Positions 1 through 64,000 of a stretch of DNA of 64,000 bases are shown piece after piece. Position 1 is the first letter of the stretch. The number at the start of each line of letters is the position of its first letter. Below the pieces are notes generated by a model. That model did no database searches and had not been told where the DNA came from. It saw nothing but the letters and a program-made list of their open reading frames with translations. Both the position numbers and the translations under genes were made by a program. The DNA is from Anaerolineae bacterium. GTDB lineage: Bacteria > Chloroflexota > Anaerolineae > Aggregatilineales > Phototrophicaceae. The stretch covers positions 6,105 through 70,104 of the forward strand of contig DAOTVP010000088.1 in the NCBI GenBank assembly GCA_034436155.1, written 5' to 3'.

Positions 1-337
1 ATAACCCCGATGCGACTAAAAATAACAGCATCCCCTGAAACAATCCCGATACCAACGTCCCGAAAAACCGTTGGATATTGAGTTCAAACCACTCGCTTGT
101 GAATGTGCTGGCTTCATCACCCAATAGGGCAATATCGAATGTGGTTGGATCTGCAGTATACAGTGCCAATAAGTCGGCATTTTCGGGTTCTTGCAAAAAC
201 GCTTGTAATTTTGGGGTATCTATCCCCTTGCGGAAAGACCCCGTAGCATACAAACCAAAGGCGAAAGCCAGCGCGAATAACATCACGATAGCCACGACAG
301 GATTCGACAAATTGAGAGAGAAATTTTTTGTGTTCAC
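1..337 (-). CDS. Branched-chain amino-acid ABC transporter permease (LivM/LivH-type), N-terminal part only; runs off the window edge
   Basis: Not in the ORF track because no stop falls in the window. My own minus-strand translation from GTG 337-335 gives VNTKNFSLNLSNPVVAIVMLFALAFAFGLYATGSF...LVSGLFQGMLLFLVASGL, which has hydrophobic helices. The GTG overlaps the livF stop (334-336) as GTGA. Operon context with SBP/livG/livF. Confidence 0.5.
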   Translation of the reverse strand, partial: MNTKNFSLNLSNPVVAIVMLFALAFAFGLYATGSFRKGIDTPKLQAFLQEPENADLLALYTADPTTFDIALLGDEASTFTSEWFELNIQRFFGTLVSGLFQGMLLFLVASGL

Positions 338-1041
338 GATACACCCAAATAACGATTCACGATGGCGGGGTCTGAGAGTAAATCTGCCATGCGTCCCGCC
401 TGTACGCTATGCCCTTCATCTATAATCACGTATTGGTCGGCTAATTTGCTCGCCACACGGAAATTTTGCTCCACCAGAAGCACCGTTTTCGTCTCGGAGA
501 GGGTCTTAATCGCCGCCATCAATTGTTGGATGATGACAGGCGCGAGTCCCTCGCTCGGTTCATCGATGAGTAACAAGTCATTTTCGGGGACGAGTGCGCG
601 GGCGATTGCCAGCATTTGTTGTTGCCCGCCCGATAGTTGCCCGCCACCGAGATGATACAACCGTTGCAAATCGGGGAACAGCGAGAAGATGAAATCGCGT
701 TGTTTGTCGAGGTCGCCTTTTTTGCGTCCTGCGAGTTCCAAATTTTCGCGCACGGATAATTCTTTGAAGATCGCCCGATGTTCTGGCACATAACCGATAC
801 CCAATTGGGCAATGGCGTGCGGTTTCATCCCCACGAGCGATTTTCCGTTATAGATGATAGACCCCTTGCTCGGCGGGGTCATGCCCATGATGCTTTTTAG
901 GGTGGTGGTTTTGCCCGCGCCGTTGCGCCCTAGCAAAACGGTGATGCTCCCGCGTGGGACGCTGACCGATACCCCCTCTAAAATATGGAATTGCCCAATG
1001 AGGGTATGAATGTGTTCAACCGTGAGTAACTGTTCAGTCAT
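334..1041 (-). CDS. livF: Branched-chain amino-acid ABC transporter ATP-binding protein LivF
   Basis: 235 aa. Walker A GRNGAGKTT, signature LSGGQQQ, Walker B LLLIDEPSEGL. Directly follows livG. Confidence 0.88.
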   Translation of the reverse strand: MTEQLLTVEHIHTLIGQFHILEGVSVSVPRGSITVLLGRNGAGKTTTLKSIMGMTPPSKGSIIYNGKSLVGMKPHAIAQLGIGYVPEHRAIFKELSVRENLELAGRKKGDLDKQRDFIFSLFPDLQRLYHLGGGQLSGGQQQMLAIARALVPENDLLLIDEPSEGLAPVIIQQLMAAIKTLSETKTVLLVEQNFRVASKLADQYVIIDEGHSVQAGRMADLLSDPAIVNRYLGVS

Positions 1042-1043
1042 GA

Positions 1044-1802
1044 TTAATCCTCATACAGCGTCCCCAAATACACATTTTGCACCGTCTGATTGGCAGAAAT
1101 TTCGGCGGGCGTGCCTTCTGCCAACACCGCGCCACCGCTCATCACGGTGATTTTATCGGATATGCCCATGACCACGCTCATGTTGTGTTCGACCAAGACG
1201 ATCGTCTGACCGCCCGTTTGTTGGATGTGGTGGATGGTCTGTATGAGTTCGGGGACTTGTTCAGATGCCATGCCCGCCGTGGGTTCATCCAACAACAAAA
1301 TTTCGGGTTCTGGCGCGAGGAGCAACGCCAATTCCAGCTTGCGCTTGCCTCCATGAGGCAGGGTATTGGCGAGGGTATTGGCAGAATCGGCTAACCCAAC
1401 CATGCCCAACACTTGCATGGCACGGGCATAATAGGTTTTATAGGTGATGGCGTTGCGATAAAATTTGAAGCTATCACGCCCGACCGCTTGGGCGGCGAGG
1501 CGCACATTTTCGATGACCGTCAGATTGGGGAAGATGTTGGTAATCTGAAACGAGCGCCCGATGCCGATATGCGCCCGTTGATGAAAGGGCATGTTGGTGA
1601 TGTCTTGCCCTTTATAAAACACTTGCCCACTGGTCGGTTTATATTTGCCACTGAGCAGATTAAAAAAGGTCGTTTTGCCCGCCCCGTTGGGTCCGATAAT
1701 CGAGTGGGTTGTGCCAGCCACGATTTGCACACTGACATCATTCACCGCCACCAATCCGCCAAAGGCTTTGCGTAGATTGCGCGTTTCTAAAATAATGCTC
1801 AT
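1044..1802 (-). CDS. livG: Branched-chain amino-acid ABC transporter ATP-binding protein LivG
   Basis: Walker A GPNGAGKTT, Walker B ILLLDEPTAGM, LivG-type C-terminus. Start moved to the internal ATG at 1802 (MSIILETRNL...); the ORF-track N-terminal extension has no support. Confidence 0.88.
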   Translation of the reverse strand: MSIILETRNLRKAFGGLVAVNDVSVQIVAGTTHSIIGPNGAGKTTFFNLLSGKYKPTSGQVFYKGQDITNMPFHQRAHIGIGRSFQITNIFPNLTVIENVRLAAQAVGRDSFKFYRNAITYKTYYARAMQVLGMVGLADSANTLANTLPHGGKRKLELALLLAPEPEILLLDEPTAGMASEQVPELIQTIHHIQQTGGQTIVLVEHNMSVVMGISDKITVMSGGAVLAEGTPAEISANQTVQNVYLGTLYED

Positions 1803-1923
1803 GGAAAAAAATCTTTCATATTGGATAAGGTGAGTTTGTTTTATCTCAGTATTTTTAAGGGCGGATAGACGCACCTGATGGTGCTAACCCGCCCATACAC
1901 ATCCAAAGTGGAATCATCTGTAA

Positions 1924-1956
1924 GGGACGATTAGCGCGTAGCGCGTCTATCGTCCC
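1924..1956. repeat. Two-tier REP-like hairpin (TA...GT.T orientation)
   Basis: GGGACGAT-ta-GCGC-gta-GCGC-gtct-ATCGTCCC, between livG and the SBP gene. Confidence 0.8.
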
Positions 1957-2026
1957 TGAATGACAAGACACACAGATTAGCGTTTTTGATGCCTGTAGCG
2001 CCAAGCCACAGTGTTCAAATCGCTTT

Positions 2027-3379
2027 TTACGATTCGGGCGTTGCCGCGGGCTCCATCATTTCCATTTCCATCAACATGGGTGTGAAATCGGCATCTAATT
2101 CGCACCGTGGCGAGAGTTCCGCCCGTAATGCCTCATCCGCCAAGAAGGGGAAGGGGCATGGGGGCATGGTGTCGAATGCCGAAACAGTCCCCAACAAATC
2201 ATAGAAGGCGAAATCGGGGCTATCGAGGTTGGTCAATTGGGCGATATACATCGGCACCATCACTTGGTGATCAGACGGGCGGATGTAATACGTGCCTTTG
2301 GGTCCCTCGAATACCAGACCTTCGAGCGCGGGAATCATGCTATCGGGCAGGGTATCACCACCTGTGGCTTCGAGCGCGGCGACCATCGCTTGGGCAGTCG
2401 CAAACGCGCATTCGGTGAACAAATCTGGCACATCGTTATACATGGCACGATGATTTTCGACCAACCAGTCGTTGACTTCGGTTTGTGGGAAGGTGTAGTG
2501 ATACACGATATAAGCCACACTGCCGATGGTGCTGGGGTCACTGGCGGCGACAATATCATTCGAGTTGAACGCGCCGATGACGGTCATGCTATCATTCACG
2601 CCCTGGCTTTCGACTTGTTGGAACAAGGTCACGCTGGCTGTGCCTGCATAAATGGGGAGCAACACTTCTGCGCCACTGGCAACCGCTTCGGCGAGGTAGG
2701 GGGTGAAATCGGTGGCATCGGGGGGGATGAGGATGGTATCACGCACAAAATTGACACCCTTCGCGCCCAAAATCGCTTGGAACGCGCCTGCTGTACCCAG
2801 ACCAAAGTCATTTTGAGTCGCCATAATGACCCAGTTCGAGCCAAGTTCCAACGCGAAAGCACCGAGCGCAAACGCATCTTGGGCGGCGCTACGGCACACA
2901 CGGAAGGTGTTTTTATTAAAGAAGCGACCCGTAATATCGGGCGAGGCACCAGGCGCGGCGAATAAGATCACTTCTTGTTCCAACGCCACTTGTTGCAAGC
3001 CGATGGTGACAGTCGAGCTAGGCGCACCGACCAATAATTCCACCCCATCATTTTCGATGAGTTCACGCGCTTGTTGTTGTGCCGTCTCTGCGACACCCGC
3101 ATTATCACGCACAATCACCTCAACGGGGCGACCAGCAACTCGCACATCGGCAAGGGCGGCATCAACACTGTCATAATCTTGTGGATTCACACCTGTCGCA
3201 TACAGCAAACCGAGTTTGAAACCATATTCCAGTTCAATCCCGTAAATGGTGAGCAAACCGCTTTGGTCTACCATCAAGCCGACTTTAATGGGTGAATCAT
3301 CTTGGGCGACTGATGACCCCAATCCCACGCTCATCACGAACAGAATGACGGTCATCAATACAAAAATAGACTTACGCAT
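2027..3379 (-). CDS. ABC transporter substrate-binding protein (LivK / amino-acid-amide type), secreted
   Basis: Start at ATG 3379 (MRKSIFVLMTVILFVMSVGLGSSVAQ signal peptide) with AGGAG 8 nt upstream. Periplasmic-binding-protein type I features and liv operon context. Confidence 0.82.
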   Translation of the reverse strand: MRKSIFVLMTVILFVMSVGLGSSVAQDDSPIKVGLMVDQSGLLTIYGIELEYGFKLGLLYATGVNPQDYDSVDAALADVRVAGRPVEVIVRDNAGVAETAQQQARELIENDGVELLVGAPSSTVTIGLQQVALEQEVILFAAPGASPDITGRFFNKNTFRVCRSAAQDAFALGAFALELGSNWVIMATQNDFGLGTAGAFQAILGAKGVNFVRDTILIPPDATDFTPYLAEAVASGAEVLLPIYAGTASVTLFQQVESQGVNDSMTVIGAFNSNDIVAASDPSTIGSVAYIVYHYTFPQTEVNDWLVENHRAMYNDVPDLFTECAFATAQAMVAALEATGGDTLPDSMIPALEGLVFEGPKGTYYIRPSDHQVMVPMYIAQLTNLDSPDFAFYDLLGTVSAFDTMPPCPFPFLADEALRAELSPRCELDADFTPMLMEMEMMEPAATPES

Positions 3380-3472
3380 ACTTTTCTCCTTAAAAAATAA
3401 AAAATCACAATATTTCGGCACGACAGGCATGTTGAAAGCCTGTTTCACCTACACGGTTGTGTGTGGGGATTT

Positions 3473-4537
3473 TTATCCCTTCAGATGAGCATGGAGCAAT
3501 CGATTAAATTCATCGGGCTTCTCCATATACAAGATATGCCCCGCATCGGCGATGACCACTTCTTGATAGTCGCCACCGTGTGCCTTGTATTTCTCCAGAA
3601 ATGTGCGCGTTTGCGTGAGCATCGGCTGGGGTGGAAAAACATCCTCGCCCGGATAATTGGGTATCATCGGTACATAACCGAGTTTCGCCAATCCGCCAAT
3701 ATCGCGTAACGATAAATCCGATACGACCACATCTTTTTCGCCCCGAATCCACAGGATGTTATGTTTGGGTGATTTATCGAATAGCGGGGCATAATCGGGG
3801 ACATATTTTCGGCTGATGGCATTATTTGGACCCCAAATGCCAGGCGCAACATACGGATAATTCGGCGATGGCACCATATCGCCAGGGAAGGCTTTATCGC
3901 CCAAATGGATAGATAACAACGCTTCGAGCCATTGATCTTCATATGGATTTTCATACCCCGCCACGAATAACCCACGCAAGACATTGCGAGGCGAAAATGG
4001 GCTATCGGCGCTTCTATCCCCTGCGCCCAGCAATTGCACGAAGGTCGGATTCACCAACCCCGCGCCACCGCCCGCGAAATCGTCATAACACGGCGTACCA
4101 TCGGCATCTTTACTGCCACCGAAGCCATACGGCGAGCCAGGGTTGACCACCGTCACGGATAAAAAGCGATCTGGCGCATCCAATAATAATTGCCAGATAA
4201 TACTGCCACCCAACGAAATCCCGACCACATGCACTTTTTGATGACCAAGCGTGTCGAGCAATGCCAACGCATCATCGGCAAAATCGCCCATGCCACGAGT
4301 CGCATCAATTTTGACCGCACGGTCGGCATCGCCGTAGCCACGCTGGTCGGGCGCAATCCCCAAAAATCCGCGAGGGAGCGCCAGCATGACAGGCTCCCAC
4401 CATGTCGCCGATGAACTATTGCCATGTAAAAAGAGGACAGGTACGCCATTATCATCGCCCGAAAATAAAACACGGGTTGTCAGGCGTGGGGTGGTGATGG
4501 TCTTGGCACGGATGCCATCTAACACAGATACAGGCAT
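3473..4537 (-). CDS. Alpha/beta-fold hydrolase
   Basis: 354 aa. HGNSSS oxyanion-hole region and nucleophile elbow GISLGG (G-x-S-x-G). Confidence 0.78.
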   Translation of the reverse strand: MPVSVLDGIRAKTITTPRLTTRVLFSGDDNGVPVLFLHGNSSSATWWEPVMLALPRGFLGIAPDQRGYGDADRAVKIDATRGMGDFADDALALLDTLGHQKVHVVGISLGGSIIWQLLLDAPDRFLSVTVVNPGSPYGFGGSKDADGTPCYDDFAGGGAGLVNPTFVQLLGAGDRSADSPFSPRNVLRGLFVAGYENPYEDQWLEALLSIHLGDKAFPGDMVPSPNYPYVAPGIWGPNNAISRKYVPDYAPLFDKSPKHNILWIRGEKDVVVSDLSLRDIGGLAKLGYVPMIPNYPGEDVFPPQPMLTQTRTFLEKYKAHGGDYQEVVIADAGHILYMEKPDEFNRLLHAHLKG

Positions 4538-4917
4538 AATTTTAGTTTCCCCCTGTATGCTTAAAAAACAAATTTTTTGTAACTAATTTACTGTTTGATT
4601 ATAACCGCATCTGCCAAACCACGCCATGAATCCATTTGTGCAACATAGCACAACTTGGATGATGATAATGTACGAAAATGATAGTTTTTGATAGTTATTA
4701 TGCGCTAATCATTTCGCCGTGTGCGACCAGCGCCTCATAAATGCTTTTCGCCCAATGGCGCACACGGTCTGGATACCCCGTTATATCGCTCCCCATCGCT
4801 AAAGCGAGGGGTTTTACGGTGTTTTTGATAAACAAAAAAATCTCATCGTCTGAGATTAAAATAGACAATTATTTGTATGGGACGCCTTGTATTTCGATAA
4901 CAATGAAAGGACAGTGT

Positions 4918-5955
4918 ATGTTGAAGAAAATGTTGAGTATCATCATGATTATCGTCATGTTCACGATGATGAGTGGCGTATTTGCCCAAGAAGGAGAGCG
5001 TATGGCAAACCCGATCCGCCGCGATTATCACCCCATTTCACACGTCGAATTGGTCAAAGAAGGTGATGACCTGTTCCTCATCCTCAAAGGTGAATTGCGC
5101 GATGGTTGTGATTATCCCGCCAATATCCAAATCGAGCGTGTTGGCACAACCTTGTTTGTGGATATGTACCGCGAATTGCCGTTTGATGTGATGTGTCCGA
5201 TGGTGTTGCTCGGTTACGAAGAAAAAATCGCCGTCAACGACCTATACGCGACCGAAGGCGATATGCCCGATGTGCGCGTGGTCGTCATCAATGGGGTGCT
5301 TTTCGGTGTCGATCGCTTCGATGCGCATATGCCCGCCTTAAATCTGTTATGGGTGCGTGGTGTGTTGCCTGTGGATAGCATTACCGTTTCATCTACTGAA
5401 ACCGATGAGAAGCAAATCACGTTGGGCGGAACATTGACCGATGGTTGTGCTGTGCCGATTTATCGCGCTGTCCCAGATTGGCAAAACGAAGGCTTTACCG
5501 TCATCGAAGCATACATGGGCATCCCGTTGAATGCCAGTTGCTTGCAAATCGAAGAACGTTATGAGGGGACTATGCTCACCGCGCCGATGACCAGTTGCGC
5601 CGTGAATGGGGTGGTTGTTCCTTATAATCCAGATAACCCAGAATCACAAGCGTTTCGTGTTGAAGCCATGAGTATCACCAATGTCAGCGCCGAATGGGAA
5701 GATAGAGCCTTATCGCCCAATGTCAAAATCATCGTGTCGGGGATTGTAGACGGTTGCGAAGACCCGATTTCTATCGCGCCGCAACTCACGGGTGATAACA
5801 CCTACGTGGTACAAGTGGTGCGCGTGTTGCCAACCGATGCGGTCTGCACCATGATAGCCCGCGATTTCACCCAAACATTCATGTTTGCCCCTCTTTTACA
5901 AGGGGACGCGCCTCTCACCGTGATCATCGGCGAGCAGATGATTACCCTGCCATAA
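4918..5955 (+). CDS. Secreted hypothetical protein with three internal Cys-pair repeats
   Basis: Start chosen at ATG 4918 (MLKKMLSIIMIIVMFTMMSGVFAQ signal peptide). Three modules each contain G.L.DGC..P ... C (DGCDYPANIQ / DGCAVPIYRA / DGCEDPISIA). Confidence 0.6.
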   Translation: MLKKMLSIIMIIVMFTMMSGVFAQEGERMANPIRRDYHPISHVELVKEGDDLFLILKGELRDGCDYPANIQIERVGTTLFVDMYRELPFDVMCPMVLLGYEEKIAVNDLYATEGDMPDVRVVVINGVLFGVDRFDAHMPALNLLWVRGVLPVDSITVSSTETDEKQITLGGTLTDGCAVPIYRAVPDWQNEGFTVIEAYMGIPLNASCLQIEERYEGTMLTAPMTSCAVNGVVVPYNPDNPESQAFRVEAMSITNVSAEWEDRALSPNVKIIVSGIVDGCEDPISIAPQLTGDNTYVVQVVRVLPTDAVCTMIARDFTQTFMFAPLLQGDAPLTVIIGEQMITLP

Positions 5956-5978
5956 CATCGTGAGGGGGATATGCCCCC

Positions 5979-6422
5979 TCATGATGTTTCTGTACGATTC
6001 GGATGTTTTTCGGGTTCTTCTTTGAACAGCAAATCCAACGCTTCATCGCGTTTTTCGCCATACAAATAAAACGTTTTATCACCCGTGTTCAACAATTGGA
6101 TGAACGATTGCAAAATACGGTGCATCACACCCTGATTTTCGCTCCCCATAAAGACATAACGTATCGGTTTGGGGCGATTCGGATATTTCTTGACCAATTC
6201 TTGCGCCTTGCGAAAGGCATGATTAAGCGGTGGTTGTCTGGTTTGGGTGGTATCTACCAACACTTTGATTTGAGTATAAGGTGGTAATTGATACAATTGT
6301 TCTATATACTCAAACCATTCATCCAAAGCCGCACGATTAGCTTCTTTGAAGATGAATTCATAAAAATGGTTGTCATGTTGGATGATGTCCATGTATTGCG
6401 GTGGGGTGGTAATGTTAAGCAT
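5979..6422 (-). CDS. Hypothetical protein, tandem paralogue 1
   Basis: 147 aa. Clearly alignable by eye with the neighbouring 144-aa ORF (TPPQY..IQ.DNHFYEFIFK...KKYPNRPKP.R.VF). Confidence 0.6.
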   Translation of the reverse strand: MLNITTPPQYMDIIQHDNHFYEFIFKEANRAALDEWFEYIEQLYQLPPYTQIKVLVDTTQTRQPPLNHAFRKAQELVKKYPNRPKPIRYVFMGSENQGVMHRILQSFIQLLNTGDKTFYLYGEKRDEALDLLFKEEPEKHPNRTETS

Positions 6423-6550
6423 GTAAGATACTTTCTGTGATGTATACCTGGATTACAATCATCAGTATAACAAGGTAAGTTATAATGATGTATGAAAAAT
6501 TCCTGAATTTTCACTAAGACAATGATGCCAGTGGGATGCACCCCAAATGA

Positions 6551-6985
6551 TTAGATAGATTTTTTGGGATGCAAATGCGGTTCTTTTTCAAATAGAAAAT
6601 CGAGCGCCTGCTCTCGTTTATTGCCATACAGATAAAGAGTGGTATCGCTTGTACTGAGCAATTGCACTAAGGATTGCAAAATGTGATGCAATGCCCCCTG
6701 ATTTTCGCTTTCTACAAATACAATTCGCATCGGCTTGGGGCGATTGGGATATTTTTTGATCAACTCCTTCGCATGACGAAAGGCATATGTGAGGGGAGGC
6801 TGATGTTGGGTGCTATCAATTAATACCTTCACAATCGTATCAGATGGCAACTGAAACAACTGCTCCATGTAGATAAACCATACATCTAATGTGGCGCGAG
6901 ACCCCTTTTTGAAGATGAATTCATAAAAATGGTTGTCATATTGGATGAGCTCTAGGTATTGTGGGGGTGTTTCGATGGTTAGCAT
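6551..6985 (-). CDS. Hypothetical protein, tandem paralogue 2
   Basis: 144 aa, paralogue of 5979..6422. Confidence 0.6.
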   Translation of the reverse strand: MLTIETPPQYLELIQYDNHFYEFIFKKGSRATLDVWFIYMEQLFQLPSDTIVKVLIDSTQHQPPLTYAFRHAKELIKKYPNRPKPMRIVFVESENQGALHHILQSLVQLLSTSDTTLYLYGNKREQALDFLFEKEPHLHPKKSI

Positions 6986-7066
6986 AGGATTATAATCACT
7001 TTCAGATTGACACGGCTAATTTATAACTATTCTATAACAATCTGTATCAGAAAGTCTGAATTTGTC

Positions 7067-8302
7067 ATGAATTTTTCGCTCTCCTATCTCATCCATTCGA
7101 TTCGCCTCACCCTAAAATGGATCTTATTGGGGATGGTCGTAGGCATCCTATCAGGTAGCGCCTCGGCGCTGTTTTTAATCACGCTGGAATGGATGACCAA
7201 CACGCGCCTCGCCAACGGTTGGTTACTCTTTTTACTGCCGATAGCGGGTTTCGGCGTAGGGTATATCTATCATCATTATGGCGGACGCGCCAAGGGAGGC
7301 AATGCACTGGTGATAGACGAGGTGCATAACGATGTAGACCGCATCCCGCTCCGTATGGCTCCGTTTGTGTTAATCGGCACGCTCATCACGCACCTGTTTG
7401 GCGGGTCGGCAGGGCGCGAAGGCACTGCCATTCAGATGGGCGCGAGTTTAGCCGATGGCGCACGCCGTTTATTCGGATTAAATGGGGATGACCGCCGTTT
7501 GATGTTGCTGGCGGGCATCAGTGGCGGGTTTAGCAGTGTGTTCGGCACGCCGATAGCGGGATTCATCTTCGGGATGGAAGTGGATAGCATCGGCAAGGTG
7601 CGTTACGAGGGCATCATCCCCTGTCTCACATCCGCCATCGTCGGCGATTTGGTCACACGGGCATGGGGCGCAACCCATTCGCATTATCCACTCGCGCCGA
7701 TTATCCCACTGGATAGCCTGTTCATCCTCAAAATTGCGGTGGCGGGCGTGCTATTTGGTTTGACCAGTCGCCTTTTTGTGTTGGGGATAAAATTCGTCAA
7801 GCGTGTTTTATCCAACATCGCTTATCCACCGTTGCGCCCGATGGTCGGCGGGGTGGCGGTGATTCTATTGACGCTGATAGTCGGCAATGCCGATTATTTA
7901 GGTCTGAGTTTGCCCCTCATCCAAAGCAGTGTCCGCGCAGAAAATGTCTTTTTAGGCGCGTTTTTGCTGAAACTGATATTCACCGTTGTCACATTGGGCA
8001 GTGGATTTTTGGGTGGTGAAGTGACCCCGTTGTTCGTCATCGGCAGTACGTTGGGGTATGCGCTCGGCGTGATTTTGGGGATAGACCCCGCACTCGTGGC
8101 GATGGTCGGGTTTGTGGCGGTGTTCGCCGCATCCAGCAACACGCCAATCGCCTGTATTTTTATGGGTATCGAATTATTCGGCGGGAACATCGGCTTAATC
8201 ACGGTGGTGGGGTGTATGGTCGCCTATCTGGTCAGTGGACATGAGGGGATTTATCATACCCAACAGGTCGCCACGCGCAAGGCAGGGCGTAGTTCGGTAT
8301 AA
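7067..8302 (+). CDS. CLC-family anion channel/antiporter, CLC-F-like (possible F-/H+ antiporter)
   Basis: Multi-TM protein. GSAGREGTAIQ (gating-Glu motif with Thr instead of Pro), GGNALV where canonical CLCs have GSGIP, and GGEVTPLF where they have GxFxP. Start placed at ATG 7067. Confidence 0.8.
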   Translation: MNFSLSYLIHSIRLTLKWILLGMVVGILSGSASALFLITLEWMTNTRLANGWLLFLLPIAGFGVGYIYHHYGGRAKGGNALVIDEVHNDVDRIPLRMAPFVLIGTLITHLFGGSAGREGTAIQMGASLADGARRLFGLNGDDRRLMLLAGISGGFSSVFGTPIAGFIFGMEVDSIGKVRYEGIIPCLTSAIVGDLVTRAWGATHSHYPLAPIIPLDSLFILKIAVAGVLFGLTSRLFVLGIKFVKRVLSNIAYPPLRPMVGGVAVILLTLIVGNADYLGLSLPLIQSSVRAENVFLGAFLLKLIFTVVTLGSGFLGGEVTPLFVIGSTLGYALGVILGIDPALVAMVGFVAVFAASSNTPIACIFMGIELFGGNIGLITVVGCMVAYLVSGHEGIYHTQQVATRKAGRSSV

Positions 8303-8326
8303 GGGTATGTGTAAATGATTGGCACA

Positions 8327-8361
8327 GGGACGATATACGCGCCGATGGCGCTAATCGTCCC
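8327..8361. repeat. Two-tier REP-like hairpin (ATAC...TA orientation)
   Basis: GGGACGAT-ataC-GCGCC-gat-GGCGC-ta-ATCGTCCC. Confidence 0.85.
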
Positions 8362-8380
8362 GTACAGGTTATAAGCGAGT

Positions 8381-8598
8381 AGGGGCGGATTAGGCGAAGC
8401 CGTATATCCGCCCTATGATACGGAAATTTTTAGGTGTGTAGGGGCGGATTAGGCGAAGCCGTATATCCGCCCTATGATACGGAAATTTTTAAGTGTGTAG
8501 GGGTGGATTAGGCGAAGCCGTATATCCGCCCTATGATACGGAAATTTTTAGGTGTGTAGGGGTGGATTAGGCGAAGCCGTATATCCGCCCTGTGATTA
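8381..8598. repeat. Tandem array, 59-bp period, about 3.7 copies, each unit carrying one two-tier REP-like hairpin
   Basis: Units start at 8381, 8440, 8499 and 8558: aGGGGCGGATtaGGCgaaGCCgtatATCCGCCCtatgatacggaaatttttaggtgtgt. Copies 3 and 4 have a C->T change in the outer stem. Lies between the convergent clc and fhs genes. Confidence 0.92.
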
Positions 8599-8615
8599 GG
8601 CAAAATCGCTACCCA

Positions 8616-10319
8616 TCAGAACAACCCGACCACATTCCCATTTTCATCAATATCCACGCGATGCGCGGCGGGGTCTGCGCCGAGACCGGGCATGGTACTC
8701 ATATCACCGCACAACGGATAAATAAATCCCGCGCCCACGCTGGCACGCACTTCTTTAATCGGCAATCTGAACCCTGTCGGAGCGCCTTTCAATTTCGGGT
8801 CGGCAGAAAAACTGAGGTGCGTTTTCGCCATACAAATCGGCATATTGCCGAAACCATTTTTCTCGAAATTGGCGATTTGCGCCTCAGCTTCGGGCGTATA
8901 ATCCACGCCATCCGCCCGATAAATTTCGCGGGCGATGGTCTCTATTTTGCGTTTAATATCCCACTCAATATCGTATAAAAATCGGAATTGGCTCGGACTT
9001 TCTGCCGCGCTGACGACCATCTCCGCCAGTTCAATCGCACCACGTCCGCCATCGGTGAAATGCCGTGATACGGCGCATCCATTCGCGCCACTGGCGAGGG
9101 CAATCTCGCGCACGGCATCAATTTCGGCTTGGGTGTCATCGGGGAACACGTTAATCGCCACCACAGGCGTGACATCGAATTTGGCTAAATTTTCGAGATG
9201 CCGAATCATATTCACCGCGCCCGCCTCGACATCGGCGACATTTTCAGTGATGAGCGCGGGGTCGAGTGGTTTGCCAGGGACAATTTTATACTTGCCCGTA
9301 TGCGCTTTGAGGGCGCGAATCGTCACGACCAACACGGCGGCATCGGGCGCGAGTTCGCTGGCGCGACACTTGATATTGAAAAATTTTTCCGCGCCAATAT
9401 CCGCGCCAAAACCCGATTCGGTGATGACATATTCGCCACAATGTAACGCGAGTTGATCTGCGAGTACCGATGAATTGCCGTGCGCGATATTCGCAAACGG
9501 ACCGCAATGCACCACCGCGGGCGTATTTTCCAGTGTTTGCATCAGATTCGGCTTAATCGCATCGCGCAGAAGCACTGTCGCCGCGCCCGCCGCGCCAATA
9601 TCTTCCGCCGTGACCGGTTTTTTATCTTTATCATACGCCACCACCATCCGCCCAATGCGTTGACGCAAATCGCGTAGCGAGGTGGTGAGCGCCAAAATCG
9701 CCATAATTTCGCTGGCGACGGTAATATCAAACCCTGTCTGACGGGGGATACCATCCAACCGCCCGCCCAAACCGATAATCACATTTCGCAGGGCGCGGTC
9801 GTTCAAATCCACGACTCGTCGCCACGAAATGTTGTGAATATCAATATTGCGCGGGTTGCCGTGATACAAATGGGCATCCAACAGCGCCGCAATCAGATTA
9901 TGCGCCGCGGTGATGGCGTGGATGTCGCCCGTCAGGTGCAGGTTAAAATTTTCCATCGGCACGACTTGGCTATAACCACCGCCCGCCGCCCCGCCTTTGA
10001 TGCCGAATGTCGGACCTTGCGAGGGTTGGCGGATGGCGATAATCCCTTTTTTGCCGATATGCTTAAACGCTTGCCCAATCCCGACAGTTGTGGTGGTCTT
10101 GCCTTCGCCTAACAGGGTAGGGGTGATGGCGGTCACATCGATATATTTGCCTTTAGGACGCGATTGTAATTTTTGGATGGTCTCTAGCGGGATTTTGGCG
10201 ATATATTTGCCGTAGTGTTCGAGGTCGGTTTGCGGGTCGAGACCCATTTCTTCTGCAATTTGGTTGATATGCACCAATTTGGCACGTTGAGCAATCTCTA
10301 AATCCGATGGAAATGTCAT
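8616..10319 (-). CDS. fhs: Formate--tetrahydrofolate ligase
   Basis: 567 aa. N-terminus MTFPSDLEIAQ.AKL..I, P-loop region TPTLLGEGKTTTTVG. Full-length FTHFS layout. Confidence 0.95.
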   Translation of the reverse strand: MTFPSDLEIAQRAKLVHINQIAEEMGLDPQTDLEHYGKYIAKIPLETIQKLQSRPKGKYIDVTAITPTLLGEGKTTTTVGIGQAFKHIGKKGIIAIRQPSQGPTFGIKGGAAGGGYSQVVPMENFNLHLTGDIHAITAAHNLIAALLDAHLYHGNPRNIDIHNISWRRVVDLNDRALRNVIIGLGGRLDGIPRQTGFDITVASEIMAILALTTSLRDLRQRIGRMVVAYDKDKKPVTAEDIGAAGAATVLLRDAIKPNLMQTLENTPAVVHCGPFANIAHGNSSVLADQLALHCGEYVITESGFGADIGAEKFFNIKCRASELAPDAAVLVVTIRALKAHTGKYKIVPGKPLDPALITENVADVEAGAVNMIRHLENLAKFDVTPVVAINVFPDDTQAEIDAVREIALASGANGCAVSRHFTDGGRGAIELAEMVVSAAESPSQFRFLYDIEWDIKRKIETIAREIYRADGVDYTPEAEAQIANFEKNGFGNMPICMAKTHLSFSADPKLKGAPTGFRLPIKEVRASVGAGFIYPLCGDMSTMPGLGADPAAHRVDIDENGNVVGLF

Positions 10320-10513
10320 GGAGGGTTAAAATCCTTTCGTAAGAAGATTAATTTTTGTGGTCTATATTGAGTGTATCCCATATTTGGGACGTGGGATAGT
10401 GATGGTGGTCATGGTTTTGCCGATGAAATGCACATATTTGCTCATGATAGAATTCGATTGTTATGCTATAATCCCCCGTCCTGCCCGCATCAGCGAAAGG
10501 ATACGCACCGCAC

Positions 10514-10951
10514 ATGGTCACATATCGCAAAGCATACGCCTACATCACGCATAATAACCGCTTACTCGTATTCACCCAACCCGATTACCCAGAGGCGGGG
10601 ATACAAGTCCCTGGTGGCTCAATCGAACCCGATGAAACACCCGAACAAGGCGCAATCCGCGAGGCGCACGAAGAAAGTGGCTTAGACGGGTTAATTCTGG
10701 GCGCGTTTTTGGGGGATAAGATACACGACCATATCCCCGACCAAGAATATCATCACGCCTATTATTTTCATGTGATATGTCCATTCGACCCGCCCGAAAC
10801 GTGGGAACATGGCGAATTTAATAATTCCAACGGCGACCCCACGCCTGTGCGCTTCGCCTTTTATTGGGTGGATTTGCATGATGTCCCGCCGTTGCAAGGC
10901 TGGCGCGGGTCATTTTTAGATGCCCTGCGGACGCATTTGGCTGAAAAATAA
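10514..10951 (+). CDS. NUDIX hydrolase
   Basis: Nudix box GGSIEPDETPEQGAIREAHEESGL (GX5EX7REUXEEXGU). Confidence 0.85.
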   Translation: MVTYRKAYAYITHNNRLLVFTQPDYPEAGIQVPGGSIEPDETPEQGAIREAHEESGLDGLILGAFLGDKIHDHIPDQEYHHAYYFHVICPFDPPETWEHGEFNNSNGDPTPVRFAFYWVDLHDVPPLQGWRGSFLDALRTHLAEK

Positions 10952-10967
10952 ATATGGTGCATCGCTG

Positions 10968-11000
10968 TGGACGACATACGCCCTGCGGGCTAGTCGTCCA
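10968..11000. repeat. Two-tier REP-like hairpin between convergent genes
   Basis: TGGACGAC-ataC-GCCC-tgc-GGGC-ta-GTCGTCCA. Confidence 0.8.
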
Positions 11001-11090
11001 TTACAGGTTGCCTCGTTTGATAGGCGAGTATCAAGACGCGGGATTTATTGGGATGATAGATAATCTGTGGGGCAGATACGCCCCACACGA

Positions 11091-13064
11091 TCAATTCATC
11101 CGATAGCTGAAATAGTACCAGTCGCTCGCTGCGCCTTGATTGTCTTGCATATCCACCGCGAAGACACGCCAGCGATATACACCGTATCCAAATTGAGTGA
11201 CATCGAAAAGCCCAACCGTCATATTGAAAAACTCGCCATAGATGGATTGGCAATTATCACCATTGTCATCGCATTTCTCGATTTGCAGAAAATAATTCTT
11301 TGCGCCTGCCAGATATTCCCATTGGAAAGAGATGCTATAAATCGTCCCCGTACCCGGTGGATTGAGAGCCGCCAAAGTAAATGTCGTGAATGCCGCTGGG
11401 CTATAGAGTATCGGCGCGGGTAATTGACCACTCACCACGGGCGCTGGCGGTGGCGGTAATGTTGAACTGTTGAATGGTTCTAACCACACCTGATTGCCTG
11501 TGCCAGCCGCCACCCAACCCGTGAGTGTGCCAATACTGATTTGCCACCAAGTGTATCCTTGTGCATATTGCGGACCGCCGACAACGTTGACGATAGTCAG
11601 GGGCGGTAATTCGTTGAGTTTGGTGGCGTTGGTGGTTGGATTACTCCGCACATTCAAAAATTCAACGGCTGTCGTGACACGCGCCTGACCACCGACAAAT
11701 ATCCCACTGGATGGTGTCGGCGTGATGGCTGAACTGACGGGGGGTTGTTGCGGTGGATTAACAGGCGGAAGTGGCGGATTATTCGATGGATTATCGGCAA
11801 TCGGCGCGGTGAGCATCGCCCACGTATTCGGATTCGGCGCAATCGTATTCACCGTATCGCGCACCCATACCAAGCGCGGATATTTGCCCGTATCGCCGAT
11901 ATACAAACTCAGACCCGTGTTTGTGCCAACTGGAAAATTCACCGTATCGACAAAAATCACCGTGTTGGTATCCATGCCTTGCATGAATGAAAAATACGGC
12001 GCGGCTTGTGAGGTGTGCATATTGAACACTACGCCATCGCGCACACCGAATACATTCGACAAAAATACGCCCTGAAATGGCAAAATGCCCTGTATTGCGC
12101 CAGAACGGTCTGTGACCACATACACCTGATTATTCCCTTCGCTGGCGAGGGGATATGTCGCCGCCAACACGCGCTCGCCATTTTGGATAAAATGGGCATC
12201 GGCGATGATATTATTCAGGTCGCTATAAAACGGAAACGGCGCATCCAACATGCTCGGTGAATACACCTGTATCGTGTTCTGATGCACCCCCATGCCGATA
12301 ATCTCGCTGGTGCGGTCTGGAAATTTGGGGTCTAAATACGGGAAGATGACCTCGCCTGTGCGCGGTTCGATGTCATACGTCAATCCACGAAAGATATTAG
12401 TTTGGGTGAACGTGTTGAACAGATAATCCCATTCAAAACTATCCAACGTATAAAATCCATCTCCACCAACAGGCGCGAACACCACATGCACCGTGTTAAA
12501 ATCGAAAAATACGGGTACCGGTGCGACCATCACATTTTGATAAGTGGGCAAATTGACCATATTGTATGTCAAACTTTGCACCAGCGACCCATTGGTATCT
12601 AAATCGAACACCAATAACGCCCAATTTTCGTTGAAGAAATAAGAAAACGCCAAAAAGCGCCCATCGGCAGAGAAAATTTCGGGTTGGGCAATATAACTCA
12701 GGCTTGTTCCCGTATATGTCCCCAACGTTGGCGCGGCGATGGTGTATTGCATCAGGATATTTTTATTCACCAGATGATACACCACCAATACACGAGATTC
12801 ATCGAGACTACTCAGGACATACGCCACGCGGTCGCCATTGCGCGATACCGCCACATTATACGGATAAATATAGGCTTCAAAGCCCGCAGGCTTGGGCAAA
12901 ATCAGGTTGTCGAGTACCTGTTGTTCCGAATTGATGAGCGTCATACGCCCTTCGGTTTCTTCGTATAGCCATGCTCGCCATATATCGTCTTGAGCGTGGC
13001 TGATGGGTATCCATGATAGGCATAACACAAGGGTGATGAATAACAGGGGAAATCGCAAACGCAT
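11091..13064 (-). CDS. Secreted hypothetical protein with Pro-rich linker and SH3b-like segment
   Basis: Signal peptide MRLRFPLLFITLVLCLSWIPISHAQ. Linker PPLPPVNPPQQPP. SH3b-like segment VRSNPTTNATKLNELPPLTIVNVVGGPQYAQGYTWWQI. Confidence 0.68.
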   Translation of the reverse strand: MRLRFPLLFITLVLCLSWIPISHAQDDIWRAWLYEETEGRMTLINSEQQVLDNLILPKPAGFEAYIYPYNVAVSRNGDRVAYVLSSLDESRVLVVYHLVNKNILMQYTIAAPTLGTYTGTSLSYIAQPEIFSADGRFLAFSYFFNENWALLVFDLDTNGSLVQSLTYNMVNLPTYQNVMVAPVPVFFDFNTVHVVFAPVGGDGFYTLDSFEWDYLFNTFTQTNIFRGLTYDIEPRTGEVIFPYLDPKFPDRTSEIIGMGVHQNTIQVYSPSMLDAPFPFYSDLNNIIADAHFIQNGERVLAATYPLASEGNNQVYVVTDRSGAIQGILPFQGVFLSNVFGVRDGVVFNMHTSQAAPYFSFMQGMDTNTVIFVDTVNFPVGTNTGLSLYIGDTGKYPRLVWVRDTVNTIAPNPNTWAMLTAPIADNPSNNPPLPPVNPPQQPPVSSAITPTPSSGIFVGGQARVTTAVEFLNVRSNPTTNATKLNELPPLTIVNVVGGPQYAQGYTWWQISIGTLTGWVAAGTGNQVWLEPFNSSTLPPPPAPVVSGQLPAPILYSPAAFTTFTLAALNPPGTGTIYSISFQWEYLAGAKNYFLQIEKCDDNGDNCQSIYGEFFNMTVGLFDVTQFGYGVYRWRVFAVDMQDNQGAASDWYYFSYRMN

Positions 13065-13163
13065 GGCATAACCTCCGATCGGTTGTATAGACTACATTTC
13101 ATTATATTACAATTATTAGCCTAAACAATTTCAGAGATTGTAATTGCCTGCGTATTATCTTAA

Positions 13164-13406
13164 TCACACGATTTTGTTGGGAATAAACCCGCCATCAGGC
13201 GCGGTCACTTTGCCATCTGTCCCTGTACGGCGTAGATAGGCGATGATTTCGTAAATGATGATTGCCGTAATGCGTGATGAATAACCATGCGCGACCACAG
13301 GCTTAATTTCTCTCCCAATGTATTCATAATTCATGCCGATGTTATCGGGCAACATGACCCACTCATCAAATTGCTCAACCGTCATTGGCGCAGGATTGAT
13401 AACCAT
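13164..13406 (-). pseudogene. Uma2-family (DUF820) endonuclease, N-terminal remnant
   Basis: 80 aa: MTVEQFDEW...YEYIGREIKPVVAHGYSSRITAIIIYEIIAYL matches the Uma2 N-terminal pattern. It stops long before the typical length of about 190 aa. Confidence 0.4.
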
Positions 13407-13410
13407 GTCG

Positions 13411-14685
13411 CTATCCTAATTTCCACGATGACAATTGGATGAAATACCCCTGCGAATTTGGCGGACTGTTGCCCGTTTTGAAATAATCGTTAAACCACAC
13501 GCGGAAACTCATCGCCGCTTCGATCGCATCGGCGACATCCCCCACTTTATCGCCGATAGACAGTGTGAGCGTATAATCGCCCTCATAGAGGGGGAGGTTG
13601 GGCAGGGTACATAGCAATGTCCCTGCGCCAGATATTTTTTGTGGCGCATTCACATCATAACGAGTCGAGACGGTGAATAGGTTCTCGCCGAAGCGCGATT
13701 GGATGCTGATATGCACATCATCATACACCTTCCCACAGGTATCATAGCCAATTTCGAGGACGACTGTATCGCCCGTTTTGAAGTCTGTGATGGGCGTATA
13801 GCTATCATTCAACAAGCGGATATGCCGAAAAATCGGGGTCATGCCGATGCTCCGACCATGATGTTGGGTTAAATCGGCGCGTCCGAGCTGATCATCATCG
13901 GTTAAATAAGCGGTGTATTGTTGTGTCACATCGCGCACATCGCCAACGGCTTGCACCCGCCCGTGACTGAGGTAAATGGCGCTCTTGCACAAATTGAGGA
14001 TGGCGTTGATGTTATGACTGACGAATAAAATCGTCCGTCCGGTGTTCGCCACATCTTGCATTTTGCCCAAGCATTTGCGCTGAAATTCGGCATCGCCCAC
14101 CGCCAACACTTCATCCACAATCAGGATTTCCGTCTCCAAATGTGCCGCCACCGAAAAACCGAGCCGTAACAACATGCCACTCGAATACCGTTTTATCGGG
14201 GTATCGAGAAAGCGTTCCACGCCCGAAAAATCGACAATTTCATCAAATTTTCGGGCGATTTCGGCGCGGGTCATGCCCAATACTGCCCCGTTCAGAAAGA
14301 TATTCTCGCGTCCGGTCAATTCGGGATGAAAGCCCGTCCCGACTTCGAGCAATGCGCCAACCCGCCCGTACAGGTCTATCAATCCTTCGGTCGGTTCGGT
14401 GATGCGCGATAGCACCTTGAGCAAGGTGGATTTGCCCGCGCCGTTGCGCCCAATGATGCCGACCGTATCCCCCCGATAAATATCGAAATTCACATCTTTG
14501 AGCGCCCAAAAAATATTCTTCTCCGATGTTGGCGCGGGTGAGCGCCGAATCCCGCGCCATGCCATTTTGAAGGGGGCGGATAATCCTTTGGCAAGGGCTT
14601 CACGCATGGAATCGCCTTGTTGTCTACGTGAGCCTAAAATATAACGCTTGCCGATGCCACGCGCTTGAATAGCGATTTCGCTCAT
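13411..14685 (-). CDS. Polysaccharide/O-antigen ABC exporter ATP-binding protein (Wzt/TagH-like) with C-terminal extra domain
   Basis: Start at ATG 14685 (MSEIAIQARGIGKRY). Walker A GRNGAGKST, Walker B ILIVDEVLAVGD, plus about 170 aa C-terminal to the NBD. Confidence 0.85.
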   Translation of the reverse strand: MSEIAIQARGIGKRYILGSRRQQGDSMREALAKGLSAPFKMAWRGIRRSPAPTSEKNIFWALKDVNFDIYRGDTVGIIGRNGAGKSTLLKVLSRITEPTEGLIDLYGRVGALLEVGTGFHPELTGRENIFLNGAVLGMTRAEIARKFDEIVDFSGVERFLDTPIKRYSSGMLLRLGFSVAAHLETEILIVDEVLAVGDAEFQRKCLGKMQDVANTGRTILFVSHNINAILNLCKSAIYLSHGRVQAVGDVRDVTQQYTAYLTDDDQLGRADLTQHHGRSIGMTPIFRHIRLLNDSYTPITDFKTGDTVVLEIGYDTCGKVYDDVHISIQSRFGENLFTVSTRYDVNAPQKISGAGTLLCTLPNLPLYEGDYTLTLSIGDKVGDVADAIEAAMSFRVWFNDYFKTGNSPPNSQGYFIQLSSWKLG

Positions 14686-14696
14686 GTCATCTGTTC

Positions 14697-15614
14697 CTAT
14701 ATTACATCGGCGAAGGTGCGTTCTTCGCGCCGAAAATAAAATGTGCCGATTAAAAATACGATGATTGCCACCGCCGTGCTTGTGAAGATGCTCAGCAGGG
14801 GCATATCGATTGTGCCGAGCAATGCCCACCGAAAACCATCCACCACGCCTGTCATCGGATTGAGGCTATAGACGAGTTGCAGGGTGGGGTTTTGTATCAT
14901 GCTACTCGGATACACCACTGGCGAAATGTATAACCACACCTGTATCACGAATGGGATGATAAACCGAATATCCCGAAAGCGCACCATCATCGCACAAAAC
15001 AGATAGCCCACGCCCAATGTCGTGATGATGGCGATGAATGTGAAATAGGGCAACCAGATCCAATTGAATGAGATGAACGGAATTTGCACAATCGGGTAGG
15101 CGGATATGCCCAACGGCGCGGTGAATTGACCTAAAAATGGGGCAGGTTGCCCGAATAGGATATACGTCCACATCATGATGATGAGAATCGCCAGCGCGAT
15201 GAAAAAGTCGATCAGCCCCGCGAATACGGTCGATGTGGGGATAATCAGGCGTGGAAAATAAATTTTGGTGATGAGCGGTCCGTTCCCGACCAAACTGAGG
15301 GCGGAACGGGTAAATGCCCCCGAAAAAAATGTCCACGGCACCATGGCGGCGAAATTGAATATCGGATACGGTATGCCGTCCGATGGGATGCCCGCCAACC
15401 CGCCGAATATCACACTAAAGACGACCATCGATAAAACCGGTTGCACCAGCACCCAACCGATGCCGACCACCGTCTGTTTATACCGAATGATAATATCGCG
15501 CCACATCATAAAGATCAGCAATTCGCGGTAGCGCCATAATTCAAATAAATTCAGATGCGCCCAACCCTTGCTAGGGCGGATTTGAATATGAGATATGGGG
15601 TGGGGGGTGGTCAT
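14697..15614 (-). CDS. ABC-2 type polysaccharide exporter permease (Wzm/TagG-like)
   Basis: 305 aa with six hydrophobic segments. ABC-2 N-terminus (WRYRELLIFMMWRDIIIRYKQTVVGIGW). Immediately upstream of the Wzt-like ATPase. Confidence 0.85.
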   Translation of the reverse strand: MTTPHPISHIQIRPSKGWAHLNLFELWRYRELLIFMMWRDIIIRYKQTVVGIGWVLVQPVLSMVVFSVIFGGLAGIPSDGIPYPIFNFAAMVPWTFFSGAFTRSALSLVGNGPLITKIYFPRLIIPTSTVFAGLIDFFIALAILIIMMWTYILFGQPAPFLGQFTAPLGISAYPIVQIPFISFNWIWLPYFTFIAIITTLGVGYLFCAMMVRFRDIRFIIPFVIQVWLYISPVVYPSSMIQNPTLQLVYSLNPMTGVVDGFRWALLGTIDMPLLSIFTSTAVAIIVFLIGTFYFRREERTFADVI

Positions 15615-15752
15615 GTATCATCCTTCGCATACAATCATACATGTCCATTATACCGTAAGATGAATTGTATGCTAACGGTGTGGATTGCTATACGATAGCC
15701 TATTCTCTGATATAATTTGAGTAAATACAGATGTTATAGAGAGGATACAACC

Positions 15753-15989
15753 ATGACCCCTTCTACCCCTGTTACTGAATTGACTGTCGAAGAATTGATG
15801 ATCATTATTCAACAAGCCGTCAAAAATGCGATGAGCGCCCCAAAAAATGAGCCGAGTGCGCCCACATCTGATGAACAACCCCGCGACCAATGGGGCATAT
15901 TGGATATTCCGCCGTTGAGTGTGGGAACTTGGCCCGATGGTTTGGAGCTGATTAGCAGAGAGGAATATTACGATGATGATGGGCGCTAA
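15753..15989 (+). CDS. Putative antitoxin of the vapBC-like pair
   Basis: Small acidic ORF (MTPSTPVTELTVEELMIIIQQAV...) whose 3' end overlaps the start of the PIN ORF. Assignment is by position only. Confidence 0.4.
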   Translation: MTPSTPVTELTVEELMIIIQQAVKNAMSAPKNEPSAPTSDEQPRDQWGILDIPPLSVGTWPDGLELISREEYYDDDGR

Positions 15990-16436
15990 AAAACCAATCT
16001 TTTTGGATACAAATATTGTCCTGCGCTATAACACATTGGAAATGCCCGGTCACGAAAGGGTTCGCCTAGCCGTAGAAAAATTATTGCGTTTGGGCTACGA
16101 ACTATGGATCAGTCGGCAAGTTTTACGTGAATTTAGCGCCGTACTAACACGCCCACATTTATGAATCCATTGACAAGTCAGGAAGTCGCTAGACGTGTTC
16201 GTATGTTGATGCCTATATTGATGGTTGCTGATGAAACTATAGACGTAACCAATCAGTTATTATTGTTGATGGATACTTATCCGATAGGTGGTAAGCAAAT
16301 CCACGATGCCAACATCGTTGCCACCATGCAAATTTACAAAATCACCACCTTATTCACACTCAATGATGTAGATTTTAACCGTTTTCAATCGCTGATTACG
16401 ATTATGACCCTAAACCAACTCGAAAATATGATGTGA
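15973..16436 (+). pseudogene. PIN-domain toxin (VapC-like) split by a frameshift
   Basis: ORF 15973..16164 carries the PIN N-terminus (PIFLDTNIVLRY). ORF 16161..16436, in another frame, carries the PIN C-terminus (GGKQIHDANIVATMQ...TLNDVDFNRF). The two frames abut at ...TRPHL*/MNPLT. Confidence 0.6.
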
Positions 16437-16487
16437 GGGATATTTAGACAGTATATAGTCCACAGGCTAATCATTTTATGTCTGTAC

Positions 16488-16507
16488 GGACGCGCTTCTG
16501 CGCGTCC
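16488..16507. repeat. GC hairpin between convergent genes (simple member or relative of the REP-like family)
   Basis: GGACGCGC-ttct-GCGCGTCC, preceded by tgtac. Confidence 0.6.
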
Positions 16508-16539
16508 ACGAGCGATAATTTAAGCAATGTCAACAGAAC

Positions 16540-17988
16540 TTAATCCCCCAAAATTGCCTCTGCCACAGCGTAGCCACTCATCACTGCGCCATGAACGGTG
16601 GCGGGATGATCTATCCGTGTGGCTTCGCCCGCAAAGTACAACACCCCGTCTAACGGCTCGGATAAGGCTTGGCGGTCATCTGGGCTAGACCCCACCCCGT
16701 AAGACGAATAACTGCCATAGGCGAATGGATCTTGCCCCCAACGGGTGGCTATCCCCTCAAAAAATAGCTCATGCACATCCTCGAAAATGGCGCTCAAGAC
16801 ATCTAACGCCTCGGCGATGATCTCCGCTTCGGATAGGGCTTCTATGTCGGCTTGGTTACGCCCGCTATAAAACCCCATGAGGATCGGCTTGCCCGTTATC
16901 GGATAAAAATTGACCCAATCGACAAAACGCACGCGGGCATCGGCAATGGTGAAAAATGGCGTGTCTTCAGACCAAAACACTTGGCTGAATAACAAATAGA
17001 CTTTATTCAACGCGCCCATATCCAACCGATGAATCGCGTCCAGCTTAGTTTGGGGTAAGGGTGGCGAAAAAGCGATAGCCCCGCGTTTTAACACACCCAA
17101 AGGCACGGTCAACACCACTTTATCGGCGAAATACCGCTCGATCGCGGTGATGAGCGTCACGCCTTCGGGCGTGTATTTAATCTCGGTCACGGCTTGGTTC
17201 AGGCGAATATCTAACCCCTGTGCCAAATTTTGAAACACCTCGATATATCCACGCGGAAAGACCACATCAGCACCATCAAATTCATCGGCTTTATCCCAAT
17301 AATACCCCGAAAGGCGTTCTAGGCTATTGGCATATTCGTTTTCAATGCCCGACATGAGGATAGCTTCGAGGGCATGACGGTCAGTTTCGCGGATGTCCAT
17401 CTCTGCCAGCGCCAAATTGACCATCTCGCGCACAGACATATCGGCATCGGCTTCCTCGCGGATGGCATCCACCCGTGTGAGCAAGTCATCTAATAACTCG
17501 TCCCATAAGGCGAGGTCATCGTCAGATACCACATCGCCATCGGCAGTATAGGCGAAAGTATCTTCGTAATCGGTGGCTTGGGTGGGGATGTTATAGGCTT
17601 GGGTTAATTCCCACACGGGGTTATCTTCAATGCCGTGAATCCATGATGCGCCTAAATCGATTGGGGTGTTGGCGAGGCGGGTATCTGTCCAGACGCGCCC
17701 GCCGATGCGATCACGCGCTTCGAGGATGGTCACAGTATGCCCCGCATCGTGCAATGCGCGGGCGGTGGCGATGCCGCTCGCACCTGCGCCGACAACGATA
17801 ATCGTCTTGGTTTGTTGTGGATTGATATTCGGCACAGCACGGCGCAATGCCCATGCCGATACACCGACTCCTGCCATACCTAAAAATTCGCGCCGCGATA
17901 AACCAGCTTGTTGCGCGGTTTGATAGGTCTGTTTAATCAATTCGACTCGTTTTTGTAAGGCGCGGAATTGTTTTTCGCTCATGGGCAT
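16540..17988 (-). CDS. FAD-dependent amine oxidase (flavin monoamine/polyamine oxidase family) with Tat signal
   Basis: Twin-arginine motif SRREFLGMAGVGVSAWA. Dinucleotide fold VVGAGASGIATARALHDAGHTVTILEARDRIGGRVWT. Confidence 0.85.
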   Translation of the reverse strand: MPMSEKQFRALQKRVELIKQTYQTAQQAGLSRREFLGMAGVGVSAWALRRAVPNINPQQTKTIIVVGAGASGIATARALHDAGHTVTILEARDRIGGRVWTDTRLANTPIDLGASWIHGIEDNPVWELTQAYNIPTQATDYEDTFAYTADGDVVSDDDLALWDELLDDLLTRVDAIREEADADMSVREMVNLALAEMDIRETDRHALEAILMSGIENEYANSLERLSGYYWDKADEFDGADVVFPRGYIEVFQNLAQGLDIRLNQAVTEIKYTPEGVTLITAIERYFADKVVLTVPLGVLKRGAIAFSPPLPQTKLDAIHRLDMGALNKVYLLFSQVFWSEDTPFFTIADARVRFVDWVNFYPITGKPILMGFYSGRNQADIEALSEAEIIAEALDVLSAIFEDVHELFFEGIATRWGQDPFAYGSYSSYGVGSSPDDRQALSEPLDGVLYFAGEATRIDHPATVHGAVMSGYAVAEAILGD

Positions 17989-17998
17989 TATACCTTTC

Positions 17999-19492
17999 TT
18001 ACATTATCAACGGCAAAAGTGGCGCTTTATCTTGTTTGAGCCAGTCGAGGGCGTTCATCTGTGTCAATAAGGCGTGTGCTTCATTATAATATGCCACATT
18101 ATCGCATATTTTCGCCAATTTGAGCAAACATCCCGCGATGTCGAGCCTGCGGTCATGCTCCCGCGCCAAGCGAAGCCCGTCACTCAGATACGTCACCGCT
18201 TGGTCGGGATACAATTCTGCCGCCATGCGATACGCTAAGATGGGCAAAATGCTGTGTTCGCCATCCTTGCAAATTTGCCAGACGTTATCTAAATGTTGGC
18301 GGGCTTTTTGTGTATCACCCAACATATGGTGGCATAAGCTGATGAGTACCTCATCGTTACCACGCCCTTCACTGGGATACTTATAGGCGCTGATTGAGGT
18401 ATGGAGATAATCGAGGCATTTGGTCGGTTGGTTACGATACAAACGCAGTTGCGCCCAATTGCCACAGGCGCGTTTATATTCGCGCTCACTGCCCAATTCA
18501 CGGGCGCGTTTGATATGCTCGTCGATATAGACACTCGCTAAATCTAAGCGCCCTTGCGAGAGATAGACCAAACCCAAATTGCCGTTGAGTTTCATCTCGC
18601 GCTGAACATCGCCCGATTCTTTCGCCAACCGAAATGCTTGGGCATAAACGGCTTCTGCCTCGCGCAATTTGCCCCATGACCAATAACACAAGCCTAAATC
18701 GCCATACACGCCACAAGCGGTCGCCAATTCGTGGAGCGATTCGTAATTTTGGGCAGATGCGGTCAATTCAGGTGCGGCACTGGCATACGCGCCATCTGCC
18801 CAACGGATAAGCCCCAGTTGATGTTGTAACAAGGCTTGCTCGTGCAAGGGCGCATCGGGCTTTAACCACGTATCTGCCATAGTTTCTATGATCATGCGCC
18901 CTTGTTTAATTTTTCCTTGTAGGCGCAATGCAACCGCCCATATGGTATATGACGTATACGGAAACGGTGCCTGGAGGGCATTAATTGCCCTTTCTGTTTG
19001 TTCCATCACATCGATAGCTTGTTGATATTTGCCAAAATGACCGATGAGGATATTGCAGACCGTCTTGGATGCCTCCGCGATCAGGTCTGGATTGTGGCTC
19101 TCATTGGCATACTGCAAGGCGTGCATCGCCCATTCATACGCCTGATGGCGATGCACGCGCTCATAAGCGATTTGGGCGCGTAACCGATACACCAGCGACA
19201 ACCGTGACACATCATTGGGCGCGATGTGCTCAAGCGCCTCGCGCAGGACTGCATCCCACTGGTGTATCATGCTATACCGAATCGGCGCATGAGTCACTGT
19301 TTCTATCAACCGAATTTGCGCCTGATAAAATGTCTCATCATGCCAACAAACCGCCATGTTCATCAGTAAATCGGCGAGTTCATTTTTCAATTCTTGTGGA
19401 TTTTCTAAATACTTCCCCACCTGATTCACCCGATTGGTGAATACCGCTAAAGACCGTTGGCGACGTTTATCGAGTTCAATTGCGCTGGGCAT
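17999..19492 (-). CDS. TPR-repeat protein (sensor/scaffold half of a split STAND protein?)
   Basis: Start placed at ATG 19492 (MPSAIELDKRR), 17 nt inside the upstream gene. Repeated TPR-like A..Y..AL/G.Y..A helices throughout. Confidence 0.68.
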   Translation of the reverse strand: MPSAIELDKRRQRSLAVFTNRVNQVGKYLENPQELKNELADLLMNMAVCWHDETFYQAQIRLIETVTHAPIRYSMIHQWDAVLREALEHIAPNDVSRLSLVYRLRAQIAYERVHRHQAYEWAMHALQYANESHNPDLIAEASKTVCNILIGHFGKYQQAIDVMEQTERAINALQAPFPYTSYTIWAVALRLQGKIKQGRMIIETMADTWLKPDAPLHEQALLQHQLGLIRWADGAYASAAPELTASAQNYESLHELATACGVYGDLGLCYWSWGKLREAEAVYAQAFRLAKESGDVQREMKLNGNLGLVYLSQGRLDLASVYIDEHIKRARELGSEREYKRACGNWAQLRLYRNQPTKCLDYLHTSISAYKYPSEGRGNDEVLISLCHHMLGDTQKARQHLDNVWQICKDGEHSILPILAYRMAAELYPDQAVTYLSDGLRLAREHDRRLDIAGCLLKLAKICDNVAYYNEAHALLTQMNALDWLKQDKAPLLPLIM

Positions 19493-20921
19493 ATAACGTA
19501 TCCTGTGGATGTGGCAAAAAGTGTTTGCGGATGTAATGAATGATGAGGCGGTGCATCGAATACACCTTGCTGATTTGATCATAATAGACCAGATACACAT
19601 CTATCAAATCATGCAACCCCGCATCGATCTCAGAGCAGGTGAGATGTTTGAGATTTTCGCGGATTTTATCGAGCGTCACGCCGCGTTCCATCATGAAATT
19701 CATGCCCAAATCCCAACATAATTCGCGGGCGTTATCATCGAGCATCTCTAAGATGCGCTCGTATAGATAATCGAACAGGTTGTTATGACGCTTGAATGCT
19801 TCATCGGTTTGATTCCATTCCGATTTGGTCTGGGCGAGTTTGGTGAGCAGGTTATCTATCGAAGTGCTTTTTATCAACACACTAAACAACCACAATGCCA
19901 ACGGATTGCCCCCGATTTCGGCGTGCAGGCGCGTCACCTCGTCTAAAGTGACATTATGCCCACACTTTCGAAGCATGGCATAGGCGTGTTCGGGCGATAA
20001 TTCACGCGGTTGAAATTGTGCGATATGACTACTGACGGTATCTAAACTTTTGCGCGAGGTGATAATCAGGCGCGAGTGCGTGTTGATGATGGTCAATTTT
20101 TGGATGAAATCGGCAAATTCATCCATATCTTCGTAGGTTTCGAGGTTATCCAGAATGATTAATACCGTATGTTTTTGATAATAGTCGAGGATGAGCGCCA
20201 ATTTTTCCGCTTGGGGTGTGGTGTTTGATACCACGATGCCCATCTGCGAAGCCAATTGGTTGAGCGCGTCATCCAAATGAGAAATGGTCTCACCAACCCA
20301 ACGATGTTCACCATCTACTTCCAAAAATCCCTGTCGCACACCGATAAAATAAATGCCCTCAAATATGCCTGTCTCGCCCAATGCCTGCGCCACTTGCACC
20401 GCCGCCGATGTTTTGCCCATGCCCCCCGGTCCCTCAAAACTCACGGCACGGGTTTGATCGAGTAAGCTGTCGGTGGCACGCTCAATCATATCATCGGTGC
20501 GGATCACATTGCCCAATGACTTGCGGATATGTTGGGGCAAATGCTGGGAGATGGTTTGCTTAACCTTGCGCCAATAGTCGAAAGCGGTTTTATCAAACAC
20601 CAATAATGAGGCATTCGGATAGGCAAATTTTGCCATATCCTGATATTCTTTGAGCAAATCCGCCGCATCTTCGTATCGGTTGAATCCACCATGAAAGGTC
20701 AATAATTGCAACACGCTTAAAAACAGGGCGGGGTCGGGCGCACAGGTCTCGTGCGTCTCCCAGCGAGATATATATTGCTGTTTATATAATTTATCGGGTT
20801 TGAGTTTATAATTGAGCAGTTTCGCCAAGATTTTGCATGATAGACGATGGTTTTGGTAACGGGCTTGTTTGCGATAGGCGGCAAATTTTTCTCGAAATTG
20901 ATAGCGACTCATCATCAACAT
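19476..20921 (-). CDS. HTH + NB-ARC (STAND) P-loop NTPase
   Basis: Walker A GPGGMGKTS, Walker B VLIILDNLE, winged-helix end YSMHRLIIHYIRK, N-terminal HTH-like segment. Start uncertain (GTG 20945 or ATG 20921/20915/20912). Confidence 0.72.
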   Translation of the reverse strand: MLMMSRYQFREKFAAYRKQARYQNHRLSCKILAKLLNYKLKPDKLYKQQYISRWETHETCAPDPALFLSVLQLLTFHGGFNRYEDAADLLKEYQDMAKFAYPNASLLVFDKTAFDYWRKVKQTISQHLPQHIRKSLGNVIRTDDMIERATDSLLDQTRAVSFEGPGGMGKTSAAVQVAQALGETGIFEGIYFIGVRQGFLEVDGEHRWVGETISHLDDALNQLASQMGIVVSNTTPQAEKLALILDYYQKHTVLIILDNLETYEDMDEFADFIQKLTIINTHSRLIITSRKSLDTVSSHIAQFQPRELSPEHAYAMLRKCGHNVTLDEVTRLHAEIGGNPLALWLFSVLIKSTSIDNLLTKLAQTKSEWNQTDEAFKRHNNLFDYLYERILEMLDDNARELCWDLGMNFMMERGVTLDKIRENLKHLTCSEIDAGLHDLIDVYLVYYDQISKVYSMHRLIIHYIRKHFLPHPQDTLYAQRN

Positions 20922-21073
20922 CCTAAATCTACATATTTTTACCACAGTCCCTTCTAGTATATCACATAGGACTTTGGTATGCTTGATATTGACTCATAAA
21001 ATCTTGTAGGTGATATCTGGCATATGTGGGAATGCCTATTTCCACCTTATTTATAAGGTAGGGGATAACATCT

Positions 21074-21274
21074 CGAAGGAGCGCCTTCATCCCATCCGAA
21101 GGCGCTTCTTCGTTTTATAGTCCCGCCATCGGTTCAAAACCGATGGCTAGTCGTCTTTGAAGCCCACTGAAGGGGCTTGGTCTCACCTGTTTTTGAGGAT
21201 AAATCTATTTTATAGCGGGTTTGAGCGCCTTTAGTGCGCTTGATGCGACTAGCGAGATGCTCAAAGCATCTCGC
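21074..21274. repeat. Cluster of five unrelated stem-loops in one intergenic region
   Basis: Hairpins at 21074-21112, 21125-21147 (GCCATCGGTT-caa-AACCGATGGC), 21160-21178, 21224-21240 and 21252-21274 (GCGAGATGC-tcaaa-GCATCTCGC). Confidence 0.7.
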
Positions 21275-21289
21275 GCTACTGATGTCAGA

Positions 21290-22321
21290 TTAGTTTGGTG
21301 CGCTAAAAGTGATGATCGCGCCTTCGCCTTCGGCAGAGACGGCATTCACCGATACCACATACGAGCCATCGACCGGGTTTTTAGCGATGCTATACGGAAA
21401 ATTCAGTCCCGTCAGCACAGGGATAACGCCATCGGGTGTGATAGCGACCACGCCACCGCTATCGGCTTGCCAACCGCCCGCCTGCGGATTAAATTCGCCG
21501 TAGACCACCGCCAACAAGACCCCGCCGTCATCGAAGATGACATCGGTCAACAGGCTTAACCCTTCATACGTCATGACGAGTTCATCGCTGGCGCTATCAT
21601 ACACTTCGATACGCGCCGCACCACTCAAGAACGGGAAGCCCGTCAAAAAGCTGACGGCATATTGGCTACCATCTTCATTATAAGCAACCGCCGTTGGGAC
21701 GGGGTTGCCTTCCCACGCCTTCACCACATCCAACGCGCCGTCAAAACTGGCACGATACAGTGTGTTGCCACTGGCATCGACAATCAGGGCGCTCATGCCA
21801 TCGGGCGCGAGCGCGATACTGGTTGGGTTAGAGAGCAATTCGCCCGTGCCATCGGGATCGTATTGATGTTCATAACCGAAGGGGTCAAAAATCATCTGTG
21901 GGCGCAGGCTGATGCGGTCATACGATACGACTGTGCCAGCCAGTGTCACGCCTTTCATCTCATGACCCATCACCACCCATAGGCTATCCGCCGTTGGAAC
22001 GACATCCATCGCGCCAACGATTTCGCCACCCATGTTCATGCTGGGCAGGTAATCAATCACCACGCTGGCTTCACCATCCACCACCGCCGAAATGCGTGCC
22101 GTGTTGCCATACATCGCGGGACCAAACGGACCCTCGATTTCGGTCTCGCCACCTAAGCCCGCTTCCGCCACATACAGCACGCCGTTGTCATCAAAATTCA
22201 AGCCACGCGGGTTGTTCAATCCATCCGCCAAGACGGTGTAATCCAAATCTTGTGCAAAATTGGGCAACACGCCAATCATCAATAGAGCGAGTATCGTAAA
22301 CAGTGTAAATTTGGTACGCAT
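21290..22321 (-). CDS. Secreted beta-propeller protein (ScyD/NHL-like)
   Basis: Start at ATG 22321 (MRTKFTLFTILALLMIGVLPNFAQD). Motif LADGLNNPRGLNFDDNGVLYVAEAGLGGE. Family assignment is tentative. Confidence 0.6.
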   Translation of the reverse strand: MRTKFTLFTILALLMIGVLPNFAQDLDYTVLADGLNNPRGLNFDDNGVLYVAEAGLGGETEIEGPFGPAMYGNTARISAVVDGEASVVIDYLPSMNMGGEIVGAMDVVPTADSLWVVMGHEMKGVTLAGTVVSYDRISLRPQMIFDPFGYEHQYDPDGTGELLSNPTSIALAPDGMSALIVDASGNTLYRASFDGALDVVKAWEGNPVPTAVAYNEDGSQYAVSFLTGFPFLSGAARIEVYDSASDELVMTYEGLSLLTDVIFDDGGVLLAVVYGEFNPQAGGWQADSGGVVAITPDGVIPVLTGLNFPYSIAKNPVDGSYVVSVNAVSAEGEGAIITFSAPN

Positions 22322-22482
22322 AAGGCTATTCTCTCCTGTGTTATTGGTAAAAAGGGACATACGTCCACATTTAGCATACGCCAAATAACGGAATATAACA
22401 ATAGATGATAAATAAGCGTATATTTTGGATTGAGGCAAGGTCTAGCTTATCTGTACAAAACCGCTCCTGTGATGAATCGTAG

Positions 22483-22517
22483 TGGCGGATTAGCGCCAAC
22501 GGCGCGTATATCCGCCA
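22483..22517. repeat. Two-tier REP-like hairpin (TA...GTAT orientation)
   Basis: TGGCGGAT-ta-GCGCC-aac-GGCGC-gtat-ATCCGCCA. Confidence 0.85.
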
Positions 22518-22554
22518 TACCCATGATGGTGATGTATGTTGCGCGTGAATTGGC

Positions 22555-22743
22555 GTGATTTGCCAACGAGAATTAGATCGCCTACGCGAAGAATTGGCAC
22601 GCCATTACCTGACGAAATCGGATTATACCGGTGGGCAAATCGCGTTTTTGTTGGGGTATGATGACCCCAATTCGTTCTTTCGGGCGTTTCGGTTGTGGAC
22701 GGGGCAAACGCCTGAACATATCCGCGCCGAAGCGAGGATGTGA
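22555..22743 (+). pseudogene. AraC-family regulator, C-terminal HTH remnant only
   Basis: 62 aa: QIAFLLGYDDPNSFFRAFRLWTGQTPEHIR is the second AraC HTH. In-frame stop at 22546-22548 just upstream, with no sensor domain. Confidence 0.55.
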
Positions 22744-22789
22744 GGATATACAACAGGGATAATATATGCGCTTCTGTGCCAAACAAAAA

Positions 22790-22822
22790 GGGACGATATA
22801 CGCGCTTCGCGCTAATCGTCCC
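22790..22822. repeat. Two-tier REP-like hairpin (ATAC...TA orientation)
   Basis: GGGACGAT-ataC-GCGC-ttc-GCGC-ta-ATCGTCCC. Confidence 0.85.
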
Positions 22823-22912
22823 CTACCGATGATGATAATTGTTAGGGTGCGTACTGGCAGATTAACACCGTCAGGTGTGTATATCCGCCATTCTGCATCC
22901 CAAAGGCGTGCT

Positions 22913-25900
22913 TTACGCCATCGCCCGTTTGCGCCACACGACAAATGTTAATCCGAGTGTGGCTAATCCGAGCAATCCGATAATCAACGCATCGCGCCAC
23001 GCGGGTGCTTCACCCGTTGCGGGCAATGCCACGATGTTGTTATCCACCACCAATAAGGCGGTGGTTGTATCCACAACCTGACCGTTCACAATCAACCGCC
23101 CTTGAACGAGTGCCGTGGCTTGGGTATAAGTCGGCGCAACGGTCGCATCGAGGTCAAGCGTAACCTGTTCGCCGTTGGCAATCTGCCCAAAGTTCAGGCG
23201 CACGCCATTATTCGAGGCGGGTTGTGTTTGTTGCGATTGGACGGGTGCGCCCACTCGTTTGGCGAAATCGGTCATCGCTTTGGCAATTTCTTGGAAGAAA
23301 CTGGGGATGCCATGCGATGAGCGGGCGTTGCTGGCGCTGATGCCACGAGGCAACACCAATTCGAGCGTACCTGTCATGCCATTGCCACTAAAGTTCTCGA
23401 AGATGAGCGAAATGGCTTTGCTCCCACCGCGCCCAACGAAGTTGTTATTATTCTCGAAGCGGATGATCAACATTGGGCGGTTTTGCGCGGGTGGTGGATT
23501 GTTGCCCGGTGGGTCTACTGGTGGCACAACAACAGTGGTGCTGGCGGTCGCCGTGACCGTGTTGGATGGTGCGGATGCGTTGAAGCTGGTATCCACCGCC
23601 ACGATGTAATAATCATACGTTGTGCCAGAGACGACTGTTGTATCGATATACGATGTGGCGAGCGGGTTGGTGATAGTTGCAATCAACACACCATCACGAT
23701 ACACCTCAAACGCGAACAAATCGCCATCGGTATTCGGATGCGCCACCCAACCGAGTTCAATTTGGGTATCGCTCACACCGATCACCGATAAGCCTGTGGG
23801 CGCACTCGGCGCGGTGGTATCAGTTGGCGCGGTGACGGTCAGTTGACCTGCATCGGCGGGGTTATATGTGGCGAAGGTCAAATCACGGAACGGACCCGCG
23901 TTTGTGCCATAATACCATGTTGCGCCACCATCGCCACTATACCGATATAGATAATCGTAATTGCCAACAGCAGTCGGGATGAAATTGCCTCGATATTCGT
24001 CATTGGTCGGACCAAAACCGCCTGTATTGCCGTTAAAGGTGGTGCTGAACCATTGCCATGCAGGGTCATTCGGCGCGACACCATCGGGTCCATAACCCAC
24101 TTCTGCCAGTAAACCGGGCGTGGGATCGACACCATTTTGATTGCCTGTAACGCCATTAATCCAGATTTGCCCGTAAATATCGGGGACAGGCGTGGTGGCG
24201 CTCAAAGTATGGGTGATGGTGGGGGGCCACTGCAAATTGAACCATGTATTCGGACCATCGTTCAGGTCGTATAACACATTGGTGACGGTGAAGCTAAAAC
24301 TGCTCACAATTTGTTGGGTATCACCAGCTACATCATGATTGCCCGATAGCGTGACGGTATACGTGTCGTATGGCAGTGGCAATTCACCCACGTCTATTGT
24401 GAAGGTATGGGTATCGGTGGCGCTGTTATAGGTCAAGACACCTGCTACAGGGTTAGACGCGCTATCCAACACCGTGAACACACCTATTGGGCTATTATTC
24501 GGCAAGCCCGCGGGCATATCCTGATTCCATGTGAAGGTGATGGTGGGGATGTTGCCATCGCTGAAGGTGGCACCATCGGCAGGTATGCTCGAAATGACAT
24601 ACGGGTCGCGCCAATTGGCAACCGTATCGGCAATGCTCGGTGTACCAGGGACCGTATAGGTGCGGTTTGCCCCGCCTAAGATTTCGGTGTTGCCATCGGC
24701 TTCTTTTTCAACCGTTTCCCATGAGCCGCGGGTGTATTTATATTGGAACGATGTGCCAACGGGTACGCTGTTGAAGGTTAATTCCCATACATTTCCGCCG
24801 ACATTCGTCATGGGCATGTGCGTCCAATCTGTACCGCCGACAGAGGCAAATGTGCCGATGAGGTGAACTGTCCCTGGCGTATGGCTGGGGACGGTCACGC
24901 TGAAGGTGACATTCACACCTGCAATCGCGCTCACGCTGAATGTGGATGCGAATGGCACTTGTTGATTATTGCCATTCCAATCGGTATTACCCGATACCGC
25001 CACACTGTACGCGCCATCTGGCAATACTGCATCGGGTGTAAAGGTATGGGTATTCGTGCCTGTGCCGATTGTGCCTGTCACAGGTGCGGGGACGCTATCC
25101 GATACGGTGAATATGCCATTGATATCGGGCATATTTTTATTCCATGTGATGGTCACAACCGTGTTCGGCGGGTTGTTGATTGACGCATCGGCAGGTGTAA
25201 TGCTGATGACATACGGGTCGCGCCAATTGCCAACCGTATTATTCACGGTTTGCGTTTGACCGCCACCATCGGCAACTGTCACGCTACGATTCGCCACACC
25301 ATCATACCCATTGGCTTGCATTTCTTCATTCGACCAAGCGTTACGGGTGAATTTATATTCAAAATAACCCGTATCAGGCAGGATAAGCGTGGTACGCCAC
25401 AACGTTGGGCTGATTTGTGTCATCAGGATACCCGCAGGATCCCAATTTGGATAACCCGCGCTCCCAAAACTACCGACCAAATACACATCGGTTGGGGTAT
25501 GGCTTGGGACGGTAGCATTAAATGTAACCGCCACCATGCCCGCAGGCAAGCCGACATCGAAGCTATAATTATATGGTACTTGTTGAACATCACCCACAAT
25601 ATCCAAACAGCCTGCAACCGCAACGGTATGCGCTCCTACCGCTAAATTCGCCGATGGGGTGAAGGTGCTGGTGTTGGATGGCGCATCAAATGTCCATGTG
25701 CCTGTCACCACCCCGCTCGGACCCGTGACGGTCACGCATGAATTCAGGTTGGCAGGCATATCCTGATTCCACACAATTTCGAGTGCGCTACCGGGTGGCA
25801 CGCCTGTCGCGCCATTGACGGGATTGGTGCTGACGACCAACGGGTCACGCCAATTGGCAACCGTATTATTCACCGTTTGTGTTCCTGTCACGCCGTAATT

Positions 25901-28900
25901 GGCGGTGTGTGTACGGTTGCTGATTTCGGTGTTGCCATCCGCGGCTTTATCACCTCGTAACCAATCCCCACGCGAATATTTATACTCGATTGTCGTGCCG
26001 TCGAGGATGTTGAAGGTGATCTCCCACGTTGTCGGACCCGTTTGCGTCATGATGTAGGCAGGGTCGCTCGGATTCCAACCGTTAAAACTGCCGACAATAT
26101 GCACGGGTCCGGGTGATGGATTCGGCACAGTCGCCACGAATGTCACTGCGACTTGGCGTAACACGGCATCGGCGTTGACGGTGTTGGATGGAGCAGATTC
26201 GTTCAGGCTGGTATCAATCGCCGTGATGTAATAATTGTAATTTTCGCCACTAGTGACGGTGCTATCAATATATTGCACCGCACCTGCGCCGACAACCGTA
26301 CCGATGAGCGTGAATCCGGGCGAGGCGGTATTTTCACGGTAGATCCTAAAGCCGTACAAATCGCCATCGGTATTCGGATGGGCATCCCAACCAAGTGTCA
26401 CCGATGTGCTGGTGGTCGCCAAAACCGTGAGGTTAGTCGGCGCGGCGGGCGCTGTCGTATCGGCGGGTGGATTGACAGTCAATACGCCGACATTCCCCAA
26501 TCCATAATCACCCCCTGGTGGGTTAAGTTGCGAATAACGCCATGTTAAGCCACCATCGGTAGACCAACGATAGGTATACCAGAATGTGCCTGTCGCGGTG
26601 GGCAATAATGTCCCCATAAATTCATCATTGTTGCCGGCATTGACGTTAAAAGTCGTTGGGAACCATACCCATGACGGGTCGCTTGGGGCGATGTTTTCTG
26701 GACCATAACCGACTTGGGCGAGTAAACCCGGTGTTGGGTCTACGGCATTCTGACCACCAGTCACACCTGCAATATACACCTGTCCATAAATGTTGCTTGT
26801 TGGGGTCACGGCGCTCAAGGTATGGGTGAGGGTGGGGGGCCATTGTAAAGTATGCCAATCAATGGCGAGGGCAGGGGTGGCGCTGACCTCGTTGTTGCAA
26901 TACAAATCGCTGGTGACGAGTGTCGTGCCATTTTTGCCGACCACGCGATAATAATAGGTGGTGGCGTTGGCGACAGTTGTATCGCTATAGCTGGTGGTGG
27001 GGTGGTTGGCGAGGATTAAATCGTAACCGCCACCACTCAGGCGACTGCGATAAATATCATACACGGTGGCATTGGTCGCCGCCGACCACGACAAATTGAC
27101 ACTTCCCGCGCCACTCACAGCAACAAGGTCCGTGATACAGGTTGGGCGGGCAATCGCCGTATTCAGGCGCAAAATCACACCACCGCGTGCGGGTAAGCTA
27201 GCGATGACAATTTCGCCACTGCCATTCACCGTGTAACCTGTGCTGGTGAGCAAATCGGTCAGGCTACTGCCTACGGGGATGTATCCGCTTACGTTGATTG
27301 TCGCCGATTGGGCGCTATTCGTGCCGTTGACCACCACAATCACGGTGTTGCTATCATCACCCAATTTACGCCCATAGGCATAAATATCGCCCGATGTATA
27401 TAACGGGTCGAAGCTACCTGTCCGCAGGGCGGGGTTGCTGTTGCGGATGTCGATCAGTTGGGCGTAGTAATTGTACAACGCATCACGCGAGGCTGTGCTT
27501 TGCAGGTGGGTATAGAATGGCGTGCCTGTTTCATCCAACCACGGATACGGTTGGCGATTATACGGGTCATCTTGCCATTGTGAACCGTCAAAGCCGATGG
27601 GTCCGACCAAGCCGATTTCATCGCCATAATAAATCGTTGGCGCACCGGGCAATGTCATTTGCATGAGCGCCGCACCGCGCAAGCGACTGATGGCATCGCT
27701 CCAATCGTAGGTGGGGTTGTTATAGGTAGCGGGATTGTTCGAGCCTGTGTTGTGATCGAGCAAGAATAACACGCGGTTGGTGTCGTGACTACCGAACAGG
27801 TTCATCATAGCATAGAACGCGGGCGGGGCATATCGTTCTTCGAGGTTGAGCAGGCGTTCATTCACCCCGTTGGCATCCAACGGATTCAACACACCTGCTG
27901 AACTACCCGCGTTGAAGTCGTTATCATTAAACGTAGTATCACGCCAGAAGCTGAGGACGGCGGCGCTGAATTGATAATTCATGGTCGCGTCCCATTCTCC
28001 GCCAATTGTCCACGAGGTGGGGTTGCCCCATTCTTCGCCAACGATATACACATCGGGGTCTATGGCGCGGACGGCGGCGCGGAAATCTTCCCAATAATCA
28101 TCAGTGGGGTCGTTAATCGTCCCATGGTCAATTTCTGGGGCGACATCTAAGCGCCAACCCATCGCACCTTGGGCAATCCAGTATGGACCGACAGAATTCA
28201 CGCCGTTGTTGATGAAATAATCACGCACGGGACCGTAATCGTGTTGGAAAACGGGTAAGCTATCGAAAATGCCGAACCATTTTGGATAATCGCGGTTATC
28301 CGAACATGGGGCGGGGGGAGTGCCTGTATAATTAAAGAAGGTGTACCATGGGGTGAATGAGCCAGAATTGGTCTCGCACGCCCCGCTATTATCATCCGTA
28401 CCGAGTACGGTCGATGTCGGGAATACACCGGGCGTACTGCCACCCGTCCAACGGCTGTAACGGTCAAAATACACACTATCCGATGACGAGTGATTGAACA
28501 CACCATCCAGAATGATGTTGATACCACGCGCATTCGCCGCAGCGACTAACGCTTGGAAATCGGCGAGCGTGCCAAAGTTATCATCCACCACAAAAAAGTC
28601 GGTGGTGTCGTATTTATGATTGGATGGTGATTCAAAAATCGGGTTCAAATAAATCGCTGTCACGCCCAAGCTATCGATATACGGTAATTGGTCGATAATC
28701 CCTTGCAGGTCGCCACCGTAAAAATTCTGGCTCCAAATTCCGGGGCAAGTCGTACCCGGATTGAAGCTACTACGCGGGTCACAGATGGGGGTGTTCCAAT
28801 TGGTGGCATTTGAACGATACACCGTATCGAAATTGCCATAAAAAAATTCGCCCGCCGATGGATTATTAGATGAATCACCATCGCGGAAGCGATCGGGGAA

Positions 28901-29482
28901 AATTTGATAAATGACTGCGTTTTGTACCCATGAAGGTGTTGTAAAACCAGCGTCATAGATGGTCAATTGCCAACTATTATCCACGCTGTTATCGAAGGTT
29001 TGCCCCCATCCACCAGTACGCGCACCATCATCTTCATAATAATCGGTATCTGTGCCGTCTATGGCGATAAACCGATACCAATACACGGTTGGCAGGGCGC
29101 TGGCGGGCAGGGTGACTTCCCAAAACTCATACGGGTTGGGGTCTGTGCCAAGTAAGACGTTATTCGCCACTCGTGTCATATTATACACGGTCGAGACGTT
29201 GGTGCGGTCATTCCACACGCGCACTTGGGCGAGTGTGAGGTCGTTATCTGCCGCACGCAGGCGCAGGCGAATCGGCGTGCCTGTCGTCACGGCACCTGTT
29301 GGACTGCGATACAGCGGGTCACGGCTATTATGACCCAATCCACCCCATTCCACATTGTTATCATTGCTGGCGGCTTTGGCAGGGGCAGGTTGCCATAAGA
29401 ATGCCAAAGCGATGAGCAATATTAACCCAAAATAACTCACTCGTTTGTATTTTTTCATCTTCCCTCTCTTAATGGGCTTCAT
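22913..29482 (-). CDS. Giant cell-wall-anchored GH13 alpha-amylase-family enzyme with FN3 and starch-binding-like modules and an LPXTG sorting signal
   Basis: GH13 regions I-IV: DGVFNHSS, GWRLDVAPE, VGEEWG, FGSHDTNR. Three FN3-like modules. Three repeats of a CBM20-like module (GSFNGWNPSD.../EYKY) followed by an NWRDP(Y/L)V(I/V)S-led Ig-like unit. A second module beginning LQWPPT is duplicated. C-terminus LPATGE + hydrophobic helix + WRKRAMA. Confidence 0.9.
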   Translation of the reverse strand: MKPIKRGKMKKYKRVSYFGLILLIALAFLWQPAPAKAASNDNNVEWGGLGHNSRDPLYRSPTGAVTTGTPIRLRLRAADNDLTLAQVRVWNDRTNVSTVYNMTRVANNVLLGTDPNPYEFWEVTLPASALPTVYWYRFIAIDGTDTDYYEDDGARTGGWGQTFDNSVDNSWQLTIYDAGFTTPSWVQNAVIYQIFPDRFRDGDSSNNPSAGEFFYGNFDTVYRSNATNWNTPICDPRSSFNPGTTCPGIWSQNFYGGDLQGIIDQLPYIDSLGVTAIYLNPIFESPSNHKYDTTDFFVVDDNFGTLADFQALVAAANARGINIILDGVFNHSSSDSVYFDRYSRWTGGSTPGVFPTSTVLGTDDNSGACETNSGSFTPWYTFFNYTGTPPAPCSDNRDYPKWFGIFDSLPVFQHDYGPVRDYFINNGVNSVGPYWIAQGAMGWRLDVAPEIDHGTINDPTDDYWEDFRAAVRAIDPDVYIVGEEWGNPTSWTIGGEWDATMNYQFSAAVLSFWRDTTFNDNDFNAGSSAGVLNPLDANGVNERLLNLEERYAPPAFYAMMNLFGSHDTNRVLFLLDHNTGSNNPATYNNPTYDWSDAISRLRGAALMQMTLPGAPTIYYGDEIGLVGPIGFDGSQWQDDPYNRQPYPWLDETGTPFYTHLQSTASRDALYNYYAQLIDIRNSNPALRTGSFDPLYTSGDIYAYGRKLGDDSNTVIVVVNGTNSAQSATINVSGYIPVGSSLTDLLTSTGYTVNGSGEIVIASLPARGGVILRLNTAIARPTCITDLVAVSGAGSVNLSWSAATNATVYDIYRSRLSGGGYDLILANHPTTSYSDTTVANATTYYYRVVGKNGTTLVTSDLYCNNEVSATPALAIDWHTLQWPPTLTHTLSAVTPTSNIYGQVYIAGVTGGQNAVDPTPGLLAQVGYGPENIAPSDPSWVWFPTTFNVNAGNNDEFMGTLLPTATGTFWYTYRWSTDGGLTWRYSQLNPPGGDYGLGNVGVLTVNPPADTTAPAAPTNLTVLATTSTSVTLGWDAHPNTDGDLYGFRIYRENTASPGFTLIGTVVGAGAVQYIDSTVTSGENYNYYITAIDTSLNESAPSNTVNADAVLRQVAVTFVATVPNPSPGPVHIVGSFNGWNPSDPAYIMTQTGPTTWEITFNILDGTTIEYKYSRGDWLRGDKAADGNTEISNRTHTANYGVTGTQTVNNTVANWRDPLVVSTNPVNGATGVPPGSALEIVWNQDMPANLNSCVTVTGPSGVVTGTWTFDAPSNTSTFTPSANLAVGAHTVAVAGCLDIVGDVQQVPYNYSFDVGLPAGMVAVTFNATVPSHTPTDVYLVGSFGSAGYPNWDPAGILMTQISPTLWRTTLILPDTGYFEYKFTRNAWSNEEMQANGYDGVANRSVTVADGGGQTQTVNNTVGNWRDPYVISITPADASINNPPNTVVTITWNKNMPDINGIFTVSDSVPAPVTGTIGTGTNTHTFTPDAVLPDGAYSVAVSGNTDWNGNNQQVPFASTFSVSAIAGVNVTFSVTVPSHTPGTVHLIGTFASVGGTDWTHMPMTNVGGNVWELTFNSVPVGTSFQYKYTRGSWETVEKEADGNTEILGGANRTYTVPGTPSIADTVANWRDPYVISSIPADGATFSDGNIPTITFTWNQDMPAGLPNNSPIGVFTVLDSASNPVAGVLTYNSATDTHTFTIDVGELPLPYDTYTVTLSGNHDVAGDTQQIVSSFSFTVTNVLYDLNDGPNTWFNLQWPPTITHTLSATTPVPDIYGQIWINGVTGNQNGVDPTPGLLAEVGYGPDGVAPNDPAWQWFSTTFNGNTGGFGPTNDEYRGNFIPTAVGNYDYLYRYSGDGGATWYYGTNAGPFRDLTFATYNPADAGQLTVTAPTDTTAPSAPTGLSVIGVSDTQIELGWVAHPNTDGDLFAFEVYRDGVLIATITNPLATSYIDTTVVSGTTYDYYIVAVDTSFNASAPSNTVTATASTTVVVPPVDPPGNNPPPAQNRPMLIIRFENNNNFVGRGGSKAISLIFENFSGNGMTGTLELVLPRGISASNARSSHGIPSFFQEIAKAMTDFAKRVGAPVQSQQTQPASNNGVRLNFGQIANGEQVTLDLDATVAPTYTQATALVQGRLIVNGQVVDTTTALLVVDNNIVALPATGEAPAWRDALIIGLLGLATLGLTFVVWRKRAMA

Positions 29483-29797
29483 CTAATCACACAAATCCAA
29501 TATCACAGTAAATATATTCAAAAAAATAAGACACAACTTAAAACCATATATAGGCTATCGGTTTAGTTGGGTTTGATGATTGCGCCGAAAACCAATATCG
29601 CACAAACCGATAGTTTACCCAATCCATTCCCGATGCCCTATTTTTCTATTTGTTAAAGTTGCACAAAGATTATTAAAGATAGATGAGTTTTTTGAGGATA
29701 TGAGAGGTTTTGATACATCCCCATAAAACATGACATCTCACACCCGCAAATATACACCTTTATCACCTGTGTTGATTGGCGAAATCACGCACAATAT

Positions 29798-29816
29798 ATG
29801 TAGACGGCATCTACAT
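29798..29816. promoter_or_regulatory. Palindrome 16 nt upstream of the hoxE start (candidate operator or leader hairpin)
   Basis: ATGTAGA-cggca-TCTACAT, followed by the RBS GAGGTG. Confidence 0.3.
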
Positions 29817-29831
29817 GATTGCGAGGTGAAC

Positions 29832-30341
29832 ATGAGAACACAATCCCCCCCGATAGACCCGCCCAGTGATGACAAGCGGTGGCGCATCGTGAATGCGACC
29901 ATGCGCCGACACGGGTATATGCCCCGCGCCCTCATCGAAACCTTAAACAGCGTTCAACAAGCCTTCGGCTATTTGGATGAGGATGCGTTGCGTTATGTAT
30001 CGGCGGCGTTGCACGTCCCGCTCAGCAAAACGTATGGGGTGGCGACATTTTATCACTTTTTCACCCTCAAGCCCGGCGGCGCACATACCTGTGTGGTGTG
30101 TTTGGGGACGGCATGTTACATCAAAGGCAGTGCCGAGATTTTAAAGGCACTCAGCCAGCATTTTGATGTCAAACCCGGTCAGACCACCGCCGATAAATCG
30201 CTCTCGCTCATGACGGCGCGGTGCATCGGCTCGTGTGGATTAGCCCCCGCTGGTGTCATAGATAATGTGGTCGTCCCACGCCTGACACAAGAAGGGGCAA
30301 TCGCCAAAGTAGAGGAGATAATCAAAGATGGACATGGATGA
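29832..30341 (+). CDS. hoxE: Bidirectional [NiFe]-hydrogenase diaphorase subunit HoxE (NuoE-like 2Fe-2S)
   Basis: Start at ATG 29832 after GAGGTG. NuoE-like Cys pattern C..C(LGTAC)...C(IGSC). Operon context. Confidence 0.82.
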
Positions 30342-31938
30342 ACTCGATACCATCGCACGACACGAACAGGCGAAAGAGGCGCAATATGCCCATCGGGTGC
30401 GGGTATGCGTGGCGACGGGTTGTTTATCGGTCGGCGCAGAAGCCGTACAAGAGGCGCTCGAACACCATGCCACGCCCAAAGGCAAACATCACTGTTTGGT
30501 GACGGGGGTGGGGTGTATGGGCTTATGCGGTAACGGACCGCTCGTCAGCGTAGACCCTAGCGGGGTGATGTACCAAAAGGTCACGCCAGAAGATGCCCCA
30601 GACATCATCAACAGTTTGGGCAATCAGCCCGTAGAACGGATTCAATGCGATACCCAAGCGCCATTTTTTGCCAAACAGGTCAAAATTGTCAACGAAAATT
30701 CGGGCATCGTAGACCCCGAACATATCGAAAGTTATATCGCCCATGATGGTTATAGCGCCCTCGCCAAAGCCCTGACCGAGATGACCCCCCATGATGTGAT
30801 TACGCAAGTGATGAATAGTGGCTTGCGCGGGCGCGGTGGGGCGGGGTATCCGACAGGCTTAAAATGGAGTACCGTTGCCAAGACACCCAACACCACCAAG
30901 TATGTGGTGTGTAATGGTGATGAAGGCGATCCTGGCGCGTTTATGGATAGAAATGTCATGGAAAGTGACCCGCATCGCGTGCTAGAAGGCATGGCGATTG
31001 CCGCCTATGCCGTTGGCGCATCGTATGGCTATGTGTATGTGCGGGCAGAATATCCATTGGCGGTGGCACGCATCAACAAAGCCATTCGCCAAGCCGAAAA
31101 AATGGGATTGTTGGGCAACAATATTTTTGGCACATCGTTTAATTTTAATGTCGAAGTCCGATTAGGCGCTGGTGCATTCGTCTGTGGTGAAGAGACGGCG
31201 CTCATGGCATCCATCGAAGGCAAGCGAGGCACACCGCGCCCGCGTCCGCCATATCCCGCCGAAAGTGGGTTATGGGGCTATCCCACCCTGATTAATAATG
31301 TCGAGACCTTTGCCAACATCACGCCCATCATCCGCAACGGCGCGGATTGGTTCGCATCCATCGGTGTCGGACGGAGCAAAGGGACAAAGGTGTTCGCGCT
31401 ATCGGGCAAAATCAACAACATCGGTCTGATAGAAGTGCCGATGGGCATCAGCCTCCGCGATATTATTTACGACATCGGCGGTGGCATCCCCGATGGGCGC
31501 ACTTTTAAGGCGGTGCAAACAGGCGGTCCCTCTGGCGGATGTATCCCCGCCGACCATCTGGATGTGCCTGTGGATTACGAATCGCTCAAGGCGCTCTCCA
31601 GCGTGATGGGATCGGGTGGCATGATTGTCATGGATGACACCTCATCTATGGTGGATGTGGCGCGATTTTTCATGGAATTTTGCATGTCCGAATCGTGCGG
31701 GAAGTGCATCCCGTGTCGGGTGGGGACGGTGCAGATGTATCATATCCTGACCAAATTCAGCCAACGCCAAGCCACACAACGCGATTTAGACACCCTAGAA
31801 CGCCTGTGTGATATGGTCAAATACACCAGTTTGTGCGGATTGGGGCAATCTGCGCCGAATGCGGTGGTCAGCACATTGCGATTTTTTAGAGACGAATATC
31901 TTGAACGCATGGTAGAAAGTGAGGCGGTGCATGGCTAA
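30328..31938 (+). CDS. hoxF: Diaphorase subunit HoxF (NuoF-like, FMN/NAD-binding, 4Fe-4S)
   Basis: [19 protein letters not shown] site, [25 protein letters not shown] cluster motif. Confidence 0.9.
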
Positions 31939-32632
31939 GACCTTTAAGATCGACGGCATTGATGTGAGCGCCGCCGATGACCAGACCATTTTACAAGTTG
32001 CGCGTGAACGGGGTGTCTTCATCCCCACCTTATGCTTTTTGGAGGGGTTAACGTTTGTTGGCGCGTGCCGATTATGCCTCGTTGAAATTGAAGGCAACCC
32101 CACGCCTGTCGCCGCTTGCGCCACGTATCCGCAAGAAGGCATGGAAATCTACACCAATTCGGAGCGGTTGCAAGGTTATCGTAGGCTCATCCTCGAAATG
32201 TTATTTGCCGAAGGCAATCATGTGTGTGCGGTGTGCGTGGTGAATGGACATTGCGAATTGCAATGGTTAGCAGAAAAATTGGGCATGACCTATAACACGC
32301 TCGAAATGCTCAACCCGCCTAAAAAAGTCGATGCCTCGCATTATCGCTACGCCATAGACCATAACCGATGCGTGTTATGTACCCGTTGTGTCCGTGTGTG
32401 TGATGAAATTGAAGGGGCGCATATTTGGGATGTGATGGGGCGTGGCATCGAGTGCAAGGTCATCACCGAACTCAATCAACCGTGGGGCGAATCGCTCAAT
32501 TGTACCAGTTGTGGCAAGTGCATCAACGTGTGTCCGACAGGCGCACTCTTCAAAAAGAGTAAAGCCGTTGCCGAAATGGAAAAAGACACCCATTTCTTGC
32601 GCTATTTTTCTACCATACGAGAGGGGAATTAA
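31931..32632 (+). CDS. hoxU: Diaphorase subunit HoxU (NuoG N-terminal-like Fe-S protein)
   Basis: [12 protein letters not shown]..., 2Fe-2S C..GACRLC, 4Fe-4[12 protein letters not shown] and [12 protein letters not shown]. Start ATG 31931 overlaps the hoxF end. Confidence 0.85.
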
Positions 32633-32633
32633 T

Positions 32634-33158
32634 ATGGCGAAGGCAAAAGTTGCAACCGTTTGGCTCGATGGCTGTTCGGGTTGTCATATGTCTTTTTTGG
32701 ATATAGACGAATTGTTGCTCGATTTAGCCGATAAAATTGACTTGGTGTATAGCCCGTTGGTGGATAATAAAACATTCCCCGATATGGCAGATGTGACCAT
32801 TGTCGAAGGCGCGGTGAGCAATGAGGACGACCTGCATAAAATTCGGCATGTCCGCGCTCATACACGGGTGTTGATCGCGCTGGGCGATTGCGCCGTGACA
32901 GGCAATGTGCCAGCCATGCGGAATATGTTCGCGCTCGACAAAATTTATAACCGCGCTTATACCGAAAACGCCAGCGAAAACGCGCATATCCCCGTCCAGA
33001 ATATCCCGCCGTTGTTGCCGAAAGTGCGCCCTGTGCATCAGGTGGTGACGGTGGATGTGCATATCCCTGGGTGTCCGCCACCTGCGGGTCTTATCGGACA
33101 GGTCATTTTGGATGTGTTGGCGGGGAATATCCCCGATGTACGGGCAAAATTTGGATAG
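32634..33158 (+). CDS. hoxY: [NiFe]-hydrogenase small subunit HoxY
   Basis: Start ATG 32634 (MAKAKVATVWLDGCSGCHMSFLD), later GDCA and PGCPP cluster ligands. Confidence 0.9.
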   Translation: MAKAKVATVWLDGCSGCHMSFLDIDELLLDLADKIDLVYSPLVDNKTFPDMADVTIVEGAVSNEDDLHKIRHVRAHTRVLIALGDCAVTGNVPAMRNMFALDKIYNRAYTENASENAHIPVQNIPPLLPKVRPVHQVVTVDVHIPGCPPPAGLIGQVILDVLAGNIPDVRAKFG

Positions 33159-33184
33159 ATTCCATCCTATTTGATTTTATCAGA

Positions 33185-33213
33185 GGGCGGATATACGCTT
33201 CGCTAATCCGCCC
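33185..33213. repeat. Two-tier REP-like hairpin (ATAC...TA), first half of an inverted doublet inside the hox operon
   Basis: GGGCGGAT-ataC-GC-ttc-GC-ta-ATCCGCCC. Confidence 0.85.
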
Positions 33214-33243
33214 CTACACGCTTAAAAATTTTAGGAGCTGTAC

Positions 33244-33276
33244 GGGACGATTAGCGCCAAGCGCGTATATCGTCCC
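33244..33276. repeat. Two-tier REP-like hairpin (TA...GTAT), second half of the inverted doublet
   Basis: GGGACGAT-ta-GCGCc-aa-GCGC-gtat-ATCGTCCC. The spacer ctacacgcttaaaaattttaggagctgtac resembles the spacer in the 8.4-kb array. Confidence 0.85.
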
Positions 33277-33317
33277 TAAATATGCCATGATTTGTACCTG
33301 TTATTTGGAGATTTTTT

Positions 33318-34742
33318 ATGACCCAAACCATCACCATAGACCCCGTGACCCGTATTGAGGGTCATTCCAAAATCACGCTCTTTTTAGATGATGCGGGCGA
33401 AGTGCGCGATGCCCAATTTCATGTTACGCAATTTCGCGGGTTTGAATTGTTGAGCCAAGGTCGCCCATTTCGTGAAATGCCATCGCTCATGGCGCGGATT
33501 TGTGGGATATGCCCCATCAGCCACCTGATTGCATCGGCGAAGGCGTGTGATGAATTATTGGCGGTACGCATCCCCGAGACGGCGGTCAAATTGCGCCAAA
33601 TGGTCAATCTGGCACAGATGGTACAATCGCACGCGCTCAGTTTTTTCTATCTATCATCTCCAGATTTGCTGTTAGGGATGGATAGCAACCCCGATAATCG
33701 CCATATTTTCGGCGTGGCACAAGCCCATCCCGAAATGGCACGGGGTGGGGTGCGCTTGCGCCAATTTGGTCAACGCACCATCGAAATTTTAGCAGGCAAG
33801 CGGATTCATCCCGCGTGGATCGTCCCTGGCGGTGTGACCGACCCGCTCACCGCCGAGCGCCGTGATGAGATTTTAGCCATGCTCCCCGAAGCCAAGCAAT
33901 TCATCATGAGCGCATTGACACTGTTCAAAGCCCGTCTGAACGAATTTGAAGATGAAATCCGCACCTTCGCCAATTTTCCCAGCCTGCACATGGGCTTGGT
34001 GACAAAAGCCAACGGACTCGAATTTTACGATGGCGATTTGCGGATTATCGGCGCGGATGGCAAGACGCTTGTACCTGCGGTGGATAAAAATTATTATCAA
34101 GAGACCATCGGCGAGGCGGTCGAGCCATATTCGTACCTCAAAGCGCCCTATTATAAGCCACGCGGGTATCCGAATGGCATGTATCGCGTGGGACCGTTGT
34201 CGCGTTTGAATATCGCCAGCCACGCGGGGACGCTCCTCGCCGACCAAGAGATGGCGCAATTCAAAGAACTATCGCCAGAAGAACGGCAAAGTTCGTTCCA
34301 TTATCATTACGCCCGCCTGATCGAGATGTTATTCGGCGTGGAACGCATCGAGCAATTGCTCCATTCGCCCGATATTTTATCGCCCCATGTTCACGCATTG
34401 GCATCGCCCAACGCTTACGAAGGGGTGGGCATCAGCGAAGCCCCACGCGGGACGCTGTTGCATCATTATAAAATTGATGATGACGGGCTTATCCGTTACG
34501 TGAACCTCATCATCGCCACAGGCAACAACAATTTGGCGATGAACAAAGGCGTTTTGCAGGTGGCGCAACATTATATTCACGGCGATACGATCAAGGAAGG
34601 CGCACTCAACCGTGTCGAGGCGGTGATACGCGCCTTTGACCCGTGCCTGAGTTGCTCCACGCACGCCATTGGTCAAATGCCGTTGCATATCGAGCTGGTC
34701 GCGCCCGATGGTCGGATTGTGAATGAGGTCAAACGGGAATGA
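33318..34742 (+). CDS. hoxH: [NiFe]-hydrogenase large subunit HoxH
   Basis: N-terminal RIEGH, RICGICPISH, C-terminal DPCLSCSTH followed by a cleavable tail. Confidence 0.95.
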   Translation: MTQTITIDPVTRIEGHSKITLFLDDAGEVRDAQFHVTQFRGFELLSQGRPFREMPSLMARICGICPISHLIASAKACDELLAVRIPETAVKLRQMVNLAQMVQSHALSFFYLSSPDLLLGMDSNPDNRHIFGVAQAHPEMARGGVRLRQFGQRTIEILAGKRIHPAWIVPGGVTDPLTAERRDEILAMLPEAKQFIMSALTLFKARLNEFEDEIRTFANFPSLHMGLVTKANGLEFYDGDLRIIGADGKTLVPAVDKNYYQETIGEAVEPYSYLKAPYYKPRGYPNGMYRVGPLSRLNIASHAGTLLADQEMAQFKELSPEERQSSFHYHYARLIEMLFGVERIEQLLHSPDILSPHVHALASPNAYEGVGISEAPRGTLLHHYKIDDDGLIRYVNLIIATGNNNLAMNKGVLQVAQHYIHGDTIKEGALNRVEAVIRAFDPCLSCSTHAIGQMPLHIELVAPDGRIVNEVKRE

Positions 34743-35203
34743 TACTCGTCATCGGTTATGGCAACCCGTTACGGCGGGATGATGGTGTTGGGTGGGCGGT
34801 GATAGAAGCCCTCTTAGCCCAAGCACCGCCCAATATGACGTGTTTGGCGGTGCATCAGCTCACGCCTGAACTGAGTGAACAGGTTGCCCATGCCGATGTG
34901 GTCATTTTGATAGATGCCAGTGTCGAAGGCGAAGCGGGTGATATTCACATCACGCCGATTTTGCCGTGTAAAGATGGCACACCCACCCTGACACATCATT
35001 TATCGCCACGCGGTTTATTGGATATGGTGCGATGGTTGTATGATAAAACGCCCTTCACCTTACTCATGACCATCACAGGGGCAGATTTTGGTATCGGCGA
35101 GGGGTTATCCGATGTTGTGCAGGGCAAGGTGGCATCGTTGGCAAATATCATTTTATGGTGTGCATCTCAGTCGTGTTCGACCGATTTATCCAAACCATTA
35201 TAG
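34739..35203 (+). CDS. hoxW: Hydrogenase maturation endopeptidase HoxW
   Basis: ILVIGYGNPLRRDDGVG motif. ATGA overlap with the hoxH stop. Confidence 0.85.
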   Translation: MILVIGYGNPLRRDDGVGWAVIEALLAQAPPNMTCLAVHQLTPELSEQVAHADVVILIDASVEGEAGDIHITPILPCKDGTPTLTHHLSPRGLLDMVRWLYDKTPFTLLMTITGADFGIGEGLSDVVQGKVASLANIILWCASQSCSTDLSKPL

Positions 35204-35211
35204 GATATGTG

Positions 35212-38064
35212 ATGACCATCCGACGCGCTCATATCACCATCAGGGGCATCGTGCAAGGAGTGGGATTTCGCCCGTTCATCCATCGGCTGGCGCATCAAGC
35301 CCAGTTGACGGGGTGGGTGAATAACACCGCGCAAGGGGTGGTCATCGAAATAGAAGGGGATGAGTATCTCATCCAACATGTTTTAGGGCGCATCCGAACC
35401 GAATTGCCACCTCATGCCCATATCGCCGATATGCAGGTGATGTACATCCCCCCTATTGGCGATAGCGATTTCATCATCGAAAAAAGTGCCGATGACGGCG
35501 CAAAAACGGCGTACATCCTCCCCGATTTGGCGATGTGTCCCGATTGCCTGCGCGAAATGACCGACCCGCATAATCGGCGTTATCGCTATCCGTTCATCAA
35601 TTGTACGCATTGCGGACCGCGCTATAGCATCATGACCGATTTGCCCTACGACCGCCCGAATACGACCATGCGCGAGTTTGTCATGTGTGCCGATTGCCAG
35701 CGTGAATATGACGACCCCGCCGATAGGCGTTTTCATGCCCAACCGATAGCCTGCCCCGTGTGCGGACCGCATATCGCGTTATGGGATGCCGATGGACAAA
35801 TTTTAGCCACCCATCACGAGGCGATCATCGCCTGTGCCGATGCGTTACGGGCGGGGAAGATAATCGCCCTCAAGGGCTTGGGCGGGTTTCATCTGCTCGC
35901 CGATGCGACCAATCCAGACGCGATCCACACATTGCGCCAACGCAAACATCGCCCGCATAAACCATTTGCCGTCATGTTTTTGCATATGGATGAGATTCGC
36001 CGTTGGTGTGTGGTGGATGATGTGGCACAGGATTTGCTCACATCCCCCGAAGCGCCGATTGTGTTGTTGGAGAAGCGGATTTATCCCCACGCTCTAACCC
36101 CTGCAGATGAGGAGCATCCCCACGCTCTAACCCCTGCAGATGAGGAGCATCCCCACCCCCTAACCCCCTCCCCACTTCGTGGAGAGGGGGGATGGCATGA
36201 TAATCCACCACATACCCCCCCTTTCTCCATGCAATGGGGAAAGGGGGCAGGGGGGATAGGGGACGATTTACTCGCACCAGACAACCCCACGCTCGGCGTG
36301 ATGCTTCCTTATACACCGCTCCATCACCTGTTGCTATCCGAATGTGGCTTCCCGCTCATCGCCACCAGTGGCAACCGCGCCGATGAGCCGATTTGTACCG
36401 ATGAATACGAGGCGCTCACCCGTCTGCGCGGGATTGCCGATTTGTTTCTGGTGCATAACCGACCCATCCAGCGTCCGATAGATGATTCGGTAGTGCGCGT
36501 CATGGCGGGGCGGGTGATGATGATACGCCGTGCGCGGGGTTATGCGCCACTGCCGATAAAACAACCCCACCCCCTAACCCCCTCCCCAAAAATTGGAGAG
36601 GGGGAACAGCATGATAATTCGTCAAATACTCCCCCTTTCTACATGCAATGGGGAAAGGGGGCAGGGGGGATAGGGGACACGACTTTAGCCGTTGGCGCAC
36701 ACCTCAAAAATGCGGTAGCGATACGGCGCGGGGATGATATTTTCATCAGCCAACATATCGGCGACCTCTCTACCGCAGGCGCACATCATCATTTTGAACA
36801 GACCATCGCCGATTTATCCGCCATGCTCGATGTGCATCCGCAAAAAATTGTGTGCGATGCCCATCCCGATTACGCCTCGACCACCTACGCCCATCAAAGC
36901 GGGTTGCCTATCCGCAAAATTCAGCATCATTACGCCCATGCGTTGGCGTGTTTGGCAGAAAACGGCGTGGAATTGCCCGCGTTGGCGGTCGTCTGGGATG
37001 GCACAGGTTACGGTGATGATGGCACGATTTGGGGCGGTGAATTTTTGCGATTGACCCGTAACAGTTATGAACGGGTGGCGCATGTGCGACCGTTTCCGTT
37101 GATTGGCGGAGATAGCGCCGTGATAGAACCGCGCAAAACGGCGCTTGGTTGGTTGTATAGCTTGCTCGGAGATGCGATTTTTGACGATGAACAATACGCG
37201 CCCGTCCGACAATTCACACCCGACCAACGGCGTGTGTTGCGCCAGATGGTGCAGAAAAAGGTGAACTGTCCGATGACGAGTAGCATGGGGCGCTTGTTCG
37301 ATGCGGTTGCTTCGCTCATGGATGTGTGTCATGTGATGACGCATGAAGCGCAGGCGGCGGTGATGCTCGAATATTTGGCTTCGCAACCCCACCCCCTAGC
37401 GCCGATAAATGGAGAGCGACCCCACCCCCTAGCGCCTATGAATGGAGAGCGACCCCACCCCCTAGCCCCCTCCCCACTTCGTGGAGAGGGGGAACAAAGA
37501 AATTTTTATCCTATGTGGGATGACGAGGCGCTGAAGGGGCTAAAATCTGATATACAGATGTCAATATGTTCAGGTGATAAGGTATCATCACAATCTCAAT
37601 ATGACAATCCAATCGGTGAACACCCCAGCCCCTTGAGTGGGCTTCCAAATTCGATAGCGAGGGGTTTTGAACCCCTCGCGGGGCATCCAACGGCGCAAAC
37701 AAGTCCCCTCTCCATGCAGAGTGATGAGGCGCAAACAAGTCCCCTCTCCATGCAATGGGGAGGGGATTTAGGGGTGGGGTTGCTCACATCGCTCATGGCG
37801 GATATAAACGCGGGCATCCCCAAAACGGTGATAAGCCATAAATTTCATGTTACACTTATAGAGATAATCATCCACACCGCGCAACGCATCGGCGAGAGGC
37901 GCGTTTTGCTCACAGGCGGGTGTTTTTTGAATAAACCCTTGCTCGAAGGCGCGATTATTCGCCTACGCGAGGCGGGATTCATCCCCTATTGGCATTCCCA
38001 AGTCCCGACAGGCGATGGCGGGATATGCTTCGGGCAGGCGGTGGCGTGGATGTTATCATCATGA
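35212..38064 (+). CDS. hypF: [NiFe]-hydrogenase maturation carbamoyltransferase HypF, expanded by three in-frame repeat insertions
   Basis: Acylphosphatase domain (ITIRGIVQGVGFRPF). Two Zn fingers (CPDC...CTHCGPRYS; CADC...CPVCGP). YrdC-like ALKGLGGFHLLADA. Kae1-like C-terminus. Start ATG 35212. About 950 aa, whereas my recollection of typical HypF is roughly 750-800 aa. Confidence 0.9.
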   Translation: MTIRRAHITIRGIVQGVGFRPFIHRLAHQAQLTGWVNNTAQGVVIEIEGDEYLIQHVLGRIRTELPPHAHIADMQVMYIPPIGDSDFIIEKSADDGAKTAYILPDLAMCPDCLREMTDPHNRRYRYPFINCTHCGPRYSIMTDLPYDRPNTTMREFVMCADCQREYDDPADRRFHAQPIACPVCGPHIALWDADGQILATHHEAIIACADALRAGKIIALKGLGGFHLLADATNPDAIHTLRQRKHRPHKPFAVMFLHMDEIRRWCVVDDVAQDLLTSPEAPIVLLEKRIYPHALTPADEEHPHALTPADEEHPHPLTPSPLRGEGGWHDNPPHTPPFSMQWGKGAGGIGDDLLAPDNPTLGVMLPYTPLHHLLLSECGFPLIATSGNRADEPICTDEYEALTRLRGIADLFLVHNRPIQRPIDDSVVRVMAGRVMMIRRARGYAPLPIKQPHPLTPSPKIGEGEQHDNSSNTPPFYMQWGKGAGGIGDTTLAVGAHLKNAVAIRRGDDIFISQHIGDLSTAGAHHHFEQTIADLSAMLDVHPQKIVCDAHPDYASTTYAHQSGLPIRKIQHHYAHALACLAENGVELPALAVVWDGTGYGDDGTIWGGEFLRLTRNSYERVAHVRPFPLIGGDSAVIEPRKTALGWLYSLLGDAIFDDEQYAPVRQFTPDQRRVLRQMVQKKVNCPMTSSMGRLFDAVASLMDVCHVMTHEAQAAVMLEYLASQPHPLAPINGERPHPLAPMNGERPHPLAPSPLRGEGEQRNFYPMWDDEALKGLKSDIQMSICSGDKVSSQSQYDNPIGEHPSPLSGLPNSIARGFEPLAGHPTAQTSPLSMQSDEAQTSPLSMQWGGDLGVGLLTSLMADINAGIPKTVISHKFHVTLIEIIIHTAQRIGERRVLLTGGCFLNKPLLEGAIIRLREAGFIPYWHSQVPTGDGGICFGQAVAWMLSS
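36083..36263 (+). mobile_element. G/C-rich hairpin MITE-like element, copy A, in frame inside hypF; left end triplicated (2 x 33 bp)
   Basis: 33-bp tandem atccccacgctctaacccctgcagatgaggagc at 36083-36115 and 36116-36148. Then a 113-nt core at 36151-36263: CCCCACCCCCTAA..CCCCTCCCCActtcgTGGAGAGGGG..CCCCCTTTCTCCATgcaATGGGGAAAGGGGG..GGGGGGATAGGGGA. Confidence 0.8.
36565..36677 (+). mobile_element. G/C-rich hairpin MITE-like element, copy B, in frame inside hypF
   Basis: 113 nt, colinear with the copy A core. Ends and both hairpin stems are identical; differences are confined to the loops and the central spacer. Confidence 0.8.
37387..37779 (+). mobile_element. Composite 393-nt element (131 codons), copy C, in frame inside hypF
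   Basis: Left end CCCCACCCCCTAG (present three times through a 33-bp tandem duplication, 37387-37452). Right end TAGGGGTGGGG at 37769-37779, an inverted repeat of the left end. Internal hairpins CCCCTCCCCActtcgTGGAGAGGGGG and CCCCTCTCCATgcaATGGGGAGGGG. A 36-bp tandem duplication at 37692-37763. Confidence 0.8.
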
Positions 38065-38093
38065 TATTGGCGGTATATAAAAAGGGATATGAG

Positions 38094-38984
38094 ATGAAAT
38101 ATATAGTTCGACTGATGATTTTATGGCTGGTATTTTTGAGTTTATATAGCACAATCGGGGCGCAATCGGATGAGGCAGAACCAGATACCCATCCCTTATT
38201 CGATATGCTCAGGCGTGTGCCGATTGAATTTGCGAATACCGAAATAAGCTATACCGATTTTCGCGCCGTAGAAGATGCTTTGCCTTATGTGGAACGACCC
38301 GCACTGGGTGAAGTTTTTTATGGTGGGTGGCCGGGATACACACAGCGTTGGTATACCTTTCAGACGAACATCCGTGAGGTAGCTCCAATGGCATTAAGAG
38401 GAGGTGGCGAGATTATATCACAAACGATCGGGTTTGAAATACGCGATATAAATCGCCTATTCACCTTTGGACACCCGCCTAACAATGGCACGATTTGGTC
38501 GGGTGATTTTGATGAAGAGGCTATCCGTACCGCGCATACCGCACGCGGGTATAGCGCCGTCACCATCAATGGTGCCGAAGCATGGTGTTATGAGGGTGAT
38601 TGTTCTATCGGCACTCGTGCCAACCTACAAGAAATCGAGAGAACCAATTTATTTGACTCACGGCTTGGGCGTAAAATTCCATTTGTGATGTGGGATGATA
38701 CCCTCATCAGCACAGAGCATCAATCCATTTTAGAGGATGTTGCCAACCTAACAGAAAACACGTTGTATGATGATGCCGATATTCGCGCACTCGCCCAAGT
38801 CGCCACCGCCCCAGACGGGTTATTGGTCAATTGGTTGTTATGGCGTATGGATATTGCTACTGGCTCTGATATGTCATTGACTACATTAGAACGCGAAGGT
38901 TTAAGCGCCGATACAACGCAATTCAGCACCTATGAATATCAGAATTTGCCACCCTATGATGCGGTTGCTATTGCCGACCGCTAA
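38094..38984 (+). CDS. Secreted hypothetical protein
   Basis: Start ATG 38094 (MKYIVRLMILWLVFLSLYSTIGAQ signal peptide). No recognisable motif. Confidence 0.5.
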   Translation: MKYIVRLMILWLVFLSLYSTIGAQSDEAEPDTHPLFDMLRRVPIEFANTEISYTDFRAVEDALPYVERPALGEVFYGGWPGYTQRWYTFQTNIREVAPMALRGGGEIISQTIGFEIRDINRLFTFGHPPNNGTIWSGDFDEEAIRTAHTARGYSAVTINGAEAWCYEGDCSIGTRANLQEIERTNLFDSRLGRKIPFVMWDDTLISTEHQSILEDVANLTENTLYDDADIRALAQVATAPDGLLVNWLLWRMDIATGSDMSLTTLEREGLSADTTQFSTYEYQNLPPYDAVAIADR

Positions 38985-38996
38985 GAAGGAGACCGT

Positions 38997-39356
38997 ATGG
39001 TGGCATTATTGATGGTGACATATGGGGATGAAGCCACTGCTCAAATTGGCGCGGCGGAACTCTCGGCGCGAGTTTCTAACTTCGCCGATAGAATGCGTAA
39101 TAGGGATAGTGATTCCCTGCAACCGATTTTAGATTTTATCCCTGGCGCGATAGTGAGTCATTCGGTATACGCCAGCGACACGGGGCGGTATGTGGCGATT
39201 GTCCGTATCGAATACGATACACCAACGCTCGAACAGGCGCTCGCATCTCGATCCTCTGAGGATTATTATGCCCCAAATGCCGCCGTCTTTCGGATATTGA
39301 CAGATGCTTTTATAAATCGGGCATTTTATCCCTTATGGACGGTGTGGAATGAATAA
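38997..39356 (+). CDS. Hypothetical protein, in the same frame as the preceding ORF
   Basis: 119 aa. GAAGGAGA RBS 6 nt upstream. Separated from 38094..38984 by a single TAA plus four sense codons. Confidence 0.45.
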   Translation: MVALLMVTYGDEATAQIGAAELSARVSNFADRMRNRDSDSLQPILDFIPGAIVSHSVYASDTGRYVAIVRIEYDTPTLEQALASRSSEDYYAPNAAVFRILTDAFINRAFYPLWTVWNE

Positions 39357-39379
39357 ATGTTGTTAAAATAGCATTTTTG

Positions 39380-39446
39380 GACGCGCAGAAGCGCGTCTGT
39401 ACAGACATAAAAATATTAGCATGTACGGACGACATTTTTGTCGTCC
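39380..39446. repeat. Pair of GC hairpins with a tgtac...tgtac spacer (REP-like doublet variant)
   Basis: GACGCGC-agaa-GCGCGTC (39380-39397), spacer tgtacagacataaaaatattagcatgtac, then CGGACGAC-attttt-GTCGTCCG (39425-39446). Confidence 0.65.
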
Positions 39447-39472
39447 GATGCTTAAATAAAGGAGCAAGCATC

Positions 39473-39736
39473 ATGTGTTTAGCCGTACCGGGCAAAATTA
39501 TCAGCATATCAGGCGATGACCCACTCACGCGCATGGGCAAAATCAGCTTTGGCGGGGTCATCAAAGAGGCGAATTTAGCCTATGTGCCAGAGGCGAAAAT
39601 AGATGATTATGTGCTGGTGCATGTCGGATTTGCGCTCAACATCGTAGACGAAGCCGAAGCGCATCAGGTGTTCGATTATCTGCGTCAGATGGGCGAATTG
39701 GATGAACTCCACGCCGATAGTGAAGGCGGTGGTTGA
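39473..39736 (+). CDS. hypC: Hydrogenase maturation chaperone HypC
   Basis: N-terminus MCLAVPGKI, the invariant Cys2 motif. AAAGGAG RBS upstream. Confidence 0.9.
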
Positions 39737-40830
39737 TGCGTTATATCGATGAATACCGCGACCCGCAAACCGCGCACGAATACGCCGATTTGTTGGCGAA
39801 AATTACCACCCGCGAGTGGACGATTATGGAGGTGTGTGGCGGACAAACGCACGCCATCCTCAAATTTGGTGTAGATACGCTCCTGCCCGATAAAATCACG
39901 CTGTTACACGGACCGGGCTGTCCGGTGTGTGTGACCCCTGTCGAATTGATTGATAAAGCCATCGAAATCGCCCTCATGCCCAATGTCATCCTGACTTCGT
40001 TTGGCGATATGATGCGCGTGCCAGGGACATCCACCGATTTACTCGCCACCAAAGCGGCGGGTGGCGATGTGCGGATGGTGTATTCGCCGATGGATGCGCT
40101 CAAATTGGCACAACAAAATCCAGATAAACAAGTCGTGTTTTTCGCGGTCGGATTCGAGACAACCATGCCCGCCACCGCCATGACCGTCCACCTCGCAAAG
40201 ACGCAAGGCATCACCAATTTTTCGCTGTTGGTCTCGCATGTCCTCGTCCCGCCCGCAGTCGAGGCGATTCTCTCCGCACCAGACCGCCGTGTGAATGCCT
40301 TCCTTGCCGCGGGGCATGTGTGCGCTGTGATGGGCTATGAGGAATATATCCCCATCGCGCAAAAATATCGCGTGCCATTCGTGGTGACAGGGTTTGAACC
40401 GCTCGACATTTTGCAGGGCATCACCATGTGCGTGGCGCAACTCGAACAGGGCAGGGCAGAGGTGGAGAATCAATATGCCCGCGCCGTCCAACGTGAAGGC
40501 AACACCTCCGCCAAAGCGTTGATGACCCGCGTATTCGCGCCCACGCATCGGCGCTGGCGGGGTATCGGCGAAATCCCCCTGAGCGGTGGCGGATTGAGCG
40601 CCGAGTATGCCGATTTTGATGCCGAAAAACGCTTCGGCTACGCCGTCTATGGGGATGAAACCGTTGGCGAATGCCTGAGTGGGCAGGTGCTACAGGGGTT
40701 TATCAAACCCGACCAATGCCCGGCATTCGGCACGCGCTGTAACCCCGAACATCCGCTTGGCGCGACGATGGTCAGCAGTGAAGGCGCGTGCGCGGCGTAT
40801 TATCGCTATCGGAAGCAAACGGTTGGGTAA
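39736..40830 (+). CDS. hypD: Hydrogenase maturation protein HypD
   Basis: [10 protein letters not shown]..., [14 protein letters not shown] and C-terminal [22 protein letters not shown] motifs. ATG 39736 overlaps the hypC TGA by 1 nt. Confidence 0.92.
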
Positions 40831-40886
40831 CTACTTGTGGTATAATTTTCAGTAACCAATATCGTATGTGAGGAGTAGTTGATTTC

Positions 40887-41975
40887 ATGTATATTCACCG
40901 AATTATTCTGCGCGATGTTCATAATTTTGATGACCTTGACATCACATTTTATGATGATGTTTGGCAAAAACCGCTCAATTCGGTGTTAATCACAGGTCTG
41001 AATGGGTCTGGAAAAACAACTTTGCTACGGATAATGGCTACGCTTTGGTATAACTTTCAGTGGTGGCTCAAACTTGAAAAAGATGGTGGTGTCGCTTATG
41101 TCTCAAGTCGGTATAAATTACATGAAATTGATGTTAAAAATGGTTTGATGGCAATTGAGTTAAGGGAATTTGGAGACGACCAAAATGACTATCATATTCC
41201 ATCTTCACTCTGGTTATTTGTTGCCTCAGATGACGAAAATATGTCACAATTACCTATATATGATAATCCTGAAGTGGGATACATCGGCTTAAAAGGTCGA
41301 GATAATGATTTTAAGATTGAGACTTCACTCGATAAATATTTAATTGAAAATTTAATAACCCAATTAGAAGCGTTACAAGTTGGTGTTACTGGTGTATTTT
41401 ATTTACCAAATATGATGTTTTTTGATACTGTAGACCGAACAATTTTAGAACCACCCGACCAAACACAATTTGAACGACAACCCGAATCTCTTTACAGGTG
41501 GTTTGTCAGTTATAGTAACAGAGATAGAATGAGCACCCATCTGGAAACGATGCTAAAAAATATTAAACTCAGAAATCCATCAAATTTTGAGGATATGATT
41601 AAAAATATTAATCAATTTTTTCAAGGTCAAAAGCAGATAACTGATTTCGATGCCCAATCACGTCTATTAGTGCGCGTAAATAAAACCCACCCTACATATC
41701 ATTATATAGAGGCACTCAGTTCAGGTGAACAACAATGCCTGATTATGATGGTGATGGTATCCCGTTGGTTGATGCCAGGGGGTGTGGTATTGATAGATGA
41801 ACCTGATTTACACCTGCATGTGAGTTTGCAACGGCATTTTATCCATGAACTTGAAAAAATTGTTCACTCGCGCAATGGTCAACTTATTGTGACATCGCAC
41901 TCGCCAGAAATATGGGATGAATTCTCAGAAACCCAAAGACGACGTTTGGGTGTAAAGGATGTCATCAATGGCTAA
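40887..41975 (+). CDS. ABC/SMC-like P-loop ATPase (AAA_15/21-like), AriA/AbiLi-like
   Basis: Walker A GLNGSGKT (K43), signature-like LSSGEQQ, Walker B/D-loop VVLIDEPDLHLH, H-loop TSHSP. AT-rich relative to its flanks. Confidence 0.78.
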   Translation: MYIHRIILRDVHNFDDLDITFYDDVWQKPLNSVLITGLNGSGKTTLLRIMATLWYNFQWWLKLEKDGGVAYVSSRYKLHEIDVKNGLMAIELREFGDDQNDYHIPSSLWLFVASDDENMSQLPIYDNPEVGYIGLKGRDNDFKIETSLDKYLIENLITQLEALQVGVTGVFYLPNMMFFDTVDRTILEPPDQTQFERQPESLYRWFVSYSNRDRMSTHLETMLKNIKLRNPSNFEDMIKNINQFFQGQKQITDFDAQSRLLVRVNKTHPTYHYIEALSSGEQQCLIMMVMVSRWLMPGGVVLIDEPDLHLHVSLQRHFIHELEKIVHSRNGQLIVTSHSPEIWDEFSETQRRRLGVKDVING

Positions 41976-42756
41976 CATTGTTTGGGATGATGTATTAGGG
42001 GAAAAACCTCATGGATTGGCTGTTGAAGGCAAAACCGATAAAGTAATCATCGAGAAATTTCTTGATGCGGGTGGATGGGATAATTGGCGGTCTAAATTAT
42101 CTGTCCATGTCGTGAATAAGCGCGATAAAGTTCTTCAAGAACTCAGTAAGAATGATACGCGAATTTGGGGACTAATCGATAACGATGAAAGATCAACCCG
42201 TGAGATGAGTGACTTACAAGAACAATATTCACGGTTATTGGTGTTGCCACGATGGACAATTGAAAATTATTTTATTGACCCAAGCGAACTATCCCAAATG
42301 CAAATCCCTATCAGTAAAACGCGACTCGATTTTGATAAAATAGATGACTATCTTCATGATGGCATAAAACATGGTGCATTATGGCATACACTTTATGAAC
42401 GAGATGCTTTTCAATTTTGTCGTGGGCATGAAGATGGTTATCCAATGGCAATTTTGAGCAATGTCGAATTTGATGATGCCACCATTGCTACACGACTAAA
42501 TACATGGCAAAGTCACCTCAATGCAACCGATATTATGCCACTTTATCAACAAAAGTTAGCCGAATTTGAACAACATCGGGATGAAAATTACACCAAACAT
42601 ATTCACGGTAAATATTTTTTCTCTCAGGTGGTTGTTCAAAAAGTTCTGAACTCTATCCAACAAAAATCAACCGATTACTGGCTAGAATTACTAACTGAGA
42701 GCATAACTTATTGTCCAGATGACATGAAAGCTCTTCTGCGTCAAATATTATCTTGA
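41959..42756 (+). CDS. DUF4435/TOPRIM-like (OLD-type) putative nuclease, AriB/AbiLii-like
   Basis: VEGKTDKVIIEKF (TOPRIM Glu, E23), GLIDNDE (DxD, D74/D76), WTIENYFI. 17-nt overlap with the ATPase gene. Confidence 0.65.
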   Translation: MSSMANIVWDDVLGEKPHGLAVEGKTDKVIIEKFLDAGGWDNWRSKLSVHVVNKRDKVLQELSKNDTRIWGLIDNDERSTREMSDLQEQYSRLLVLPRWTIENYFIDPSELSQMQIPISKTRLDFDKIDDYLHDGIKHGALWHTLYERDAFQFCRGHEDGYPMAILSNVEFDDATIATRLNTWQSHLNATDIMPLYQQKLAEFEQHRDENYTKHIHGKYFFSQVVVQKVLNSIQQKSTDYWLELLTESITYCPDDMKALLRQILS

Positions 42757-42757
42757 T

Positions 42758-42782
42758 GAGGACACCACTTGGAGATGTCCTC
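42758..42782. terminator. Hairpin between convergent genes (candidate bidirectional terminator)
   Basis: GAGGACA-ccacttggaga-TGTCCTC. No clear U-tract. Confidence 0.35.
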
Positions 42783-42788
42783 TCATAA

Positions 42789-45722
42789 TCACCCCACATT
42801 GACCACCATCAGATAACCCGTTTGGTCTAAGAAATCGGCTAACACGGTCAACAATGCCACCTCATCGGGCGCGGATGTCAGGGTCACGCTCACCTCGCCA
42901 CGATCGGTATGGATGCCGATGCCTTTTTTGAGCGACCAACCCGCCTCGCGGATGAGCCGATTCGCCACCGATAAAATCGCTTGCTGATTCGGATGCGGAT
43001 GCACACTCAACGGGTAGCCCGTTTGTTGCGCCAATTCGTTCATCTCGGCGTGATAGCGCCCGCCTACTTGTGGCGAAATAAATGTTAACACGATGCCATT
43101 CCCCTTGAGCGAGGTTTTATACAACCCCTTATCGCCCAATTTCGCCCGTATCAGACCATAGGCGGCGTTGATCTCCATCTGCTTGCTGGTGATAGGTGCG
43201 TTTGATGGGCTAGGGGGGGCATTAGTCGCAGATGTGCTATTGCCCGTCACCAATTTGAAGCCCGTCAAATCCAGATACATCGCTTTGAGCGAGGCTAAAA
43301 TATCGGGCGTGATGTCGGCAATATCGGCAACCACTTCGCGCCGATCCATGTAATACGATGGCGATTTGACCAACCGCGCCCCTTTGGGCAACAATTCGTG
43401 CAGGGCTTCGCCGAGCGCCTGTTGATTGGTGGCGGGGGTCAGATGCACCTCCCAACCGGTCACCTCTTCGAGCTGGTCAATCAGGTTCATCCATTTATCG
43501 GGTGCGCGTTCTGGAAAATCAAACGTCAAAATGAGCCGTTTGCGATGCGCCTCCATGCCGACTTTTCGCAGTCGTGCTTCTGGCGGGAAGGTCTCTAATG
43601 CGATTTCGCGGGCGCGATTTTGCTCTACGGGTCCGTCTTGCAGGGCATATTTGGGCAATAAGCCGTCTGGTTCGAGTGTCGCCCCGTCTTGTGCCAATGC
43701 CCACACGATTGTCGCCAACGCCTCTAACCGATTCACCCCTTCGGGCAACGGATTGGGCAATAGTTGGTCGGGGATGACGGGCTTGGCATCCGCCACAAGG
43801 CGCTGACGGATATCCAACGGCAACACCGCATCTTGAATGGTCTTGATTTTGGTTGCCAGCGCGTTCAGTTGGCTTTTGAGCGGGACACCTTCGGCGCGTT
43901 CCCATGTGCCGATGACCCACAGGATCGCATCACCCGCATATTGTCGCCCCTTTGCGCCTTGCACTTCTGCCTCGAAACTATCCTCCCCCGCATTCACCAC
44001 CACCGCGATATGCGGACGATTATTCACATCGCGCAACACCACCAATTTGCCGACAATATCGGGATTTGCCAACATGATAGCACGACTGCGATTGGCTTTT
44101 TGGATTTGCGCCTCAGTTCGCACCTGAAACGTATCGTTGCGTCGCCAATCTTGGGTGAAATAGGGGCTATTCGCCAAAACGGAGATGACCTCACTCGCCC
44201 GTGTGCTATCGCCCCACCACATTTGTGCCAATTCGCGGGCGCTGAAAAAATTCCCCGCCTGACCTTTGAGCGATTCCCACAGCGCAAGCGGGTTCAACGC
44301 TTCCTTATTATCGCCCGATTTTATCCGCGCAATGCCCCACGGGCGCTTGGGAAAATTGAAGGTGATGGTCTGACCAATGCGCGGGGTCATGACATGCCGA
44401 CTGCGTTGGCGCAAGCGTGTGGCGAGGCTATGCCGTGCCGATGGATCGCCATGCACCAGCATGATTTCGCTCGCATCCATCGCTTCTGCCACGCTGACCA
44501 ATTCCGCTTCATCGGCGTGTGCCGAGAGCGAATAGGTATCTATCATACAGCGCACGGTGACGGGTTGCCCATCAATTTTGATGACCCCTGAATCTGCACC
44601 ATCGGCACGCGCTTTTATCAACCGTTGGAGCATTTTACCGGGCGCTTCTTCATCCTGATACCCCGTGAGGAAGATGGCATTTTGGGGATCTCCCGCCATT
44701 TTTTTGGCGTAGAGTGCCGATGCCCCGCCTGTGAGCATCCCGCTACTGGCGATAATCACGGCGGGCATCCCATCGTTCAGCATGGCATCGCGTTCTGCGT
44801 TGGATACAATTGCCTTCACTTTTTCGCGGAAAAACAGGTGTTTATCCCCCGCCATTTTCACACTGTTGGGCGGTAATAAATCGGTGAACGTGGCGTATCC
44901 ATTACACACCGAGCGCACCATGCCATCCACATATACAGGCACATCGAGCTGATCGCGATAGGCGAGGATGATTTGCAACACCTCCTGCGCCCGTCCGAGC
45001 GCGAAGGCGGGGATGAGCGCCTTGCCACCACCATCGGTCACGGCTTTGAGCGAGGCGATGATGCGTTTTTCTTCGGCATCGCGGTTGGCGTGCAGTTTTC
45101 CGCCATACGTGCTTTCGAGTACCAGCGCATCGGCTTTGATACGCGGGATTTTGGCGGGGACGACCGCCCGTTGTTGATTCAGCGACAGGTCTCCACTCAT
45201 CACCAGCGTGCCTTCTTCGCTCTCGAATACCAACATCGCCGCACCTGCGATATGCCCCGCGACATGATACGTGACTTGCAAGCCTTCGCCGAGATGAATC
45301 GGTTGGTTAAATTCCACCGTCTGAAAGGCATCCATCAACCGTTGGCTGGCGATTTCATCGAAAATCGGCAATTCGCCTTCTTCTTCGTGCTTCGATTTCA
45401 TGATGCGTTGGGCATCGGCTTGCAAAATGCGCGTCAAGACTTGTGTTGGGCGAGTCGCCAACACAGGGACGTGCGGATACTGTTCCACCACCAACGGCAA
45501 CGCGCCTGTGTGGTCGGTATGGGCATGGGTGACGAGCAGATAATCGAAGCCACCCATCGCCGAAATGGGTTGTAAATCGGGCAATTGGTCATTTTGGATG
45601 CCCCGATTCGTCTTGGGGGAGATGCGGATGCCGACATCCACCAAAATGCGTTTGCCCGCAATTTCGATGAGTGTGCTACTCGCGCCGACTTCATCCGCCC
45701 CGCCGAGAAATGTAATGTTCAT
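42789..45722 (-). CDS. MBL-fold beta-CASP nuclease (RNase J/CPSF-like core) with a C-terminal extension of about 510 aa and unknown function
   Basis: HAHTDH (aa 66-71), ESTYG, SAHAD and VHGD beta-CASP motifs within aa 1-455. aa 460-977 are unassigned and contain an internally duplicated module of about 125 aa. Confidence 0.85.
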   Translation of the reverse strand: MNITFLGGADEVGASSTLIEIAGKRILVDVGIRISPKTNRGIQNDQLPDLQPISAMGGFDYLLVTHAHTDHTGALPLVVEQYPHVPVLATRPTQVLTRILQADAQRIMKSKHEEEGELPIFDEIASQRLMDAFQTVEFNQPIHLGEGLQVTYHVAGHIAGAAMLVFESEEGTLVMSGDLSLNQQRAVVPAKIPRIKADALVLESTYGGKLHANRDAEEKRIIASLKAVTDGGGKALIPAFALGRAQEVLQIILAYRDQLDVPVYVDGMVRSVCNGYATFTDLLPPNSVKMAGDKHLFFREKVKAIVSNAERDAMLNDGMPAVIIASSGMLTGGASALYAKKMAGDPQNAIFLTGYQDEEAPGKMLQRLIKARADGADSGVIKIDGQPVTVRCMIDTYSLSAHADEAELVSVAEAMDASEIMLVHGDPSARHSLATRLRQRSRHVMTPRIGQTITFNFPKRPWGIARIKSGDNKEALNPLALWESLKGQAGNFFSARELAQMWWGDSTRASEVISVLANSPYFTQDWRRNDTFQVRTEAQIQKANRSRAIMLANPDIVGKLVVLRDVNNRPHIAVVVNAGEDSFEAEVQGAKGRQYAGDAILWVIGTWERAEGVPLKSQLNALATKIKTIQDAVLPLDIRQRLVADAKPVIPDQLLPNPLPEGVNRLEALATIVWALAQDGATLEPDGLLPKYALQDGPVEQNRAREIALETFPPEARLRKVGMEAHRKRLILTFDFPERAPDKWMNLIDQLEEVTGWEVHLTPATNQQALGEALHELLPKGARLVKSPSYYMDRREVVADIADITPDILASLKAMYLDLTGFKLVTGNSTSATNAPPSPSNAPITSKQMEINAAYGLIRAKLGDKGLYKTSLKGNGIVLTFISPQVGGRYHAEMNELAQQTGYPLSVHPHPNQQAILSVANRLIREAGWSLKKGIGIHTDRGEVSVTLTSAPDEVALLTVLADFLDQTGYLMVVNVG

Positions 45723-45737
45723 GTGTGGTTATGTTCC

Positions 45738-46070
45738 TTACTGTGATAATAAGTCTGCAATGGCTTGGCGCAGGACAGGAATTTCTGTTTCAATCGTGCG
45801 CCAAACCTGATTGATTTCGATGTCTTCATAATCATGGGTGATAACATCCCGAAACCCTGCGATATTGCGCCATGGGATATGCGGGTGGTTATCTGTAAAT
45901 TCTTTGCCTAATCGTTTGACGATTTCGCCAAGAATAGTAAAATTTCTGAGAACGGCATCTTGTGCCATTTCGGATGCAAAAAATACTTCTCGCCCATCTT
46001 GCGTGTATCGAATAATTTTATCAATGTGGGTGAGTAAATCATTCAAATACCCGCGCTGAATATCGTTCAT
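45738..46070 (-). CDS. hepT: HepT-like (DUF86, HEPN) RNase toxin
   Basis: 110 aa. RX4H motif FRDVITHDY, GEIVKRL helix. Confidence 0.82.
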   Translation of the reverse strand: MNDIQRGYLNDLLTHIDKIIRYTQDGREVFFASEMAQDAVLRNFTILGEIVKRLGKEFTDNHPHIPWRNIAGFRDVITHDYEDIEINQVWRTIETEIPVLRQAIADLLSQ

Positions 46071-46366
46071 AATGAGATTGCATCCTTGAGGATGTAGGGC
46101 GATAAATAGGGTTTAATCGCACGGTCACTAACCACATCTACAGCGCAATGGAGCAAATCTTGTAAATCTATGAGCAACCCTGCGCGGTCAAGTAGACTGG
46201 TCTGATTGTTGAACGCGACTAAAAAATCCACATCGCTATTTTCGGTGGCTTCACCTCTGGCGACACTGCCGAAAATGCGGACGTTGGTCGCGCCATGTTT
46301 TTGGGCAATCTGTAAAATTTGGTCGCGCATGGCGCGGAGTTGATTGAGTGTGTAGGGCATAATCAT
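46067..46366 (-). CDS. mntA: MNT-like nucleotidyltransferase antitoxin
   Basis: 99 aa. GSVARGEATENSDVDFLV (GSxxRG...DxD). ATGA overlap with hepT. Confidence 0.82.
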   Translation of the reverse strand: MIMPYTLNQLRAMRDQILQIAQKHGATNVRIFGSVARGEATENSDVDFLVAFNNQTSLLDRAGLLIDLQDLLHCAVDVVSDRAIKPYLSPYILKDAISL

Positions 46367-46640
46367 CTCACCTCATCGCATGTTTATCCCCATTATAACA
46401 TATCCGAGAGGTGTTTTGAGGCGTGTATGACTCAGTGTAGCGCAAATACGTTTTGACGAGGGCGTGCGCGTTCATCGTAATTGTCCTTTTGGATATGCTA
46501 AAAATTTACATCCTAGACTATCAGATAATCGCGCATTTGACCACCGAATTGATGAAAACCGGATTTACAGATACAATAAATAAAATCTGATAGTGAGGAG
46601 ATGATACTATGACCATTTTACCACTGTTACTGTTCGTGAT

Positions 46641-46874
46641 TTGCATTTATTGGGCAAAGACGACTTATTTCATCTGAATTATGCTACCCAAATGGGATGT
46701 GTATTATGTACTTATGATAGCGACTATTTGCAATTGGCATCACAAGGTATTGAACATGCGGGTGTTGTTTTTGACGTGTGGGATAAACATCGTGTGGGTG
46801 ATTGGATAAAAGTGCTCTCATTTATCTATGAGATTTTGATACCTGATGATATGCGGAATCGTGTTGAATATTGA
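46641..46874 (+). pseudogene. DUF5615-type PIN-like protein, N-terminally truncated
   Basis: ...GKDDLFHLNYATQMGCVLCTYDSDYLQLASQGIEHAGVVF fits the DUF5615 C-terminal half. In-frame TGA at 46602-46604 and no ATG for the missing N-terminus. Confidence 0.4.
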
Positions 46875-46880
46875 TCAGCT

Positions 46881-47794
46881 TTACTCTAATAATATCCCTC
46901 TCAACCGCGCCACTGCATCCGCGTTAAATCCCAAGCGTGACTCGGCATACGCTATCACCCCGCCATACTCGTCATCTAAATAATGGAACACTGCCCGCAT
47001 CGTATCGGGGTGGGCGGCTAATATCGGGAATAAATTGGCGCTATTCAGGTGCAAAAATGCCAATCGCTTTAACAACCGATGAGCGATCTGTTCGTAATGA
47101 TGATAAAAATGGTTGCTCTGGGTATAATCGGCGACAATCCGCTCCTCTGGCACGCCCAACAACGCCAATATCAACGCGACTATCACGCCTGTGCGGTCTT
47201 TGCCCGCCGTACAGTGGATGAGCATGGGATAATTCGCCTCATCGAGCATCAGGTGCATCATCCGTTTGATGGCGGGGGCGTTTTCTTCGAGGATGATGCT
47301 GGTATACAGTTGGGGCAATAATCCCTCTAATTTTCGTGGATTAAACAGCAACAACCATAACCGCTTGGCTTTATCGCCTTCGGTTGCCATGTTGAGTGTC
47401 TCGTGACGCACGCCGTCAAATCGCGGGTCGGGGTCGTTGATGATTTCGTCCTCACTCCGCAGATCGCATATCAGGCACGGTTGGAGCGCCGATAATGCCG
47501 TTTTGCCGTTGAGGGTGATATACGACAGGCTGGCGGAACGATACACCTTGCCCGTTTTCACGGTGTGATTATCCGATGTGGTCATCCCGCCGATGTCGCG
47601 CACATTCACAACCCCTTCGATGGGGATGAATTGCGTATTGGTGGGGATAATCAGGCTTTCGGGCGCGGGGTAGGGGATAGGTCGGCGCACACGCCACAGG
47701 GTGATGCCGATGAACAGCGCACACGCCACAGGGTGATGCCGATGAACAGCGCCAACGCCATGAGGATAATCAGGATGAGCCAGACAACAGTCAT
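46881..47794 (-). pseudogene. Membrane-anchored protein-tyrosine phosphatase (CX5R), frameshifted by a 32-bp tandem duplication
   Basis: Catalytic loop HCTAGKDRTG. The true ATG at 47794 encodes MTVVWLILIILMALALFIGITLWRV, then the frame is lost at the duplication and reading stops at TGA 47653-47651. The long ORF continues in a different frame. Confidence 0.7.
47686..47749. repeat. Perfect 32-bp tandem duplication
   Basis: cgcacacgccacagggtgatgccgatgaacag at 47686-47717 and again at 47718-47749. Confidence 0.95.
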
Positions 47795-47874
47795 TCACAC
47801 CTCCGTTTTGTTCAGTATAGCACAAACCGCAGGTTGTTGAGACACCGATTTCCCTACCGATTAGCATCATCCCT

Positions 47875-48756
47875 TCAATTTTGTGTGGATGCTGAACGCA
47901 ACATGACCGCCCGATAGATTATCACCCCAACAAAAGTTGCCCACAAGGGCATCAGCGCGAAAATACCATCATCACCATAAATCAGCGCAAATATCACCGC
48001 CATGCCGATCATTAATCCCATGCCTGCCCGCACACGCATGGGGTGGGGGTGGGTATTGGTTGCATCACACAGACAATCAAACCGCTTGATTGTCAGAATA
48101 TGAACTATAAATAGGACACTTATCCCCAGAATAATAAGCAATCCATCCCGCGCCACATCCACCAATCCTACATTTAGATAACGCCATATTGGGAGCATAA
48201 TCAACAGCATGGCGAATGAAAAGGTGTATCCCAACGGAGCGTGGTTTGGTAAATTGGCATCTAATAACAGGGCTATTGCTATTACTGCGCCGAAAATCCA
48301 TGCCTCTGTGAATAACATAGTGATAATACCGACACCGATTGCGATGATGTAATCGGGAATTTTGGCAGGAAAACCGACAATCCGATTTACAATTCGCACG
48401 ACTATTATCGCACCTATTAACGCCAGTAAATTGGGTGTGGCGAAAAATGCACCGATAGTCGCTAATCCGAGTGCGACGAATGCCGAATAGGGGGTGTCGG
48501 GGTCGATTTCTCGTGCCAGAATCCACGCTAATAGCGCACTGCCACCACCATAAAATCCTGCCACGATTGCCGACCCTAAATCGCCACCTGTTAGTAAGGT
48601 ATAGACACCCAAAATGATCCCCGCAATTGGTACAAGCACCATCAGCAAGCGGTGTGTTGGGTATACAAACGGGTTAAGCGGGCGTGATAGTGATGTGAAT
48701 TGATATATCAGGTTATTTTGCATCTTTTGCATCATGCCTATCCTAATTTTGTTCAA
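47875..48756 (-). CDS. Integral membrane protein, function unknown
   Basis: 293 aa, about 8 hydrophobic segments, no recognisable motif. Confidence 0.6.
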   Translation of the reverse strand: MNKIRIGMMQKMQNNLIYQFTSLSRPLNPFVYPTHRLLMVLVPIAGIILGVYTLLTGGDLGSAIVAGFYGGGSALLAWILAREIDPDTPYSAFVALGLATIGAFFATPNLLALIGAIIVVRIVNRIVGFPAKIPDYIIAIGVGIITMLFTEAWIFGAVIAIALLLDANLPNHAPLGYTFSFAMLLIMLPIWRYLNVGLVDVARDGLLIILGISVLFIVHILTIKRFDCLCDATNTHPHPMRVRAGMGLMIGMAVIFALIYGDDGIFALMPLWATFVGVIIYRAVMLRSASTQN

Positions 48757-48920
48757 AATTATTCTTCATGATTATACCCCCCATCGCTTAGGGATTTTTA
48801 AGGAGGTGGTGAATATTTAGCAATTTGGACGATGCTGAAGAGCCGATACTGATATACAGTCAATGATGAGCTATCTTGTGGTAGATACACCATAATATTC
48901 ACAATTTTCTCACCAAATCC

Positions 48921-48949
48921 TTGACAGAATGAAGACCACTTGCTATATT
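48921..48949 (+). promoter_or_regulatory. Sigma-70-like promoter upstream of the LacI-family gene
   Basis: TTGACA (48921-48926), 17-nt spacer, TATATT (48944-48949). Confidence 0.45.
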
Positions 48950-48951
48950 AT

Positions 48952-48967
48952 ATGTAAGGGCTTACAT
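48952..48967. promoter_or_regulatory. LacI-family-type palindromic operator 1
   Basis: ATGTAAGggCTTACAT with perfect 7-bp arms, directly after the -10 box. Confidence 0.55.
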
Positions 48968-49040
48968 TTTTGAGTGGCAAATACTCAAAAAATAAATAAA
49001 ATTCGTTATATTGTTCTTTTTTTTTTTTTAACAAACGTAA

Positions 49041-49054
49041 TGTAAGCGCCTACA
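49041..49054. promoter_or_regulatory. LacI-family-type operator 2 (one mismatch)
   Basis: TGTAAGCGCCTACA, 17 nt upstream of the regulator ATG. Confidence 0.5.
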
Positions 49055-49070
49055 AAAAGATGAGTTTATT

Positions 49071-50105
49071 ATGACCTTACAAAAAAATCTTGTCCAACCG
49101 ATTACGATTTACGATGTCGCACACGAAGCAGGGGTATCTGATGCGACCGTCTCACGGGTGTTCAATAATAAACCCGGTGTCAAAGAGGCAACCCGCAACA
49201 AAGTGCTGAGCGCCGCCCAAAAATTGGGATATGTGGTGAATATACAAGCACGTAGCCTCGCGGGGGGTAAATCGAATGTCATCGGGTTGCTCATCCCTGG
49301 TTTAGATAACGGTTATGTCATCGAAATCGTGCGCGGGGTAGACCAAGAATTGGCACGATCTGGATGTGAGCTGATGGTCTATACAACACATCGTTCAGGC
49401 AATAATAACGCCAATTATTTGCGCTATGTCGCCAATGGTCTGACGGAAGGCATTTTGTTGGTCGTGCCGTTGCTCTCGACAGAGTTTTTGACCGCGCTCG
49501 AAAATATCGGTTATCCATATGTGTTGATAGATGCGGTCAACATGCTTGGACATAGCCCGTCCGTCAATGCCACCAACTGGCAGGGGGCATACAAAGCCAC
49601 CGAATATCTCATCGAATTGGGGCATCGGCGCATCGGCTTCATCACAGGCATCCGCGAATTGAGTAGCGCCAAAGACCGCTATGACGGATTTATCACCGCC
49701 CTCAAAGATTATCAAATTCCCATCGAAGACAGGCTGATCGTCACAGGTGATTTTGGGCAAGAATCGGGTTATGTTGCCACGCGCCAATTATTGGCGTTAG
49801 ATGCGCCCCCAACGGCTATTTTTGCCTCGAATGATATGATGGCGTTTGGGGTTATGGATGCCGTGCGCGAGGCAGGCTTGAGCATCCCCCATGATATGTC
49901 GGTGATTGGCTTCGATGATATTCCACAAGCCGTCAACACCTATCCTAAATTGACAACTGTCCATCAGCCCCTCGAAGAAATGGGGCGGGTGGGGGTGAAA
50001 CTCTTATTAGAGCATATCGAAAATCCCGATACCCCACCGAAAAATATCGTGCTGGCGACACAATTGGTCATCCGTGACTCGTGCCAGTCTCTGCATCAGG
50101 AATAA
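49071..50105 (+). CDS. LacI-family transcriptional regulator
   Basis: N-terminal HTH ITIYDVAHEAGVSDATVSRVFNNKPGVKEATRNKVLSAAQKLGY, periplasmic-binding-like effector domain. Confidence 0.9.
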   Translation: MTLQKNLVQPITIYDVAHEAGVSDATVSRVFNNKPGVKEATRNKVLSAAQKLGYVVNIQARSLAGGKSNVIGLLIPGLDNGYVIEIVRGVDQELARSGCELMVYTTHRSGNNNANYLRYVANGLTEGILLVVPLLSTEFLTALENIGYPYVLIDAVNMLGHSPSVNATNWQGAYKATEYLIELGHRRIGFITGIRELSSAKDRYDGFITALKDYQIPIEDRLIVTGDFGQESGYVATRQLLALDAPPTAIFASNDMMAFGVMDAVREAGLSIPHDMSVIGFDDIPQAVNTYPKLTTVHQPLEEMGRVGVKLLLEHIENPDTPPKNIVLATQLVIRDSCQSLHQE

Positions 50106-50169
50106 TGCGTCATTTTGGCGCTTATTTACAAAAAACGTATCTATCGTTTACTTTTTAAGGAGTTGTACT

Positions 50170-51441
50170 ATGCGAACAAAGTTAGGTCTCTTTTTAATGG
50201 CGGTATTGATGATCGTTGTGTCATCGGTATCGGCACAAGAAAATGTCGTTGTCAGATGGTGGCACATCAGCACCAATCCACCCGAACAAGAATTTTGGCA
50301 AGTGATTGCCGATGAATTCATGGCAGCCAATCCCGGTGTGACCATCGAAATTACCGTGTTAGAAAACGAAGCCTTCAAAAGCCGTTTAGTCACCGTGATG
50401 CAATCGGGTGATGCGCCAGATTTATTCCAAAGCTGGGGCGGTGGTGTGTTGTGGCAATTTGCCCGTGCTGGTTTGTTGCGCGATATTTCGCCAGAACTGG
50501 ATGCCAACGATGGTGAATGGCGCAATTCGTTCAGCGCACAAGCCGCGTTAGCTCTGTACGGTCAAGGCGATGAAACCTATGGTGTGCCGTGGACGTGGGG
50601 CGCGGTCGGTATGTTCTATAACAAAGCCCTGTTTGAACAAGCCGGTCTGGATCCAGACAATCCCCCCGTCACTTGGGACGAGTTTGTCGCCACAATCGAA
50701 GCCCTCAAAGAAGCGGGCATCACCCCCATTTCGCTAGGTGGAAAAGACAAATGGCCCGGTCATTTCTGGTGGGTGTATTCGGCAATCCGTTTGGGTGGCG
50801 AAGAAGCCTTCTTGAATGCCTATAATCGTACTGGCTCGTTTGCAGATGAACCGTTTGTCAAAGCGGGTGAATATGTCAAATCGTTGGTCGATATGGGCGC
50901 GTTCCCCGAAAACTTCATGGGCTTGACCTATGGCGACCAATTCACCATCACCGCCAACGCGCAAGCCGCTATGGAACTCATGGGTCAATGGGCTCCGAGT
51001 TTATACGAAAATGCCGCCCCAGGTGTCTTGGGTGATAATTTGGGCTGGTTCCCATTCCCCGTCTTGCCCGATGGCGCGGGTAATCCAGATGATGTGTTAG
51101 GTGGTGGTGATGGCTTTGCGGTTGGCAAAAATGCTCCCGATGCCACCGTGGCGTTCTTACAATATATCACCAGCGTCGATGTCCAACGCCGTGCCGCCGA
51201 AATTTGGGTTATCCCAACCGTTGGTGCCGCCGAAGATGTGGTCACAGACAACCCCGTGTTTGCATCCATCATCGAAGCCCGTAACAATGCGCCTTACTTC
51301 CAACTGTATTACGACCAATTCCTGCCACCTGCATTGGGTAGTGAAGTCAATGATGCAGTCGAAGCATTGCTGGCTGGTTTGGCAACCCCACAAGAAACCG
51401 CCGAGCGCATTGAAGAAATGGCATCGTTTGAACTTGACTAA
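50170..51441 (+). CDS. Sugar ABC transporter substrate-binding protein (family 1)
   Basis: Start ATG 50170 after AAGGAG. Signal peptide MRTKLGLFLMAVLMIVVSSVSAQE. Confidence 0.88.
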   Translation: MRTKLGLFLMAVLMIVVSSVSAQENVVVRWWHISTNPPEQEFWQVIADEFMAANPGVTIEITVLENEAFKSRLVTVMQSGDAPDLFQSWGGGVLWQFARAGLLRDISPELDANDGEWRNSFSAQAALALYGQGDETYGVPWTWGAVGMFYNKALFEQAGLDPDNPPVTWDEFVATIEALKEAGITPISLGGKDKWPGHFWWVYSAIRLGGEEAFLNAYNRTGSFADEPFVKAGEYVKSLVDMGAFPENFMGLTYGDQFTITANAQAAMELMGQWAPSLYENAAPGVLGDNLGWFPFPVLPDGAGNPDDVLGGGDGFAVGKNAPDATVAFLQYITSVDVQRRAAEIWVIPTVGAAEDVVTDNPVFASIIEARNNAPYFQLYYDQFLPPALGSEVNDAVEALLAGLATPQETAERIEEMASFELD

Positions 51442-51558
51442 GACTTATCGTGACTGATAGGGAGAGAAGCATTCTTTAGAAGAGGGCAATCTTACAGAGG
51501 AATTGCTCCTCTCTCTACCCAACCACTATCCTTTTAGTTTACCAGAAGAAAACCCATT

Positions 51559-52524
51559 ATGTCACTTGCAAACACCAGAAACTTATCAGAAATTAACCTA
51601 GACGAAGCAACACAAATCAGACGAGAAAAGCGCAACAATGCCATTCGCAAATGGCTGACGGTCGGCATTTTCCTCGTACCTGGGATGCTGGTGTTCATCG
51701 TATTCGTCCTTAGCCCCATCGCACAAACAGCAGTCTATAGCTTTTATGAATGGGATGGCTTGGGTCCGCTGACCAATTATCAAGAATTCGACAATTATGA
51801 GCGCCTGTTTGCCCATAGTGCCTTCACCAAAGCCCTGCAAAATACCTTTGTGATTATGCTCTTATCGTTGCTCATCCAATTGCCGATCGCTTTGATGATT
51901 GCCTTGTTGGTGGCGCGGGGTCAACTGCCCGGACGCAGAATCTTTCGGGCGCTCCTGTTTATACCCTATGTCTTTTCAGAAGTGATTACCGCCATCATTT
52001 GGTTGTATGTGTTGCATCCCAATGACGGCTTGGTCAATACCGTTTTTGCCAGCATCATCCCCAATTACCAACGGGTCGCGTGGACAAGCAACCCCGATGT
52101 CATTTTGTACTCGGTCTTTGCCGTGCTGGTCTGGAAATACTTCGGCTTTTACATGATTTTATACATGGCATCGATTCAAGGTGTCCCCAAAGATCTCGAA
52201 GAAGCCGCTCGTATGGATGGTGCGACAGAAATGGGCGTTTTGCGCTATGTCACCATTCCGTTGATTGGTCCGACCATTCGCCTGACGATTTTTCTCTCGG
52301 TATTGGGGTCGATTCAACAATTCGTCATCGCGTGGATTTTGACAACGGGTGGCGGGATTAACAACTCTGGCGCGGTCGTTAGCACTTACTTGTATAAATA
52401 TGGGCTACAACGCTTCAAATTGGGATATGGTAGTGCCATTGCCGTGGTTTTGTTCCTCATCACATTGGTATTCTCGATTTTATACCAACGCTTTGTCATG
52501 AATCGGGATTATGCAGACGATTAA
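51559..52524 (+). CDS. Sugar ABC transporter permease (MalF/UgpA-like)
   Basis: EAA-loop EAARMDGATEMGVLRYVTIPL. Confidence 0.9.
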   Translation: MSLANTRNLSEINLDEATQIRREKRNNAIRKWLTVGIFLVPGMLVFIVFVLSPIAQTAVYSFYEWDGLGPLTNYQEFDNYERLFAHSAFTKALQNTFVIMLLSLLIQLPIALMIALLVARGQLPGRRIFRALLFIPYVFSEVITAIIWLYVLHPNDGLVNTVFASIIPNYQRVAWTSNPDVILYSVFAVLVWKYFGFYMILYMASIQGVPKDLEEAARMDGATEMGVLRYVTIPLIGPTIRLTIFLSVLGSIQQFVIAWILTTGGGINNSGAVVSTYLYKYGLQRFKLGYGSAIAVVLFLITLVFSILYQRFVMNRDYADD

Positions 52525-52539
52525 AAGGATGGTGGCATC

Positions 52540-53379
52540 ATGACGCTTACACTTGTGCGTTGGGCATTTTTGTTGTTTCGCTATGCGGTACTGGGAATTT
52601 TATGTGTCATCATCATCAGTCCAGTGATGACCGCGTTTTTGGGCAGTGTGCGAACAACCAACGAATTTTTATCGCGCCCATTTGGCTTCCCCGAAGGGGC
52701 ATGGAATTGGCAATTTTACATTGATATTTTACAAAGCGAGTCGTTTTGGAAATTCATGGGCAATAGCATCATCATCACCAGTTTTACCATGGTGCTGAAT
52801 GTCTCTTTGGCGTGCATGTTGGCGTTTGCCTTCACGCGCTTACGCTTTAAGGGGCGGATGTTTGCCTTCAACGTTTTATCATTCGGATTGCTGTTCCCGT
52901 TAACCGTGGCGATTTTGCCTATCTTCATCCAAATCCGTCAATTCGGGTTGATAGATTCACATTGGGGGGTGATTTTGCCGTTAGTGGCGTTTGGATTGCC
53001 CCAAAGCACCGTCATCTTACGCAGTTTCTTCATCGCCATCCCCAATGAACTCGAAGATGCTTCGTATGTGGATGGTTGTAACACCTTTGGATTTTTCAGA
53101 TACATTTTACTGCCGATGGCGCGTCCAGCGATTACGGCGGTAGCGGTGATTCAGATTATCGCCGCGTGGAACGAATATTTCTTGCCCATTCTCGTCTTGA
53201 ATAAAGATGCCTATTGGCCCCTACCCCTCGGTATTATGCAATTTCAGGGGCAGTTTGGCACAGATTGGTCGCGGGTGATGGCTTATGTCATTTTGCTCAT
53301 CATCCCTGCCATCATTTTTTACATCTTTGCCGAGAAATATATCGTGACGGGCTTAACGGGTGGCGAACTAAAAGGCTAA
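52540..53379 (+). CDS. Sugar ABC transporter permease (MalG/UgpE-like)
   Basis: EAA-loop EDASYVDGCNTFGFFRYILLPMARP. Confidence 0.9.
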   Translation: MTLTLVRWAFLLFRYAVLGILCVIIISPVMTAFLGSVRTTNEFLSRPFGFPEGAWNWQFYIDILQSESFWKFMGNSIIITSFTMVLNVSLACMLAFAFTRLRFKGRMFAFNVLSFGLLFPLTVAILPIFIQIRQFGLIDSHWGVILPLVAFGLPQSTVILRSFFIAIPNELEDASYVDGCNTFGFFRYILLPMARPAITAVAVIQIIAAWNEYFLPILVLNKDAYWPLPLGIMQFQGQFGTDWSRVMAYVILLIIPAIIFYIFAEKYIVTGLTGGELKG

Positions 53380-53384
53380 AGCAC

Positions 53385-55742
53385 ATGAACATAACCTATA
53401 AAGATACACAGCTTGGCGTGGATGAACGCGCCGAGCATTTGTTAATGCAGATGACGCTCGAAGAAAAAGTGGCGCAAATCGGTGGCATTTGGTCGAGTGA
53501 TGTCACCGATGAGAGCAAACAGCACTTTGATAAGAACAAAGCCTTGCAGATTGTCCCACATGGCATCGGGCATGTCTCGCGCATTGGTGCGGTGTCGTTG
53601 CTCCCACCGCGACAAAGCGCCCAACTTGCCAATATCATCCAAGCCTATTTTGTGAATGAGACGCGCTTGGGCATCCCCGCCATTGTCCACGAAGAAAATT
53701 GCGCGGGTTATATGGCGAATGGTGCGACTTCATTCCCACAGGCTATCGGCTTGGCGGCAACATGGGAGCCAGACCTCATCCAGCAAATGACCCGTGCCAT
53801 CCGCCAACAAATGCGTTCGGTCGGCGCACATCTGGGGCTTGCGCCCGTATTGGATGTCGCCCGTGACCCGCGTTGGGGACGTGTCGAGGAGACCTTTGGC
53901 GAAGACCCCTTCCTCATATCTACGCTCGGCGTGGCATACATCAATGGGTTGCAAGGCGATGATTTGAAGACGGGCATTGTCGCCACTGCCAAGCACTTTT
54001 TAGGCTATAGCGCATCCGAAGGCGGGATGAATTGGGCTCCTGCACATATCCCGCAACGCACCCTGCGCGAGGTCTACCTGACACCCTTCGCCGCGGCAAT
54101 CAAACACGCCAATGTCGGCGCGGTGATGAATGGTTATCAAGAAATAGACGGCGTGCCGTGTGGCAGTTCAAAAGAATATCTGGTGGATATGTTGCGCGGT
54201 GAATTGGGCTTCACTGGCACGATTGTCGCCGATTATTTCACCATCAATATGTTGGTCGATTATCATCGTATCGCCAAAGATAAGGCAGAAGCGGCGAAAT
54301 ACGCGCTCATGGCGGGGATCGATGTCGAATTGCCTGCGCTCGATTGCTATGCCCAACCGTTGATTGATGCCATTCGTGCGGGTGATATTCGTGAAGAGTT
54401 GCTCGATGCGTGTGTGCGACGGGTGCTACGCCAAAAAATCAGCTTGGGCTTGCTCGATAATCCGTATGTTGATGAGGGGTGCATTGCCGAAGTGTATAAC
54501 ACCCCCGCGCAAATCGAATTATCGCGCACGCTGGCTTCAAAATCGGTGGTGTTGCTCAAAAATGAGGGCGCAATTTTACCCTTGTCGAAATCCATCGGCA
54601 AAATCGCCGTCATCGGACCCAGCGCCGATAACGCCCGCCTCATGCAAGGCGATTATCACTATCCAGCGCACCTCGAAGGCGTGTCGAATATGGGCGATAA
54701 TATGGTCGCGCCCACACCCAATAAAGATAAACTGAATATCAATTGGGACGCGCACCGCCCACCCACCACCACCGTTTTACAGGGTATTCAGGCTATTGTG
54801 GGGCAAAATACCCAAGTGACATATGCCCAGGGGTGTGGCATCACGGGGAATAACGCCTCGTTGTTTGATGAGGCGATCACAAACGCCAAAAATGCCGATG
54901 TTGCCATCGTGGTGGTTGGTGATATTTCGGGTCTGAGTTTGGGTAGTACCAGTGGCGAAGCCATAGACCGCGCCACGCTCGAATTGCCCGGTTTGCAACA
55001 ACAACTCGTCTTAAAAATCGCCGAGACAGGCACCCCGACCATCGTAGTCGTGCTGAATGGTCGTCCGCCCGTCCTCACAGAAATCGCCGACAAGGTGAAC
55101 TCGCTGTTGCTCGGATGGTTGCCCGCGCAAGAAGGTGGCAACGCCATCGCCCAAATCTTATTCGGCGATGCGAACCCCGCGGGGCGCTTGCCCATCACAC
55201 TCCCGCGCCATGTCGGACAAGTTCCCACCTATTACGCACATAAACCATCGGGCGGGCGCTCGCATTGGTTTGGCGATTACGCCGATATGCCCACCAAGCC
55301 GCTTTATCCGTTTGGTTATGGGCTGAGTTATACCCAATTTGAGTATAGCGATTTGCGTCTGAGCGCCGATCGCGCCAGCGCCGATGATGTGATCCATGTC
55401 ACCGTCACCGTGAAAAATATCGGCAATCGGGCGGGTGATGAGGTGGTGCAATTGTATGTATCTGACCCCATCGCCAGCGTCACGCGCCCCGTCAAGATGC
55501 TCAAAGGTTTTCAACGGGTGCATTTAGACGCGGGGCAAAGCGCCCATATCACCTTTGATTTGGATGTGCGCCATCTCGGTTTTTATGACCGCACCATGAC
55601 GCATATCATCGAGGCGGGCGAAATTGTGGTGATGATCGGGCGGTCATCTGATGATATTTGCCTATCGGCATCGTTTGAAATCACCCGCACCCAACCCGTC
55701 GATCGGGTGTATCTGACCCCCGTATCGGTGGCGTTAGGGTGA
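53385..55742 (+). CDS. GH3 beta-glucosidase/beta-xylosidase
   Basis: Start ATG 53385 (MNITYKDTQL..MTLEEKVAQ). KHFLGY, GFTGTIVADY nucleophile region. C-terminal FnIII-like domain (VVQLYVSDPIASVTRPVKMLKGF). Confidence 0.88.
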   Translation: MNITYKDTQLGVDERAEHLLMQMTLEEKVAQIGGIWSSDVTDESKQHFDKNKALQIVPHGIGHVSRIGAVSLLPPRQSAQLANIIQAYFVNETRLGIPAIVHEENCAGYMANGATSFPQAIGLAATWEPDLIQQMTRAIRQQMRSVGAHLGLAPVLDVARDPRWGRVEETFGEDPFLISTLGVAYINGLQGDDLKTGIVATAKHFLGYSASEGGMNWAPAHIPQRTLREVYLTPFAAAIKHANVGAVMNGYQEIDGVPCGSSKEYLVDMLRGELGFTGTIVADYFTINMLVDYHRIAKDKAEAAKYALMAGIDVELPALDCYAQPLIDAIRAGDIREELLDACVRRVLRQKISLGLLDNPYVDEGCIAEVYNTPAQIELSRTLASKSVVLLKNEGAILPLSKSIGKIAVIGPSADNARLMQGDYHYPAHLEGVSNMGDNMVAPTPNKDKLNINWDAHRPPTTTVLQGIQAIVGQNTQVTYAQGCGITGNNASLFDEAITNAKNADVAIVVVGDISGLSLGSTSGEAIDRATLELPGLQQQLVLKIAETGTPTIVVVLNGRPPVLTEIADKVNSLLLGWLPAQEGGNAIAQILFGDANPAGRLPITLPRHVGQVPTYYAHKPSGGRSHWFGDYADMPTKPLYPFGYGLSYTQFEYSDLRLSADRASADDVIHVTVTVKNIGNRAGDEVVQLYVSDPIASVTRPVKMLKGFQRVHLDAGQSAHITFDLDVRHLGFYDRTMTHIIEAGEIVVMIGRSSDDICLSASFEITRTQPVDRVYLTPVSVALG

Positions 55743-55760
55743 TATTTTAACCGTAAAAAA

Positions 55761-55872
55761 TCCCCCATCCCCAGCCCTTCCCCCATCGAATAGGGGAAGG
55801 GGGTAAAAACCACCTTTGAGGTAGGATTTTAGCCTCCTCTCCATGCAATGGGGAGGAGGTTGGGGGTGGGGA
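55761..55872. mobile_element. G/C-rich hairpin MITE-like element, intergenic copy E
   Basis: TCCCCCATCCCCAGCC ... CCCTTCCCCcatcgaataGGGGAAGGG ... CCTCCTCTCCATgcaATGGGGAGGAGG ... GGTTGGGGGTGGGGA, with inverted termini. Confidence 0.75.
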
Positions 55873-55897
55873 TAATCGATTCAAGAAAGGATACACG

Positions 55898-57136
55898 ATG
55901 AAAAAACTAACTTTACTTTGCATACTTATCTTCACACTAGGATTAACCGCCGTGAGCGCACAAGACGACACCAAAATCCCACAACTGCCTAGCGAAGGCG
56001 CATTTTTCACGGGTGAATATCGCAATATCTTATCGGAATGGGGGTTATCGGATGAAGAAATCCAAACCCGCATTGATGAAACATTCCAGCAATTGTTTTA
56101 TGGCGATGACGACAACGAGCGCGTGTATTACGAACTCGGTGATGACATGGCGTATATCGTCGACATCAACAACAACGATATTCGCACCGAAGGCATTTCG
56201 TATGGCATGATGATCACCGTCCAGATGGATAAAAAAGCCGAATTTGACCGCCTCTGGAAGTGGGCATATACCCATATGTATCACAAAGAGGGTCCGTGGG
56301 CGGGGTATTTCTGTTGGCATACCCGCCTAGACGGGACATGTATCGACAACAACCCCGCATCCGATGGTGAAATTTGGTATGCCACCGCGCTATTTTTTGC
56401 CTCTGCCCGTTGGGGTGATGGTGAAGGCATTTTTAATTATAAAGAATATGCCCAAACCATCCTCAACACCATGATTCATCAAAAAACTGCCCTCGCCACA
56501 CCGACATTCGACCCCGAAACCAAGTTAGTGGTGTTTGTGGCGCAAATTGGAGAGGTGAGCCAATTCACCGATCCATCGTATCAAGCGCCTCATTTTTATG
56601 AAATTTGGGCGCGGTTAGCCACGCAAGATAACGAATTTTGGCAAGAAGCCATCCAAGCCGCCCGTGAACATTGGCGTAATGCCGCCCATCCCGTCACAGG
56701 GTTGATGGCGAATTATGCTGAATTCACAGGTGAACCGCGGGATTGGGGTGGTAGTGATTATGGCGGTGTGTATTATGCCGATGCGTGGCGCATTGGCATG
56801 ATGGTGGCGCTGGATTACATCTGGTTTGCCCCAGACCAATGGCATGTCGAACAGAGCAACCGCTATCTGCGCTTCTTCCACGATTTAGGCATCGGGCGCT
56901 ATAACAGTCGCTTCTTGATTGATGGCACGCCACAGGGCTTTCAACATCGTTCTACGGGGCATATCGCCACCAACGCCGTTGCCACCCTCGCGTCTACCGA
57001 GCCGTTTGTGTGGGATTTCCTCGAAGAATTTTGGAATACGCCCATTCCGACAGGACAATATCGGTATTATGATGGATTGTTGTATATGATGGCGTTGTTG
57101 CAGACCAGTGGCAATTTTAGAATTTATATGCCATAA
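55898..57136 (+). CDS. GH8 glycoside hydrolase (xylanase / exo-oligoxylanase-like) with signal peptide
   Basis: EGISYGMMI catalytic-acid region and GH8 signature-like ASDGEIWYATALFFASARW. Signal peptide MKKLTLLCILIFTLGLTAVSAQ. Confidence 0.78.
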   Translation: MKKLTLLCILIFTLGLTAVSAQDDTKIPQLPSEGAFFTGEYRNILSEWGLSDEEIQTRIDETFQQLFYGDDDNERVYYELGDDMAYIVDINNNDIRTEGISYGMMITVQMDKKAEFDRLWKWAYTHMYHKEGPWAGYFCWHTRLDGTCIDNNPASDGEIWYATALFFASARWGDGEGIFNYKEYAQTILNTMIHQKTALATPTFDPETKLVVFVAQIGEVSQFTDPSYQAPHFYEIWARLATQDNEFWQEAIQAAREHWRNAAHPVTGLMANYAEFTGEPRDWGGSDYGGVYYADAWRIGMMVALDYIWFAPDQWHVEQSNRYLRFFHDLGIGRYNSRFLIDGTPQGFQHRSTGHIATNAVATLASTEPFVWDFLEEFWNTPIPTGQYRYYDGLLYMMALLQTSGNFRIYMP

Positions 57137-57151
57137 CGCCTATTCATTTTG

Positions 57152-57187
57152 TGGCGGACATACAAGGCTAAAGCCTTTAGTCCGCCA
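57152..57187. repeat. Two-tier REP-like hairpin (ATAC...TA)
   Basis: TGGCGGAC-ataC-AAGGCT-aa-AGCCTT-ta-GTCCGCCA. Confidence 0.85.
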
Positions 57188-57213
57188 TTACACCCAAACT
57201 GGATATACTGTAA

Positions 57214-57247
57214 TGGCTGACTAGCCCGTTAGGGCGTATGTCAGCCA
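57214..57247. repeat. Two-tier REP-like hairpin (TA...GTAT), forming an inverted doublet with 57152..57187
   Basis: TGGCTGAC-ta-GCCC-gtta-GGGC-gtat-GTCAGCCA. Confidence 0.85.
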
Positions 57248-57282
57248 CACTTATTAATAATATGATATTGAGGACACATACC

Positions 57283-58449
57283 ATGACCAACTATCAACCC
57301 AAACCCGAACATAAATTTACCTTTGGCTTATGGACAGTCGGCAACACGGGGCGCGACCCCTTCGGTGAACCCACCCGTAAACTCTTATCGCCTGTCGAGA
57401 TTGTCCACCTCCTCGCCGATGTCGGCGCGTGGGGGGTCAATTTTCATGATAACGATCTCGTGCCGATAGATGCCACCCCTGCCCAACGCGACCAAATCGT
57501 GCGCGATTTCAAAAAGGCACTCGCCGATACGGGCATCGTTGTGCCAATGGCGACCACCAATTTATTCACGCACCCCGTTTTCAAAGATGGCGCGTTCACA
57601 TCCAACGACCCCAAAGTCCGTGCGTATGCCTTGCAAAAGACCATGAACGCCATTGATCTCGGCGTGGAATTGGGCGCGAAAACGTATGTCTTTTGGGGCG
57701 GACGTGAAGGCACAGAGACCGATAGCGCAAAAAATCCACTCGATGCGCTCAAATGGTTTCGGGAGGCGATCAACTTTTTGACAGCATACGTGCGCGATCA
57801 AGGCTACGACCTCAAATTTGCCCTCGAACCCAAACCGAATGAACCACGCGGTCACATCTTTTTGCCGACCGTTGGCGATGCGCTCGGCTTCATCAGCACG
57901 CTCGACCATCCCGACATGGTGGGCTTAAATCCAGAAGTGGCGCATGAACACATGGCGGGCTTAAACTTTTTGCACGGCGTGGCAATGGCGTGGGATGCGA
58001 ATAAATTATTCCACATCGACCTGAACGATCAACTGTTTGGGCGTTATGATCAAGATTTCCGCTTTGGTAGTGTGATGATCAAGCAAGCCTTCTACTTGGT
58101 CAAATTTTTAGAAGATGTCGGTTATTCTGGCAGTCGCCATTTCGATGCCCATGCCTTCCGTAGCTCGAATTACGAGGATGTCAAAGCCTTTGCGCGGGGC
58201 TGTATGCGGACGTATCTCATCCTCAAAGAGAAGGCGCAACGCTTTAATGCCGACCCAGAAATTCAGGCATTGCTGGCAGAAATCACCGCCAAAGACGATA
58301 CGTTATCGTATCTGAGCGCGGGGTATAGCCAAGATGCCGCCCAAAAATTGCGTGCTACCACGTTTAACCGTGACGAATTGGGCGCGAAGAATATCCCCTA
58401 CGAACATCTCGACCAACTGACCATCGAATTGTTGCTTGGGGTGCGCTGA
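57283..58449 (+). CDS. xylA: Xylose isomerase (class I, short type)
   Basis: Start ATG 57283: [44 protein letters not shown]. Confidence 0.93.
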
Positions 58450-59927
58450 TGAGTTACTTCATGGGTATTGATATTAGCACCACCAGCGCCAAGGCGTTGA
58501 TTGTGGATACGATGGGCAAGGTGGTGGCGATGGGTAGCACCCCGCAACCCATCAGCCAACCCAAACCCCTCTGGAGCGAACAACACCCGTCCGATTGGTG
58601 GGATGGGGTGGTCAATTCTATCAAACAGGCGCTCACGATTGCCAACCTGAACGGGGATGACATCGGCGCGATTGGTCTGACGGGTCAAATGCACGGTTTG
58701 GTCATGTTGGATAGCGCGGGGCGTGTGTTGCGCCCTGCCATTTTATGGAATGACCAACGCACCCAACGTCAATGTGATTTTATGACCGAAAAAATCGGCT
58801 TCCACCGTCTGATTCAACTGACGGGCAATCGGGCATTGACGGGCTTCACTGCCCCCAAAATCTTGTGGGTGCGCGATAACGAACCCGATATTTACGCCCA
58901 ATGCGCCCATATTTTGCTCCCCAAAGATTACATCCGCTACCAACTGACGGGCGAATATGCGATGGATGTGTCGGATGCGGCGGGGACATCGTTGCTGAAT
59001 GTCGAAAAACGCGCCTGGTCAAGCGAGGTGCTAACCGCGTTGGATATTCCGTCTGATTGGCTACCCGCGTTGTACGAAGGGACACACATCACGGGGCAAA
59101 TCACGGCGCAAATCGCCCAACTCACAGGGTTACGCGCAGGCACACCCGTCATGGCGGGCGGTGGCGACCAAGCGGCGGGCGCAGTAGGGATGGGTGCGGT
59201 CGAACCGCATATCATCGGTCTGACGGTTGGCACATCGGGCGTGGTATTCGCGCCATTGAATCAATATGCTTATGAACCCGATGGACGCTTACATGCCTTT
59301 TGTCATGCCGTCCCCGATATGTGGCATTTCATGGGCGTGATGTTGAGCGCGGCGGGCAGTTTGCAATGGTACAGAGATACGCTCGCGGGACATATTTCGT
59401 TCCCAAATTTGCTGGCAGAAGCCGAAAATGCCCCTGCAGGGTGTGACGGATTGTTCTTTTTGCCTTATTTGACAGGGGAACGTACCCCTCATCCAGACCC
59501 GTTGGCGCGGGGTGGATTTATCGGGTTGACCTCGCGGCATACCCGCGCTCACATGACCCGCGCTGTACTCGAAGGTGTGGCGTATGGGCTAAAAGATAGT
59601 TTCTCGCTGATTGCCCAAGCAGGCTTACCGTCCGATTTCACCGTCCGCTTGAGCGGTGGCGGGGCGCAAAGCCGATTCTGGCAAGGTATCATCGCTGATA
59701 TTCTCGGTGCGCCGTTGGTCAATGTGAATACGTCCGAAGCGGGGGCATTTGGGGCGGCGTTGCTGGCGATGGTCGGGCAGGGGATTTATGCCGATGTCGC
59801 CGAAGCCTGTCGTCAGACCATCCATACGGGCGATGTCGTGCAACCGAGCGCCAATCATGCCCGCTATGCCGATGATTACATCACCTATATGGCGTTGTAT
59901 CCCGCCCTCAAACCGTTGGTGATGTAA
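58449..59927 (+). CDS. xylB: Xylulokinase
   Basis: FGGY kinase N-terminus MGIDISTTSAKALIVD, GGGDQAAGAVGMG. 1-nt TGATG overlap with xylA. Confidence 0.9.
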   Translation: MSYFMGIDISTTSAKALIVDTMGKVVAMGSTPQPISQPKPLWSEQHPSDWWDGVVNSIKQALTIANLNGDDIGAIGLTGQMHGLVMLDSAGRVLRPAILWNDQRTQRQCDFMTEKIGFHRLIQLTGNRALTGFTAPKILWVRDNEPDIYAQCAHILLPKDYIRYQLTGEYAMDVSDAAGTSLLNVEKRAWSSEVLTALDIPSDWLPALYEGTHITGQITAQIAQLTGLRAGTPVMAGGGDQAAGAVGMGAVEPHIIGLTVGTSGVVFAPLNQYAYEPDGRLHAFCHAVPDMWHFMGVMLSAAGSLQWYRDTLAGHISFPNLLAEAENAPAGCDGLFFLPYLTGERTPHPDPLARGGFIGLTSRHTRAHMTRAVLEGVAYGLKDSFSLIAQAGLPSDFTVRLSGGGAQSRFWQGIIADILGAPLVNVNTSEAGAFGAALLAMVGQGIYADVAEACRQTIHTGDVVQPSANHARYADDYITYMALYPALKPLVM

Positions 59928-59938
59928 ACCATGTTTAC

Positions 59939-61435
59939 TTATCCCTCGAATAGCGCACGCAACGCACCTTTATCCACCTTGCCTGTGCTATTCAGGGGTA
60001 AAGTGGGCAGTATGCGCCAACGGCGCGGGATTTTGTAGCCCGCCAAGTGTTGCCGTAAAGCCGCTTGCAGGTGGGGTATATCCACCTCGCCCACCAGCGC
60101 ACACGCCACGATCTGCCCCCATTCGGGGTCGGGGATGCCCACCACCGCTACATCCGCCACGCCCGAAAATTGGCGCAACACCGCCTCAATTTCGGCGGGA
60201 TATACATTTTCGCCACCCGTCACGATGAGGTCGCTCCGCCGTTGGATGACCCACAGGTCGCCGTCACGATCCACATAACCCATATCGCCCGTGAATAATT
60301 CGCCATCCCGTATCGTTTTGGCAGTGGATGCGTCATCGTGATAATACCCCGCCATAACGGTCTTTCCGCGCACGGCAATTTCGCCGATCGTCCCCGTTGG
60401 GCAAGTGTTCTCGTGTTCGTCTACGATGCGAATGGTGATGCCGTTCATCGGTTTGCCCACACTGGCGGGTTTGCGATAGGTCATATCGGGCGTGGCGGTA
60501 CACACTTGCGAACTGGCTTCGGTCAATCCGTAGGTGGTGGCGACAGGCAAGCGAAAATCGGCACACCGCGCCATCAGCCGCTCATCCGCCGCGGCACCAC
60601 CGAGCAAAATCAGCCGTAGCGATGGAGTCCACGCCCTCACATCCCGCTCCAACAACCGATACAACATGGTCGGCACGAGCGAAATCAGCGTAATCGGGCG
60701 GGTGCATAGGGCATGATACACGCTATCGACATCAAAGCGCGGGAATAACGAGACGGTCGCGCCTAGCATAAAACAGCGCACGAAAATCGATAACCCGCCG
60801 ATATGATACAACGGCAACACGCATAGCCAATGATCATCAGCCGTCATGTTCAGACGTTCATGCGAGGCGACGGCGTTGGCGATGAGGTTATCGTGCGTGA
60901 GCATCGCGCCTTTCGGTTTGCCCGATGTGCCAGATGTGAACATGATGCACCCCACCCCTAAATCCTGCACGGAGAGGGGGCTGGTTTGCGTCCCCACCCC
61001 TAAATCCCCTCCCCATTGCATGGAGAGGGGACTTTTTTGCTCCCCCTTTCTCCATGCAATGGGGAAAGGGGGCTGGGGGGATAGGGGAAACCCATACACC
61101 GCCACATCCACATCTGGCACGGGCATGTCATCGGCATGTATCAGACAGGTCGCGCCCGCAAATTCCACCTGATAGCGGATTTCATCCCCCGTCAGGCGCG
61201 TATTGAGTGGCAACGGAATCGCGCCCAATTCCCACAAGGCGATAATCATCCGCACATACACGGGGTGATTATGCGCTAAAATTGCCACTACATCCCCGTT
61301 TTGGATACCCCACTCACGCAATTGCGCCCTGTCATGCTGGATTGCCTCGCGTAATTGGGCGTAGGTATACGTCCCGTGTGGGGTGATGAGGGCGGGTTTA
61401 TTTTGCGTGGCGCGGGTTAGATATGGGTAGAGCAT
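59939..61435 (-). CDS. AMP-dependent synthetase/ligase (MenE-like acyl-CoA ligase) carrying an in-frame repeat insertion
   Basis: FTSGTSGKPKGA, LPLYHIGGL, TYGLTE, GDMGYVDRDGDLWVIQRRSDLIVTGGENVYP, NSTGKVDK. About 50 extra residues just before the P-loop. Confidence 0.85.
   Translation of the reverse strand: MLYPYLTRATQNKPALITPHGTYTYAQLREAIQHDRAQLREWGIQNGDVVAILAHNHPVYVRMIIALWELGAIPLPLNTRLTGDEIRYQVEFAGATCLIHADDMPVPDVDVAVYGFPLSPQPPFPIAWRKGEQKSPLSMQWGGDLGVGTQTSPLSVQDLGVGCIMFTSGTSGKPKGAMLTHDNLIANAVASHERLNMTADDHWLCVLPLYHIGGLSIFVRCFMLGATVSLFPRFDVDSVYHALCTRPITLISLVPTMLYRLLERDVRAWTPSLRLILLGGAAADERLMARCADFRLPVATTYGLTEASSQVCTATPDMTYRKPASVGKPMNGITIRIVDEHENTCPTGTIGEIAVRGKTVMAGYYHDDASTAKTIRDGELFTGDMGYVDRDGDLWVIQRRSDLIVTGGENVYPAEIEAVLRQFSGVADVAVVGIPDPEWGQIVACALVGEVDIPHLQAALRQHLAGYKIPRRWRILPTLPLNSTGKVDKGALRALFEG
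60950..61088 (+). mobile_element. G/C-rich hairpin MITE-like element, copy D, in frame inside the ligase gene (element orientation antisense to the gene)
   Basis: CCCCACCCCTAAATCC (x2, at 60950 and 60992), CCCCTCCCCATtgcATGGAGAGGGG, CCCCCTTTCTCCATgcaATGGGGAAAGGGGG, GGGGGGATAGGGGA. Confidence 0.8.
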
Positions 61436-61515
61436 GGGTGAGTGTCCTTTTTTATTTCGGCGGATGAAGCCTCGTTAAAATTGAGATAGCTCGTGCTTGA
61501 ACCATGATACAATCC

Positions 61516-62421
61516 TCAAATATTCACCCCGAACAAACCGCCCAGATGACGCAAAAACACATGCGCGAATGGCGTTGGCAACGATGATTTTGCCCATAGC
61601 ACCTTATGGTCACGCATCAACGGCACATCATCGACACGAATTGCCCACAGCGTCCCATTTTTGATGGCATCGGCAACGGTGTAATCGGGCAAAATGGCGA
61701 TGTTATCGCTGGTCTGCACCATGCGCTTCATCGCCTCGATGTTATCTGTTTCGAGCGAGACGACTGGCTTGACCCCATGCGCCTTAAAAATCCCCTCTAA
61801 CCATTGGCGACTTTGGCTATTGATAGGTCGCATGATGATTTTTTGCTGACCTAATTCGGCGAGGTGGATAGTCTCGCGCCCCCAGAATGGGTGTGATTGC
61901 CCAACGACAACCACCTGTGCGATACTTTCTAGCCGATGCACCTGCACATGTTCGGCGTGGTCGGGGTGGATTTCGCCTTCGATGAGACCAATATCCAGCT
62001 TACCCAACGTCACATCGCGGAGGATATGCGCGGTGATATCGGTCTGGACGCGCAAACTCACACGCGGATAGCGCACCGTGAAGTCGCCCGTCCAAATAGG
62101 TAGGCGATACGTGCTGATATTGGGGGTCGCGCCGATCGACAAGTCGCCTTCGCTCTCGGCGGTGATTTGCACCAGCGCCAATTCTGCCTCTGCCACCAAA
62201 TGACAAATTTGTACGGCATAATCGTATAATTTTTTGCCATCGGGCGTGAGCGAGACCCCGCGCCGATGACGGGCGAATAACGTCCGCCCCAAATACGCCT
62301 CCAGTTGGGCGATATGTTGGCTCATCGCCGATTGGCTGATGTAATGCGCTTCGGCGGCTTTGCTCAGGCTGTTATGATTCGCCACCGAGACGAATAAGCG
62401 TAATTTATACAAGTCGAGCAT
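61516..62421 (-). CDS. LysR-family transcriptional regulator
   Basis: N-terminal HTH LYKLRLFVSVANHNSLSKAAEAHYISQSAMSQHIAQLE. Confidence 0.9.
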   Translation of the reverse strand: MLDLYKLRLFVSVANHNSLSKAAEAHYISQSAMSQHIAQLEAYLGRTLFARHRRGVSLTPDGKKLYDYAVQICHLVAEAELALVQITAESEGDLSIGATPNISTYRLPIWTGDFTVRYPRVSLRVQTDITAHILRDVTLGKLDIGLIEGEIHPDHAEHVQVHRLESIAQVVVVGQSHPFWGRETIHLAELGQQKIIMRPINSQSRQWLEGIFKAHGVKPVVSLETDNIEAMKRMVQTSDNIAILPDYTVADAIKNGTLWAIRVDDVPLMRDHKVLWAKSSLPTPFAHVFLRHLGGLFGVNI

Positions 62422-62431
62422 GGCGCGTTCT

Positions 62432-63583
62432 CTACGATGTCACCTGTGCTTGAGGCTTTCGCATCGCCACCAGCGCACACGCTAACGCGATAATGATAGC
62501 CATCAGCGAAACAATCATCCCACCATCCAACCCGCGCCCCGCCCAGCCTTGCAACGCGGGCAACACCACCGCCCCACTATTACCAACGGCGATAATCGCC
62601 CCAGAAATCGCCCCAAAGCCTTGCGTGTAGCGCGAATTCAAAATTGCCATCCCCAATGGGAATATCGGCGCACAGCCAAACCCCACTATAAAGGAAAAGA
62701 CCAACAACATGCCCACAGTGGTCGGGAAAATCAGCACGCCCAACACCCCCACGCCGACCAACCCCATCCCGCCCAGTAACACCGTCTCGCTGGCAATCTT
62801 CCCCGCGATGACACTCGTCAGCAAGCGCCCCAGCGTCATGCCTGTCCAAAACAGCGAGATGCCGACCGCCCCCGTAGAGGCATCCGCCAGCGCCGCTAAC
62901 GTCAGTTGCGGGCTAATCCATGCCGAAAAACCCATTTCGACACCGACATACATGAAGAACATCACCCCAAACGGGATGAGGCTCACCCATACCACCTTCA
63001 CCGCCGTCTCCGATTTTTGGACGGGCGCGATGCTTGGCATATACATGAAGGTCGCCGCCGACACGATCGCCAACGTCCCAACGATGAGGTACATCAGCCG
63101 AAAATCGCCCATGGTGAAGGCGATATTGGCGATTTGCGGTCCGATAATCGCGCCTAATCCAAAGAAAAAGTTGATGGCGCTCAATTCGCGGGCGGGATTT
63201 TGGGGATTATAGCGCGGGGCGAGTCCGTTGCCCGATATGACCAAAAAGCCGTAGCCAAAACCGATGCACACCACGCATATAAATCCGATGATGGCGAGAT
63301 GCGCGGGGATGAGTATCATCAGGAATAAGAAAATCCCAAAAATGCCCGCACCCGATACGGATACACGACGGCTCATGGTGCGGTCTAATAAATTCCCGCC
63401 GATGAAGATGCCCAACGTCCCGCCGATGAAAAACGCCCCCGTGAACAATCCGCCGTTTTCGAGTGCAATGCCGAAGTAGGTGGTGAGGGGTTCGAGTGTG
63501 CTGGCAATCACCGTCGCGCCAATACCGACTAGCGCGAATGCGATGCGAAAAATGTACCGTTGTAACGGGGTGGGGGAGGTCAT
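62432..63583 (-). CDS. MFS transporter
   Basis: 383 aa, about 12 TM segments, GGNLLDRTMSRR loop 2-3 motif. Confidence 0.82.
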   Translation of the reverse strand: MTSPTPLQRYIFRIAFALVGIGATVIASTLEPLTTYFGIALENGGLFTGAFFIGGTLGIFIGGNLLDRTMSRRVSVSGAGIFGIFLFLMILIPAHLAIIGFICVVCIGFGYGFLVISGNGLAPRYNPQNPARELSAINFFFGLGAIIGPQIANIAFTMGDFRLMYLIVGTLAIVSAATFMYMPSIAPVQKSETAVKVVWVSLIPFGVMFFMYVGVEMGFSAWISPQLTLAALADASTGAVGISLFWTGMTLGRLLTSVIAGKIASETVLLGGMGLVGVGVLGVLIFPTTVGMLLVFSFIVGFGCAPIFPLGMAILNSRYTQGFGAISGAIIAVGNSGAVVLPALQGWAGRGLDGGMIVSLMAIIIALACALVAMRKPQAQVTS

Positions 63584-63738
63584 GAACAGTCCTTACGGGT
63601 GATTATAGTCAATTTGTTTGACCATTATACACGCATATGGCATATTTTCACCATTGTAGGCGTATAATCTGGTTGCTTTATCACCCATATCCTGATTCAA
63701 TAATCTGTATATCATACAAGACCATATAGGATGAACCC

Positions 63739-64000
63739 ATGACCTTTCACGATTATGCGACCATCGAATCGCTCCTGAACGACACAGATATTTACACGCT
63801 CATCGCCGAATGTGACGCGATGTTGGCGCAAAATCCCACCGAATTGTTGCGCTTGTTGCGCTCGGCGCTCAGTTTATCGGCGCATGTGCTGGAACACGAT
63901 AAATCGGCGTTGGCATCACAATTGGCGGGGCGGTTGTATCATCATTATGAGTCTAACGCCGATATTCGCGCCTTTGTGGATAGCATCACCCCGCCGAAAA
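63739..64000 (+). CDS. Hypothetical protein, N-terminal part; runs off the window edge
   Basis: My own translation from ATG 63739: MTFHDYATIESLLNDTDIYTLIAECDAMLAQNPTELLRLLRSALSLSAHVLEHDKSALASQLAGRLYHHYE... The helical segment resembles those seen next to NACHT/WD40 STAND proteins, which is weak evidence. Confidence 0.4.
   Translation, partial: MTFHDYATIESLLNDTDIYTLIAECDAMLAQNPTELLRLLRSALSLSAHVLEHDKSALASQLAGRLYHHYESNADIRAFVDSITPPK

Follow-up and report, generated by a model that had tools for sequence, protein, structure and literature searches.

A pair of short, AT-rich genes lies between hypD and a convergent β-CASP gene in a stretch of 64,000 nucleotides from an Anaerolineae genome (the window), and raises the question of whether it is an anti-phage module of a known family and whether it arrived there recently. 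The pair is probably an anti-phage module of PARIS type (OLD class 4) that belongs to a compact subgroup (probability about 0.72, proposed mechanism included). About 5% of genomes carry PARIS, a well-described family of defence systems, and one further example in a Chloroflexota MAG is unsurprising by itself. The locus is laid out as follows, in window positions.

40831..40886, + strand: leader of 56 nt from the hypD stop to the ORF1 start (sequence reading)
40838-40846, + strand: extended -10-like element TGGTATAAT within the leader, a putative promoter element
40870-40875, + strand: Shine-Dalgarno sequence GAGGAG within the leader
40887..41975, + strand: ORF1, a 362-aa AriA-like ABC ATPase of the AAA_15/AAA_21 (OLD-ABC) type (Pfam, PADLOC, PDB, fold)
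41968..42756, + strand: ORF2, a 262-aa AriB-like TOPRIM (divergent DUF4435) predicted nuclease (PADLOC, AF2/Foldseek, family profile)
42757..42788, no strand: spacer of 32 nt from the ORF2 stop to the stop of the convergent β-CASP gene, with a weak hairpin inside (folding)
42789..45722, - strand: β-CASP metallo-β-lactamase gene, 977 aa, context and not a component (Pfam Lactamase_B, Beta-Casp, RMMBL)

Both open reading frames described in the initial annotation are real: at the local base composition, the chance of a stop-free run is 2e-12 for 362 codons and 3.5e-9 for 262 codons. Its reading of ORF2 as 265 aa from 41959, with a 17-nt overlap, did not hold. The start is most likely at 41968, since the public annotation has the gene at 262 aa, the overlap is conserved and the ATG at 41959 is missing in the closest relative (locus L008). 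The start of ORF2 and the stop of ORF1 then overlap by 8 nt (ATGNNTAA/TGA), an arrangement kept in seven of nine homologous loci, through which the two genes are translationally coupled.

The fall in GC after hypD that had been noted is real and sharp. GC drops from 0.62 at 40500-40799 to 0.33-0.42 within the pair and returns to 0.54 beyond 42750; overall it is 0.372 in the pair, compared with 0.570 in hypD, 0.553 in the β-CASP gene and 0.506 in the whole window. GC3 is 0.31 in ORF1 and 0.29 in ORF2, the lowest values in a set of 37 long coding stretches from the window (0.57 ± 0.08). The composition check proposed in the initial annotation, made with both sliding GC and GC3, sets the pair apart from the window: it is a compositionally foreign, AT-rich island between hypD and the convergent β-CASP gene.

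The leader, including TGGTATAAT, is kept in L008 (94/100 ungapped matches from window position 40781). There is no -35 element upstream of TGGTATAAT, and the consensus promoter scan therefore gave no call there. At the other end of the pair, the hairpin reported earlier exists (42757-42786) and is weak, with a ΔG of -13.1 kcal/mol, a z of -1.8 and 9 of 200 shuffles folding equally well. Homologous loci, with spacers of 15-16 nt, do not have this hairpin, no T-tract was found at it and the terminator call was negative, so that a role as terminator was rejected. The remark that the pair sits where hypE would be expected proved incidental. The window nowhere encodes a hypE-type C-terminus (PR[IV]C-stop), and the left neighbour of the pair varies among sub-clades (hypD, Ala_racemase_N or an epimerase); displacement of hypE was rejected on these grounds.

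The elements of ORF1 are the following.

40995..41018, + strand: Walker A (P-loop) GLNGSGKT, aa 37-44, with K43; aligns to AriA GKNGAGKST
41055..41690, + strand: hypervariable central module, aa 57-268 (identity to L008, family conservation)
41715..41735, + strand: ABC signature LSSGEQQ, aa 277-283; aligns to AriA LSSGERQ
41784..41819, + strand: Walker B and D-loop VVLIDEPDLHLH, aa 300-311, with D304 and E305; aligns to AriA IVLIDEPEISLH
41892..41906, + strand: H-loop TSHSP, aa 336-340, with H338; aligns to AriA CTHSP

The four ATPase motifs first read from the sequence (GLNGSGKT, LSSGEQQ, VVLIDEPDLHLH and TSHSP) are thus all present. Their ABC ATPase residues (K43, S278, D304/E305 and H338) align to AriA, including its Walker A K39 and Walker B D392/E393; the latter two lie within IVLIDEPEISLH and are needed for ATP hydrolysis (PMC10802264). 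Invariant among 62 homologs are G37, N39, G40, G42 and K43 of Walker A, S278, G280 and E281 of the signature, D304, P306, D307, L308 and H311 of the Walker B/D-loop stretch, and H338. With these residues, ORF1 would be a catalytically competent ABC ATPase.

Pfam AAA_21 (76.5 bits, 4.9e-21) and AAA_15 (70.5 bits, 2.6e-19) match ORF1 far over their cut-offs. PADLOC models for AriA (4e-24), PtuA (6.4e-24), AbiLi (7.7e-19) and Mad3 (7.5e-18) all match as well. The PDB sequence search put AriA at the top (8ux9/8v45, 3.3e-12; signature, Walker B and H-loop aligned), the ORF1 profile gave Ec83 PtuA (4.2e-21, full-length alignment) and AriA (3.8e-20), and both searches also matched OLD 6p74. The fold predicted by AF2 (pLDDT 89.6, pTM 0.90) is that of defence ABC ATPases, Foldseek placing PtuA first (1e-14, TM 0.5-0.6) with AriA at 5.5e-11. 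ORF1 is therefore about equally close to Septu/retron PtuA and to AriA.

ORF1 has at least 236 homologs with a median length of 356 aa, and an ATPase of about 360 aa is a family trait. The initial annotation had described a smaller ATPase with no long coiled coil, and this is borne out: ORF1 has 362 aa compared with 464 aa for AriA, and its AF2 model has β-strands at 87-146 and helices of merely 16 and 24 residues (150-165 and 219-242). The interval from Walker A to Walker B is about 85 residues shorter than in AriA. The four-helix coiled-coil bundle of AriA, which provides the hexamer interface and the Ocr site, is predicted to be absent from ORF1, with only short helices in its place.

In ORF2 the conserved elements are these.

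42022..42039, + strand: TOPRIM motif 1, VEGKTD (E20, D24); aligns to AriB E26 and D30
42175..42189, + strand: TOPRIM motif 2, IDNDE (D71, D73); aligns to AriB D88 and E90
42256..42270, + strand: TOPRIM motif 3, TIENY (E99); ENYF..P aligns to AriB LENYFFNP, including E122
42598..42612, + strand: HIHGK motif (K215) of the C-terminal helical domain (conservation)

VEGKTD, IDNDE and TIENY, named at the outset, are all there, and in the profile-to-PDB alignment E20, D24, D71, D73 and E99 align one-to-one to AriB E26, D30, D88, E90 and E122. These five AriB residues have been defined as catalytic (PMC11464382, PMC10802264), and defence is lost in AriB E26A (PMC11464382) and E90A (PMC10802264). Among 87 relatives of ORF2, E20, D24 and D71 are invariant, and D73, E99 and K215 are each kept in at least 90%. 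H211, H213, G214 and K215 are invariant in 11 close homologs; the family profile alignment ends at AriB residue 183, before the HIHGK region. ORF2 belongs among the TOPRIM proteins of the AriB/DUF4435 lineage and keeps the full set of five acidic residues for metal binding.

The Pfam searches proposed for the pair succeeded for the ATPase (AAA_21 and AAA_15) but not for its partner, since current DUF4435 (PF14491) has no match to ORF2 even at E ≤ 1. The PADLOC AriB model (PDLC02983) does match ORF2 (34.6 bits, 4.9e-9, over positions 7-231 of the 236 in the profile), as it does 83 of the 87 relatives; of all 87, 32 match Pfam DUF4435 and 16 match Pfam OLD-like_TOPRIM. Among PDB sequences, no match to ORF2 was obtained by single sequence or with an 11-member profile, nor was AriB reached with the Yersinia partner as a lone bridge query. 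With the 87-member family profile, AriB is the sole significant PDB match (1.5e-5; OLD 0.14, RNase M5 0.38). The AF2 model of ORF2 (pLDDT 85.7, pTM 0.84) has AriB 8v46_D and 8ux9_A as its top two Foldseek matches in the PDB (E 4e-4, probability 1.0, TM 0.52, 14-15% identity in the structure match), followed by the TOPRIM regions of class 2 OLD nucleases (6nk8, 6njx) and by Thermus OLD. A TM of 0.52 is moderate, and the domain arrangement or the C-terminal domain of ORF2 may differ from that of AriB.

The original rule for PARIS asks for adjacent, co-oriented genes, AAA_15 (≥ 32 bits) or AAA_21 (≥ 27 bits) and then DUF4435 (≥ 27 bits) (PMC9122126). In the window the genes are adjacent and co-oriented, ORF1 scores 70.5/76.5 bits, and ORF2 scores 34.6 bits with PADLOC AriB and nothing with PF14491. 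The PARIS-type reading of an ATPase and a TOPRIM gene, already made in the initial annotation, is upheld by Pfam for ORF1 and by PADLOC AriB, fold and family profile for ORF2, and the pair is a divergent yet recognisable member of the known PARIS family. As in PARIS of the E. coli B185 P4 satellite (8UX9, 8V45-8V49), the ABC ATPase gene comes first and the TOPRIM/DUF4435 gene second. The ATPase motifs, the five TOPRIM acidic residues and ENYF..P align, AriB heads the fold matches of ORF2, and the variable region of ORF1 lies between Walker A and signature, where AriA has its trigger-binding insertions. In contrast to AriB (about 306-316 aa), ORF2 has 262 aa, is 14-15% identical to it and falls under the current Pfam DUF4435 threshold; the window locus, unlike that of E. 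coli, lies on a Chloroflexota chromosome, and neither satellite nor prophage surrounds it. The coiled-coil bundle of AriA, which builds the A6B3 propeller and serves as the binding site for the trigger (PMC10802264), is a feature of the solved prototype and lies outside the detection rule.

Type I BREX of Yersinia, Salmonella, Oceanisphaera and four metagenome contigs carries a homologous pair between PglX and PglZ, and BREX-embedded ariA/ariB have already been named PARIS (PMC11341690, PMC12839542). In Salmonella Typhimurium/Infantis (StySA locus STM4493/STM4494), Yersinia enterocolitica and Oceanisphaera plasmid pA, the ATPase is 353-365 aa and the partner 268-271 aa, a size class like that of the window pair, and start and stop codons overlap as well. 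These ATPases are the sole full-length matches to ORF1 in annotated collections (30-34% identical across 96-100% of its length), and the Yersinia partner, 27% identical to ORF2, matches PADLOC AriB at 1.2e-20. The BREX pairs differ in lying inside a type I BREX operon, from pglX to pglZ, whereas no BREX genes are beside the pair in the window; they belong to Gammaproteobacteria and have a much smaller GC offset (0.43-0.45 vs 0.47). The pair had been thought a possible distinct minimal subtype; the compact form is confirmed but is not new as such, as it belongs to a large family that includes the BREX-embedded Salmonella ariA/ariB. The form with an ATPase of about 360 aa makes up a large, coherent subgroup in Chloroflexota and Gammaproteobacteria, predicted to lack the coiled-coil sensing platform of the prototype. 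Experiments on this short subgroup cover only the Salmonella BREX pair, which has so far proved inactive: it protected against none of the phages assayed and did not respond to Ocr or Gp5 (PMC11341690).

Foreign acquisition, also put forward in the initial annotation, holds for the composition of the pair but not for a recent insertion behind hypD. The same β-CASP/HepT/MNT block lies beside the pair throughout one Anaerolineae sub-clade: the pair adjoins the β-CASP gene in six distinct genomes of the sub-clade, lies 2 kb off in a seventh, and is also found with it at locus L033. The β-CASP gene is 74-98% identical among the seven pair-bearing genomes and 78-95% identical to the window copy (GC 0.51-0.55), and alleles of the pair that are 40-58% identical stand beside neighbours that are 83-98% identical; strong divergence of alleles is seen even next to neighbours at 95-98% identity. 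A long-term neighbour of the β-CASP gene across the sub-clade, the cassette is an old, highly polymorphic, persistently AT-rich resident of the lineage and no fresh insertion, which corrects the first impression of the locus.

Eleven more distant Anaerolineae with the β-CASP gene and full flanks lack the pair, and in distant Anaerolineae without the pair this gene is 55-66% identical. Locus L006, the BREX loci and a further 16 metagenome contexts have the pair but no β-CASP gene. The two genes of the pair co-occur almost always, the ATPase gene adjoining the nuclease gene in 16 of 17 evaluable metagenome loci and in all loci fetched. TIR-domain genes flank the pair at three loci (L003, L005 and L010), with HepT/MNT close by. 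A search for terminal direct or inverted repeats flanking the pair gave only chance-level short matches, and no integrase was found in its neighbourhood in the window. Carriage of the family by phages or satellites was rejected on present data, IMG/VR viral contigs and BFVD having no homologs. A defence hotspot downstream of the β-CASP gene was also rejected, since other Anaerolineae carry an adhesin, Lhr helicase, transporters and other ordinary genes there.

Several other readings were weighed against that of a compact PARIS module. The pair could be a split OLD-type DNase, nicking or degrading the DNA of phage or host in the manner of class 1/2 OLD and GajA and cutting no tRNA. ORF2 shares the TOPRIM two-metal nuclease fold with class 1/2 OLD, GajA and RNase M5 (the last with no ATPase partner), the ATPase is of the same family, OLD structures come next after AriB in the fold search with ORF2, 16 of its 87 relatives match OLD-like_TOPRIM, and ORF1 matches OLD 6p74. 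These are secondary matches, however, far weaker than AriB, which is clearly first by fold and alone significant with the family profile, and the PADLOC matches of ORF2 and its relatives are chiefly AriB/AriAB. AriB itself is closer to RNase M5 and lacks the OLD lysine required for DNA cleavage (PMC10802264); a DNase of this type is unlikely. From class 1/2 OLD and Gabija, which join the two domains in one polypeptide, the window pair differs in having ATPase and TOPRIM in separate ORFs with a conserved stop-start overlap. Another defence system with an AAA_15/21 ATPase (Septu PtuAB, AbiL, MADS Mad3-4 or Gabija) is suggested by PtuA, AbiLi and Mad3 scores near that of AriA and by PtuA structures (8EE4, 8SUX, 9E90, 9N69), of the same AAA_15/21 defence ABC class, as the best fold matches of ORF1. 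It is the partner that decides the system, and it makes this reading very improbable. PtuA is 465-550 aa and has the HNH protein PtuB as partner, with or without a retron, whereas the window partner is a TOPRIM protein and no HNH, RT or ncRNA was found beside the pair; Septu was rejected. The likeness to AbiL suggested initially had to be given up, for although ORF1 matches AbiLi, AbiLii has no match to ORF2 at E ≤ 1 in PADLOC or to any of the relatives (0/87). MADS and Gabija were rejected by the partner gene, as ORF2 matches only AriB/AriAB models: Mad4 is touched by merely one of the 87 relatives (3e-4), ORF2 has no match to a helicase and none (GajB) was found adjacent, and no further system genes adjoin the pair.

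Two further readings deny the pair a role in defence. The pair might be a selfish addiction module of toxin-antitoxin type that persists through post-segregational killing, or an inactive relic that is drifting. Such a reading would accord with the formal behaviour of PARIS as a type II toxin-antitoxin pair (PMC10802264), with the Salmonella short-form pair having no anti-phage activity (PMC11341690) and with HepT/MNT, another toxin-antitoxin pair, beside the locus. It is nevertheless quite unlikely. Neither ORF is disrupted in any allele, although alleles are only 40-58% identical, the invariant or near-invariant catalytic residues of ATPase and TOPRIM argue for purifying selection on activity, a variable centre with a conserved core is the pattern expected of an arms-race sensor, and repeated placement inside BREX operons argues for a defence role. 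That the pair is instead a housekeeping RNA-processing unit tied to the β-CASP (RNase J/CPSF-like) gene can hardly be credited, even though the gene adjoins the pair or lies 2 kb away in seven genomes, is with it at L033, and RNase M5 shares the TOPRIM fold. The β-CASP gene is convergent with the pair and not co-transcribed, it is host-like and conserved whereas the pair is AT-rich and hypervariable, and the functional link is largely refuted by distribution, at least 11 other Anaerolineae having the gene without the pair and L006, BREX loci and 16 metagenome contexts the pair without the gene.

By analogy with E. coli PARIS, a compact PARIS module in the window might work as follows. ATP-bound dimers of ORF1 would hold ORF2 as an inactive monomer, and a phage protein would bind the variable module at the centre of ORF1 (aa 57-268) and so release ORF2. 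Freed ORF2 would dimerise and cut host RNA by two-metal catalysis, most likely one or more tRNAs, so that translation stops and the infection is aborted. Since ORF1, to judge by its model and its length, lacks the AriA coiled-coil bundle, the AriA6:AriB3 propeller and recognition of Ocr probably do not apply to it, and the trigger would be another one. The activation mechanism of AriA is not simply transferable to a protein short of some 85-100 bundle residues.

In AriA, the insertion and coiled-coil domains between Walker A and signature bind the trigger (PMC11464382, PMC10802264). The central module of ORF1 lies in the same place and includes the lowest conservation of the family (top-residue frequency 0.23-0.40 at aa 61-160), from which we infer that it is the trigger-sensing region. 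Between the window and its closest relative L008, nucleotide identity is 37-51% in the module and 82-95% on both sides of it; at the amino acid level the module is 28% identical, compared with 89% for the N-lobe, 90% for the C-lobe and 87% for ORF2. The flanking DNA of the two genomes is about 90% identical, and the swapped part is the central 212 residues alone. The module thus appears to behave like an interchangeable cassette for specificity that has been replaced between very near relatives. No donor was found in a collection of 5.8 billion proteins, in which the best match is 57% identical.

The swap marks a likely specificity determinant, and the alleles beside one conserved gene make up a natural experiment. 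It is possible, but doubtful, that systems with a short AriA of about 360 aa are a mechanistically distinct PARIS subtype, which would lack the bundle, dispense with propeller and Ocr sensing and read phage proteins through the swappable central module. If so, the module would be exchanged among alleles at one fixed site of the chromosome, a bacterial population would carry a range of alleles that differ in trigger specificity on the same chassis of ATPase core and nuclease, and the Salmonella BREX member may have been inert so far because the wrong triggers were tried. Whereas ariA and ariB are reported to co-evolve with no frequent swaps, the ATPase gene of the window is internally mosaic.

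Two co-oriented, AT-rich ORFs occupy the interval between hypD and the beta-CASP gene:

40887..41975, + strand: ORF1, ATPase, 362 aa
41968..42756 (alternative start 41959), + strand: ORF2, TOPRIM nuclease, 262 aa (265 aa from 41959)

All motifs named for both ORFs in the initial annotation were found in place. GC in 300-nt windows fell from 0.62 (40500-40799) to 0.33-0.42 in the pair and rose to 0.54 past 42750, sharp edges that bear out the drop already noticed relative to hypD (pair 0.372, hypD 0.570, beta-CASP gene 0.553, window 0.506). ORF1 and ORF2 have the lowest two GC3 values (0.31 and 0.29) among the long coding stretches of the window (0.57 +/- 0.08, 37 stretches; third-lowest 0.46). 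The chance of such stop-free runs at the same composition is 2e-12 for ORF1 and 3.5e-9 for ORF2. Neither terminal repeats nor an integrase were found bordering the pair.

The start of ORF2 is most likely 41968, which replaces the 41959 start (265 aa) of the initial annotation, because the public gene call is 262 aa, the resulting 8-nt ATGNNTAA overlap between the ORFs is kept in seven of nine homologous loci, and the closest relative does not share the 41959 ATG. A hairpin proposed at the end of the pair is present 3' of ORF2 (dG -13.1, z -1.8), but it is weak, has no T-tract and was not found to be conserved in the homologous loci.

ORF1 matched the Pfam families AAA_21 (4.9e-21, 76.5 bits) and AAA_15 (2.6e-19, 70.5 bits), as expected from its earlier reading as an ABC-type ATPase. 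Among PADLOC models it matched AriA (4e-24) and PtuA (6.4e-24), and also AbiLi and Mad3. Its closest solved sequence relatives are the AriA chains of PARIS (8ux9/8v45, 3.3e-12), and the signature, Walker B and H-loop are all in register in the alignment with AriA. With a 62-sequence ORF1 profile, Ec83 PtuA (4.2e-21) and AriA (3.8e-20) scored about equally, while a fold search with the confident AF2 model (pLDDT 89.6, pTM 0.90) placed PtuA structures at the top (1e-14) and AriA lower (5.5e-11). Since AriA and PtuA both match by sequence and by predicted fold, these data assign ORF1 to a class, the defence-type OLD-ABC ATPases (AAA_15/21), and do not name a system from the ATPase by itself. At least 236 homologs (E ≤ 1e-10) have a median length of 356 aa, just one reaching 400 aa or more; the length of about 360 aa is a trait of the family.

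It is ORF2, not ORF1, that decides the system. The DUF4435/TOPRIM reading of ORF2 was upheld by AriB profile, fold and acidic residues, but ORF2 itself gave no match to current Pfam DUF4435, even at E ≤ 1. The PADLOC AriB model matched it over profile positions 7-231 of 236 (4.9e-9, 34.6 bits), the sole other PADLOC match being AriAB. Of ten close homologs, DUF4435 was matched by four and DUF3226 by six. An exhaustive profile search of 1.84 billion cluster representatives yielded 380 relatives; AriB was matched by 83 of the 87 full-length relatives (best 3.5e-24), Pfam DUF4435 by 32 (best 1.9e-11) and OLD-like_TOPRIM by 16. When the 87-member profile was compared with PDB, AriB (8ux9_A, 1.5e-5) ranked above OLD and RNase M5, and the alignment equated VEGxxD with VEGRHD of AriB (E26, D30), DxD with DRE (D88, E90) and ENYF..P with ENYFFNP (E122). 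These AriB residues form its metal site, and defence is lost with E26A (PMC11464382) or E90A (PMC10802264). Every member of the ORF2 family (n = 87) has E20, D24 and D71, and at least 90% have D73 and E99. In a fold search with the AF2 model of ORF2 (pLDDT 85.7, pTM 0.84), the best two PDB matches were AriB (probability 1.0, E 4e-4, TM 0.52), with class 2 OLD TOPRIM regions ranking below. Judged from their sequences, both the ATPase and the TOPRIM catalytic sets are intact.

Measured against the domain rule for PARIS (PMC9122126), ORF1 supplies the ATPase, and DUF4435 is recognized across the family and, in ORF2 itself, by the AriB model that defence-finding tools use, current Pfam missing it; the catalytic residues are present in the pair and the fold in ORF2. 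Septu, MADS, Gabija/OLD class 1-2 and AbiL were rejected because the partner gene or the architecture does not fit, the AbiL alternative in the initial annotation falling on its partner gene. We class the locus with PARIS / OLD class 4, of which it is a divergent member, and there with a compact 'short AriA' subgroup; AriB profile, fold, residues and the short ATPase all favour the earlier suggestion of a PARIS-type, possibly compact module. The coiled coil of the prototype is predicted to be missing from ORF1. In AriA, a four-helix coiled-coil bundle forms the interface of the hexamer and also the site for Ocr (PMC10802264). Between Walker A and Walker B, ORF1 has about 85 residues fewer than AriA, and the helices there are only 16 and 24 residues long in the AF2 model, in agreement with the first impression of an ATPase smaller than AriA and without an obvious coiled-coil insertion. 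The A6B3 propeller and Ocr sensing are probably not carried over to ORF1.

A short, co-oriented ATPase adjoins the ORF2 homolog in every locus looked up and, among metagenome loci, in 16 of 17 evaluable (host GC 0.45 to 0.68). The two genes are translationally coupled, and their pairing is all but obligate. Related contigs were labelled Anaerolineae, Aggregatilineales or Phototrophicaceae. All full-length relatives in annotated collections came from type I BREX operons, in which pglX and pglZ flank them. BREX-embedded pairs were found in:

Yersinia enterocolitica: partner matches the AriB model (1.2e-20)
Salmonella Infantis SARB27: StySA locus tags STM4491-4498
Oceanisphaera plasmid pA: partner annotated 'DUF4435 domain-containing protein'
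Metagenome contigs: n = 4

The Salmonella pair was reported as an accessory insertion of ATPase and DUF4435 (PMC9009780); it is now named PARIS ariA/ariB and was inactive against all phages tried and unresponsive to Ocr/Gp5 (PMC11341690). OLD-ABC/TOPRIM modules embedded in BREX have been seen as back-up effectors (PMC12839542). The two-gene architecture is already known, as is the compact form, which is widespread, and named but functionally silent in Salmonella BREX. No viral homologs were found in IMG/VR or BFVD. In three metagenomic BREX loci (L063, L064, L066) compared with L012, identity to the Yersinia proteins is 92-99% for PglZ and BrxL, 66-88% for the embedded short ATPase and 55-72% for PglX; the ATPase is therefore fast-varying in the BREX setting too.

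Within Anaerolineae, a sub-clade was defined by a 977-aa beta-CASP protein at least 78% identical to that of the window. The pair is directly convergent to the beta-CASP gene in the window and in six homologous loci (L003, L005, L007, L009, L010, L033); in L008, the closest relative, 2 kb separate them. HepT/MNT comes next in most sub-clade loci. The left neighbour varies among sub-clades, being hypD in the window and L008 (whose contig begins inside the 3' end of hypD; 94/100 ungapped matches), Ala_racemase_N in L005 and L010, and an epimerase in L003. The pair is absent from 11 more distant Anaerolineae with the beta-CASP gene (55-66% identity) and full flanks available, in which ordinary, unrelated genes occupy the equivalent site, and it is also found without a beta-CASP neighbour (L006, BREX and metagenome loci); the beta-CASP gene thus acts as an anchor rather than as a partner. 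The pair is AT-rich in all sub-clade genomes (0.33-0.40 versus 0.51-0.55 for the beta-CASP gene). Within the sub-clade the pair keeps its site near the beta-CASP gene, and its composition is not host-like. The pair is of foreign composition, and its relatives lie in defence islands and BREX.

The beta-CASP protein (42789-45722, - strand) is extended at its C-terminus by about 500 aa that match no listed Pfam family, and is conserved at 55-95% identity over Anaerolineae, Aggregatilineales and Phototrophicaceae MAGs. A HepT-like/MNT (nucleotidyltransferase) toxin-antitoxin pair follows immediately (45738-46366, - strand); it is 79-87% identical in L003 and L005, and another HepT/MNT pair takes its place in L008. 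TIR-domain genes (TIR-TPR proteins of 791-832 aa, and TIR_2 with or without CBS) lie near the pair and the beta-CASP/HepT/MNT block in L003 (14613-17111), L005 (2560-3885, 11643-14018) and L010 (1686-2606), which makes the surroundings a defence island in those relatives. At the TIR position the window has a tyrosine-phosphatase-like gene.

With beta-CASP protein identity as the measure of host relatedness (window-L008 95%, L009-L005 98%, L003-L007 91%), identity in the same comparisons was 54, 51 and 44% for the ATPase and 87, 43 and 40% for the nuclease. ORF1 is nearest to the ATPases of L009 (66%) and L010 (64%), whose nucleases are 41 and 40% identical to ORF2; the nuclease nearest to ORF2 is that of L008. 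ATPase and nuclease similarities disagree. Sliding DNA identity between the window and L008 is 82-95% over the hypD end, leader and first ~40 codons. It drops to 37-51% between ~41055 and 41600 and is back at 87-95% from ~41690 through to the stop of ORF2. At the protein level, the centre of the ATPase (aa 57-268) is 28% identical, versus 89% for the N-lobe (aa 1-56), 90% for the C-lobe (aa 269-362) and 87% for ORF2, against a nucleotide background of 91.4% (beta-CASP gene) and 88.0% (ORF2); only the central module was therefore replaced. Its nearest relative is in L009/L010 (56-57% identical), and no closer donor was found in the database. The central block is the least conserved part throughout the ORF1 family (top-residue frequency 0.23-0.40 at aa 61-160 versus 0.65-0.83 in the ATPase core). 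This agrees with the poor conservation of trigger-contacting regions in AriA; the mosaic fits less well with the statement that ariA/ariB co-evolve without frequent swapping (both PMC11464382). The locus contributes a clean natural mosaic in which aa 57-268 stand out as the module that likely sets specificity, and the case of a cassette that stays AT-rich and highly polymorphic while keeping one site within a single Anaerolineae lineage.

By analogy with PARIS, ATP-bound ORF1 dimers would hold ORF2 sequestered as a monomer until a phage protein binds the central module of ORF1 and sets it free. Freed ORF2 would then dimerise and cut tRNA (possibly other RNA) by two-metal catalysis, so that translation would halt and the infection be aborted.

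Elsewhere in the window, hypF (35155..38064) holds several copies of an in-frame repeat of ~106-117 nt (36085-36264, 36562-36678, 37387-37492, 37745-37774), read as ...HPLTPSPLRGEGG...PPFSMQWGKGAGGIGD.... Its 27-nt core (3 matches versus 0 expected by chance) occurs again at 61052-61078, in another ORF on the opposite strand; the repeat looks like a small dispersed element tolerated in coding sequence. Two ORFs of 331 and 119 aa (37989-39356, + strand; GC 0.47-0.49), without a Pfam match, lie between hypF and hypC, within the hydrogenase maturation cluster, and there is no hypE-type gene within the window. A 77-aa ORF (46641-46874, + strand), without a recorded Pfam match, lies in another small islet of AT-rich DNA (GC 0.37, GC3 0.32) and may be what is left of a further mobile or TA gene.

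Follow-up and report, generated by a model that had tools for sequence, protein, structure and literature searches.

In S. pombe, a 55-bp tandem duplication flanked by the microhomology CG causes a reversible frameshift in gaf1 (PMC13688802), and the same article also cites a reversible frameshifting tandem duplication in ssp1. Tandem duplications are likewise reported for phcA of Ralstonia solanacearum (Poussier 2003, as cited in bioRxiv 10.1101/2023.04.27.538605). Here we describe a 32-nt tandem duplication in a phosphatase gene of an Anaerolineae bacterium, located in a stretch of 64,000 nt that was analysed as a whole and is called the window below. With a probability of about 0.8, we consider it a recent, lineage-specific and microhomology-mediated duplication in that part of a Y_phosphatase3 gene which encodes the transmembrane anchor, and it has turned this gene into a null or strongly weakened allele.

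By a direct scan, 68 nt with perfect periodicity were identified at window positions 47685-47752 (C88:53789), consisting of two identical 32-nt units plus a common GCGC; Tandem Repeats Finder reports the repeat as period 32 with 2.4 copies at 47685-47760. The original prediction had placed a perfect 32-bp tandem duplication at 47686-47749, which is this same repeat with its phase off by one base. On the minus strand the region reads ATGGCGTTG, GCGCTGTTCATCGGCATCACCCTGTGGCGTGT, again GCGCTGTTCATCGGCATCACCCTGTGGCGTGT and GCGCCGACC in direct succession. The first copy in coding order (47717-47748, minus strand) is read in the native frame and encodes part of a transmembrane helix (...LFIGITLWRV), and the second copy (47685-47716, minus strand) is read out of frame from the native start, as CSSASPCGVC, and encodes LFIGITLWRV in the frame of the phosphatase. 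The GCGC microhomology common to both unit ends (47749-47752, minus strand) is part of a quasi-repeat made up of TGGCGTTGGCGCTG at the upstream boundary of the unit and TGGCGTGTGCGCCG at its downstream boundary, which are identical at 11 of 14 positions and spaced 32 nt apart. The string across the two copies is …CTGTGGCGTGTGCGCTGTTCATCGG…, and the duplication junction, GGCGTGT followed directly by GCGCTGTTC, is absent from a one-copy sequence, in which MALALFIGITLWRV is joined directly to RRPIPYP. The locus thus displays both features of a microhomology-mediated tandem duplication, namely two adjacent copies that are identical, as opposed to a single copy in relatives, and the same short sequence at the boundaries.

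The ATG at 47792-47794 (minus strand; ATG 47794), a Shine-Dalgarno sequence GGAGG 5 nt ahead of it (47800-47804, minus strand) and an extended -10-like TGcTATACT (47814-47822, minus strand) are all conserved in the DNA of four relatives, from which we infer that ATG 47794 is the native start of the phosphatase gene; the resulting N-terminus also matches that of the homologues P0001, P0002 and P0003. In these four relatives the start region is near-invariant, TTGTGCTATACTGAACAAAA(C/T)GGAGGT(G/T)TG(A/C)ATGAC, with TGcTATACT itself invariant and the sequence farther upstream unrelated. A consensus promoter scan did not call TGcTATACT, which lacks a good -35, and its conservation makes it a candidate promoter element. 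The product from the native start is a 47-aa peptide (47651-47794, minus strand), composed of a transmembrane helix, with a Kyte-Doolittle 19-residue maximum of 2.96 for the native anchor, and a 21-aa out-of-frame tail. Its sequence, MTVVWLILIILMALALFIGITLWRVRCSSASPCGVCADLSPTPRPKA followed by the stop, was retrieved exactly as proposed for a minus-strand reading from ATG 47794 that ends at TGA 47653-47651.

The undamaged phosphatase body begins with RRPIPYP and runs through the stop codon; it occupies 46881-47687 on the minus strand and lies within a 329-aa ORF (47870..46881, minus strand). This ORF includes both LFIGITLWRVRRPIPYP and HCTAGKDRTG, which bears out the earlier claim that the HCTAGKDRTG body continues in another frame, that of the lower copy. 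Residues 82-329 match Pfam Y_phosphatase3 (PF13350) over the full profile (1-240 of 240) with E 1.5e-58 and 199 bits, compared to a gathering cut-off of 22.2. The catalytic P-loop HCTAGKDRTG, a CX5R motif at 47187-47216 on the minus strand (residues 219-228 of the ORF), aligns with HCTAGKDRTG of PDB 8dhi, which is together with M. tuberculosis PtpB (1ywf) the closest solved structure (E 4e-31 and 2.8e-15, respectively). The predicted product of the gene is a Y_phosphatase3 tyrosine/dual-specificity phosphatase of the MptpB-like CX5R type.

When one copy of the unit is dropped, a single frame of 293 aa with a stop directly ahead of the ATG is obtained, encoding the transmembrane anchor and the PTP domain in one protein, as had been claimed. 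This one-copy reading aligns end to end and without gaps with P0001, P0002 and P0003, which are 293 aa long as well (88.7, 87.4 and 86.0% identity), and within the first 25 residues of the anchor, 20-21 are identical. Since the 293-aa reading fits the homologues in this way, the gene model of an anchor plus phosphatase domain split by a frameshift of +32 nt holds. A comparison with orthologues, which the original prediction had called for, found one copy in all 13 nearest homologues (280-298 aa, 67-89% identity) and the 32-nt insertion in the window only; in each of the 13, a single hydrophobic helix at the N-terminus precedes LWR(V/I)R(R/Q)P(I/L)PYP(A/T/P/L)P(E/D)SLI. At the DNA level, the alignment of the window with four relatives has one clean gap of 32 nt, opposite the window, and no other. 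At the site of the upstream quasi-repeat the relatives read ATCACAGTGTTCTTA or similar (ITVFL, versus MALAL in the window lineage) and lack the upstream repeat, so that the quasi-repeat is to be traced to lineage-specific substitutions. No one-copy allele of the same species was present in the public collections searched, and one copy is therefore taken as ancestral on the basis of relatives at no more than 89% identity; among JGI metagenome contigs, the core of the repeat had no exact match.

NCBI annotates a tyrosine-protein phosphatase of 328 aa from ATG 47867. ATG 47870 and ATG 47867 lie 4 nt and 7 nt, respectively, past the TGA (47877-47875) of an upstream membrane-protein gene. The N-terminal extension of the 329-aa ORF (47688-47870, minus strand) shows no homology and contains no transmembrane segment, its Kyte-Doolittle 19-residue maximum being 1.04 compared to 2.96 for the native anchor. 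Homologous frames in 20 related genomes, none of which has an internal stop, align to the 329-aa ORF from residue 50-86 onward only (from residue 50-55 in four same-genus genomes), so the first ~50 residues are artefactual and the earlier suspicion about the N-terminus of this ORF was justified. In the protein collection neither the 329-aa ORF nor the 47-aa peptide is on record as such, and only the 328-aa NCBI call is found. The 329-aa ORF was also considered as a real protein and rejected, given that its homology begins only at residue ~50 and that it lacks a transmembrane segment and a conserved upstream gene order. The upstream gene itself (window 47875-48756, minus strand) encodes a 293-aa polytopic membrane protein without Pfam match and is found in this lineage only. 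In relatives its place is taken by PIN/antitoxin pairs or other genes, which makes the neighbourhood of the phosphatase variable and rich in toxin-antitoxin genes. The neighbour differs in every relative examined, which implies that a coupling to the upstream gene is not ancestral and argues against ATG 47870 as a conserved start and for a phosphatase gene with signals of its own.

Replication slippage between such repeats is the standard explanation for a tandem duplication. In this gene, lineage-specific substitutions would have created the upstream repeat, absent in relatives, and slippage between TGGCGTTGGCGCTG and TGGCGTGTGCGCCG, 32 nt apart and with GCGC at the junction, would then have produced the second copy. 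The 32-nt insert shifts the frame by +2, after which the native start yields only the 47-aa transmembrane peptide and the catalytic body is left without a start of its own in good context: AAGGG lies at 0-3 nt from ATG 47870 and ATG 47867, GTG 47798 is 1 nt past GGAGG, and later GTG or ATG codons would truncate the phosphatase domain. The allele would consequently be null or strongly hypomorphic, in other words a young pseudogene. From its sequence it is most likely null or strongly weakened, with a weak translation of the body from ATG 47870, ATG 47867 or GTG 47798 as a possibility. A perfect tandem duplication could also collapse to one copy, which would restore the 293-aa protein.

The same duplication, within the same 328-aa call, is present in a second assembly, GCA_037442285.1, on contig JBBIQP010000009.1 (94,380 bp); in the literature no paper naming this accession was found. 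The contig of the window measures 92,288 bp and belongs to a 4.44-Mb MAG of 119 contigs, which the names of the homologues in the databases assign to Anaerolineae, Chloroflexota. Over 10,987 nt the two contigs show 0 mismatches and 1 homopolymer indel. This sole difference, at window positions 49016-49029, is an A13/A14 homopolymer (a T-run on the plus strand) in intergenic sequence upstream of a LacI-family regulator. The two are separately assembled MAGs of one near-clonal population, both with the two-copy junction, possibly from overlapping read sets. The identity of the copies, a catalytic domain free of damage and the occurrence of the allele in this near-clonal pair alone suggest that the duplication is recent.

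Scanning the 4.44-Mb genome for perfect tandem duplications with a period of 10-300 yielded 67 cases. Only about two dozen have a period of at least 20, and most of these are located in apparently intergenic stretches with short ORFs. Chance does not account for a tandem repeat of 32 nt that is perfect. Duplications whose length is not a multiple of three are also mostly located in short-ORF, apparently intergenic sequence, several of them with a GGCGGATATACG-type motif. Tandem duplicates of 31-68 nt occur in such sequence on several contigs, for example at C107:28711, C28:26286, C45:44321, C48:42003, C86:11065 and C80:3782, and stretches of this type bear the GGCGGATATACG / CGTATATCCGCC motif and look like a REP-like dispersed repeat family. 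Two duplications appear to break other open frames. At C113:85320-85341, TGTTCTATCTA is present twice as a perfect 11-nt tandem duplication, and in a one-copy reading open frames of 92 aa and 259 aa fuse into one of at least 324 aa; C113:85320 is probably a second frameshifted gene, for which no Pfam match was obtained and whose 244-aa downstream call has no protein record. At C16:178-223, 178 nt from the contig end, a perfect 23-nt tandem duplication is located in a Big_5 Ig-repeat protein, and a one-copy reading restores the repeat motif TLPxxTVCxV; this may be a genuine duplication or may stem from the assembly of a repetitive gene.

That the two-copy state is an artefact of assembly or library, the organism truly having one copy, is conceivable for a genome available as a 119-contig MAG in which another candidate duplication is located 178 nt away from the end of its contig. 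De Bruijn assemblers do not invent junctions without reads that contain them, and the junction of GGCGTGT with GCGCTGTTC, which a one-copy sequence does not possess, would accordingly have been present in reads; the flanking repeats are moreover too short and too imperfect (11/14) to form a cycle in the graph. The same junction was recovered in the second assembly on a contig of a different length (94,380 versus 92,288 bp). The occurrence of the same two-copy allele in GCA_037442285.1 makes an assembly error, one of the alternatives raised originally, unlikely, and we regard an artefact of any such kind as very improbable. A real duplication could, mechanistically, also be one position of a reversible switch, in which the population toggles by slippage or recombination between one copy (anchored phosphatase ON) and two copies (OFF) as a form of bet-hedging. 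In favour of such a switch, instability is inherent to perfect tandem duplications, the catalytic body has so far escaped damage, and reversible frameshifting tandem duplications are documented for gaf1 and ssp1 of S. pombe (PMC13688802) and for phcA of R. solanacearum (as cited in bioRxiv 10.1101/2023.04.27.538605). Both assemblies, however, are in the two-copy state. A phase-variable locus would have its repeat tract conserved in relatives, whereas neither the duplication nor the predisposing quasi-repeat was found among the approximately 30 relatives inspected, and the quasi-repeat arose by accident, through substitutions of this lineage, and is no conserved device. Two other short duplications in unrelated genes apparently break the frame as well, and the phosphatase duplication fits better with an ordinary mutational background of this kind than with a dedicated switch, which we judge improbable. 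It is also quite improbable that the duplication is one toggle state in a wild Anaerolineae population, with either the membrane-anchored phosphatase turned off or a free membrane micropeptide formed next to an unanchored enzyme; if true, an uncultured environmental bacterium would here be using microhomology-mediated duplication for bet-hedging.

Alternatively, the split gene might be functional in a new form, as a soluble cytoplasmic enzyme and a separate 47-aa membrane peptide, the enzyme being made by termination-reinitiation at ATG 47870 after the upstream TGA 47877-47875, or from GTG 47798. This would agree with the undamaged catalytic domain, with a phosphatase frame that is open back to ATG 47870, 4 nt past the upstream stop, and with the 328-aa protein annotated by NCBI. 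An open run of ~50 codons is, however, unremarkable by chance, and the extension encoded by it has neither a homologue nor a transmembrane segment (1.04 versus 2.96). The Shine-Dalgarno spacing, which is 0-3 nt at the ATGs and 1 nt at GTG 47798, also speaks against this route, as does the gene order with the upstream gene, which is unconserved in relatives, and the anchor is kept in 13 of 13 close homologues, implying that it is important. We therefore hold a functional split gene to be improbable. A recent inactivating duplication, which was among the explanations originally offered, remains the best supported one in view of the identical copies, the undamaged domain and the single copy in relatives. 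Its interest lies mainly in annotation, since the 328-aa entry in both MAGs should be marked as a pseudogene or as frameshifted. The locus also illustrates that a few lineage-specific changes of synonymous scale can be enough to form a quasi-repeat, from which a tandem duplication then starts. The conservation of the anchor, the RRPIPYP linker and the MptpB-like domain in this Anaerolineae genus is a minor descriptive point.

The P-loop of MptpB falls within the pattern HC(T/F)AGKDRTG, which it has in common with the Anaerolineae protein. Like the MptpB-type phosphatases 8dhi and 1ywf, the Anaerolineae protein has a full-length PF13350 domain, and unlike 8dhi and PtpB, the Anaerolineae proteins start with a single-pass membrane anchor and continue with the conserved RRPIPYP linker; a link to secretion or virulence does not apply to them. 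The locus resembles gaf1, ssp1 and phcA in its perfect head-to-tail duplication of a few tens of bases, bounded by a brief microhomology (GCGC in this gene). The duplicated length does not divide by three and so leads to a premature stop, and precise loss of one copy can revert the duplication. It differs from these systems in its host, an uncultured Anaerolineae bacterium represented by MAGs alone, and in the two-copy state being the only one seen, in two assemblies. As a recent inactivating duplication, it is a known kind of event, an ordinary young gene-breaking mutation that bears on no open question. As in other frameshifted pseudogenes rescued by a false start, a long frame with an unrelated N-terminal extension has been annotated as a normal protein (328 aa at NCBI), and with no substantive difference from such pseudogenes the locus is a textbook case of them.

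Follow-up and report, generated by a model that had tools for sequence, protein, structure and literature searches.

Dispersed triplex-type repeat units in a MenE-type ligase gene of an Anaerolineae bacterium

BoxC, PIT and intrastrand triplex motifs have reportedly been the subject of work by Bachellier, by Hoyne and Maher in 2000, and by Holder et al. in 2015. One triplex motif of E. coli reads CCCTCGCCCCTCTGGGGAGAGGGTTAGGGTGAGGG, and a TMECO of strain K-12 is located ~170 nt from ycjD. The strict TMECO consensus is CCCTCNCCC N3-6 GGGNGAGGG N3 GGGNGAGGG, and the K-12 copies of this G/C-rich motif are always intergenic (PMC4666352). Repeats that do occur within genes include the Rickettsia RPEs (Ogata et al. 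2000, 2002), which are in-frame palindromic elements, as summarised in PMC10969869 and PMC3733652; nearly half of the RPEs of R. conorii are found in ORFs (PMC10969869). The REP/BIME/REPIN elements (Bertels and Rainey 2011, PMC3116915) likewise include dimers and clusters located inside ORFs, where they code for 20-82 aa (Di Nocera et al. 2013, PMC3733652). Bacterial MITEs are small, non-autonomous elements with inverted ends, for which in-frame fusions with host ORFs are also known (reviewed in PMC10969869).

We analyzed a 64,000-nt stretch of DNA from an Anaerolineae bacterium (hereafter, the window). In a loop of a MenE-type ligase encoded there we found a cluster of dispersed triplex-type repeat units, which is probably read through and would be a tolerated passenger rather than a functional module.

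Repeat units in the ligase gene

The host gene coded for a member of the AMP-binding family (Pfam AMP-binding, 2.4e-77, plus AMP-binding_C), scored 365.3 bits against TIGR01923 (menE; curated cut-off, 330.15), and had MenE structures as its top PDB matches, the first being B. subtilis MenE (5buq). An orthologue alignment showed that the invariant columns and all ANL and catalytic motifs are preserved. A menF-menD-menB-menE-menH cluster surrounds a 47%-identical orthologue (L124); the ligase gene in the window lies outside such a cluster. The features of the locus are as follows.

59939-61435, minus strand: ORF of the MenE-type o-succinylbenzoate-CoA ligase, 498 aa
60950-61087, minus strand: repeat-derived segment, 138 nt or 46 codons (PLSPQ...DLGVG), directly before the strand leading into the P-loop
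61041-61087, plus strand: beta unit (nhmmer match; 94% identity to the hypF copy at 36629-36680)
60992-61040, minus strand: alpha unit (nhmmer E = 4e-15; 90% complementarity with 37719-37779 in hypF)
60950-60991, minus strand: truncated third unit, 42 nt, ACGCAAACCAGCCCCCTCTCCGTGCA + GGATTTAGGGGTGGGG, delimited by aligning the ligase gene DNA with that of a second MAG (L001, GCA_023382695.1), which lacks this unit

Around the insert the ORF reads ...VYGF-PLSPQPPFPIAWRKGEQKSPLSMQWGGDLGVGTQTSPLSVQDLGVG-CIMFTSGTSGKPKG, and one predicted peptide spanning it is SPLSMQWGGDLGVGTQTSPLSVQDLGVGCIMFTSGTSGK. A first-pass annotation of this DNA had placed a repeat element at 60950-61088. The element is real. 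It is built from three copies of a G/C-rich repeat unit that is dispersed and prone to form structure, and two of these units form a REPIN-like inverted doublet; the start was correct, and the end falls one base earlier, at 61087. The beta unit contains a C-block (61042-61053), the loop ATGCAAT, the G-block GGGGAAAGGGGG (61061-61072), the loop CT and the tail GGGGGGATAGGGG (61075-61087), which by direct reading mirrors the stem GGGGAAAGGGGG except that ATA faces AAA, i.e., A/T stands opposite A. In the ligase, its reverse complement is translated as PLSPQPPFPIAWRKG. The alpha unit, in gene sense, is composed of GCAAAAAAG, the hairpin TCCCCTCTCCAT-GCA-ATGGGGAGGGGA, the spacer ATTTA and the tail GGGGTGGGG, with KSPLSMQWGGDLGVG as its translation; in three-block form (CCCCTCTCC-ATGCAAT-GGGGAGGGG-ATTTA-GGGGTGGGG) it showed 0 mirror mismatches. 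Judged from its sequence, the unit thus has the architecture of the BoxC/PIT or class II intrastrand triplex motif, with a pyrimidine block, a purine block and a mirroring G/T tail. The third unit lacks the 3' hairpin arm and is bounded by a 16-nt direct repeat, GGATTTAGGGGTGGGG. GGGGTGGGG also occurs alone at other sites of the window, and these were rejected as parts of elements.

The alpha and beta units together are predicted to fold into a single long hairpin (MFE pairs 60997-61078), and the MFE of the repeat region was -89.2 kcal/mol, compared to -63.7 +/- 4.4 for shuffles (z = -5.8). On the sense (mRNA) strand, GGGGAGGGGAUUUAGGGGUGGGG carries four G4 runs and may form an RNA G-quadruplex; the G-rich half of the unit is also a canonical G-quadruplex motif. 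Rfam gave only sub-threshold, miRNA-precursor-like hairpin matches to the element, and no intrinsic terminator or promoter was called inside it. The junctions of the segment are GGGTTT|CCCCTATC...GGGGTGGGG|TGCATC. No target-site duplication was found at these junctions, the ligase copy had no terminal inverted repeats other than the C- and G-tails of its units, and by direct reading neither GTAG/CTAC nor CGTC/GACG was present at the ends of its units.

High-copy repeats may cause chimeric joins in MAGs, and several observations fit such an artefact: Logan unitigs were broken by the repeat, sequencing depth in the source run rose approximately ten-fold over the alpha core, and the repeat was located at many contig ends in the MAG F11_13. 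However, the independent MAG L001, which comes from another sample, had the same insert with identical junctions. Overlapping contigs of the source metagenome spanned both junctions, differing at 0 positions and revealing neither an empty-site nor an alternative joint, and the reading frame runs on into conserved ligase sequence at either end of the insert. We therefore consider an assembly artefact extremely improbable.

The repeat family and its reading frames

Further copies of the family were detected in the window, mainly in hypF.

36148-36264, plus strand: sister doublet in hypF, copy A, in the same plus-strand orientation as the ligase copy and read from the plus strand
36562-36678, plus strand: sister doublet in hypF, copy B
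37692-37782, plus strand: half unit and full alpha unit in hypF, in the opposite plus-strand orientation, translated as SPLSMQWGGDLGVG, as in the ligase
55760-55874, plus strand: doublet of this family located between genes, 24 nt before the ORF that starts at 55898

It had been proposed that the ligase and hypF copies belong to one family and share their plus-strand orientation, with hypF on the plus and the ligase on the minus strand. Direct-orientation identity agreed with this: it was 94% between 61040-61091 and 36629-36680, and 92% between the latter and 36215-36266. With up to 2 mismatches allowed, the core 15-mer CTCCATGCAATGGGG was present 6 times in the window (0.27 expected).

The family was sampled by one pattern scan of genome contigs and in 123 loci, which together with the window comprise 809 kb. 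At least 117 stretches contained the 19-mer core, and almost all of these belonged to Chloroflexota MAGs. In genomes of Anaerolineae and other Chloroflexota, the family is multi-copy and lies mainly between genes: 54 of the 68 evaluable copies were outside long ORFs and 14 inside, compared to 58% of random positions (a three-fold depletion, P = 4e-10). The mirror rule held for 93 of 207 unique stem/tail combinations, versus 60.8 +/- 4.3 when tails were permuted (maximum 75 in 500 permutations). In the MAG F11_13, a triplex-type doublet was carried inside an element of 135 bp whose terminal inverted repeats are 15 nt long. Searches for a mobilizing enzyme were negative. With E. coli RayT as the query, tblastn gave no match at E <= 1 in the 809 kb, and with YcjD it revealed no DUF559 gene in 787 kb of Chloroflexota loci centred on the repeats; no transposase candidate of either type (RAYT, DUF559) was located in the 809 kb.

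The first-pass annotation had also noted that the element is stop-free on both strands and that the peptide PPFPIAWRKG of the ligase is the reverse-strand counterpart of PPFSMQWGKG in HypF. Both observations stand: four of the six frames of the ligase copy are open, and direct reading showed that the two peptides represent the two strands of a near-palindromic hairpin, CCCCCTTTCTCCATGCAATGGGGAAAGGGGG, in the same phase. From this, a bias toward ORF neutrality had been proposed, whereby the family evolved stop depletion on both strands as an adaptation for being maintained within genes, whichever way it is oriented. The ligase composite itself would fit this idea (4/6 open frames versus 1.2-1.9 in shuffles, P = 0.02-0.04), as would the in-ORF copies of other genomes, among which both orientations and at least 3 different frames are represented. 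However, the shuffle test of stop depletion did not bear it out, with 4.23 of six frames open for 65 unique units, 4.06 for dinucleotide and 3.71 for mononucleotide shuffles, i.e., no excess in this sample. The other five of the six window composites had only 2-3 frames open, a number that did not differ from shuffles, and the family's depletion in ORFs also speaks against such an adaptation. The openness of the units is accounted for by their G/C-run composition, and similar peptides and open frames on both strands follow from palindromy. An evolved both-strand openness is thus unlikely.

The loop before the P-loop and the fate of the insert

Alignment showed that the repeat segment is absent from several orthologues (P0006-P0009, P0013 and P0014), as had been anticipated for an insertion; the 86%-identical orthologue in L001 shares it, with identical junctions and minus 42 nt. 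Repeat-free orthologues, together with one close relative that has the same insert, suggest that the segment was inserted and is not ancestral. An insertion of 46-50 aa had been predicted. Indeed, 46 residues are coded by the repeat, but these replace approximately 22-25 native residues of the repeat-free orthologues, so that the change is a replacement with a net gain of ~20 aa rather than a pure insertion. B. subtilis MenE aligned to both flanks of the segment and not across it. Among 120 orthologues the length of this loop was mostly 68-71 aa and reached 106 aa. The loop of L002 contained a reverse-oriented alpha remnant and other hairpins, that of L003 a two-tier REP, that of L122 two GTAG-type REP hairpins ending in CTAC (with further copies elsewhere), and that of L124, whose gene lies in the menFDBEH operon, independent triplex-type units. 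The same MenE loop was thus filled independently by different repeat families across lineages. A search of metagenomes for allelic versions of the loop gave 0 matches to a flank 22-mer, and a scan with a P-loop 20-mer gave 21 matches, all of which were unrelated ANL enzymes.

Since its frame is intact, the insert is probably translated as 46 extra residues; a search for RNA evidence gave no RNA run containing the gene. In the AlphaFold model of the ligase, pLDDT averaged 82 but was below 50 at residues 121-157; the insert was predicted to be disordered, and the remainder of the protein was modelled intact, suggesting that this Pro/Gly/Ser-rich loop leaves the fold and catalytic motifs undisturbed. 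When 1.84 billion representative proteins were searched with the insert peptide, only 2 weak matches were obtained (E ~1e-4), a result of low power given the 46-residue low-complexity query. Segments within ORFs can also be skipped, as in T4 gene 60 and in the GC-rich 'byp' elements of yeast mitochondria, and a G/C-rich insert within an ORF that folds strongly and has the look of a mobile element brings to mind either ribosomal bypass or removal from the mRNA. However, all in-gene copies checked (138, 96, 117 and 117 nt) have lengths divisible by three and are stop-free in the host frame, which translation needs and bypass does not. In addition, the junction codons (TTT | TGC) offer no matching take-off and landing pair, and no RNA family match was obtained. 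An untranslated insert is accordingly very improbable, and a bypass or intein-like reading was rejected on the basis of the copy lengths and frames.

We suggest that one repeat cluster landed in, and partly replaced, a variable surface loop before the strand leading into the MenE P-loop. It would survive there because its length happens to be a multiple of three and the frame in use contains no stop, and it would be a tolerated passenger, similar to RPEs and intragenic REPs. The 42-nt difference from L001 falls between the 16-nt direct repeats and could be either a loss or a gain; slippage or recombination between these repeats may have produced it.

One observation was unexpected, namely the slow divergence of stems and tails. 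Between the ligase gene and L001, 96 of 100 insert positions were identical, whereas identity of the flanks was 87% (Fisher P = 0.005). The four changes were all in a loop or the spacer, with 0 changes in ~69 block positions (P ~5e-5); two were synonymous and two non-synonymous, and there is thus no sign of constraint on the peptide. A neutral passenger would be expected to diverge faster than its coding flanks and this insert diverges more slowly, so an additional process, either conversion or selection at the DNA level, must be assumed. Gene conversion with other copies most likely keeps stems and tails identical; selection on DNA structure would be the alternative.

Such conservation between genomes whose flanks are 13% apart could also reflect a host function, in which structured DNA or RNA tunes menE transcription, translation speed or mRNA stability, or the flexible loop tunes the enzyme. 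The location directly before the P-loop and the four G4 runs on the mRNA strand are compatible with this. However, the loop holds unrelated repeat families, or nothing, in close orthologues, the number of units varies by the 42-nt indel, identical units occur in unrelated genes and intergenic DNA, and the balance of insert changes gives no hint of peptide constraint. A host function is therefore quite unlikely, and we favor the passenger interpretation. A more speculative extension, to which we assign a small chance, is that the loop is a 'repeat nest' and more than a tolerant site. A resident structured repeat would attract hairpin elements of several families, both triplex-type units and GTAG REPs, gene conversion or DNA-level selection would prevent the copies from diverging, and the loop would turn over rapidly through recurrent invasion, replacement and slippage. 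If so, structure-prone selfish repeats would regularly supply Chloroflexota proteins with new loop sequence.

Comparison with described repeat systems

The closest match in architecture is the BoxC/PIT/TMECO group, with which the family shares a C-rich block, a short loop, a complementary G-rich block, a second short loop and a mirroring G/T block. It also shares dispersed, multi-copy, highly similar copies, local indels and instability, and the lack of a known transposase. The strict TMECO consensus, used as a regular expression that finds the E. coli copy by ycjD, had 0 matches in the window and the 123 loci (809 kb). Unlike TMECO, the Chloroflexota blocks are CCCCTCTCC/GGGGAGGGG/GGGGTGGGG or CCCCCTTTCTCC/GGGGAAAGGGGG/GGGGGGATAGGGG, with loops of 7 and 5 (or 2) nt; unlike the E. 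coli triplex motifs, the ligase and hypF copies are inside ORFs, and the ligase copy is apparently read as protein. The host phylum, Chloroflexota, and the common pairing of units as inverted doublets further distinguish the family from BoxC/PIT.

With REPs and REPINs the family has in common short G/C-rich hairpins and inverted doublets that yield one long hairpin. However, its units are without the GTAG/CGTC tag and have a third, mirror-repeat block, and no RAYT was found in the 809 kb; true GTAG-type REPs occur in the same MenE loop of sister lineages. With MITEs the family shares small size, non-autonomy, inverted ends and in-frame fusion with host ORFs; terminal inverted repeats were seen only in the 135-bp derivative in F11_13, and the ligase copy has neither such repeats nor a target-site duplication.

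RPEs resemble the family in that palindromic repeats occur in frame in unrelated housekeeping genes and in both orientations, and add an extra peptide at a fold-compatible site (here, a probably translated insert with pLDDT <50 and no stop in 46 codons). In contrast to RPEs, the Chloroflexota family is mostly intergenic and depleted in ORFs. Size and lineage are unrelated, as presumably is the sequence; because lineage and composition differ, the likeness is one of behavior alone.

The MenE insert reveals no new mechanism; it does provide a natural test case for repeat homogenization by conversion, and an instance of a single enzyme loop refilled by differing repeat families in sister lineages. 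For annotation, Anaerolineae proteins contain Pro/Gly-rich stretches of low complexity, PLSMQWGGDLGVG among them, which should be regarded as repeat-derived rather than as domains. An in-frame palindromic repeat within a gene is a kind of event already known from Rickettsia, and here it involves a repeat of the BoxC/triplex-motif type. In-frame repeats in housekeeping enzymes, previously represented by Rickettsia RPEs and some REPs, are thereby extended to Chloroflexota and to this repeat type.

Extent and origin of the ligase segment

The host gene encodes a member of the ANL superfamily with Pfam matches to AMP-binding (2.4e-77) and AMP-binding_C. It scored 365 bits against the MenE equivalog TIGR01923 (cut-off 330), and its closest solved structures were MenE of B. 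subtilis and S. aureus. The first-pass annotation had placed a repeat element at 60950-61088, immediately before the P-loop. The segment itself was borne out, except that its end was one base too long, and so was its placement: in the translation, PLSPQPPFPIAWRKGEQKSPLSMQWGGDLGVGTQTSPLSVQDLGVG is directly N-terminal to CIMFTSGTSGKPKG. The features are as follows.

59939-61435, - strand: ligase ORF, 498 aa
60950-61087, ligase read from the - strand: repeat-derived segment, 138 nt, exactly 46 codons
60950-60991, described on the + strand: truncated unit, 42 nt
60992-61040, reverse orientation on the + strand: alpha unit
61041-61087, + strand: beta unit

The alpha and beta units are mutually inverted and form one long hairpin in the predicted fold of the element (-89.2 kcal/mol vs -63.7 +/- 4.4 for shuffles, z = -5.8). 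Within the ORF, the mRNA-sense (-) strand has a four-run G-quadruplex motif of the canonical type, GGGGAGGGGAUUUAGGGGUGGGG, at 60992-61014.

The beta unit was 94% identical, in direct orientation, to hypF 36629-36680, which is 92% identical to 36215-36266, and a third hypF copy (37719-37779) is the reverse complement of the alpha unit. Six matches to the core 15-mer were counted in the window vs 0.27 expected. Since hypF (TIGR00143, 793 bits, the match split into four stretches by inserts) lies on the + strand and the ligase gene on the - strand, the ligase reads the other strand of a common family, as had been proposed. The noted resemblance of PPFPIAWRKG in the ligase to PPFSMQWGKG in HypF is real and is explained by the hairpin CCCCCTTTCTCCAT-GCA-ATGGGGAAAGGGGG: because this hairpin differs little from its own reverse complement, the two strands give almost identical letters in the same phase. 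Directly before hypF doublet A, two tandem 33-nt copies (CCCCACGCTCTAACCCCTGCAGATGAGGAGCAT, 36083-36147) resemble duplications that arose by slippage from the element's C-tail and flank.

Loop replacement in MenE orthologues

We aligned 20 ligase orthologues and examined the DNA of five of these. The segment is acquired, not ancestral: it is not common to all, and six proteins (P0006-P0009, P0013 and P0014) have a short native loop unrelated to the repeat. P0002, from a separate MAG (locus L001, 86% amino acid identity), has the same doublet with identical junctions and lacks the 42-nt truncated unit; this indel is flanked by a 16-nt direct repeat, GGATTTAGGGGTGGGG, an arrangement typical of slippage or recombination. 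Both element junctions were spanned by source-sample contigs, with no alternative joint. The 46 repeat-coded residues replace about 22-25 native residues of other orthologues, 90 aa separate the LNxRL motif from the P-loop vs a mode of 68-71, and 61 residues correspond to 40 in B. subtilis MenE. Thus, the anticipated insertion of 46-50 aa is a loop replacement that lengthened the protein by about 20 aa net, not a pure insertion.

AlphaFold2, with the orthologue alignment as input, predicted a confident fold (mean pLDDT 82.3) in which residues 121-157 had pLDDT <50 and no secondary structure, and the final repeat-coded residues, DLGVG, continued into the strand leading to the P-loop. All invariant ANL residues are kept. 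Together, these features suggest that the insert-bearing gene is functional and that the insert peptide, as modeled, resembles a floppy surface loop.

The same loop was refilled in other lineages. It contains a reverse-oriented alpha remnant and other hairpins in P0003/P0004 (L002), a two-tier REP with covarying stems, of a family also present in the window, in P0005 (L003), and, in P0011 (L122), two palindromic hairpins ending in CTAC that recur elsewhere on that contig and at further Anaerolineae loci. In P0049 (L124, 47% identical), whose gene lies within a menF-menD-menB-menE-menH cluster, two tandem triplex-type units occupy the loop. The simplest reading of this recurrent colonisation is a selection filter, the loop being the enzyme's most length-tolerant site; resident repeats that attract further repeats may contribute. 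Among the close orthologues P0010-P0012, one of two GTAG-type REP hairpins is variably present in this loop (L122 10319-10486). The same GTAG-type hairpin is read in different frames, as DLSRPYD in L002 and IYRVPT in L122.

Repeat architecture and distribution

The units are built of three blocks: one rich in C, a complementary G-rich one and, after 2-5 nt, a G/T block mirroring the G-rich one (GGGGAGGGG then GGGGTGGGG; GGGGAAAGGGGG then GGGGGGATAGGGG; GGGGGAAGG then GGGGATGGGGG). The purine-motif mirror rule was obeyed by 93 of 207 unique stem/tail combinations in the window and 120 loci, vs 60.8 +/- 4.3 (maximum 75) in 500 permutations of the tails; stem and tail thus covary.

In the species-representative genome collection, the alpha 19-mer core was present in 117 stretches or more, almost all of which come from MAGs of Anaerolineae or other Chloroflexota. 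ORFs extending 60 codons or more on both sides spanned 14 of 68 evaluable copies vs 58% of random positions (P = 4e-10), so the family is mostly intergenic and gene-depleted, yet recurrently intragenic. Copies in ORFs occur in both orientations and are read in three or more frames, with translations including PLSMQWGGDLGVG, PPLHAMGRGFRGG, NPLPPTSSPLHGEGE and PHPLAPSPLRGEGE. Further copies include the following.

L003 3483-3529: in-frame triplex-type unit (NPHLHEMGRGAGGGVS) in a class I methyltransferase gene (Pfam Methyltransf_23/11/25), related Anaerolineae contig
L007 3513-3647, L026 1697-1831, L089 993-1127 and others: 135-bp MITE-like element of MAG F11_13

The latter has 15-nt terminal inverted repeats (AGGACTTTCGCTYAC) and a triplex-type doublet as cargo; it lies in AT-rich DNA and is found at the ends of many contigs, and no clear target-site duplication was seen. 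Another hairpin repeat forms a 59-nt tandem array of 3 to 4 copies in an intergenic gap of the window (8369-8603).

Open frames, DNA-level conservation and known systems

The element had been proposed to be "ORF-neutral", open on both strands and so able to persist in coding DNA. Unit copies had 4.23 of six frames open vs 4.06 in dinucleotide and 3.71 in mononucleotide shuffles. The ligase composite had four of six open (P = 0.02-0.04), and the remaining five composites of the window had 2-3, as in shuffles. These counts therefore indicate no stop-codon depletion beyond the effect of C and G runs. This adaptive interpretation apart, the original observation as a whole was upheld.

Between the window and L001, the element differs at 4 positions in the shared 100 nt vs 13.5% in the ligase flanks (300/344 and 870/1008 identical; Fisher P = 0.005). 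The four differences are confined to one loop and the spacer; stems and tails are identical, which suggests concerted evolution or DNA-level constraint. Absence of change at ~69 block positions has a probability of ~5e-5 under flank-like drift. Such slow block divergence does not fit a coding passenger that is purely neutral; it requires gene conversion by other family copies, or else selection acting on the structure of the DNA.

No RAYT homologue was detected in 809 kb (window and loci), no DUF559 homologue in the 787-809 kb searched (787 kb being Chloroflexota loci), no target-site duplication at the ligase element junctions and no Rfam family matching this element. The inverted-doublet arrangement is similar to that of REPINs/BIMEs; RAYT-type REPs carry a GTAG/CGTC tag (PMC3733652), whereas the triplex-type units do not. 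A regular expression for the strict E. coli TMECO consensus gave no match in the window and loci and recovered the E. coli copy beside ycjD. That strict TMECO/BoxC motif (L123 5206-5240; K-12, NC_000913.3 ~1351205-1351239) lies ~170 nt downstream of ycjD (DUF559).

In architecture, the Chloroflexota units match the BoxC/PIT/"TMECO" class II intrastrand triplex motifs (Holder et al. 2015, PMC4666352), which in E. coli are intergenic without exception (PMC4666352). In the literature searched, BoxC/triplex-motif repeats are described as intergenic only, whereas the ligase copy sits inside an ORF. The ligase insert is genuine and well supported, and it exemplifies a phenomenon already known, palindromic repeats in frame: RPEs and intragenic REPs likewise lie in frame within genes.
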